Shown piece by piece: positions 1 to 32,000 of a stretch of 32,000 bases of DNA. The notes below the pieces were generated by a model that saw nothing but the letters and a program-made list of their open reading frames with translations, was not told the origin of the DNA and made no database searches. The translations under genes and the position numbers were made by a program. Every line of letters begins with the position of its first letter. Within the stretch, counting starts at the first letter, position 1. The stretch is from Candidatus Saccharimonadota bacterium (lineage in GTDB: Bacteria; Patescibacteriota; Saccharimonadia; Saccharimonadales; Saccharimonadaceae), in contig CP011211.1 in NCBI GenBank assembly GCA_001029695.1, positions 60,001-92,000 on the forward strand. Direction: 5' to 3'.

Positions 1-240
1 TATAGGATAGCCATAGGGGTCGACAATCTGGGCGGTTGTGTCATTTTGACGTGAGAGTATGCAAAGTGGACTACTCTTTACTTCATTTGTATAGAGTACC
101 GCTTGGTCTTCATTGGCGAAGCGCCGTTGCTGAGAGTATGCGATGGTGTCGCCAGGGGTTTTATCTGGGACGGTGAGGGTAAATTCAAAAGAGTTTATAA
201 AGTCGCTTTGTCGCTTCGTAACAATAAATTGTTGAGCCAT
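1..240 (-). CDS. hypothetical protein, 5' part only (80 codons; gene continues beyond window start)
   Basis: The frame is open from ATG (240-238) to position 1. It is absent from the ORF track because it has no in-window stop. Translation is MAQQFIVTKRQSDFINSFEFTLTVPDKTPGD... TATAGT (252-247) lies 6 nt upstream of the ATG, the leaderless layout shared by many genes here. No family recognised. Confidence 0.45.
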   Translation of the reverse strand, partial: MAQQFIVTKRQSDFINSFEFTLTVPDKTPGDTIAYSQQRRFANEDQAVLYTNEVKSSPLCILSRQNDTTAQIVDPYGYPI

Positions 241-333
241 AACCATACTATATCATATTTGTCCATAATATTATATAGCTATTTACAAAGAAGCATAAGT
301 ATGATATAATGCATAGTGTATTTGACAGAGATG

Positions 334-362
334 TTGAATAGTACACCCACCTCTCGCATAAT
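334..362 (+). promoter_or_regulatory. sigma70-like promoter for the 407..1543 gene (TTGAAT-N17-CATAAT)
   Basis: TTGAAT is at 334-339 and CATAAT at 357-362, with a 17-nt spacer. It sits about 45 nt upstream of the ATG at 407 in an AT-rich intergenic region. Confidence 0.45.
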
Positions 363-406
363 CGTGCTAGAGAGGATAACAACTCGGAATAGAAAGTGAG
401 ACTCTC

Positions 407-1543
407 ATGAATCTCATGCGACGTATTGTGATAGCACTTGCTGCTATTGCTGTCTTGCTCGGTGTCGGCTTCGTCAACGAGGCAAGCGCTGAAGGTTTGA
501 ACTTCGGTACGGCAGACCTCACGTCCGTAGATGTATTTGTTCACGGCACGGGTCCTGCACCTGAATCATCTGTAGTGTCTACCCTGCCGGGCTGGCGCGC
601 AGAAATTTCACCTGCATACGGGACTCGCTCAATGGACGAGTCCGAGGCGGACGGCTCAGCCCTCCTGACCGATTACATCGTTGATCGCGTCGCAAAGGGT
701 GAACCGATAAACCTCGCCTCGTATTCCCTCGGGAGTACAGTTACGGGGGATGCAATCCACAAAGTGACGTCAGAAAGGCTCGTTGATCCCAGTTTGATCA
801 CTGCAACTGTTATCTCTGACCCGCGCTATGTCAACACAGGCGTAACACAGGTGCTTAAAGGTGGCATATGGCCTCATGTTCTTCCGCTGATCGGCATTAC
901 GCCGAACGGTGAACGAAGCGGCTTCAACGGAGCAAATGTTGAGCAGGTGTGCTACACCTACGACGCGATTTGCGACCTGAAGACGGGCATGTGGGGCGCT
1001 GCAAACTCTCTGGTTGGCTACTTTCTGATTCATGGATCTCAGGATCCAGTTCAGAACTATGCGAATATCGATCCGGCCAAGACGACCTCTCGTGTCGACG
1101 AGGACGGTACGATCCAGACAACTGTTCACGGTAAACTCCCGATTCTTCGTCTCGCAGAGATGGAGATGAAGACTGAACTGCCTGATGTTGTTCATGCAGT
1201 TGGTGAAGCACTTGTCGAAACGACTGGTGATCCCGGTCAGGTTCAGACGACCAAGACATTCGAACAGACAGCACAGGACGTCGCTGCCGCGATCGCCCCT
1301 GAGTTGCCGACCTTCGAAGAGGTAGTTGCTCCCGTTCAGCAATGGGCGGCCGACACAGTACAGCAGTGGACTGCTCCAGCAGCTCCTATCGAAGCTGCAC
1401 CTGCCGTCGACTACGTGGCACCTGTTCTTGAGCAGGCCGCATCTGTCGTCAATGATTTCGCAGCAACACTTCCTGCTGATCTGGGCAGCCAGGTCAACGA
1501 TCTCGCCGCTCAAGGCCTTGCCTTGATTGGAGCTGGTCGATAA
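407..1543 (+). CDS. secreted cutinase-like alpha/beta serine esterase with Ala/Pro/Gln-rich C-terminal tail
   Basis: Signal peptide MNLMRRIVIALAAIAVLLGVGFVNEASA. Nucleophile-elbow-like ASYSLGSTV. VCYTYDAICD (C-x3-D-x2-C) followed by IHGS matches the Ser/Asp/His plus disulfide layout of cutinase-type esterases. Hand-counted 60-nt lines give 50-65% GC, above most neighbours. Confidence 0.65.
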   Translation: MNLMRRIVIALAAIAVLLGVGFVNEASAEGLNFGTADLTSVDVFVHGTGPAPESSVVSTLPGWRAEISPAYGTRSMDESEADGSALLTDYIVDRVAKGEPINLASYSLGSTVTGDAIHKVTSERLVDPSLITATVISDPRYVNTGVTQVLKGGIWPHVLPLIGITPNGERSGFNGANVEQVCYTYDAICDLKTGMWGAANSLVGYFLIHGSQDPVQNYANIDPAKTTSRVDEDGTIQTTVHGKLPILRLAEMEMKTELPDVVHAVGEALVETTGDPGQVQTTKTFEQTAQDVAAAIAPELPTFEEVVAPVQQWAADTVQQWTAPAAPIEAAPAVDYVAPVLEQAASVVNDFAATLPADLGSQVNDLAAQGLALIGAGR

Positions 1544-1700
1544 GCTAACGACATGAGTATCCATATTCAGTCGAAGGGACTGTATAGACGAAGCACAATT
1601 GCCCATTTACCTACTTCACTAAGGAGCGCCTATAGGTTGCCAGCCACATATTACTAAGAGGTAGTGAGTGGGCTGACGAGCTTACTTTCTATCCGACGAT

Positions 1701-1753
1701 GCCCTCATCATTATCCGCCGTACGGTGTAGATATAGATGAGGGCTATTTTATT
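1701..1753 (+). terminator. rho-independent terminator
   Basis: GCCCTCATC (1701-1709) pairs with GATGAGGGC (1736-1744). It is followed by TATTTTATT. Confidence 0.55.
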
Positions 1754-1755
1754 GG

Positions 1756-2727
1756 CTATTCTTTTTCCCAAATAGCGAGTGAAGCTATTTTATCAAGTCG
1801 TACTGAGAAAAAGCATTGAAGTTCGTCGTTAAAGAGAATGACGCATGGATTGCCTTTGGTGTATAAAAAATCATCACTCGATGTGTATTTATGGAATTCA
1901 TCTCGACGATCTACGAAACAAATGCCTCTATAGACGCCTGAGACACTATTTTCAAGCTGGAGCATATCATTTGGTGGCATGTAACTGGTATCGATTGAAA
2001 AGTCTTGCTCGACAGGCTGCACGAAGCAGTCGTCTGTGGTAACGGACAGTATATGCTGGGTATTTATGTCGTGGTGCGCAAGGAGCGTTTCGAGGTGCTT
2101 ACATTGCTCGTCTAGCCACTCATCTTGACGGTAGGCTGGCGCAGAGAGGAATAGTTGACTAGACAGGAGCTTGACGGTTTTTGCTGACTCCTCATTAAGT
2201 AGTTCTTTCATATAAATGTCTTCTACTTCATATGTGGTAAGCGCGAGGATACTTTCGACTGGCATGATGTAGTTTGCTACTGCGGTATCTTTCTCGTGGA
2301 TAGGCTTATTGAAAGAAAGGGCCACTGTCCAGGTTCGTCCAACCTCGCCGCCATCTTCTAGTTGGTAAAGTCCTACTGCCTGGAGTGTTAGCTCGTCATT
2401 TGCAAGAGCCTGCTCTGAGTTTTCGAGTATTTCTCCGTCGTAGCCTTCTTTATGAGCAAAACCAGTAACCCCGATGCGCTGACCTATATACCCCTCACCT
2501 AGCGACTGTTCAAGCAGATGCTCTTGTTCTTTGAGTATCCTGGAGAGTTCTTCTATTGGGCCGTCAAAATTATTGAGAGTTTCAATTGCTGTTGACTGAG
2601 CAAGGATGAAACTGCTAGAAGAGACTGGATAAAGATCGCTTTGATTCCAGTTGTCGTCGAATTGTGATGGCTGTTCCATATTAAGCAAATTTTGCCGTAT
2701 TATGAAAGAATTTGCAAGCAAGAGCAT
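1756..2727 (-). CDS. hypothetical acidic cytoplasmic protein (paralog of 4291..5307); likely start at ATG 2679 (MEQPSQFDD...)
   Basis: Long ORF with no signal peptide or TM segment. The C-terminal half aligns by eye with the 4291..5307 product: QCKHLETLLAHHDINTQHILSVTTDDCFVQPVEQD vs QHKDAILDLFTAHLGVTYEKTFTVNVEDGLMRQPGED, SVSGVYRG vs TVSGIAFA, and PCVILFNDE..C vs LCLAVINEYEGADC. Confidence 0.7.
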   Translation of the reverse strand: MLLLANSFIIRQNLLNMEQPSQFDDNWNQSDLYPVSSSSFILAQSTAIETLNNFDGPIEELSRILKEQEHLLEQSLGEGYIGQRIGVTGFAHKEGYDGEILENSEQALANDELTLQAVGLYQLEDGGEVGRTWTVALSFNKPIHEKDTAVANYIMPVESILALTTYEVEDIYMKELLNEESAKTVKLLSSQLFLSAPAYRQDEWLDEQCKHLETLLAHHDINTQHILSVTTDDCFVQPVEQDFSIDTSYMPPNDMLQLENSVSGVYRGICFVDRRDEFHKYTSSDDFLYTKGNPCVILFNDELQCFFSVRLDKIASLAIWEKE

Positions 2728-2794
2728 TTAGTCTTGAGGTGTTGGCGGAAGACTAGTCAATAAATGAAGGGCTATGATATAATAAACGAGCTAT

Positions 2795-2869
2795 TGGGGC
2801 GTCGCCAAGTGGTAAGGCATCAGTTTTTGGTGCTGACATTCGGGGGTTCGAATCCCTCCGCCCCAGCCA
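2795..2869 (+). tRNA. tRNA-Gln (anticodon UUG), CCA encoded
   Basis: Hand-folded cloverleaf. The acceptor stem TGGGGCG pairs with CGCCCCA. D-stem is GCC/GGC and the anticodon stem is TCAGT/GCTGA. The anticodon loop TTTTGGT gives anticodon TTG. T-arm is GGGGG-TTCGAAT-CCCTC. U1-A72 and G73 are typical of bacterial tRNA-Gln. A 3' CCA is present. Confidence 0.9.
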
Positions 2870-2877
2870 AGAAAAAA

Positions 2878-2912
2878 GTCTTAGATCTTCTGATCTGGGA
2901 CTTTTTTCTTTT
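2878..2912 (+). terminator. rho-independent terminator after tRNA-Gln
   Basis: GTCTTAGATC (2878-2887) pairs with GATCTGGGAC (2892-2901) across loop TTCT, with two G-U pairs. It is followed by TTTTTTCTTTT. Confidence 0.7.
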
Positions 2913-2962
2913 GAGTATTTCTAGCTAAGACATTAAGGTGTGCTTATGCTAGACTACGTAGT

Positions 2963-3238
2963 ATGAACACAATGGTACGCAGGTTTTTATATATATTCGC
3001 GTTGGAGCTTATTCTGGCTGCGCTACTTGCTTGGAGTAGCTTACAAGACAATTTTAATGGTATTTGGATTTTTATTGTTTCATTTCTCGGGCTTCTTATC
3101 GTGTTCCCGATTGTCCTTATTATGAATATAAGAGCAATCAAAGCGACACATAGTACGTATCTTTATATACCGCTGTGCGTGAATATATTGCCTCCTGCTG
3201 CGTTTATCGTCTATAGCTTCTTCCGCAGTATTAGCTGA
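2963..3238 (+). CDS. small hypothetical membrane protein (about 3 TM segments)
   Basis: The 91-aa ORF is rich in hydrophobic stretches (FLYIFALELILAALLAW, IWIFIVSFLGLLIVFPIVLIM, LPPAAFIVYSFF). An extended -10 TGcTAGACT (2947-2955) lies 7 nt before the ATG. Confidence 0.5.
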   Translation: MNTMVRRFLYIFALELILAALLAWSSLQDNFNGIWIFIVSFLGLLIVFPIVLIMNIRAIKATHSTYLYIPLCVNILPPAAFIVYSFFRSIS

Positions 3239-3491
3239 GTGATATATTTAAGCCTTAACTCTACGCGCTAGGCGGTGTGTGGGGTGCTGTGGAGAGTAAT
3301 CATCCCTACTCTTCGTGCAGGTAATCTTGCGTATGGTATAAAGATATGTGAATGTATGTAGTAAGATCCACTACGTATATTTCATTGATTATAAAACGCA
3401 GGTTGACAGAGAGTAGCTATATGAATATCACAAAAAACACACCTTATACTAAGGTGTGTGGCAGTCTAATCTTAACTTGCCATAGAAAAAT

Positions 3492-3520
3492 TTGACATCA
3501 TGCTTATGCTGTCATACTAT
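3492..3520 (+). promoter_or_regulatory. sigma70-like promoter for the rpf-like gene (TTGACA-N17-TACTAT)
   Basis: TTGACA is at 3492-3497 and TACTAT at 3515-3520, with an exact 17-nt spacer. This leaves a leader of about 90 nt ending in SD AAAGGAG. Confidence 0.6.
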
Positions 3521-3593
3521 GGTATTTGTGTGTTTTTGCGGGAAGTAATCGTAAGCACAATTACCCTACTATGTATTTAAGCAGAAAACGTAG

Positions 3594-4241
<648 letters not shown>

Positions 4242-4254
4242 AAAGTCCGATTGT

Positions 4255-4285
4255 AAAAATAGCGCCTTATGTGGGCGCTATTTTT
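4255..4285. terminator. bidirectional rho-independent terminator between convergent genes
   Basis: AAAAATAGCGCC pairs with GGCGCTATTTTT across loop TTATGTG. An A-run precedes it and a T-run follows it. Confidence 0.75.
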
Positions 4286-4290
4286 GTAAC

Positions 4291-5307
4291 TTAAGCGAAC
4301 TCAGTTTTCTCAAGAGGAAGGTATAGGATACAGTCCGCTCCTTCATATTCATTGATAACAGCAAGGCACAGTGTTTCGGTGTCCTGTTTAATCTTCCACC
4401 CATCTTTTGTTGATTTGCTTCGGTTGTAGCGGGGTGCAAATGCAATGCCAGAGACGGTAATTTCTGACGTGGGCTCGAGGAGCACTACACTGTAAGGGTC
4501 TTCTCCGGGTTGCCGCATAAGCCCATCCTCTACGTTAACCGTGAAGGTTTTTTCATAGGTAACGCCGAGGTGTGCAGTGAATAAGTCGAGGATTGCATCT
4601 TTATGTTGAGCGGTTATTTCTGGGTTTTGTATAAGTTCTTGTGCAATTTTTGCAGCTGTTTTTATATCATCTGATGTGCGATTGGAGTCTTCAAGAAGTT
4701 GCTGAATATTGTATGTATGTATTGCGGCTGTTTCGCTTGCAAGGGCTGAGAGCGTAGAAAGGCTTGAGTCTACAAGTCTTCGGGATGTATCTTCTTGGAA
4801 CTCTAGGCTCGCACCATCTATAGGACTAGAATAGCAAAGTGATCCATGAAACTGCGGTGAAGAGAAATGACCAATTTCAATCTGATATTCAATAACTGGT
4901 TGAAATTCTTTTATATCTTCGCTTAAGCTAGATTTTTCATACACTCTTGAGCTGAATCCTTGAAACCCGCCTAATACTCGGGGAGTAGAGAGGGGGTCGG
5001 CCTCGTCAAAGGGAAATTGCTCAGTAGAAATCTCTAGATGACCTGTCGCCATATCTGTAAGATGGAGGCCGGGTGTATAGATGACTTGAGAGCTCAAAGC
5101 TGCCTTTTTTCCGATAATTTCGTTAACACTAGCAATCTTATCGAGTTGTTGTATGTATTCCTGTGCGGTCGTACTTGCTTCTCCGTACGTGCCAAAGAAA
5201 CTGTCGTTAAGTTGATCTTGGTAATCGCGAGCTAGCTGAAAAACGGCGTTTTGGTCAAGAAAGGCTCCAGTCTCTCTATTAGGCTCCGGTTTGAATATCT
5301 CTGACAT
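4291..5307 (-). CDS. hypothetical acidic cytoplasmic protein (paralog of 1756..2727)
   Basis: The 338-aa ORF has no signal peptide or TM segment. See the by-eye alignment blocks listed for 1756..2727. No known family recognised. Confidence 0.7.
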   Translation of the reverse strand: MSEIFKPEPNRETGAFLDQNAVFQLARDYQDQLNDSFFGTYGEASTTAQEYIQQLDKIASVNEIIGKKAALSSQVIYTPGLHLTDMATGHLEISTEQFPFDEADPLSTPRVLGGFQGFSSRVYEKSSLSEDIKEFQPVIEYQIEIGHFSSPQFHGSLCYSSPIDGASLEFQEDTSRRLVDSSLSTLSALASETAAIHTYNIQQLLEDSNRTSDDIKTAAKIAQELIQNPEITAQHKDAILDLFTAHLGVTYEKTFTVNVEDGLMRQPGEDPYSVVLLEPTSEITVSGIAFAPRYNRSKSTKDGWKIKQDTETLCLAVINEYEGADCILYLPLEKTEFA

Positions 5308-5395
5308 GACAAATTAACCTCTATATTACTTAATAGTACTATACTCCACGAAGTGATATCATGGCAACTCTTTAGGGATACGCTATACTGGTGAC

Positions 5396-6055
5396 ATGCC
5401 CGAACGATATACTCTCTTTGAAATAGAAAAACTCCGTGACCATTTCTCGCTTCCAAACGGCGTGCCAGCTGGAGTCAAAAAAAGCTACAACATCAGCCCT
5501 ACGCAACTCGCGCCAGTAATCGTCAGTAAAGATGGTGTGCGCACGATGGAGCGTAAGATGTGGGGATTTATTCCTGCAACCGCTAAGGATACTCGCTCAG
5601 TATTTCGCTACAAGACAACTGTCGCCAAGTCCGAAGGTATCTTTGATAAGCCAACATGGAAAGACGCAGTTCGCCGTCAGCGTTGCCTTGTGCCCGCAAA
5701 CGGCTACTACGAGTGGCGCAAGACAATTGACGGCAAGCGTCCCTTTTATGTCCAAATCAAAGATCAGCCGCTTGTGTCTCTTGCTGGTATTTATTCGTCA
5801 TGGACGGACCCACAAGGTAAAGAATGGGGAACATTTGCTATCATTACTGCTGCCGATGACTCGCATACCGGCCGCTCTCCTATTATCATCGCAAAGATTG
5901 ATGAAGACGAATGGCTCAGCCCTGCCGTAGAAGACCTCAATTCGGTCTACGGTATGATGAGACCTCTTTCGAGTGATCTTTTGGTGGCACATAAGGTTAC
6001 GTCTGACCTTAAGAATGTGAAATTGAATAGCGAAAATCTCCTACGATCAGTCTAG
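5396..6055 (+). CDS. SRAP (SOS-response-associated peptidase / YedK-HMCES, DUF159) family protein lacking the N-terminal catalytic Cys
   Basis: Family blocks YNISPTQ, KMWGFIP, RCLVPANGYYEWRK, RPFYVQ, LAGIYSSW, WGTFAIITAA and SHTGRSPIII match YedK-type proteins. The N-terminus is MPERY instead of MCGRF. An upstream in-frame stop at 5354-5356 leaves no alternative start. Confidence 0.8.
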   Translation: MPERYTLFEIEKLRDHFSLPNGVPAGVKKSYNISPTQLAPVIVSKDGVRTMERKMWGFIPATAKDTRSVFRYKTTVAKSEGIFDKPTWKDAVRRQRCLVPANGYYEWRKTIDGKRPFYVQIKDQPLVSLAGIYSSWTDPQGKEWGTFAIITAADDSHTGRSPIIIAKIDEDEWLSPAVEDLNSVYGMMRPLSSDLLVAHKVTSDLKNVKLNSENLLRSV

Positions 6056-6673
6056 ATTACTGATGTAATCGATGTAGTTATATAGCGCGAGTCGTGCGAT
6101 GAGCCGAGAGGTTTCTGGGTTGAGGTGTATTATTTCGTCTTCTATGTCGCGAAGCTCCTCGATGCGTTTCTGGTATTTTTTTCTGCCCATGACTTTTGCT
6201 ATCCTTGAGCGTGAATCTTCGAGAACGTCATGCGCGGCAATCTTCCAGAACTGGTCGCTTACGTCGTCTCGTAATGGAACATCCGGGTGGTCGTCTCCGA
6301 CAAGAAGCATTCCATGAACCTCGCTGATTGCCATCGCAAGCTCGTCTCTATCTTGTATAGGTGAAACGTCATCGTTGGCGTCTATGCGCTGAGGTATGCA
6401 GTCTTCCTCATTGAACGCGTATTCTGTGTTTTTGCCGTCATTTGCATCGACGTTTGCGCTTGAGATCATATATACTAGATCCGCATTGACATCGAGGCAC
6501 TTCGAGAGGGTTATTTGATTGCCTGTAAACGGATCTATCCATTCAGCTTCAATCAAATCATCTCGCTCATAGCCTTTTGCTTCAATAATGCGTGAAGTCA
6601 GAGATTCGATTTCAAGTAGCGTTTCGATCGACTCGGTCGGCATATCAAGTTTTTTTGATATCAATTCGTTCAT
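6047..6673 (-). CDS. hypothetical acidic protein
   Basis: The 208-aa ORF is very Asp/Glu-rich, and no family was recognised. TATAAT (6685-6680) lies 6 nt upstream of the ATG. Its 3' end overlaps the convergent SRAP gene by 9 nt. Confidence 0.55.
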   Translation of the reverse strand: MNELISKKLDMPTESIETLLEIESLTSRIIEAKGYERDDLIEAEWIDPFTGNQITLSKCLDVNADLVYMISSANVDANDGKNTEYAFNEEDCIPQRIDANDDVSPIQDRDELAMAISEVHGMLLVGDDHPDVPLRDDVSDQFWKIAAHDVLEDSRSRIAKVMGRKKYQKRIEELRDIEDEIIHLNPETSRLIARLALYNYIDYISNLD

Positions 6674-6717
6674 AAAAATATTATACTATATTTATCTATA
6701 TAATACAATAGACAGTA

Positions 6718-7509
6718 TTACGCGTTGTGATGTAATTGTCGCATTTGTTCAAATAGACACACAGCAGTAGCTGCAGCGACGTTTAGCGACTCAACACCTG
6801 GGTTTTGGGGAATGATCACTTTCTCAACTTGTAGCGCAAGTAGTGTATCGGATACGCCCTGCCCTTCATTGCCGAGCAGCCATGCTGTTGGTTGCGAAAG
6901 ATCTTTCTCGTAGATTGACTTGGTAGCCCCTAGGCTTGTAGCGAGAATCTGTACTTCAGCTGTAGTGATGAGCTCTGCAAGGTCGCAATTTTCATAGATA
7001 GTGAGTGCGAAATGGGCGCCCATACCTGCGCGAAGCGTCTTCGGTGACCAAGCGGATGTACTGCCGTTTGAGGTGTAGATCTCGGTTATGCCCGCTGCTG
7101 CTGCGGTGCGTAAAATTGCACCCATATTGCCGGGATCCTGGATATCTTCAAGGAGTAGAGCACTTTTTTGCACTATTTTTGACTGCTCTAAAGATGGAAT
7201 GGACACAACAAATAGTATACCGATACCGTTGTCGACAGTGCTGAGTGCTTTGAAGTGACTATCGCTGAGTAGTATACTCGGCGTCGATAGTTCGTCACAA
7301 GTGTCCATGAGTGCGGCAACCTCTGGGTTCTCGGGTGCAGAATGACTGTAGACATACATCAGCGGTTGGCCGACATGCTGCAGATAGCTTTCGCAGAGAT
7401 GAATCCCTTCGAGTAGTGTTTGGCTGTCGCGACGGCGGTATTTTGCGCCACTGGCGAGTTGCTTGAGGTTTTTGTATATATCGTTGTGGCTAGATGTAAT
7501 TGCTTTCAC
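6718..7509 (-). CDS. SpoU/TrmH-family RNA 2'-O-methyltransferase (RlmB/TrmH-like)
   Basis: C-terminal SPOUT motifs LLLEDIQDPGNMGAILRTAAAAG, LLGNEGQGV and IPQNPGVESLNVAAATAVCLFE. GTG start. Confidence 0.85.
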   Translation of the reverse strand: MKAITSSHNDIYKNLKQLASGAKYRRRDSQTLLEGIHLCESYLQHVGQPLMYVYSHSAPENPEVAALMDTCDELSTPSILLSDSHFKALSTVDNGIGILFVVSIPSLEQSKIVQKSALLLEDIQDPGNMGAILRTAAAAGITEIYTSNGSTSAWSPKTLRAGMGAHFALTIYENCDLAELITTAEVQILATSLGATKSIYEKDLSQPTAWLLGNEGQGVSDTLLALQVEKVIIPQNPGVESLNVAAATAVCLFEQMRQLHHNA

Positions 7510-7542
7510 TACTGATCAGTATAACATGCGACCCCTGTGATC

Positions 7543-7920
7543 TTATGTGTTGCGTGCTGCTTCGGCGTACTTGTGAAGAATCACTTTTTTGATGAGTGCG
7601 ATCGGGAGAGGTTGGTCGAGCATAAACTTTAGCGTACCTTTACCTGCGACATACGATGAGAGTTCTTTTTCGAAAGCTTCATCAATGTTGTGCGGTAGTG
7701 GATATATGCCTACATGCTTTTCGTAGCCAGCGAAGTAAATTACGGGCTTTTTGCCTAGCTTGTAGCATGGTATTGCATAGCTAATTGTTTCTGTTGTGTC
7801 TGGCGCAGACTCTTTGATTAGTGCGCGTATCTGCTCTAATTTCTCCTGCGTGTCACTTGGAAATAGTTTCAGGTACTCATCGATATTTTCTACTTTTGGT
7901 CTTGCTGGATGCGTACAAAT
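7543..7920 (-). CDS. DUF1801/YdhG-like domain protein; ORF lacks a canonical start codon (possible frameshift or pseudogene)
   Basis: Not in the ORF track. My hand translation has no internal stop: (I)CTHPARPKVENIDEYLKLFPSDTQEKLEQIRALIKESAPDTTETISYAIPCYKLGKKPVIYFAGYEKHVGIYPLPHNIDEAFEKELSSYVAGKGTLKFMLDQPLPIALIKKVILHKYAEAARNT*. This is a typical DUF1801 pattern. The only in-frame ATG is 19 codons from the end. Confidence 0.6.
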   Translation of the reverse strand: MCTHPARPKVENIDEYLKLFPSDTQEKLEQIRALIKESAPDTTETISYAIPCYKLGKKPVIYFAGYEKHVGIYPLPHNIDEAFEKELSSYVAGKGTLKFMLDQPLPIALIKKVILHKYAEAARNT

Positions 7921-8016
7921 CCTCCTGCTGTATATAGTAGTATAGTTTGCATATCAGAAAAAGACAGTATGGTATAGTATGTAGCACGACAGTACCTTAT
8001 AAAATAGTGAGAGACG

Positions 8017-8259
8017 GTGATAACGATGGCCGAAACCAGCATTGGCGAGCGCGTATACTTTAGTCAGCTCAAGTATCTTCGCACACATCTTCGCCTGATA
8101 GGCGATGAGGCATTTAGCGATCTCGTGAAAGACGGAGATATCAAAGGTGCGATTGAATATGCCACGGCGCGGTTATATTTTTTCAGTGAAGACAAGAAAT
8201 GCAGTATGCGCTTTGGCGCGGTCTTGTGTAGACTGAGATTTATCGAACTGAACGCCTAG
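8017..8259 (+). CDS. small hypothetical protein (alternative start ATG 8026)
   Basis: ORF of 77-80 aa. An extended -10 TGgTATAGT is at 7970-7978, and a terminator lies downstream. No family recognised. Confidence 0.4.
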   Translation: MITMAETSIGERVYFSQLKYLRTHLRLIGDEAFSDLVKDGDIKGAIEYATARLYFFSEDKKCSMRFGAVLCRLRFIELNA

Positions 8260-8313
8260 GCTGTCGATGTCCGCCTCTAGTCATTTGTCCGGCTTTTGCG
8301 TTGAGCATTACTG

Positions 8314-8343
8314 AAAAATGCTCCGCAAGAGGCGGGCATTTTT
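8314..8343. terminator. bidirectional rho-independent terminator
   Basis: AAAAATGC-t-CCGC / GCGG-GCATTTTT hairpin with one bulge and loop AAGAG. It lies between convergent genes. Confidence 0.55.
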
Positions 8344-8365
8344 CATGCGTAAAGTGTGAGATTGC

Positions 8366-8893
8366 TTATTTGGTTAAAAGAATTTGACATGCCAGGCGTC
8401 CACCTGCTGGATCAACCCATAGCTGCGACGTTCCACCAGGGCAACTGCCAGCCTCTCCGGCAAACCATCCGACGAGCGCTATTTGAGTGGCTGTGTATGT
8501 AGCGTATGGTCCAACAGTGCCTTTAATAGCTAGATTTCCTGGTTTTGGTATAGAGATTACTTTTTGTAGCTCAGTCATTAGAGGGGCATTTAGGCTCTCC
8601 ATGATACTAGTGCCTGGGTAGCTATAGTCACGGCAACGTCGGTCTCCGTTATGGCCTATTGGAAATCCAACGCCAAGACAGTATTGTCCATCTGCCATCG
8701 CTGGATAATTGCTTTCCTGCGCCCTATAGGTTTCAAAGGCCTGCTGCCAAGCCTTTAGTTCACTGTGTCGTTGTGCGTTTTGTGCTCGTGCCTGCACGCC
8801 ACCGAAGGACACGATGGTTATTGCCGCGAGTATTCCTATGACTACGATGACAATGAGAAGTTCAACGATGGTAAAGCCGTGTGTTTTATTCAT
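8366..8893 (-). CDS. type IV pilin (prepilin-type N-terminal cleavage/methylation domain)
   Basis: N-terminus MNKTHGFTIVELLIVIVVIGILAAITIVSF carries the G/F cleavage site, Glu+5 and a hydrophobic alpha1 helix. C-terminal Cys residues are also present. Confidence 0.9.
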   Translation of the reverse strand: MNKTHGFTIVELLIVIVVIGILAAITIVSFGGVQARAQNAQRHSELKAWQQAFETYRAQESNYPAMADGQYCLGVGFPIGHNGDRRCRDYSYPGTSIMESLNAPLMTELQKVISIPKPGNLAIKGTVGPYATYTATQIALVGWFAGEAGSCPGGTSQLWVDPAGGRLACQILLTK

Positions 8894-9001
8894 TGTTTAC
8901 CACTATATAGATAACGATAAGAATTATCAATTTATCTATATCTTTGGCGCCTTGTCTGTGTAGTATAAAACATGGTATGATTGTCTTCGCGACATCGTCC
9001 G

Positions 9002-9352
9002 ATGTCTGTACCTCAACAGAATGGAAATCAATTGAAGTTATTAAGTGATCATCGTAAAGATCGTGGCTTAACAATAAAAGAGCTGGCAGACAGCGCTCGG
9101 CTAAGCCAGCCGACAATCTATAAGATTGAAAAAGGCACTCATTGCCCAAATGAATCAACTGTTCAGCAGCTTGCTGATACGCTTGGTATTTCTGAAAAAG
9201 AGATTTATCTCCCACGAGGAAAAACCAATTTAGGGAAACCTGCTCATGGTGGTGGACGCTCAGGCGTTAGCTCGGATAAACATCATGGCAAACTTTGTGG
9301 CAGCTGTTTTATTGAAAAATCGCTTACAGGCGACTGTTATTGCACAATATAA
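9002..9352 (+). CDS. XRE-family helix-turn-helix regulator with Cys-rich C-terminal tail
   Basis: HTH block LTIKELADSARLSQPTIYKIEKGTHCPNESTVQQLADTLGISEKEIY. Tail is KLCGSCFIEKSLTGDCYC. The track start TTG 8981 overlaps the -10 box TGgTATGAT (8973-8981), so ATG 9002 is preferred. Confidence 0.75.
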   Translation: MSVPQQNGNQLKLLSDHRKDRGLTIKELADSARLSQPTIYKIEKGTHCPNESTVQQLADTLGISEKEIYLPRGKTNLGKPAHGGGRSGVSSDKHHGKLCGSCFIEKSLTGDCYCTI

Positions 9353-9405
9353 TAAGTTTGATTTCTCATAGTAGTTAAGGTAGTCCCTTGAAGTTGAACT
9401 TGTCA

Positions 9406-9436
9406 GAAAAGCTCCTTCGGGGGCTTTTCTTTTTTA
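9406..9436. terminator. rho-independent terminator (usable on both strands)
   Basis: GAAAAGCTCC pairs with GGGGCTTTTC across loop TTCG. It is followed by TTTTTT. Confidence 0.7.
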
Positions 9437-9461
9437 TGCGGAAGTCTTTACTGATGCGCTA

Positions 9462-10043
9462 TCAAGATGAAGCGATATTGTGAATGTGTGCGTCTTCTCG
9501 TTCTTGTGCCTTGAGTAGATTTGAGAATGATGCGAGTTCATTGGATAATGCAGTTTGATCATATGGAGTGGTTTCAGACACGATAAAGTCAGGCTCGCCT
9601 AAAGTAGTAAGGTTTGGCGCTTCTATCGTAGCGCTAACTCTGCGGCGATCTTTTCCGTCGTAACAAATCTCATAGATGGTTGGAATCGGTGTGTCGGTGG
9701 AGCCATCTTGATGGATGACTGTTCCAGTATGTATACGATACGTTTCAGAAAAAGGGATAGTCGTATTTCTGCAATAGGCAATATCAAGCACTTTCTCTGT
9801 AAGCGGCCATGCCCATCCGTTCACCTCATCACCTTCTATATAGCGAAAAGATCTATCAATCCGTACTTCTGTATCGGTCGAACTAACGCGGCTTTCTATC
9901 GATGACCCAATATTGATTGGTGTCGCGATGAGCTCGTCGACAAAATTAGTAATCTTGTTGCATTCAATCAATTTATCTTCTTCTGATTGATGATATCTTT
10001 CAGGGAGGTTGCCATAGCTATTTTCTGCGGAATGGTGAGTCAT
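9462..10043 (-). CDS. hypothetical protein
   Basis: The 193-aa ORF has no signal peptide. TATAGT (10055-10050) lies 6 nt upstream of the ATG. No family recognised. Confidence 0.55.
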   Translation of the reverse strand: MTHHSAENSYGNLPERYHQSEEDKLIECNKITNFVDELIATPINIGSSIESRVSSTDTEVRIDRSFRYIEGDEVNGWAWPLTEKVLDIAYCRNTTIPFSETYRIHTGTVIHQDGSTDTPIPTIYEICYDGKDRRRVSATIEAPNLTTLGEPDFIVSETTPYDQTALSNELASFSNLLKAQEREDAHIHNIASS

Positions 10044-10141
10044 GAATATACTATACGCTGATTACGAAAGATGTAAAATGTATCATCGTATGTTCAGAAC
10101 TTACTGATGTCTATTGTGGCGACAGACTTGCTTAGCACAGC

Positions 10142-11497
10142 TTAGCTAATCTCAATATCTTTCAGTTCAGTGAACTTCGCTGCCATAGTCGGATTACCGC
10201 GAGTTAGGCGTTTGATTGTTAGATCTTCGGCCTTTTGGTTGGCAAGGCGGAGGTTGTTTTCTGATGACAAAAGCGCTTCTTTTGTTTTTTGGAGCTGCAT
10301 GATTGTTTTGTCGATGCCTCCAATGGCATCTTGGAACTTGCGGCTGGCAAGATCGTAGTTGCGAGCAAAGCCTTCCTTAAAGGTATTCATATTGTCTTCG
10401 AAGTTGGTGATGTCGATACTCTGTGCTTTGACGAGTGCAAGCTCTTGCTTGTATTGGAGCGAGTTGAGTGCGGCGTTTCGAAGGAGTGTGATGATCGGTA
10501 TGAAGAACTGTGGGCGGATTACATACATCTTTTCATGGCGATGAGATACGTCGACGATGCCGGAATTGTAGAGCTCACTATCTGCTTCGAGGAGTGTCAC
10601 GAGTACGGCATACTCACACTTTTTCTCAGTACGGTCTTTGTCGAGCTCTTTTAAGAAGTCTTCGTTTTTGTGCTTTGTGGCAGTTTCGTCACCTTCGTTT
10701 TTCATCTCAAACATGATTGAGATGATCTCGTTGCCAGCGCCGTCAGTTTCGCGGTAGATGTAGTCACCTTTACTGCCGCTTCTAGCGTCGTTATCTTTTT
10801 CGAAGTACGCGTTTTGAAACGCTGTGGCGCGGAGTTTGTTGAACTCGGTCTCACAGTGCTGCTCGAGTGTCTCCCCTACCATCTTTGTTGAGAGCTTCGC
10901 CTTCATATCCTTGTAGTAGGCGATCATTTCGTCTTTGGTCTTGAGCTCGGTGAGGTACTTATCCTTGAGTGACGATTCGAGTAGTTGCTTCTCGGTGTCT
11001 TTGTTTTTTAGCTCGTTTGCAAGCTCATCACGTTCACGCTCGACTTTATTTACTACTTCGGTGAGGGCAAGTTTCTTCTCTGTTTCAGCGGCGTCTATTT
11101 TGGCGAGGAGTTTGGCGATTTCTGCGTCTTTTTCTGCCTTTAAGGTGGCAGTTTCGGCTTCCTTTTTCGCAAGGTCGGCCTGGAGCTGATTTTTCGTCTT
11201 GGCTTCAGCGAGCTCTACTGCGCTCTCTTTCTCTTTTTCGAGCATGGTGACGCGCTCTAAGAGTTCTTGCTCCTTGAGCTTTGCCTCGAGTGATTTTTCT
11301 CGCTCGATATTTTCACGTTCCTTGGCGAGTGCTTCGTTGAATGCATCTTTTTTGATAGAGTTAACGACACTCGTGATCGTCGTGGTATCTATATCGGTCT
11401 CGTGGATCGTCTTTAGGTCGATGACGTCGCCTTTTTGTCCGTCTTCTTGCAAGACGAGTGTGTGCTCGTCTTGGATGGATACTTTGATTGTTTTCAT
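10142..11497 (-). CDS. DUF2130-family protein (long coiled coil plus conserved C-terminal region with a D...ExK nuclease-like motif)
   Basis: A Glu/Lys-rich coiled coil spans about aa 60-200. It is followed by blocks I recognise from DUF2130 proteins: [92 protein letters not shown] and [30 protein letters not shown]. Confidence 0.75.
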
Positions 11498-11638
11498 ATT
11501 ACCTCGCGTTATCTTTAATCTATTATAACGAACTTGGCAAGAAGTGAATATGCCACGAGATTATTCTTACTAAATAGGAGCGCTAAGCAACACTAGGAGT
11601 TACCTATGAGAAGTCTCGCGTTTGCTTGACATGCTTCT

Positions 11639-11675
11639 TGCTATAATGTTACAGTGTTAAACACTGTAACATTAT
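11639..11675 (+). promoter_or_regulatory. extended -10 promoter overlapped by a perfect 33-bp palindromic operator
   Basis: TGcTATAAT is at 11639-11647. The palindrome spans 11643-11675: ATAATGTTACAGTGTT-A-AACACTGTAACATTAT, with 16-nt arms and a 1-nt centre. SD GGAGGA and ATG 11694 follow. Confidence 0.7.
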
Positions 11676-11693
11676 TTGGCACTGGAGGATAAT

Positions 11694-12374
11694 ATGGGAC
11701 AATTAACTATTACGCTACCCGACACCCTAGAGAGTGAGGTTCGTGGCGCAGTCTCCAAGGGCGACTATGGAAGTGTGAGCGATTTTATTCGCGATGCTAT
11801 ACGATTAGAGCTATCTCAAAAACCACGTTATTGGGAGCGTGTAGGGATTGTGCTGTCTTTAGAAAATAATCTCATGCTCAAAGAACTTGTGGACGAAAGT
11901 AAGCTTGAGAAAAATGAACTGTTAAGCGCGCTTCGCAAGGGGTATTCTTCTGACTATTACGATGTCGAGTATATAGCACAGAGGGGTGAGCTGAGCTCAG
12001 AGGGTTCGCAATTCGTAGTTGATGTATTGAATATGTACTCAGCCCTACAGTATGCGGCTGACGTGCATAATATGAGCGATGAAGTAAAAAAGGAAGTCGT
12101 CTTCCGTGGTTTTGATGGAAATGCAGGTGATGGATATCTGGGATATACAAACTTTCTCGTAGATAACGGAAGCTTCGCGAATGTGAAGCCTCTCGATAAA
12201 GTGCCTCATCTCAACTCGCATAGTATGGTGAACGAGATTTACGAGCGTATGCTTAGTGCATTCAAGCCAATTTTTAAGTCAAAGATTCATGGACCATCTA
12301 GAGATCTTGTACTAACATCAGACGAGGTTCAGCGAGTTGTCGACGAGCAGATCCATCCAGAGAACCGAAAGTAG
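11694..12374 (+). CDS. ribbon-helix-helix (ParD/CopG-like) domain fused to a YfbU-family (UPF0304) domain
   Basis: N-terminus MGQLTITLPDTLESEVRGAVSKGDYGSVSDFIRDAIRLEL fits the ParD/CopG RHH pattern. The remainder resembles E. coli YfbU: VVDVLNMYSALQ..., VVFRGFDGNAGDGYLGYTNFLV and NEIYERMLSAF. SD GGAGGA lies 4 nt before the ATG. The track start TTG 11676 is unlikely. Confidence 0.75.
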   Translation: MGQLTITLPDTLESEVRGAVSKGDYGSVSDFIRDAIRLELSQKPRYWERVGIVLSLENNLMLKELVDESKLEKNELLSALRKGYSSDYYDVEYIAQRGELSSEGSQFVVDVLNMYSALQYAADVHNMSDEVKKEVVFRGFDGNAGDGYLGYTNFLVDNGSFANVKPLDKVPHLNSHSMVNEIYERMLSAFKPIFKSKIHGPSRDLVLTSDEVQRVVDEQIHPENRK

Positions 12375-12403
12375 TTAACGTCTATAGCACGACGAAAAAC
12401 TGC

Positions 12404-12451
12404 CGCCCGCGCTCAGCACGTTGGTGTTTGAGCGCGGGCGTTTTACTTTTT
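12404..12451. terminator. strong rho-independent terminator between convergent genes
   Basis: CGCCCGCGCTCA (12404-12415) pairs with TGAGCGCGGGCG (12429-12440). It is followed by TTTTACTTTTT. The opposite strand also carries a T-run. Confidence 0.8.
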
Positions 12452-12468
12452 ATCAATAGAGTATATTG

Positions 12469-13125
12469 TCAGTCAATTTTTCGTAGAGTATCGATGCTCG
12501 AAAAGATCTCATTGATACTTAGCCGTGCATGGTTTAATCCATCTCCGGCATAGTAGCTTTGCTGCGGGTTATCGCCTATAGCTTTTGGGAGCGCGGCCCA
12601 CTCTTTCGACAGGTTGTGAGCGAATTCTTCACGGCTAAGTTTAGTGTCAATATATTCTCGCAGACCTCTTCGCTCTAGTAATGCGACGGCGAGCTTGTCT
12701 TGGAGCGGTTTGTCAAATATAGCGTTTTGGTCAATTTTTAATTGAGTGACTAGACCGCGAAGCGTAGAGTCTACGAACTGATATCGTCCAACTGCACTAC
12801 TTGCATTTCCCTTTGCTACGAAATCATCTTGCCATGCGAGGACATCTTTTATCGGCATGGATGTAAATAAAATCTGTGAGTTGCTTGCGTTACCAAAATA
12901 CGCATTGTAGTTGTCGTTACTTTCTACTTTTGCGATAGTTGCGAGTAAGTCCGCGGTATATATATTCTTATTATCATTCACCTTTATAAGTATAAACGAA
13001 AAGACAATGACCATGACGGCAAGCGCTGATATGCTTTTTGGCGAAGCAAGAGATTTACGAATATAGCGCCCGTATGTTTTTATGCGGCGAATCAGTGTTT
13101 TGTGTTGTTTATACTTGCGGGTCAC
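12469..13125 (-). CDS. membrane-anchored lysozyme-like / lytic-transglycosylase-like protein
   Basis: The basic N-terminus is followed by a TM segment (ISALAVMVIVFSFILI). The ectodomain has KVESNDNYNAYFG (candidate catalytic Glu), SSAVGRYQFVDSTLRGLV and LQDKLAVALLERRG, which resembles the Lysozyme_like (PF13702-type) pattern. GTG start with TATAAT 8 nt upstream. Confidence 0.55.
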   Translation of the reverse strand: MTRKYKQHKTLIRRIKTYGRYIRKSLASPKSISALAVMVIVFSFILIKVNDNKNIYTADLLATIAKVESNDNYNAYFGNASNSQILFTSMPIKDVLAWQDDFVAKGNASSAVGRYQFVDSTLRGLVTQLKIDQNAIFDKPLQDKLAVALLERRGLREYIDTKLSREEFAHNLSKEWAALPKAIGDNPQQSYYAGDGLNHARLSINEIFSSIDTLRKID

Positions 13126-13170
13126 AAGTATATATTATAGCAAATTTATGTTCACGAGATTAAGCGGCTG

Positions 13171-15255
13171 CTATATAAGAATCCCTAGGCTTGCGAGTAA
13201 TCTACGGACACATTCAATGAGCTGTAGGAGCCAGCTATTGGTTGTTGGCGGCTGAACGGGAGGTGTGACGTATTTAGCAAGTATGGTAGTACCTGGATTG
13301 CCTAGTTCATTTTTTGATGTAACACCAGTAATGCTTAGCTCGACATCAAGAGTTCGATCGACATCTGTTAGATCGAGTGATGTTCTATTGCCTGTGACGT
13401 AGCCAATTTCAACGCCATTTACTGCGATTATCCATTTGGTTGCAAACGTGTCTGCAGGTGTCCAGTTTAATGTAATCGTACTCTTTTGATCTTTAGTTGA
13501 TATGACGTTCGCTGTGATGTTTGTTGGAGCTTTTGGTGTTTGCGGTAGCTCTTTTGTGCCTATTTTCACAAATGCTGAGGCGTTTGCGACAGTACCGTTG
13601 GATGCTGTGAGTCGAACTTGCATAGTGCCATCAAGATTTGCGCTGTATGTGTGGCTGACGATTGGAGTTGTCGTAGTGTACTCAAATGTGCCATCACCAT
13701 TTATATCCCATTCGTATTTAGTGATAGTCGCGTCGACAACATATGAATCCGAAGCGTCATAAGTAACTTCTTTTCCTGGCTCGGCGGAGTATTCAGTGTT
13801 TTTCAGAAGTGCTGTCGGTCTTGTTTCGATTTTACTAAGTGCTTGTGTGAGTGCCGCGACGGTATCGCCAGTATCGATGATCACTTGTCCGGTTGTTTTG
13901 CTTGCGAGCTCATGGTACTGCAGGGTGACTCCTGAGGGTACGACGGGATATACGTTAACTGGATCGATCTCGAGTGAGCGTTTTGCAACACTTTCGACTG
14001 TTGAGCCATCGACACGATCGGGCTGATGAAACCCAGCATCCGTGAGTACGATTGCCGCCTTTGTGGCGCCGTCTTTCCATGCTAGTCCGTCAAATGTTGT
14101 TTTGAGTGCATGAAGGGTTGCTTCGGGCGTATCGCCTCCTCCATCTATAGAGACGGCATCCAATTTTGCGAGTAGCTCAGCAGTGTCACTTTGGAGGCCG
14201 GAGAGGACTTGCGCTGTATAAGCATCTCCACTGTCTCTGTATACGGTAAGTGAGACACGTCCATTGAGTTCTTTAATCTTTTGAGCGGAGTTACGGATAA
14301 ACGTTTTTGCTTGAGTGATTCGGCTACCCATTGAACCTGTCGTATCAAGGACAAACGCGACGTCGAGACCTGTCGTACCAAGTCCTGGCTTTGGCACGCC
14401 CGTATCGATGCCGCTGCCTTGGTCTACCGGAAGACTACCTTTGACTTTTTGAGCAATCTCAATAGCTGCTTTGTCTATAGCGCCACCTTCTCGTTTGTAC
14501 TTACCGTGGCCGGCGGTATCGTAGAGGAATTTTGACGTGCCGCAGACAAAGTCAACTGCGTTACACCATAATCCAGTTTTGCTTGCCATGGCGGTTGGAA
14601 GATAAGGCTTTCGTGCACCGAGCGATCCATTATCAGCATGGCAGTCGCCGATTGTTCGCCGCCAAGACGAAAGGTTTTTGCCACGACAGGCATCTGGATA
14701 AACCCCTTCACCCTCGGGAAGATGTAGCTTTGGGTCGCCGAAGAGCGCAGTAAAGTCAATCTTGTTCTGTATAGTGGACGAGAGCTTCGGAAGTGTCTGG
14801 CCTACTACTTGTGCGCCTTGTGAGTAACCCCCGAGTACGATACGGGCATTGGGGCATTTTTTGTTGCGCTGCTCAAGATAACTGTAGAGCTCTCCGACAC
14901 CAGAATCAACGCTTCTTCCGTAGTCAAACGCGTAACCGGAGGAGGCGGCGGCACCGATAGGATTGCCGTTGAGGGCATTGTCTACATCGATGGCTTGGTA
15001 CTTATGTCCACCGTAAGTTTCGGTTCCGAGTTCATAGTAATGTTTCTCTGTTGGACTTTTAATCCTACCTTCTACTTTTGCTCGAAATCGCTCGGCTTCA
15101 CTTGCCTTTAGGTCTTGTCCAGATCCACGTACGAACACGATCTCTACTTGACTACAGTTATCGTTTACGTTGAGCGCAGATGTACTTTGAGAAGCGCTTA
15201 CTATTAATATGAAAGTGGTGATTATTGATATAAAGATTAACTTAGCTATCTTCAT
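13171..15255 (-). CDS. exported multidomain protein: cutinase-like esterase + vWA (MIDAS) + PKD-like + Fn3-like domains, hydrophobic C-terminus
   Basis: Signal peptide MKIAKLIFISIITTFILIVSASQSTSA. Cutinase motifs VEIVFVRGSGQ, GGYSQGAQV and WCNAVDFVCGT...AGHG. vWA MIDAS motifs DVAFVLDTTGSMGS, GGGDTPE and VLTDAGFH. PKD-like YEWDINGDGTFEYTTT...HTYS. Fn3-like PTNITANVIS...LNWTP. Hydrophobic tail LLASLGILI. Confidence 0.8.
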   Translation of the reverse strand: MKIAKLIFISIITTFILIVSASQSTSALNVNDNCSQVEIVFVRGSGQDLKASEAERFRAKVEGRIKSPTEKHYYELGTETYGGHKYQAIDVDNALNGNPIGAAASSGYAFDYGRSVDSGVGELYSYLEQRNKKCPNARIVLGGYSQGAQVVGQTLPKLSSTIQNKIDFTALFGDPKLHLPEGEGVYPDACRGKNLSSWRRTIGDCHADNGSLGARKPYLPTAMASKTGLWCNAVDFVCGTSKFLYDTAGHGKYKREGGAIDKAAIEIAQKVKGSLPVDQGSGIDTGVPKPGLGTTGLDVAFVLDTTGSMGSRITQAKTFIRNSAQKIKELNGRVSLTVYRDSGDAYTAQVLSGLQSDTAELLAKLDAVSIDGGGDTPEATLHALKTTFDGLAWKDGATKAAIVLTDAGFHQPDRVDGSTVESVAKRSLEIDPVNVYPVVPSGVTLQYHELASKTTGQVIIDTGDTVAALTQALSKIETRPTALLKNTEYSAEPGKEVTYDASDSYVVDATITKYEWDINGDGTFEYTTTTPIVSHTYSANLDGTMQVRLTASNGTVANASAFVKIGTKELPQTPKAPTNITANVISTKDQKSTITLNWTPADTFATKWIIAVNGVEIGYVTGNRTSLDLTDVDRTLDVELSITGVTSKNELGNPGTTILAKYVTPPVQPPTTNSWLLQLIECVRRLLASLGILI

Positions 15256-15266
15256 AGTCGTACTTC

Positions 15267-15749
15267 CTATCTCTCTATATTTAGAATCATAGTTGATTTT
15301 TCATTGTTGTATTTAGAGTAGTTTAAGGTGATTCTGTAGCTATTTAGTGTTGCACTAGCTTCGCATATTTTTAAGCTACTTTCGTTAGTGTTGCCGAGTG
15401 TACAGTTGTCATTGCTAATCTTCATGTTTTTATTATCTAATTGTGCAAATGACTGAAACTCTTTCTGAGTTGATATTTCTTTTTCTAGTTGCCATACTTT
15501 TCTTAATTCATCGCAGTCGGCCTGTAGACAGACGTTGCGTGCAGGATTGATTGTTTCGCTCTCCAGCACCCATTCAGAGCTGGCTTTAAACTGCTTTGCG
15601 GTCTCCTCTAGCTTCGTTGTACTACCAGGTATAAAGCCCCATAAAGTGATGACAATTGTCGCTACTACTAAAATACCAACCGCAACTCCAATCCCTTTGA
15701 GCAAGTTGAGCAACCTACTCTTTTTTGTTGATTCTTGTATGTTTGTCAC
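15267..15749 (-). CDS. single-pass membrane protein, Cys-containing ectodomain, hypothetical (first gene of operon with 13171..15255)
   Basis: TM segment GIGVAVGILVVATIVITLWGF. GTG start preceded by SD GGGGAGGA. An 11-nt gap separates it from the downstream gene. Confidence 0.6.
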   Translation of the reverse strand: MTNIQESTKKSRLLNLLKGIGVAVGILVVATIVITLWGFIPGSTTKLEETAKQFKASSEWVLESETINPARNVCLQADCDELRKVWQLEKEISTQKEFQSFAQLDNKNMKISNDNCTLGNTNESSLKICEASATLNSYRITLNYSKYNNEKSTMILNIER

Positions 15750-15907
15750 CCTGTCCTCCCCACCTAGATTTCAGTAATTAATCAGCATTATAGTCCACTA
15801 TACGGGCATTCGTCAACGTTTTGATGAGTGTTTGCAAATACAAAGGATGTAACTACGAGATTTGAGCTATAGGGGTGTGGTATGGTCTTTTCGTAGCGGT
15901 GGCAAAG

Positions 15908-15946
15908 TGATATAGTGTCTTCTACTAGAGAATCATCGCTCTGGGA
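15908..15946 (+). promoter_or_regulatory. cassette 1 promoter (extended -10 TGaTATAGT) plus conserved leader element GCTCTGGGA
   Basis: TGaTATAGT is at 15908-15916. GCTCTGGGA at 15938-15946 starts 21 nt after the -10 box. A small AGAG/CTCT hairpin is present. Confidence 0.5.
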
Positions 15947-15981
15947 TGTCACATCACCTACTTTCTTTGAGGAGGAAGGTA

Positions 15982-16446
15982 ATGCACTGCGACGTAGTGT
16001 TGACGCAAAGGTACCTTGATCAATTTCAGGAAGTAATCTGTCGATGGGAGATCATCAGCGCTAAGGAATACGAGAGATTTGCGAGAGTGTGGGTTCGGTT
16101 TCTTTACTGTGTTACTGATTATGATGCAGATGTGCCGAGTATCGCTGCTCTTCGTGACTTGGCTTGGATCGACTATAGTGCCCAGCGTATGATAGGACTA
16201 GGTCATAGCCAATGGTCGAGCGCTTTCGAGAACTCACTGCCGATATATAAGGAGCCGAATATCAACGCTTTCTTTATCGGTGAAATGAGGAGCCGTCACG
16301 ATTATATTTCTGAACTCAGAAGCAGTCTTCATCGTGAATACGTTCGAGCTGTGTTTGAGTTTCAGATGGGTAGATATGATGTGTCTATTCAGATAATCAA
16401 AGCGCAGCTCGCACGACTGGAAGTTGTGTACAGCGATGTACTCTAG
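15982..16446 (+). CDS. hypothetical ~150-aa protein, tandem cassette member 1 (alternative start 15946)
   Basis: SD GAGGAGGAAGG lies directly upstream of ATG 15982. No signal peptide or TM segment. The C-terminal motif REYVRAVFEFQMGRYDVSIQII is shared loosely with members 2 and 3. Confidence 0.6.
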   Translation: MHCDVVLTQRYLDQFQEVICRWEIISAKEYERFARVWVRFLYCVTDYDADVPSIAALRDLAWIDYSAQRMIGLGHSQWSSAFENSLPIYKEPNINAFFIGEMRSRHDYISELRSSLHREYVRAVFEFQMGRYDVSIQIIKAQLARLEVVYSDVL

Positions 16447-16449
16447 CGT

Positions 16450-16505
16450 ATCCCGCACCTCTAGCGAAAAAAAGATTTCGCTAGAGGTGCGGGATCTTTT
16501 TATTT
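16450..16505 (+). terminator. rho-independent terminator (20-bp perfect stem)
   Basis: ATCCCGCACCTCTAGCGAAA (16450-16469) pairs with TTTCGCTAGAGGTGCGGGAT (16476-16495). It is followed by CTTTTTATTT. Confidence 0.85.
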
Positions 16506-16517
16506 ATTGCTATTTCA

Positions 16518-16556
16518 TGTTATAATATACTTTAACCAATGAGCGTAGCTCTTGGA
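16518..16556 (+). promoter_or_regulatory. cassette 2 promoter (extended -10 TGtTATAAT) plus conserved leader element GCTCTTGGA
   Basis: TGtTATAAT is at 16518-16526. GCTCTTGGA at 16548-16556 starts 21 nt after the -10 box. A GAGC-gta-GCTC hairpin is present. Confidence 0.5.
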
Positions 16557-16604
16557 GTACATGCAAGTGACTGTCCGTACACTGTTCGATGTTTGGAGGA
16601 TGCT

Positions 16605-17048
16605 GTGTCTGATAAATCAGAAGCGTTGCGCCATTACAGAGGATCTTGGAGGATATTTCATGATTGGAGAAAGACTTGCTTTGCTGTGTATCAAACAAAA
16701 ATCGAAGAATGGGAAGCCTGCGCATACGATGCACTAGCACGGAATAGCGGACCTTCACAAGATTGGCTACAGGAAGCCATTCGGGTGGGCTATTTTAGTC
16801 AGTGGATGCCCCAGGTATTGTACCTCGTTTGGCCTGAGGAGGACGAAATCTTCTTTCGTAGCCTCACGTGTATCCATGACGCAGAGCATATCGAGTCAAT
16901 TCTCACGTTTCATAAGTCACGGCTGGAGATCGACGAGAAGATCCACGGTGAGTTTCGTAGAGTCGCACGTGCGATTGATGACGGTGACTACACAGCGACT
17001 GTTTCTCTTGCGCTCATGAAGACTGACACGCTCAGTGTGAGAATCTAG
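16605..17048 (+). CDS. hypothetical ~150-aa protein, tandem cassette member 2 (alternative start ATG 16539)
   Basis: GTG 16605 is preceded by SD GGAGGA (16595-16600), parallel to members 1 and 3. The longer ORF from 16539 would include the conserved leader element. C-terminal motif is GEFRRVARAIDDGDYTATVSLAL. Confidence 0.55.
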   Translation: MSDKSEALRHYRGSWRIFHDWRKTCFAVYQTKIEEWEACAYDALARNSGPSQDWLQEAIRVGYFSQWMPQVLYLVWPEEDEIFFRSLTCIHDAEHIESILTFHKSRLEIDEKIHGEFRRVARAIDDGDYTATVSLALMKTDTLSVRI

Positions 17049-17056
17049 TCTGACCA

Positions 17057-17110
17057 CCTCGTGCTTCTAGTGAATAGTATTTTACTAGAAGCACGAGGTT
17101 TTTTAATTTT
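17057..17110 (+). terminator. rho-independent terminator (15-bp perfect stem)
   Basis: CCTCGTGCTTCTAGT (17057-17071) pairs with ACTAGAAGCACGAGG (17084-17098). It is followed by TTTTTTAATTTTT. Confidence 0.85.
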
Positions 17111-17128
17111 TGTTATATTAAGTATTTA

Positions 17129-17166
17129 TGGTATAATATACATTAACCAGAGACACGCTCTTTGGA
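17129..17166 (+). promoter_or_regulatory. cassette 3 promoter (extended -10 TGgTATAAT) plus conserved leader element GCTCTTTGGA
   Basis: TGgTATAAT is at 17129-17137. GCTCTTTGGA at 17157-17166 starts 19 nt after the -10 box. An AGAG-acacg-CTCT hairpin is present. The sequence TATAATATACATTAACCAG aligns with cassette 2 TATAATATACTTTAACCAA. Confidence 0.5.
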
Positions 17167-17214
17167 AGCCCTTACTCAATGCCTATTGGTCACCGGTTGA
17201 AACAGGAGATTGCT

Positions 17215-17673
17215 ATGACATGTATGGAATCGATCGATGAGTTAATCTATCGTCTCGAACGTTTACTCGAAGTGTTCCATGAAAAAGCCCGTATGTCGTA
17301 TAGTTTGTTAGCTTCGCAATGCGAGGCATCGCATAAGCTACGAACGGCATGCAATTTTCGGCAATATGCGCATATGAAAGCTGAGTTGAAGGAAGATTCA
17401 TCTCAATGCTGCAGTTTGTTCCTTCAAGTGGTCGAATCATTTGGTTCGCCGTTTGATGTTGTATTGGATGAGCGGATCGATGCGCTGGATATATCATCAC
17501 AGATTCGTATGGATCTTGATGTACTGCGATCCACTAACGATGAATACATGAAGACAGTAGCACTGTATCGTGATGCGATCCGTAACGCTAATCTTGATGT
17601 TGCTTTCGGCAATGATGTTACTCCTAGGTGTGATCTCTCGAAGAGGATAGCATTTCTTGGAATGTTGACGTAA
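17215..17673 (+). CDS. hypothetical ~150-aa protein, tandem cassette member 3 (alternative start 17179)
   Basis: SD AGGAG lies 6 nt upstream of ATG 17215. No signal peptide or TM segment. C-terminal motif is DEYMKTVALYRDAIRNANLDVAF. Confidence 0.6.
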   Translation: MTCMESIDELIYRLERLLEVFHEKARMSYSLLASQCEASHKLRTACNFRQYAHMKAELKEDSSQCCSLFLQVVESFGSPFDVVLDERIDALDISSQIRMDLDVLRSTNDEYMKTVALYRDAIRNANLDVAFGNDVTPRCDLSKRIAFLGMLT

Positions 17674-17701
17674 GACAGCGCTTCCCCGCCCCTACTAGCA
17701 A

Positions 17702-17735
17702 ATACCCCGCTAGAGGAGCGGGGTATTTTATTTAT
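17702..17735 (+). terminator. rho-independent terminator
   Basis: ATACCCCGCT pairs with AGCGGGGTAT across loop AGAGG. It is followed by TTTATTTAT. Confidence 0.75.
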
Positions 17736-17747
17736 CGATGCACTTTT

Positions 17748-18176
17748 CTACTTCTTGATCTCTACTTTGAATGATTCTAGTGGTTCATCGATAGGAGTAC
17801 GGTGCGCAACCTCCTGGTCGATTTTATACTGAATGTAGTTGACAAGGCTGGCAAATGCCCATGCAAGGAGAAGATACATCACAACGGCAAAAAGTGCAGC
17901 AACGTCGAGGTAGCCGGTTTCGCCAATAGTACGCGGCGGGAAAATACCACGAAATGGTGCAAGATAGTCCGCTGATGTACGGTAGACAAATTCAACAAAC
18001 GGCGTGGCGACATTTGCTGAGAACATAAGAAGAACAACTCGGATAGTGAGCAGAACGATGCCGATAAATACCCACGCATACATGATGTAAGCGATGATTT
18101 TACTGACGCGAAGATAGCTTGGAATTTCAATAGTATCTGTTTTAACATTTGCAGCTTGCTGTCTAGTGTTTTTCAT
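17748..18176 (-). CDS. YggT-like integral membrane protein
   Basis: Two TM segments. The block YLAPFRGIFPPRTIGETGYLDVAALFAVVMYLLL resembles the YggT signature (P.R..P..G.D.S). SD AAAGGAG is present. Confidence 0.5.
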   Translation of the reverse strand: MKNTRQQAANVKTDTIEIPSYLRVSKIIAYIMYAWVFIGIVLLTIRVVLLMFSANVATPFVEFVYRTSADYLAPFRGIFPPRTIGETGYLDVAALFAVVMYLLLAWAFASLVNYIQYKIDQEVAHRTPIDEPLESFKVEIKK

Positions 18177-18252
18177 AGATCACTCCTTTTGGATTGGTAT
18201 GAGCCTAGTATAGCACCTGAGTGGCTGTCGTCGGTACTGCTATACTATAGCT

Positions 18253-18921
18253 ATGCTTGATCATCATATTCAACGAACTATTGTCTATACGCTCGCTTTT
18301 GCTGAGAGTATGCGTTTTGGGGAGCTGAAGCCCGATGAACTCGATAATAAACTATTCAATTATCATCTCAAAAAAGTAATCGCAGCTGGTTATGTCGCTA
18401 AAAATGACGAAGGTCTCTATACGTTAACGTCGGAGGGCAAGCGTGTTGGCAAAGGTGCGCTCAAGAAGCAGAGTCGACTTATCGATCGCGCCTACTCTAT
18501 CTTGCTTTTGTGCATACGTCGCGAATCGGATGGTGCGTGGCTACTTGTGCGTCGTCGTACGCAGCCGCTACTTGGGTTGAAAGGGTTTATGCAGGCCCAG
18601 CCGGCGAAAGACAGGGATGTCGTGCAGACGGCCGCAGACGTATGCTTGGAGCAGACTGGACTTACCGGTACGTTCGTAGTGCATGGCCACGGGTATTTCC
18701 GAATCTACCGCGGTGGTGAACTCGAAAGCTTCATTCATTTTACGCTGCTGACCTGCACTGAAATTCAGGGAGAGTTGACCCAAAGCACTGAACAAGCGGA
18801 ATACTACTGGGATACGGATCCCGATTTTGCGGCACCGGATATGCTACCGAACATGCAAACACTTCACAAAATGTCGCAAGCTCCCGCGGGGTCGTTTGTT
18901 GAGCGAACGTTCGAAATTTAG
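18253..18921 (+). CDS. winged-HTH domain fused to a Nudix-fold domain with degenerate Nudix box (putative ligand-sensing regulator)
   Basis: The N-terminal wHTH-like region is RFGELKPDELDNKLFNYHLKKVIAAGYVAKNDEGLYTLTSEGKRV. The Nudix-like core is AWLLVRRRTQPLLGLKGFMQAQPAKDRDVVQTAADVCLEQTGL, where the REx2EE glutamates are mostly replaced. Extended -10 TGcTATACT lies 6 nt before the ATG. GC is elevated. Confidence 0.5.
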   Translation: MLDHHIQRTIVYTLAFAESMRFGELKPDELDNKLFNYHLKKVIAAGYVAKNDEGLYTLTSEGKRVGKGALKKQSRLIDRAYSILLLCIRRESDGAWLLVRRRTQPLLGLKGFMQAQPAKDRDVVQTAADVCLEQTGLTGTFVVHGHGYFRIYRGGELESFIHFTLLTCTEIQGELTQSTEQAEYYWDTDPDFAAPDMLPNMQTLHKMSQAPAGSFVERTFEI

Positions 18922-19026
18922 TTTGGGTCATCTTTTTCTCCTTTGTCTTATGTATATCCTTAGTATGCTCGAGCTGGCGAAAGTATACAGTGAAGACTTT
19001 TTCACTAGATTATATGAGAAGCTACA

Positions 19027-19779
19027 CTACGCTGCGCCGCGATATTCTTCTTGAGCTTGAACGAGTGCATTGTATGCTTGGTTGGTTGATGGTGCATTTT
19101 TGCGCCATGTAGTCGAGAGCGGGCTATCTGGATCGATAAGTTGTGCTGTGGAGGCGTACGTATCTCCGCGTGGCGCACGTGACTGTTCGAGAGTGTCGAG
19201 CGCGGTTAGGCGAGCAACGTATTGGATATCATATGCACTCATACCCCGTGGTGCATCAGCGAGTGGAAGACATGCAAGATTGATTGCGACATTGCCAACT
19301 TGCCGACCGAGCTGCTGCGATAGTCGGTCAGTCCTGCGGTTGTAACTATGTGCATTTGTCAGTGCTTCTGCAAGTTCTACTGCCCGAACGAGCCCCGACT
19401 GCGTCTTGGTGAGAAGGCCTGATTTTGTCTCGCGCCACTCTGCATCGTCATCGGCGAGCACGGCGAGGTCGAGGCGCCGACGCATAACATCAGGTGCACT
19501 GCGCGCATAGGTGTACCAGCTGCTGTTGAGAAGGCTGTGAGCCGTTTCTCTATAGGCAAAATCGCGGTCAGCTGGATTGTCGAATGGATAGCTAATGATA
19601 TCTTGCGCAATACGTAGTCCGTCTCGTTGCTGTTCGAGAAGGACGGTGCCACTTGGCAGTGAGTGACGACGTTCGGCTTCGGTGGCGTCGCGTGTCAGGG
19701 GTGGTATATAGTGACCTTCCTCTGGTAAGTTGATGACAGGGAGATCGAAGTTTTTGTAGGGTGTAATAGTTTCTTTCAT
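19027..19779 (-). CDS. hypothetical Arg/Ala-rich protein, high GC (track start 19830 unlikely)
   Basis: The ORF reads MKETITPYKNFDLPVINLPEEGHY... CATAGT (19792-19787) lies 7 nt upstream of ATG 19779. Sampled lines are 58-65% GC. No family recognised. Confidence 0.55.
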   Translation of the reverse strand: MKETITPYKNFDLPVINLPEEGHYIPPLTRDATEAERRHSLPSGTVLLEQQRDGLRIAQDIISYPFDNPADRDFAYRETAHSLLNSSWYTYARSAPDVMRRRLDLAVLADDDAEWRETKSGLLTKTQSGLVRAVELAEALTNAHSYNRRTDRLSQQLGRQVGNVAINLACLPLADAPRGMSAYDIQYVARLTALDTLEQSRAPRGDTYASTAQLIDPDSPLSTTWRKNAPSTNQAYNALVQAQEEYRGAA

Positions 19780-19862
19780 ACTACTTACTATGAGCCGATA
19801 TGTAGCTGTTTGCAGTGAATACTTTTTCACTACGAAAGGAGCTTGTCGACTATAATAGATAC

Positions 19863-22172
19863 ATGACTGATCTTCTCGACATATTACGTAGAAACTTTAT
19901 TACTCCAATTGTTATCGCAATTCTATCGCTCGCATTGATACTCCTGATTCTTGGTGAAGGTCGAGATGCATGGTTTATATCGGTAGTTATCGTGCTCAAT
20001 ACTGTTTTTGCCGTCGTCCAGGAGATTCGCGCGCAACGAGCATTGAAGAAACTGGAGCTTATGAGTGCGCCTCGAGCACGTAAGCAGCTTGAAGATGGAA
20101 CTTTTGTTGAAGTGATGTACGATCAGCTTATTGCGGGTGACGTGATTCAACTACAGTCTGGTGATGAGATACCAGCAGATGCGACACTTGAAGCTAGTCA
20201 CGGACTCGAAGTGGATGAAAGTATGCTTACTGGTGAGTCAGCTGCTGTCGAGAAGCACGTAAAAGATACGGTCTTTGCAGCGAGTGCAGTCGTAGCTGGA
20301 ACTGCGCGTGCAGTAGTGATAGCGGTTGGAACCGATAGTAAAGCTGGTGTAATGACTGCGCAGCTCAAGCGCTACAAACCAGAGCTTACTCCCCTCCAGC
20401 GAAATATCAATCTCGCGATCACGATCCTTACCTATGGCGCTCTTGGCTTGGCGCTATTGATAGGTATCGCCTACTCACTTATGGGTGAAGATCTAGTGCG
20501 AACATTTAAGGCAATCACTGCGGGTGCTACGACGGTCATACCGGAAGGTCTTTTGCTTGCGAGTACACTTTTGCTTGCCTTTGGCTCGCTCAAATTAGCT
20601 GCCGCTAAAGTACTGCCGCAGAAGCTTTCAGCTATCGAAGCGATGGCGCTTTTAAACGTACTGTGCGTCGACAAGACGGGTACGCTGACAAGTCCTGATG
20701 TGAAGTTTGAGCGCTTTGTATGGTTTGGTGAGGAGGATCAAGATACCCTACCTCTCGTAGGTATCGTGGCGCGCGAGACGAGTGCAGGAAACTCGACCGG
20801 TGATGCGTTGATTGCTGCATTGCCTCAAGAAGATGAGTATGACGCAAAAGAGATTCTTGCATTTAGTTCACAACGAAAGCTGAGTGGCGTGCGAGTAAAA
20901 TATAGAGGATCTATACAGACGGTTTTGATGGGCGCACCAGAGTTTCTTGGTAAACTTGCTTCGCTGACCCATGCGCAAAAAAAGCAGGTACAAGAGCTCG
21001 CAGCGAGCGGCAACCGAATTTTGCTCGTGGCCTCATTTGATGATCATAAGACGAAGTTGAAGGAGCTTGCGGATAAGTCTGGTACTGTATTGGGACTTTT
21101 GGTACTGAGTAATGAGCTGCGTGATGGCGTCGTGGAGACAGTAAAATACCTGCAAGGTCAGGGCGTAAGCATGCGAGTAATTAGTGGTGATAACCCAGCG
21201 ACGGTGAGCTATGTGGCGACGCGAGCGGGAATCGAAAATCCTGGCAAAATAATAACAGGAGCCGAACTTGAGGCATTGCCAGAGGATAAGTGGGCGTCTA
21301 CCGTTAGAGATACGACTATATTTGCGCGTGTACTCCCTGAGCAAAAAGAGAGATTAATTGCGACATTTAAGAAACAGCATAAGTTTACAGGTATGGTCGG
21401 TGATGGCGTCAATGATGCACTTGCCTTAAAAAAAGCAGATCTTGGCGTAGCCATGTATGCTGGTGCAGCAGCTAGTCGACGCGTAGCTGACATAGTGCTT
21501 CTCAATAATTCATTCACCTCATTGCCAATGGGCATGAAGCTTGGTAATCGAATTATGCAGGCTATTGAAGTGATATCGATCCTCTTCTTTCATAAAATTA
21601 TTTATGGAGTGGTGCTTTTGGTGGCGACACTTGCTGTCGGGCTCACCTATCCGTTCGAGCCTCGGCATGTGACGTTTATGAATATGTTCCTCGTAACGAT
21701 GCCGACGATTATGTGGACGTTGTTTCCTCCATCCCCGAATCATCGTATCAACCCACGTAAATTCTGGCAGGACACACTTCGTCCGGTGGCACCGATTGCA
21801 ATACTGTCGGGTCTTGGTGTTGCGTTTATCTACTCATATCTTCTTTTGCAGCACCCTGGTGATCGTGCGGGTGTCGCCACGACGACAGTGATCGTCGCGA
21901 CGTTCTTTGGAGTGTATTTGGTGTTCCTCGCTTCTCGTATACTCAACGTTACATATGACCGAACGGCTAAATTGGCTCGAATACTCTACCTTCTCGCCGT
22001 TATCTTTGTGGCGAGTGTTAGTCTTGGGTTTGGTTTTTCGCGCGATTTCTTCGACTTTACGAGCCCGAACTGGCAGAATAGTTGGCCAGCACTTCTACTC
22101 ATCGCGAATATAGTAGCAATTCAGTGGTGGCTCGCTCAGCGAGCATCGAAAAAGCTCAAGAAGCGAATATAG
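19863..22172 (+). CDS. P-type cation-transporting ATPase (type II-like, short N-terminus)
   Basis: Motifs TGESAAVEK, phosphorylation site CVDKTGTLT, VISGDNP and GDGVNDALALKKADLG, plus about 10 TM segments. TATAAT (19851-19856) lies 6 nt before ATG 19863, so the track GTG 19815 is unlikely. Confidence 0.9.
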   Translation: MTDLLDILRRNFITPIVIAILSLALILLILGEGRDAWFISVVIVLNTVFAVVQEIRAQRALKKLELMSAPRARKQLEDGTFVEVMYDQLIAGDVIQLQSGDEIPADATLEASHGLEVDESMLTGESAAVEKHVKDTVFAASAVVAGTARAVVIAVGTDSKAGVMTAQLKRYKPELTPLQRNINLAITILTYGALGLALLIGIAYSLMGEDLVRTFKAITAGATTVIPEGLLLASTLLLAFGSLKLAAAKVLPQKLSAIEAMALLNVLCVDKTGTLTSPDVKFERFVWFGEEDQDTLPLVGIVARETSAGNSTGDALIAALPQEDEYDAKEILAFSSQRKLSGVRVKYRGSIQTVLMGAPEFLGKLASLTHAQKKQVQELAASGNRILLVASFDDHKTKLKELADKSGTVLGLLVLSNELRDGVVETVKYLQGQGVSMRVISGDNPATVSYVATRAGIENPGKIITGAELEALPEDKWASTVRDTTIFARVLPEQKERLIATFKKQHKFTGMVGDGVNDALALKKADLGVAMYAGAAASRRVADIVLLNNSFTSLPMGMKLGNRIMQAIEVISILFFHKIIYGVVLLVATLAVGLTYPFEPRHVTFMNMFLVTMPTIMWTLFPPSPNHRINPRKFWQDTLRPVAPIAILSGLGVAFIYSYLLLQHPGDRAGVATTTVIVATFFGVYLVFLASRILNVTYDRTAKLARILYLLAVIFVASVSLGFGFSRDFFDFTSPNWQNSWPALLLIANIVAIQWWLAQRASKKLKKRI

Positions 22173-22191
22173 CTTACCCTGCTACACCGAT

Positions 22192-24723
22192 TTACTGTAC
22201 GGCGATAGTTCGACGAAGGTGGTAACGTCCGACAAGTTTGTGTGATTCAACAATGATGATTGGGACGATAAATGCAATCACTCCTGTGAGCATAAGGTCA
22301 CCGATGAGGACAGTATGTATATGAAGGAGGCTCTGAAGCGGTCCAAAGATGGCGAGCATTTGGAGTCCAACTGCAATTGCAAGCCCGGCATAAAATTTAC
22401 CATTCCACACACGGAGACGGCTAAACATAGACTCGTAATCGCTGCGAGCGTTAAAGGCGTTTGACCACTGCATAACTACGAGCGCACAGAATGCGATTGT
22501 GTTTGCGTACTCGTGGCCTTCGAGTGCATTGTAGTAAATGTACATACCGAGGACAGTAGCAGCCATACTGAGAGCGACAAGTATCATTCGCGTAATAATG
22601 TACTTACTGAGAATAGGCGCGTTTGGGCGTTTCGGCTTTTCGTCCATAATGTTTTTTTCGCCAGGCTCAAGGCCAAGTGGAATCACCATGGAGGTGTCGG
22701 TAACGAGGTTAATCCAAAGGATCTGTACAGGCATAAGCGGAAGTGGAATCCCGATGATTAATGCTCCCATCATAGTGAGTGCTTCACCTGCATTTGTTGC
22801 GAGTAAGTAGTATAGCATGCGTCGCACATTTGTAATGATAGTACGACCTTCTCGCATAGCATCGATAATTGACTTGAAGTTGTCGTCTAGGAGAATTATG
22901 TCGCCGGCGTCTTTTGCGATTTGAGAGCCACTCCCCATTGCTACTCCCACGTGTGCATTGGCGAGCGCAGGGACATCGTTGACTCCATCTCCAGTCATTG
23001 CTGTGATGTTATGTTTTTTGAGAATTTCAAGGATACGATATTTGTGTTCTGGGATAACGCGAGAGAATACCCGAACGTCCTTTATTGCATCGCCAAGTTC
23101 TTTATCACTCATGACAGCCATACGACGGCTATCGAAAACCTGCGATCGATGAGATACCATGCCAAGCTGGCGAGCGATATGATACGCAGTTTCAAGGTGA
23201 TCTCCAGTGATCATTCGTACGGTTACTCCGGCGTGAAGTGCGGCAGCAATTGCTTTTTTTGCCTCTGGACGAAGAACATCAGCGACGGCGATGAAGCCAA
23301 CAAAGGTAAAGATAGTCTTTTTCGGTAGATCTTCGAAGCGTTCGATCGGCTTCTGGATTTCAGCTTCAGCAAACGCAATGACGCGGTAGCCCTGGGAGGT
23401 CAGTTTATGAAGTGCTGCGGTTGCCTCTTCGCGCTCAGACTCGGTAAGGTTACTGTGATGAAGGATCTGCTCAGGCGCACCTTTAATTGCAACACTCAAG
23501 CCGTCTCCTTGCTTCCAGACATTCCCGCTCATTGCCATGGCTTGGTCAAACGGTAAGCTTGCTACTTGATGGTGAGTAAGAGCTGGAAGCTTATGGTCGG
23601 TGACATACTCGATCAGCGCAGAGTCGAGAGGGTCATGTGTCTTATGACTACCTTGATTAATAGTTTTTTGTACGTGAAGCGCAATGTCGTCACTACTACT
23701 TGCGGGCTGCCATGTTTCTTGAGCGGTTAGTTTGTTTTTTGTGAGCGTGCCCGTCTTGTCTGTAGCAATTGTCGTGAGGGCACCTACGGTCTCGATAGCA
23801 CGCATATTACGCACAAGCGCTTTTCGGGCTGCCATGCGCCTCATGCCGAGCACGAGCACGACTGAAATTGCCACAGGAAGACTTTCAGGTACAGCACTGA
23901 CGGATAGTGCCATGACAAACTTCAAGCTCTCAGCTATCTCCATGCCGCGGAGCATGGATAGCGCAAACGCGACAACCGCCATTGCACCTACGACGGCAAT
24001 AATTTGGCTTATCAATTTATCTATTTTCTTCTGGACAGGACTTTCAGTAACAGTAGTACCTGTCAGGGCTGCAAGCTGCCCGAACTGCGTATTGTTTCCT
24101 GTGTGGACAATGATAGCTTTTGCTTCACCCGAGACGACAAATGACCCTTGGAAGAGCATGTTGCTTTGTTCGTAGATCTCTTTCTCTCCTGTCAGAGCCT
24201 CGACCTGTTTTGAGATCGGCTGTGATTCACCCGTAAGGAGTGCCTCATCAGTGCGAACACTTTTAGCTTCTATTAGACGTGCATCGGCAGGGACTTTTTC
24301 GCCTTCACTGAGTGTGATGATATCTCCCGGGACGAGATCTTCTGACTGGACAGTGATGTTTTTTCCTTCACGAAGCGTCTCTACAAGCTGCGTCGAGTGT
24401 CTCTGGAGCGAACGAAGTATTCTCTCGGTTGAGAATCGCTGTACGTAGTAGATGACACCATTTGCGATCATGATCACTCCCACTATAACCGCATCAAGGA
24501 TGTCGCCATGAATGACACTGATGACGGCCGCTATGAAGAGGACAAGCATGAAGATATTTGCAAATGGTTCAATCAACTTCTTCCAAAGAGGCTCACCAGT
24601 AACCTTGATAACATTTGCACCATGGAGTCGGCGTCGTTCTTCTACCTCAATTGTCGAAAGCCCGTGTTCTGTTGCTGATAAGTCTTGGAGTGTTGCGTGA
24701 ACATTTTTGTTGTAATAAAGCAT
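22192..24723 (-). CDS. P-type cation-transporting ATPase (Ca2+/SERCA-PMCA-like type II)
   Basis: Motifs TGESQPISK, DKTGTLTKNKL, MITGDHLETA, TGDGVNDVPALANAHVG and PVQILWINLVTD. TACAAT (24736-24731) lies 7 nt upstream of ATG 24723 (MLYYNKNVHATLQDL...). Confidence 0.9.
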   Translation of the reverse strand: MLYYNKNVHATLQDLSATEHGLSTIEVEERRRLHGANVIKVTGEPLWKKLIEPFANIFMLVLFIAAVISVIHGDILDAVIVGVIMIANGVIYYVQRFSTERILRSLQRHSTQLVETLREGKNITVQSEDLVPGDIITLSEGEKVPADARLIEAKSVRTDEALLTGESQPISKQVEALTGEKEIYEQSNMLFQGSFVVSGEAKAIIVHTGNNTQFGQLAALTGTTVTESPVQKKIDKLISQIIAVVGAMAVVAFALSMLRGMEIAESLKFVMALSVSAVPESLPVAISVVLVLGMRRMAARKALVRNMRAIETVGALTTIATDKTGTLTKNKLTAQETWQPASSSDDIALHVQKTINQGSHKTHDPLDSALIEYVTDHKLPALTHHQVASLPFDQAMAMSGNVWKQGDGLSVAIKGAPEQILHHSNLTESEREEATAALHKLTSQGYRVIAFAEAEIQKPIERFEDLPKKTIFTFVGFIAVADVLRPEAKKAIAAALHAGVTVRMITGDHLETAYHIARQLGMVSHRSQVFDSRRMAVMSDKELGDAIKDVRVFSRVIPEHKYRILEILKKHNITAMTGDGVNDVPALANAHVGVAMGSGSQIAKDAGDIILLDDNFKSIIDAMREGRTIITNVRRMLYYLLATNAGEALTMMGALIIGIPLPLMPVQILWINLVTDTSMVIPLGLEPGEKNIMDEKPKRPNAPILSKYIITRMILVALSMAATVLGMYIYYNALEGHEYANTIAFCALVVMQWSNAFNARSDYESMFSRLRVWNGKFYAGLAIAVGLQMLAIFGPLQSLLHIHTVLIGDLMLTGVIAFIVPIIIVESHKLVGRYHLRRTIAVQ

Positions 24724-24790
24724 TAGTACTATTGTAACAAACCTCCTGATGATCAGCTGCATACTTAGCAGGTCTTTTAACTACGAAGAT

Positions 24791-24834
24791 ACACAAAAAT
24801 CACCTCGCGTTCGGGTGGGAAAACGCGAGGTGAT
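24791..24834 (-). terminator. rho-independent terminator downstream of the greA-like gene
   Basis: The 13-bp stem ATCACCTCGCGTT pairs with AACGCGAGGTGAT. A T-run follows on the minus strand (A-run 24791-24799 on plus). A second hairpin, GACGACG...CGTCGTC at 24842-24867, precedes it. Confidence 0.75.
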
Positions 24835-24876
24835 GAATGGAGACGACGCTACTGAAGTAACGTCGTCAGATGATCG

Positions 24877-25344
24877 CTAGGTGATCTTTACCAACTGGAG
24901 CTGGTTCGCTCGTATGCCATTGCCCCATTTGATAGTATCTTCAATTGTTTTACCAATAAGATTCTGCCCAAGTGGACTTTTTGCGCTGATTCGTCCGTCG
25001 CTAGGATTTGCTTCGATGCTGTCGACAATCGTATAGCGAACCATACGTCCTGTTGTATCAACAAGGTCAACAACTGAGCCGAGAGCAACCTTGAGAGCGT
25101 CTCGTTTACGAGGGAATGGTTGTGCGGAAGCGAGGTAGGCTTTTTTGTCTGCAAGTTCGCTTTCGATTGACTCTAATTGCGCAAGCTTTTCGATACGATC
25201 AAAGCGCTCTTCGTGTCCGTCGACCTTATCCATGTCACGAATCATATGTAGCGTTTGCTGTCGATCACGCTCAAGATGTGAGACATCTTTCTTTAATTCC
25301 TTCATGCCTTTTTTGCTTAAATAAATTGTTTCGGTGGTGTTCAT
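24877..25344 (-). CDS. greA: GreA/GreB-family transcript cleavage / elongation factor
   Basis: SD GGAGGAG lies 8 nt upstream of ATG 25344. There is an N-terminal coiled coil. The C-terminal domain has YTIVDSIEANPSDGRISAKSPLGQNLIGKTIED, typical of the Gre C-terminal domain. Confidence 0.8.
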   Translation of the reverse strand: MNTTETIYLSKKGMKELKKDVSHLERDRQQTLHMIRDMDKVDGHEERFDRIEKLAQLESIESELADKKAYLASAQPFPRKRDALKVALGSVVDLVDTTGRMVRYTIVDSIEANPSDGRISAKSPLGQNLIGKTIEDTIKWGNGIRANQLQLVKIT

Positions 25345-25505
25345 GATTGAATCTCCTCCATATTTTAGTTTCGATGTACTGATGTAGCGACTCGAGCTCA
25401 ATGTGGTGAATTGACGTCATCGATTTGCTACTGACCTCAGTATGCCTGATCTAGCTGAGAATCCTATGAAATATCTTACAGTGGTTAAAAAGTACAACAT
25501 TATAC

Positions 25506-26180
25506 TTACGCTTTGACGATTTTGCCATCTTGTAGCTTGAAGGTTCGATCGGTTTTTCCTGCTATATCGAGGTCGTGGGTTACTGCGATGATTGTTGTAT
25601 TTTCGCTTCGTGAAAGATTGTGCAAGAGGTCAAATATCTTCTTGCCAGTCTCGCTATCAAGGTTGCCGGTTGGTTCGTCGGCAAGTATGACTGCTGGGTG
25701 GTTTGCGAGCGCCCTTGCGATACTTACCCGCTGCTGCTGGCCACCGCTGAGGCGTGAGGGTTTGCGTTTTTGCTGATCGGGTTCGAGCCCTACTTCCGCA
25801 AGTAGTTCTGCGGCACGATCTTTACGATCTTTGCTTGGTGCGCCACCAAATTCAAGTGCGAGCATGACGTTTTCGAGGGCACTGAGATTTGGTATGAGGT
25901 TGTAGTGTTGAAATACGAAACCTATCTTTTTTGAACGGTAGGCGGTTTGGTTGTGTGCTGACAGTTTAGCAATATCAACATCATCAACTTCTATTTGACC
26001 GCTCGTAGGGATATCGAGCGCCCCAAGCATACTCAGCAGTGTGCTTTTTCCACTTCCTGATTTGCCGATAATACTCGCAAATTCTCCAGTTTTCACACTA
26101 AACGATACATCGTGCAGTGCATGCACTTCTCCACCATGAGTAGTGAATGTTTTTGTCAGGTTTGTAACAGTAAGTGACAT
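25506..26180 (-). CDS. ABC transporter ATP-binding protein (MacB/LolD/FtsE-like)
   Basis: Walker A GKSGSGKST, signature LSGGQQQRVSIARAL and Walker B VILADEPTGNLD. Confidence 0.9.
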   Translation of the reverse strand: MSLTVTNLTKTFTTHGGEVHALHDVSFSVKTGEFASIIGKSGSGKSTLLSMLGALDIPTSGQIEVDDVDIAKLSAHNQTAYRSKKIGFVFQHYNLIPNLSALENVMLALEFGGAPSKDRKDRAAELLAEVGLEPDQQKRKPSRLSGGQQQRVSIARALANHPAVILADEPTGNLDSETGKKIFDLLHNLSRSENTTIIAVTHDLDIAGKTDRTFKLQDGKIVKA

Positions 26181-26193
26181 AATGATTCCTTTC

Positions 26194-27573
26194 TTACTCT
26201 GTTCTTAATACTTCAGCTGGTCGGACGCGTGCAATAAGCCATGCAGGAACTGCACTACCAATGATTGCGATCAAAATAGTGATTCCAATTGCACCGAAGA
26301 ATGTCTCTGGCTTCACTGTGGCACTGACTGATCGTACGTTTTCTTGCACTGCGCGCGCCCCTCCTCGGATCACCCCGCTAGGTCCGCCCATTCCTCGTTG
26401 CTGGGAGTTGGCGTTGTTCGTAGCCTGGTTTGATACAAGGGATTGTGTAATTGAGCCGCTCGCAAGGACGCCAAATGTAAGTCCGATAATACCACCGAGA
26501 ACGGTCAGCGTGATAGCTTCCGTAATAAATTGACCAATAACTTTCGTGTTAGTGCCTCCGATTGCCTTTATGACACCTATTTCTCTACGCCGTTCTCTCA
26601 CGATCATGGTCGTGGTGAGTAAAACAATAGCTGCAGCAGCGACGGTAGCTCCGATAACTCCAGTCGTTGCGAGTGTGCTGATACTTTGAAGCGAGGATAC
26701 GCTTGAGGCTGCCTGTTCTTGCTGACTCGTTACGTCAGCCTTGTCGCCAAGACGTGTTTTAAGAGTACTTACGGTGCTCGCGACATTATCGCTGCTATCG
26801 ACAGTCGCAATGACACTTGTGACAGCACCGGCCTGCTCGGTAAGGTTTTGGAGTGTTGCGAGGGGCATGATGAGGCCGTTATTTTCAAATACATTACCTG
26901 CATCATAAATTCCACTCACGGTAAACGTTTTTCCGTAAGCAGTAAATGTACTGCCTGGAGATAGACTATTTTTTTCAGCCAATGATTTACCGACTAGTGC
27001 GGTAGTTGTATCGCCCTTGCCGTCGATCATTGCTCCGCTGGTGATCGTTAATACCGATCCATTTGTTGCAGCTGAATTTGGGTCGGTTGTTCCTGTGATA
27101 CTCGTTCTTGGTGTTGGCATTGTTCTTTGAGCGCTTGTAGAAGCCCCTGATTGACCTTCGTCGGCTGGTGGCTGCGGCATTGTTCCTGATGAGTTACCTC
27201 CCCCTTCGAATCGTTGCTGTCGCTGCCCGAAGCTACCGAGTTCAAGTGACGGCGTGAGATTTGTATCGTCTGTGCCGAGCTGGTCTGTCAGTGTACTGAC
27301 AGTGCTTTTGATGTTCGCAGTATTTGTGATAGTGCTGATTTGCTCTGCGGTGAGTGGATCGCCACCGCCCATTCCTCCACGAATTCCGGCAGGACTAATC
27401 GTCACTGTGGTGGCGGTTGAGGATTTGACCTCATCTATCTTTGTATTGACGCTTGCCCTTGCGACGAGCATTGCGACGATAAGTCCAATGCTTATTGCAA
27501 GCATGATGATAATAGCCCCTGATCTTACGGGGCTGCGCAGGGCGTTCCGTATCCCTCGCGTAACTACATTCAT
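26194..27573 (-). CDS. ABC transporter permease, FtsX/MacB-type (4 TM, large extracytoplasmic domain)
   Basis: N-terminal TM segment, a loop of about 280 aa with a low-complexity G/S/T/P-rich insert, and C-terminal FtsX-type TM segments (RERRREIGVIKAIGG...). SD AAAGGAG is present. Confidence 0.8.
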   Translation of the reverse strand: MNVVTRGIRNALRSPVRSGAIIIMLAISIGLIVAMLVARASVNTKIDEVKSSTATTVTISPAGIRGGMGGGDPLTAEQISTITNTANIKSTVSTLTDQLGTDDTNLTPSLELGSFGQRQQRFEGGGNSSGTMPQPPADEGQSGASTSAQRTMPTPRTSITGTTDPNSAATNGSVLTITSGAMIDGKGDTTTALVGKSLAEKNSLSPGSTFTAYGKTFTVSGIYDAGNVFENNGLIMPLATLQNLTEQAGAVTSVIATVDSSDNVASTVSTLKTRLGDKADVTSQQEQAASSVSSLQSISTLATTGVIGATVAAAAIVLLTTTMIVRERRREIGVIKAIGGTNTKVIGQFITEAITLTVLGGIIGLTFGVLASGSITQSLVSNQATNNANSQQRGMGGPSGVIRGGARAVQENVRSVSATVKPETFFGAIGITILIAIIGSAVPAWLIARVRPAEVLRTE

Positions 27574-27630
27574 ACATTTTCTCCTTTTATTTAGTGATGT
27601 ATGCTTGTAGTGTAGACCTCTGTACTTAAA

Positions 27631-28653
27631 CTAAGCCTTCTTGTTGCTTAAAATTGGCAGAAGAACGGTAAAAGTAGTGGCATGTCCTGGTGCGCTTGAG
27701 GCGTTGAGCTCACCACTATGGAGTTGGACGATTTGCTTTGCGAGCGACAGGCCAAGGCCGTAGCCCGCCTTTTCTCCGTTTGTTCGAGAGGAGTCTGCTC
27801 GATAGAATCTATCAAATATCTTAGGTAGGTCGTCTGCGGATATGCCTTTTCCGGTGTTGATTGTCTCTACGCAGGCTTTATTGTTTCGCTTTGATACTCG
27901 TACCGTCACAAGCGAATCGCTTGGACTGTATTTAAGGGCGTTATCTATAAGGATTGTCACTAGTTCCTCGATGCTTGAAAGATTTCCATGAACGAGAAGA
28001 TTTTTGTGAATTGATTTAAGATCGATCCTCTCGCCTGATGGGTCATAGCGTCTCGCTACATCTTCAACGATTTTTGTAATATTCACCGGTTCACGCTCTA
28101 GTTTTGCATGTTCGCCTTTTGATAATTGTAGAAGCATCTGAGATAGACGCGTGAGTTTGTTTACTTCCTCGAGGTTGCTTTCGAGTAGTTCTCTCATTTC
28201 ATCTTTTGAGAGTTTTGGATCTCTTAATGCTACCTCTAACTCTGTTTTCATAACAGCTAAGGGTGTGCGCAACTCGTGGCTGGCGTCACTAGTAAAGCGT
28301 GATTGCCTATCGTGTACTTCTTCAATTTGACTGAGAGTACGACGAGCAAGTGCATAGCTCATCGCCCCGCCCCCTACGAGGATCAGGAGGTTAACGTAGA
28401 CAAGTGCGAGTAATATATTTTTGTTTGCGCGATCTCGTTGATCATCTCGAAATGCCGTATATCGAGGATTGATAGGATTGCCGTCCTCGTCAATTGGCAC
28501 GGTTGGTCGCTCGAGGTGCATTTGTAATTGGCGTAGCCGGTCGTTTACTTCGCTGGTTGTTGTATTGTAGATAGTTACACTAAAAATCAAGCTGATACTC
28601 ATAAGTATCAGCAGGTACCAGCCGGTAAGTTTTAATGTAGCTGATTGAAACAT
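27631..28653 (-). CDS. sensor histidine kinase (HisKA + HATPase_c), two TM segments
   Basis: H-box FTSDASHELRTPL, N-box IDNALKYS and G-boxes INTGKGI / GYGLGLSLAKQIV. Confidence 0.9.
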   Translation of the reverse strand: MFQSATLKLTGWYLLILMSISLIFSVTIYNTTTSEVNDRLRQLQMHLERPTVPIDEDGNPINPRYTAFRDDQRDRANKNILLALVYVNLLILVGGGAMSYALARRTLSQIEEVHDRQSRFTSDASHELRTPLAVMKTELEVALRDPKLSKDEMRELLESNLEEVNKLTRLSQMLLQLSKGEHAKLEREPVNITKIVEDVARRYDPSGERIDLKSIHKNLLVHGNLSSIEELVTILIDNALKYSPSDSLVTVRVSKRNNKACVETINTGKGISADDLPKIFDRFYRADSSRTNGEKAGYGLGLSLAKQIVQLHSGELNASSAPGHATTFTVLLPILSNKKA

Positions 28654-28664
28654 AATGGTTGCGG

Positions 28665-29339
28665 TTATTTAGCCTCTATTTTATAGCCAAATCCACGCGC
28701 TGTTTGGATGAGTGGGTACGAAAACGGTGCGTCCACTTTATTGCGAAGATATTTTATATATACTTCTACGGTATTGAGAAGTACATCGGCCTCGTAGTCC
28801 CATACGTGTGAGATAATTGTCTCTTTCGAAAGAGGTCGCCCTTGATTGCGTAGGAGAAACTCAAGGAGTGCAAATTCTTTGCTCGTGAGGCTTATTTCTT
28901 TGCCTGCTCGAGTCACTTTAAATGTCGTCGTATCTAGTGATAGATCACCAGCAGTAAGGATGACGCTTTGTTGTTCGGTTGGGCGACGAAGCAGGGCGCG
29001 TACTCGAGCTAGGAGTTCCTCAAGTGCAAATGGTTTGACGAGATAGTCGTCGGCCCCACTATCAAGCCCTTTTGCTTTGTCGGCAGATGTGCCAAGTGCA
29101 GTAAGGAGGAGGATAGGCATATGGATCTTTTGAGCGCGAAGCTCTTTGACGAGCGCGATGCCATCGTACTCACCGGGGATCATACGATCTATGATCGCAA
29201 GATCGTATGGCTCAGTTGTAGCCATGGCGTATCCTTCGTCCCCATCGTAGACGATGTCGACGGCATAGCTTTCCTGTTCAAGCGCTCTTCCAAGTGCGCG
29301 TGCTATTTTGTGCTCATCTTCTACAATCAATATTCTCAT
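28665..29339 (-). CDS. OmpR-family response regulator
   Basis: The receiver domain has MRILIVEDE, DLAIIDRMIPG and LVKPF. The C-terminal winged helix has LTSKEFALLEFLLRN, VEVYIKYLRNK and RGFGYKI. Confidence 0.9.
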   Translation of the reverse strand: MRILIVEDEHKIARALGRALEQESYAVDIVYDGDEGYAMATTEPYDLAIIDRMIPGEYDGIALVKELRAQKIHMPILLLTALGTSADKAKGLDSGADDYLVKPFALEELLARVRALLRRPTEQQSVILTAGDLSLDTTTFKVTRAGKEISLTSKEFALLEFLLRNQGRPLSKETIISHVWDYEADVLLNTVEVYIKYLRNKVDAPFSYPLIQTARGFGYKIEAK

Positions 29340-29385
29340 ACTTTTATAGTATACCTTTTAGCTGAAAATGGGCTTTGATTTATAG

Positions 29386-29694
29386 TTATGCGTACTTATT
29401 GCTCCACTCTTCCATTGAGTGAAGTACTGGCAGAAGGTCTCTACCTTTTTCTGTGAGCTGGTACTCGCAGCGACTGCTCGATGTGAAGCTTTTGGTGATG
29501 ATATCATGATCTTCGAGCTGAGTGAGGCGTGCTGAAAGTGTACGAGGATTGATGCCACCTACGAGGTCTTGTATCTGGCAAAATCGAACAGTCTCTTCGT
29601 TTATGAAGAAGCGTAGTAGCTGAGGAGTCCATTTGTCTCCGAGAATTTCAGTGGCTGCTTTTATGCAACCGATTTGCGTTGTTGCTACTGTCAT
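29386..29694 (-). CDS. HxlR-family transcriptional regulator
   Basis: Motifs ILGDKWTPQLLRFF...RFCQIQDLVGGINPRTLSARLTQLEDHDII...YQLTEKGRDLLPVLHSMEEW. Confidence 0.85.
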   Translation of the reverse strand: MTVATTQIGCIKAATEILGDKWTPQLLRFFINEETVRFCQIQDLVGGINPRTLSARLTQLEDHDIITKSFTSSSRCEYQLTEKGRDLLPVLHSMEEWSNKYA

Positions 29695-29753
29695 ATCTAT
29701 CTAATACTATACATTGTGTAGCGATAATGGTCAAGTGGATGACCCTAGCCTCA

Positions 29754-31418
29754 CTACTTGATAAGCTCTTGGCCGTTATTTGTTCGGATGTGATCCATGC
29801 TGTAGTCCCAGGCGGCGTCAGTCTTCTTGTGCGGGTTGAAAATATACATAGGATCAAATATCTCTTTTGTCGTACGGAAAAGCTGATATACTTCATCACC
29901 GAACATTGCCGGTAGCCATGGGCCACGTACCATGCCGTCATTGTGCTCTCCAGCGAGGGTTCCCTTGTATTTTAGAACAAGTGGGATGATTTCACGCATG
30001 ACGGGCTCGAGCTTTGCCTGATCAGCAGGACTGCTAATGCTCATCAGCGGAATGATATGGAAGTTTCCATCACCGTAGTGGCCAGCGATTGTAGCCGGTA
30101 GCTTATACTTACGAATGATTTTTCGGAGCGCCGGGAGGAACTCTGGCAGGTATTTTGGCTGGACAGTAAGATCATCCATGAAAGGACTCGCGTATTTGTC
30201 GTGAACTTTTTGACGTAGAAGCATAAGACTTGCACGACGGATTTGCCAAAATGGCTTACTCGCCTCTTCAGTGTCCTCTATATCTGTTTTAATTTTGTAG
30301 CCAGAAAGCGCGCTGCGTAGCGTGACTATCTTGTCATAGACTTCTTCAGGGGTTTTACCTTCAAATTCCACCATCATGATCATATGTGGGAGGTGGCCAC
30401 GAAACTTCGCTACAGAGCCGGCTAGCTGTGCTTGCATCTTCGCCCATTCCTTGAGGCCAAGTTGCTTCTTAAATACCTTGAAGTGTTTGATACCAAGCTC
30501 GAAAGTGATATCGTCGAAGCCCTCAAAGGTGGCAGGTTCATGAGCCATGACTGTTTTAATGATATCGCCAAGCTGCTTAATAGTAGGTAAATAAATAACC
30601 AGCAACCCGGTGTGCGGGGCTTTTGGAACAAGATGCATTTTGATGTCGGTAATGATTCCGAGCGTTCCTTGGCTGCCCGTGATCAGATGTGTAAGGTCAA
30701 ATATACCCGTATCACGATCCCATGTACTCCAGAGGTTATAGCCCATAGAGTTTTTGTTGACATGCGGGCGAGCGTTTTTGATGATGTCATAATTTTCTTC
30801 GATTAGCTCAAATACCTGACGATATATTTCGCCTTCAAAATCACCTTTCGCGATTTTGACATCAAGCTCTCGTTTTGTCAGTGGTTTGACGGTGTATTCT
30901 TTCCCATCACGGAAGACAACTTTAAGTTCTTTGACAAAGTTTTCGGTATTGCCATAGCGAAGTGATTGTTCTCCTCCGCTGTTGTTTCCAACCATCCCAC
31001 CGATAGTACAGATCGCGCGGCTCGCTGGAACGCATCCAAGCATCGTGCCGTTTGCATTAGTGCGTGGATCAATATCCCTCATGTGTACGCCGGGCTGCGT
31101 ATGAAGTTCAGCGCGTGAAACGCTATGGATGGTATTGAAATGCTTTGTCATATCGACAAGGAGTGAGTTACCTATAGCGGCGCCTGACATATCGGTACCG
31201 GCGCTCCGAGGCGTGATTGAGAGCGAAGGATACTCACGTTTATGTTCAGCGACGAATGTAACAAGTTTTCGAATATCAAGTGAGTTTTTGGGAAACAGCA
31301 CCGCATCTGGGACAAGCTCATAGATGCTTGCATCATGACTGTAGTTTTTTCGAGTGGTTTCAGCGGTGATAATTTCACCTTCAAAAATGTCTTTTAGCGC
31401 TAAGATAATACGTTGCAT
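29754..31418 (-). CDS. FAD-binding (PCMH-type) oxidoreductase, GlcD / D-lactate dehydrogenase-like
   Basis: FAD_binding_4-type blocks ITPRSAGTDMSGAAIG, GCVPASRAICTIGGMVGNNSGGEQSLRYG and GSQGTLGIITD. The C-terminal FAD-oxidase block is GTLAGEHNDG. Confidence 0.8.
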   Translation of the reverse strand: MQRIILALKDIFEGEIITAETTRKNYSHDASIYELVPDAVLFPKNSLDIRKLVTFVAEHKREYPSLSITPRSAGTDMSGAAIGNSLLVDMTKHFNTIHSVSRAELHTQPGVHMRDIDPRTNANGTMLGCVPASRAICTIGGMVGNNSGGEQSLRYGNTENFVKELKVVFRDGKEYTVKPLTKRELDVKIAKGDFEGEIYRQVFELIEENYDIIKNARPHVNKNSMGYNLWSTWDRDTGIFDLTHLITGSQGTLGIITDIKMHLVPKAPHTGLLVIYLPTIKQLGDIIKTVMAHEPATFEGFDDITFELGIKHFKVFKKQLGLKEWAKMQAQLAGSVAKFRGHLPHMIMMVEFEGKTPEEVYDKIVTLRSALSGYKIKTDIEDTEEASKPFWQIRRASLMLLRQKVHDKYASPFMDDLTVQPKYLPEFLPALRKIIRKYKLPATIAGHYGDGNFHIIPLMSISSPADQAKLEPVMREIIPLVLKYKGTLAGEHNDGMVRGPWLPAMFGDEVYQLFRTTKEIFDPMYIFNPHKKTDAAWDYSMDHIRTNNGQELIK

Positions 31419-31464
31419 ATATCTCCATCATACCATAAGTACAATGGAGATAATCGAGATAGGC

Positions 31465-32000
31465 CTAGAGCTTTTTAGCTGATTTTTTGAAGATCGTGTT
31501 CCAGGAGAGTGTCCGTGAATATTCGAGCGCTCCGTAGCGGAACATACGTACGGCAACTGCTAGTGCAACGGTTGCGCTTATTGCTAGGATAACGATAGCA
31601 ATCAGAGCATCTGTGTGGCTGAGATTGCCCACGGCATTGCGGAGCATCAGTGGAATTGGCGCAGTGAGTGGGAAGAATGAAAGAATCTTGACAAGAACAG
31701 AGTCTGGCTGCGATAGGAATAGAGTCACCGCATAGAGTGGGCCAAAGATGAACACCATAACCATACCGAAATATCCGCCAGCCTCTTTCGCAGTTGGCGT
31801 CGCTGCGCCGATCGCAACGAGCAGTCCCGTAAAGAGTAGGAAGCTAAGTACAAATATTGTTGCAGAAATTGCGATACGAAGTGGATCGATCGGAATACTA
31901 GTAAGATCAAAGTTTGGTAGCGACAACTGCTCTCTAAATAACAGATATCCGACCACGATAGGAACCAGGATGATTAGTATTTGCACTACCGCTAGGACGA
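31465..32000 (-). CDS. ABC-2-type transporter permease (NatB-like), 3' part only; gene continues beyond window end
   Basis: Multi-TM C-terminal region (FGPLYAVTLFL, FFPLTAPIPLMLR, LIAIVILAISATVALAVAV). The frame stays open upstream of the track start (GTG 31986) to position 32000. Confidence 0.6.
   Translation of the reverse strand, partial: VLAVVQILIILVPIVVGYLLFREQLSLPNFDLTSIPIDPLRIAISATIFVLSFLLFTGLLVAIGAATPTAKEAGGYFGMVMVFIFGPLYAVTLFLSQPDSVLVKILSFFPLTAPIPLMLRNAVGNLSHTDALIAIVILAISATVALAVAVRMFRYGALEYSRTLSWNTIFKKSAKKL

Follow-up and report, generated by a model that had tools for sequence, protein, structure and literature searches.

Positions 15908-17735 on the plus strand of the window (the whole stretch of DNA that was analysed, 32 kb), from an uncultured species of Candidatus Saccharibacteria (CPR) with a genome of about 1.04 Mb, hold three monocistronic units that in their predicted anatomy each consist of an extended -10 box, a 5′-terminal leader hairpin, a strong Shine-Dalgarno sequence, an ORF of about 150 codons and a long intrinsic terminator. 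New here is the finding that about 20 conspecific loci show a fixed three-cassette arrangement with polymorphic coding parts. The three products, P1, P2 and P3, are all annotated as hypothetical, and nothing about them was found in the literature under the genes' accession numbers. From their sequence signals the three genes are predicted to be independently transcribed orphan genes. Taken as a whole, the best explanation we can offer, and one we consider about evenly balanced between right and wrong, is that these orphan genes arose by ancient duplication, are under balancing or diversifying selection and probably encode conflict or specificity proteins. The elements of the three units are as follows, with promoters, transcript starts and terminators being predictions; we hold this anatomy with high confidence.

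15908..15916 (+), cassette 1 extended -10 box TGATATAGT, kept in all loci compared
15925..15944 (+), cassette 1 leader hairpin CUAGAG/CUCUGG, 6 bp, in both the MFE and the centroid structure
15982-16446 (+), P1 ORF, 154 aa, with GAGGAGG upstream at 15969-15975
16450..16495 (+), terminator T1, perfect 20-bp stem with a CTAG core, then a T-run (dG -38.4, z -9.7)
16518..16526 (+), cassette 2 extended -10 box TGTTATAAT, inside a 62-nt block homologous to cassette 3
16536..16555 (+), cassette 2 leader hairpin CCAA(U)GAGC/GCUCUUGG, 5′-proximal, predicted fold
16605-17048 (+), P2 ORF, 147 aa, GTG start, with GGAGG 5 nt before the start
17056..17099 (+), terminator T2, 19-bp stem with a CTAG core, then a T-run (dG -32.3, z -9.6)
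17110..17137 (+), cassette 3 promoter, TTGTTA, 16-nt spacer and TGGTATAAT, the -10 box at 17129-17137
17147..17165 (+), cassette 3 leader hairpin CCAGAGA/UCUUUGG, 7 bp, 5′-proximal, predicted fold
17215-17673 (+), P3 ORF (allele class a), 152 aa, with AGGAGA upstream
17684..17728 (+), terminator T3, then a T-run (dG -24, z -4.0)

The elements described in the initial annotation were recovered, namely the extended -10 boxes of the three units at the same positions, a GCTCT..GGA element that closes a small hairpin in each of the three leaders (predicted folds), Shine-Dalgarno-led ORFs of about 150 codons (here 154, 147 and 152 aa), and a long-stem terminator per unit (20 bp in T1, 19 bp in T2 and 12 bp in T3, whose long form has 14 bp). 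In each unit the leader hairpin starts about 2 nt into the predicted transcript, and in strain L103 a G.U to A-U change in the cassette 3 hairpin retains the pairing. The form TGNTATAAT is a general promoter form of this genome (6 sites versus 1.3 expected, including those of a tRNA and of unrelated genes), and hairpins following the -10 box were found at other, unrelated promoters too; part of the resemblance among the cassette frames is thus a house style of the genome. The terminators are GC-rich stem-loops past the stop codons, followed by T-runs and, between T1 and T2, showing compensatory change, as expected of Rho-independent terminators. A CTAG-core stem is common to all three, and T3 has two forms, a long imperfect stem (17684-17723, 14 bp) homologous to T1 and T2 or a perfect 12-bp stem (17700-17728). 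With one exception, a 14-bp stem at 24834-24799 that exceeds the 12 bp of T3, T1-T3 are the longest terminator-like stems of the window.

Several features of the ORFs suggest that they are real coding genes. Reading frame is preserved through paired -2/+2 indels, the annotated frame scores best of six by codon usage, and dN/dS is 0.15-0.5, P1 for example carrying changes at 9 of 95 synonymous sites versus 6 of 364 nonsynonymous sites. Alternative starts exist for each protein: P1 is also called in databases as a 166-aa form (ATG 15946), the ATG at 15982 being ACG in some strains; P2 is called as a 169-aa form from ATG 16539; and P3 may start at M4 (17224), the position at which the alignment with its second allele, P3b, begins. 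A 12-codon extension upstream of P3 gathers changes and is therefore not coding. P1-P3 are soluble, mildly acidic proteins of similar size, and no transmembrane segment or signal peptide was found in them with either possible start, in agreement with what had been noted at annotation.

Comparison of the three units revealed homologous frames around coding regions that cannot be aligned, which bears out the proposal in the initial annotation that regulatory DNA is shared while coding sequence has diverged. The cassette 2 and 3 upstream regions, claimed there to align, reach a score of 25.5, whereas the 190 upstream-region pairs of the window average 8.8 with an sd of 2.0 (z about 8); the 18-mer TATAATATACWTTAACCA occurs twice versus 0.02 times expected, and the alignment of the intergenic modules 16447-16604 and 17049-17214 extends over their whole length. 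No significant alignment was obtained between the cassette 1 upstream region and those of cassettes 2 and 3 (z 0.3-0.6). For the terminators, the proposed sharing between T1 and T3 is strong against shuffled sequences (z 13.9), with T1/T2 at z 6.4 and T2/T3 at z 4.6. When the base pairs of T1 are compared with those of T2, both partners differ in 6, a single partner differs in 1 and none is broken; the compensatory pairs make T2 homologous as well, beyond the original claim. The similarity stops abruptly at the ORF borders, and the coding DNA of the three units shows no mutual similarity. The C-terminal pattern said to survive among the proteins turned out to be insignificant (P1-P2 BLASTP E=0.14 and hhalign E=0.1, with no match of P3 to either), and profile-profile comparison of P1, P2 and P3, including a combined P3a and P3b profile, gave no signal. 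AlphaFold2 single-sequence models, made for P1 and P3 only, are helical but of low confidence (mean pLDDT 47.8 and 36.7, respectively) and too poor for comparison; Foldseek with the low-confidence P1 model reached a best E of 1.7, several of the matches being FCD domains. The collinear global score of P1-P2 beats 98.5-100% of circular and reversed permutations, other pairs being weaker, and it is only such weak collinear similarity that hints at paralogy of the proteins.

A common origin of the three units is, in our judgement, probable. A rather unlikely alternative is that unrelated ORFs, acquired independently or arisen de novo, received copies of one promoter-leader and terminator module through illegitimate recombination or gene conversion, so that only the frames would be homologous. 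This would fit the lack of significant similarity in coding DNA and proteins, its sharp break at the ORF borders, and the codon adaptation of the cassette ORFs, which at 0.02-0.10 versus 0.17-0.38 for the neighbours is as weak as expected of young or foreign genes. However, the three ORFs are alike in size and in soluble acidic character (with P1 and P3 models that are both helical, if low-confidence), the P1-P2 collinear score lies above nearly all of its permutations, and P3a and P3b demonstrate that true homologues can stand at 29% identity in a frame about 95% identical.

We compared about 20 conspecific loci, counting copy number where the locus was long enough. The divergent segments within the cassettes, and those found immediately beside them, are these.

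17169..17693 (+), segment swapped for the P3b allele (151 aa) in strains L098 and L103, covering the distal leader, Shine-Dalgarno sequence, CDS and part of the left terminator arm
16726..17045 (+), P2 polymorphic tract with two classes, A and B (pS 0.27, pN 0.14, sharp boundaries)
15000..15700 (-), hypervariable tract beside the cassettes, as context outside them
15267-15749 (-), up160, a membrane-anchored 160-aa protein whose ectodomain is inside the hypervariable tract
13171-15255 (-), secreted cutinase-VWA-PKD protein whose first ~100 aa are inside the hypervariable tract

The flanking genes of these loci are 96-100% identical at the amino acid level, with dS of 0.07-0.21, and 10 kb of flanks are 96-100% identical. 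Within this background P3a and P3b share 28-30% amino acid identity with saturated dS, inside frames 92-100% identical, with breakpoints at 17168/17169 and ~17693; P3 and P3b are nevertheless matched by BLASTP at E=7e-17 (29% identity, ungapped). In P2 the C-terminal two thirds fall into two classes that form mosaics of three modules, with residues C89, H91, D92, H95, H103 and H114 invariant. Allele replacement in the cassettes is therefore very probable, and it upholds the view that coding sequence diversifies faster than its frame. Altogether three to four hyper-divergent tracts lie within 3 kb (up160 and the cutinase N-terminus, P2, and P3), and their allele classes occur in many samples in shuffled combinations. 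Linkage of up160 alleles with P2 or P3 alleles, a sign of co-evolving partners, was not seen across the loci compared; that the up160, P2 and P3 tracts are unlinked argues against one co-evolving receptor-ligand set.

The overall reading in the initial annotation, a rapidly diversifying cassette array of undescribed family, stands as regards homologous frames, orphan status and coding diversification, but the copy-number variation and dN/dS above 1 that it suggested looking for were not observed. Copy number was three cassettes in every sufficiently long locus. All measurable cassette dN/dS values were 0.15-0.5 versus 0.01-0.15 for the neighbours (0.20 within class P3b), so the ratio is raised over the neighbours, yet this does not amount to positive selection. 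These two results suit another reading, namely ordinary lineage-specific hypothetical genes with no role in conflict, whose divergent alleles are neutral imports from a sister lineage by recombination at conserved flanks and whose raised dN/dS reflects relaxed constraint. We regard this as unlikely, though slightly less so than the copying of a module onto unrelated ORFs. CPR genomes are rich in hypothetical proteins, and the substitution spectrum of the P2 tract is ordinary and rich in transitions of either direction (A>G 15, G>A 11, C>T 10, T>C 8). Against neutrality, however, stand the concentration of hyper-divergent tracts within 3 kb next to 10 kb of near-identical flanks, the presence of the classes in many samples with their combinations shuffled, purifying selection within each class, and the fact that word-indexed searches of 5.8 billion proteins, which missed P3b, revealed no donor lineage with these genes.

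P1, P2, P3 and P3b had no match in Pfam or NCBIfam at E<=1, Imm/SMI1-type immunity families included, and none in PHROG or the PADLOC defence-system models; sequence and profile searches of the PDB gave noise only (E>0.003), all of which accords with the absence of a known family noted at annotation. A PDB match of P2 to a PRDM9 zinc finger was rejected, falling in the probably untranslated 5′ extension. The word-indexed searches returned for P1-P3 only conspecific clusters, 75-99% identical. A full HMMER scan of 1.84 billion representatives with P2 found its own cluster and one 1399-aa repeat protein, which we judged spurious since the match is to an 11-fold repeated short motif (W.ED..C.HDA.H.E). 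Scans of IMG/VR found no relatives of P1-P3, and a metagenome scan with the 18-mer promoter/leader pattern, too short for that purpose, gave 80 single random matches, none related. A scan of GTDB genomes with the neighbouring P-type ATPase reached only two distant Saccharibacteria (58-63% identity), which showed neither synteny nor homologues. Thus, in the databases searched, relatives of the ORFs were detected within a single species-level clade and nowhere else.

The locus occupies one and the same chromosomal place in all strains compared, among chromosomal genes of identical order. Besides the cutinase-VWA-PKD protein, the neighbours include an Rpf-like transglycosylase with LysM, a PE-PPE-type hydrolase and an endolysin-like protein. 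Nothing in the window was recognised as a toxin, secretion-system, defence or phage gene that might serve as a partner; more specifically, Pfam scans detected no toxin domain among the neighbours, PADLOC matched them only at E>=0.001, and an Rfam scan of the window returned a tRNA and nothing else. Neither the window nor the fetched conspecific loci contain a secretion-system gene. These observations bear on the idea that P1-P3 are effectors which reach the interior of the host bacterium by contact-dependent delivery, independently of a Sec signal, and evolve with host targets, an idea we consider improbable. Its attractions are orphan genes with polymorphic alleles beside genes for secreted and surface proteins aimed at the cell envelope, and the retention by Saccharibacteria of type IV secretion homologues, for which a role in effector transport has been hypothesised (PMC7427843). 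On the other side are the missing secretion-system genes, the lack of a recognisable signal in P1-P3, and the N-terminal signal peptides of the small-protein array beside the Saccharibacteria type IV secretion genes (PMC7427843), which P1-P3 do not share.

Self-contained units, each with a promoter and a terminator, might also be read as a mobile cassette array, be it an integron, phage morons or the target of a diversity-generating retroelement, an explanation to which we assign very little probability. Pfam scans of all large ORFs in the window found no integrase, reverse transcriptase or phage structural gene, and the chromosomal position is constant in all strains. An integron array, which should have an IntI tyrosine recombinase and an attI site beside it, was rejected for want of an integrase in the window. 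Integron cassettes are promoterless and end in an attC site, an imperfect inverted repeat with RYYYAAC/GTTRRRY cores; each unit here has its own extended -10 box, which argues against promoterless cassettes, and the 3′ stems are perfect GC-rich CTAG-core hairpins with T-runs, which read as classical terminators. A retroelement target was rejected because no reverse transcriptase is present in the window and the P2 differences are transition-rich in both directions, not adenine-specific. For phage morons or prophage cargo there was no PHROG match, no IMG/VR relative, and a constant order of chromosomal neighbours. By textbook definition, a moron is a gene flanked by a promoter and a factor-independent terminator of its own, and in the cassettes, too, a single ORF of no assigned function stands between a promoter and a hairpin terminator; unlike morons, the cassettes have no prophage context.

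Four other known systems resemble the cassettes in part. Divergent orphan immunity-gene arrays adjoin polymorphic-toxin, bacteriocin or contact-dependent-inhibition loci. Like these, the cassettes lie in tandem and encode small cytoplasmic proteins, similar in size yet impossible to align with one another, with strong strain-to-strain allele replacement and conserved flanks for recombination. In contrast, no adjacent toxin domain, secretion apparatus or known immunity family (Pfam and NCBIfam, E<=1) was found with them, every gene comes with a promoter and a terminator of its own, and the number of copies does not vary. Polymorphic loci of the pherotype or specificity type, such as Bacillus comQXP and Staphylococcus agrBDC, have within one species similarly bounded hyper-divergent segments with saturated dS and near-identical flanks, and few discrete allele classes with purifying selection in each, whereas the cassette locus has no kinase, peptide precursor or processing enzyme. 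The ompA, ermC and aprE leaders represent mRNAs stabilised by 5′-terminal stem-loops, and 3′ hairpins act likewise; the cassettes combine a hairpin that begins within ~2 nt of the predicted 5′ end with a highly stable stem at the predicted 3′ end. Similar hairpins occur at unrelated genes, which makes this probably a general expression style of the genome and not specific to the cassettes. Finally, McLean et al. 2020 described 4-6 small hypothetical proteins beside the Saccharibacteria type IV secretion homologues (PMC7427843). That array comes from the same phylum and likewise comprises tandem small proteins of no known family, thought to mediate host-bacterium interaction, but its members carry N-terminal Sec signal peptides and lie beside VirB4/VirB6, whereas P1-P3 have neither signal peptide nor such a neighbour.

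The explanation that we prefer, ancient duplication followed by balancing or diversifying selection, would run as follows. One ancestral transcription unit would have given rise to three by tandem duplication, after which purifying selection may have kept the frames, as the compensatory nature of the stem changes suggests, while the proteins drifted past sequence recognition. Hairpins at both mRNA ends would stabilise the transcripts, and strong terminators would insulate the units, allowing high and independent expression. The conserved frames could serve as anchors for homologous recombination, by which whole coding segments would be exchanged between strains; natural transformation occurs in this phylum. 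That old allele classes persist while the genomic background is young speaks for balancing or frequency-dependent selection, and such selection in turn suggests that the proteins most likely bind or neutralise a fast-evolving partner. Their role would then be of an immunity, inhibitor or specificity type in epibiont-host, inter-strain or phage conflict, and not housekeeping; we infer this conflict-type function from the population pattern and put it forward only tentatively, the balance being against it.

CPR bacteria, Saccharibacteria among them, live attached to host bacteria, and few of the genes that set their host or strain specificity are known. The locus concentrates sharply bounded ancient allele classes in a near-clonal background: in a surface protein, at the tip of a secreted cutinase-like enzyme and in two of the three orphan cytoplasmic proteins. 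This is the pattern that conflict or specificity genes leave in populations. If the proteins are ordinary, what is left is three further CPR hypothetical proteins whose expression signals are tidy. In a bolder version, which we think quite unlikely, the frames would be standardised 'sockets' of a CPR-specific system, in which promoter, 5′ hairpin and CTAG-core terminator express a hidden superfamily of hyper-divergent helical proteins of about 150 aa, exchanged among strains by recombination in the frames, with the allele setting compatibility with the host bacterium, a rival strain or phage. If true, ultra-small episymbionts would possess a type of specificity or immunity module not described before. 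The locus offers concrete candidates and natural allele swaps that become testable once a relative is cultured, and it shows, in a clean natural case, regulatory DNA that has lasted longer than any recognisable identity of the protein it drives.

The three consecutive plus-strand units that the initial annotation described at 15908-17735 are present as claimed (cassettes 1 to 3, with proteins P1 to P3 and terminators T1 to T3), and we refer to the non-coding part of each, namely promoter, leader hairpin and terminator, as its frame.

Promoters and predicted leader hairpins of the three cassettes
15908, plus strand: cassette 1 extended -10 box TGATATAGT
16518, plus strand: cassette 2 extended -10 box TGTTATAAT
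17129, plus strand: cassette 3 extended -10 box TGGTATAAT
15925-15944, plus strand: leader hairpin of cassette 1 (predicted fold)
16536-16555, plus strand: leader hairpin of cassette 2 (predicted fold)
17147-17165, plus strand: leader hairpin of cassette 3 (predicted fold)

All three leader hairpins have a C(C/U)A..GAG / CUC..UGG build and lie roughly 2 nt downstream of the predicted transcript start, a strong Shine-Dalgarno (SD) site precedes every ORF (154, 147 and 152 codons for P1, P2 and P3, with GTG as the P2 start), and each cassette closes with a predicted terminator (hairpin plus T-run). The stems of T1, T2 and T3, with predicted folding energies of -38, -32 and -24 kcal/mol, are the longest terminator-like stems in the 32-kb window but for one, a 14-bp stem at 24834-24799 that exceeds T3 (12 bp). 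Public gene calls are often longer (166, 169 and 164 aa), beginning at upstream ATGs without an SD site. We prefer the SD-led starts because changes gather in the 12-codon P3 extension, with three substitutions in each of two variants that hardly differ in the remainder of the protein, and because the alignment of P3b, an alternative allele class of P3, to P3 begins at M4. The SD-led ATG of P1 (15982) reads ACG in four loci with an intact ORF (L006, L096, L097 and L100), and the SD-start spacer, read in L006 alone among these, carries a G>A change. Such strains may translate P1 from the upstream ATG at 15946, or translate it poorly.

Comparison of the window with conspecific loci from independent metagenomes, about 20 in all, bore out most of the proposed evolutionary picture, in which frames are retained while coding sequence diversifies, with two exceptions. 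Copy number, expected to vary, is fixed, with three cassettes in constant order and with constant neighbours in every locus spanning the whole stretch, and dN/dS, expected to exceed 1, is always below it (0.15-0.5 for P1-P3 where measurable). Flanking genes have 96-100% protein identity, dS of 0.07-0.21 and dN/dS of 0.01-0.15. The C-terminal two thirds of P2 (16726-17045) occurs in a second allele class (pS 0.27, pN 0.14, dN/dS 0.46), while the first 196 nt compared and the terminator are 100% identical between classes; P2 protein variants are mosaics of three modules, and paired -2/+2 indels preserve the reading frame. Cassette 3 of loci L098 and L103 encodes the 151-aa P3b instead of P3, at 28-30% identity (ungapped; BLASTP E=7e-17) and saturated dS, between breakpoints at 17168/17169 and ~17693; the promoter, 5' hairpin and right part of the terminator remain 92-100% identical to the window. 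Among P3b variants dN/dS is 0.20, and P3b adjoins P2 and P1 in NCBI genomes (MBH1956354-6). On these comparisons the proteins evolve fast, with old allele classes kept or re-imported at two of the three cassettes. By contrast with the adjacent YggT-like gene (pS ~0.05), the window-type class P3a and its flanks (17049-17760) hardly vary at synonymous or non-coding sites in many strains, with 0 synonymous changes in P3a itself, which suggests that this segment was swept or spread recently.

P1-P3 are real genes, and the annotated frame tops the six by codon usage, if weakly. The earlier statement that they belong to no known family held, as Pfam, NCBIfam, PHROG, PADLOC and PDB were all empty for them; searches of 5.8 billion proteins returned conspecific clusters only, a full HMMER pass with P2 over 1.84 billion representatives recovered, besides the cluster of P2 itself, a single repeat protein judged spurious, and IMG/VR yielded no relatives. 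NCBI names cluster members 'hypothetical protein [Candidatus Saccharibacteria bacterium]' (e.g., AKM79957-9, UW38_C0001G0088-90). Models of P1 and P3 are all-helical and of such low confidence (pLDDT 48 and 37) that Foldseek was uninformative. In P2, residues C89, H91, D92, H95, H103 and H114 (region 89-114, 16869-16946) are invariant in both allele classes and may form a metal site; it is also this motif that produced the spurious match, the matched protein (P0005) carrying an 11-fold repeat. In P1, two His residues, H106 and H117, have a spacing that matches P2. The proteins are mildly acidic (pI 5.1-5.6) and soluble, free of signal peptides and transmembrane segments as annotated (maximum 19-aa hydropathy 0.7-1.3 versus 2.4-2.6 for neighbouring signal/transmembrane controls). 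That they are effectors delivered into a host seems very improbable.

Part of the promoter and leader resemblance is a style general to this genome: TGNTATAAT has 6 occurrences where 1.3 would be expected, also serving as promoter of a tRNA, a YfbU gene and an endolysin-like gene, and two of these other promoters are directly followed by a hairpin.

Two unrelated extended -10 promoters with hairpins
11639-11670, minus strand: YfbU gene, perfect palindrome GTTACAGTGTTAAACACTGTAAC right after the extended -10
13142-13100, minus strand: endolysin-like gene, hairpin ATACTTG..CAAGTAT right after the extended -10

Hairpins at transcript 5' ends, or operators, may be general in this genome. The shared regulatory DNA nonetheless stood for the upstream regions of cassettes 2 and 3, whose score of 25.5 is the highest among the window's 190 upstream-region pairs (mean 8.8, sd 2.0) and whose intergenic modules (16447-16604 and 17049-17214) align over their full length, and for T1-T3, which are mutually alignable (z 4.6-13.9 versus shuffles); the promoter region of cassette 1 had no significant similarity to those of cassettes 2 and 3. 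CTAG is kept in both arms of all three terminators, the minimum-energy fold of T3 is the long stem homologous to T1 and T2, and between T1 and T2 six pairs changed on both sides, one on one side and none was broken. Such compensatory evolution, with near-invariance in the population, shows that constraint is stronger on the frames than on the proteins. The T1 stem (16456-16483) has one G-G mismatch and two G.U pairs in most strains, including L001 and L004, and is a perfect 20 bp in the window and L003.

Among the coding sequences, the three ORFs had no DNA similarity against codon-shuffled controls, P1-P3 inter-comparisons by BLASTP and hhalign were non-significant, and the reported C-terminal pattern reduced to an E ~0.1 match between P1 and P2. 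That unrelated ORFs captured one regulatory module would fit these results, and we consider it unlikely. Aligned globally and collinearly, P1 and P2 outscore 98.5-100% of their permutations, circular and reversed. This hints at common descent but falls short of proof, and the results for P1-P3 and P2-P3 are weaker. Since P3a and P3b are true homologues down to 29% identity inside an unmoved frame, duplication plus divergence is plausible, and we regard it as the probable origin of P1-P3.

Diversity in the locus is highest just upstream, at ~15000-15700, where a membrane-anchored 4-Cys 160-aa protein is hypervariable in its ectodomain and a secreted cutinase-VWA-PKD protein in its first ~100 aa. 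At least four allele classes of this tract occur, at 48-64% aa identity and with dS saturated, among strains that share flanks of 96-100% identity.

Genes under the hypervariable tract
15267-15749, minus strand: membrane-anchored 160-aa protein
13171-15255, minus strand: cutinase-VWA-PKD protein

Locus L103 has neither gene. In L098 and L103 (1660-3334 in each), both of which carry P3b, a ribosomal-protection-type ABC-F gene (NCBIfam NF000355, 400.7 bits versus cutoff 380) lies just 5' of cassette 1, inserted at about window 15810-15860; its TGCTATAAT promoter, 6-codon leader ORF (MRTNII*) and terminator-like hairpin ahead of the SD look like an antibiotic-responsive attenuator. Two convergent P-type ATPase genes, 19815-22172 (plus) and 22192-24762 (minus), have 3' ends 20 nt apart; the nearest GTDB relatives of the neighbouring ATPase are Saccharibacteria (58-63% identity).

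Envelope-active protein cluster of actinobacterial flavour
407-1543, 3615-4241, 12469-13125 and 13171-15255: PE-PPE-type hydrolase, Rpf-like transglycosylase with LysM, endolysin-like protein and cutinase-VWA-PKD protein

The cutinase protein has a signal-like N-terminus, so at least one cluster member is secreted, and the cluster plausibly represents episymbiont tools against an actinobacterial, possibly mycolate-containing, host.

Readings of the cassettes as an integron, DGR, moron or known defence system fail on defining features: the 32-kb window showed no integrase, reverse transcriptase or phage structural gene, and P1-P3 had no PADLOC match. Allele classes of the separate tracts are shuffled across loci, indicating frequent recombination and tracts not co-inherited as one unit. 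Neutral introgression of ordinary orphan genes is a fairly unlikely explanation; the clustering of bounded hyper-divergent tracts beside surface and secreted envelope-active proteins favours a conflict or specificity role. As far as literature searches show, the combination of frame homology and allele-class replacement is undescribed, the genes themselves being already public as 'hypothetical proteins'. Hairpins at both ends would give stable, insulated, independently expressed mRNAs, the frames would serve as homologous recombination sites for allele exchange, and P1-P3 would, as a tentative assignment, act in immunity, inhibition or specificity.
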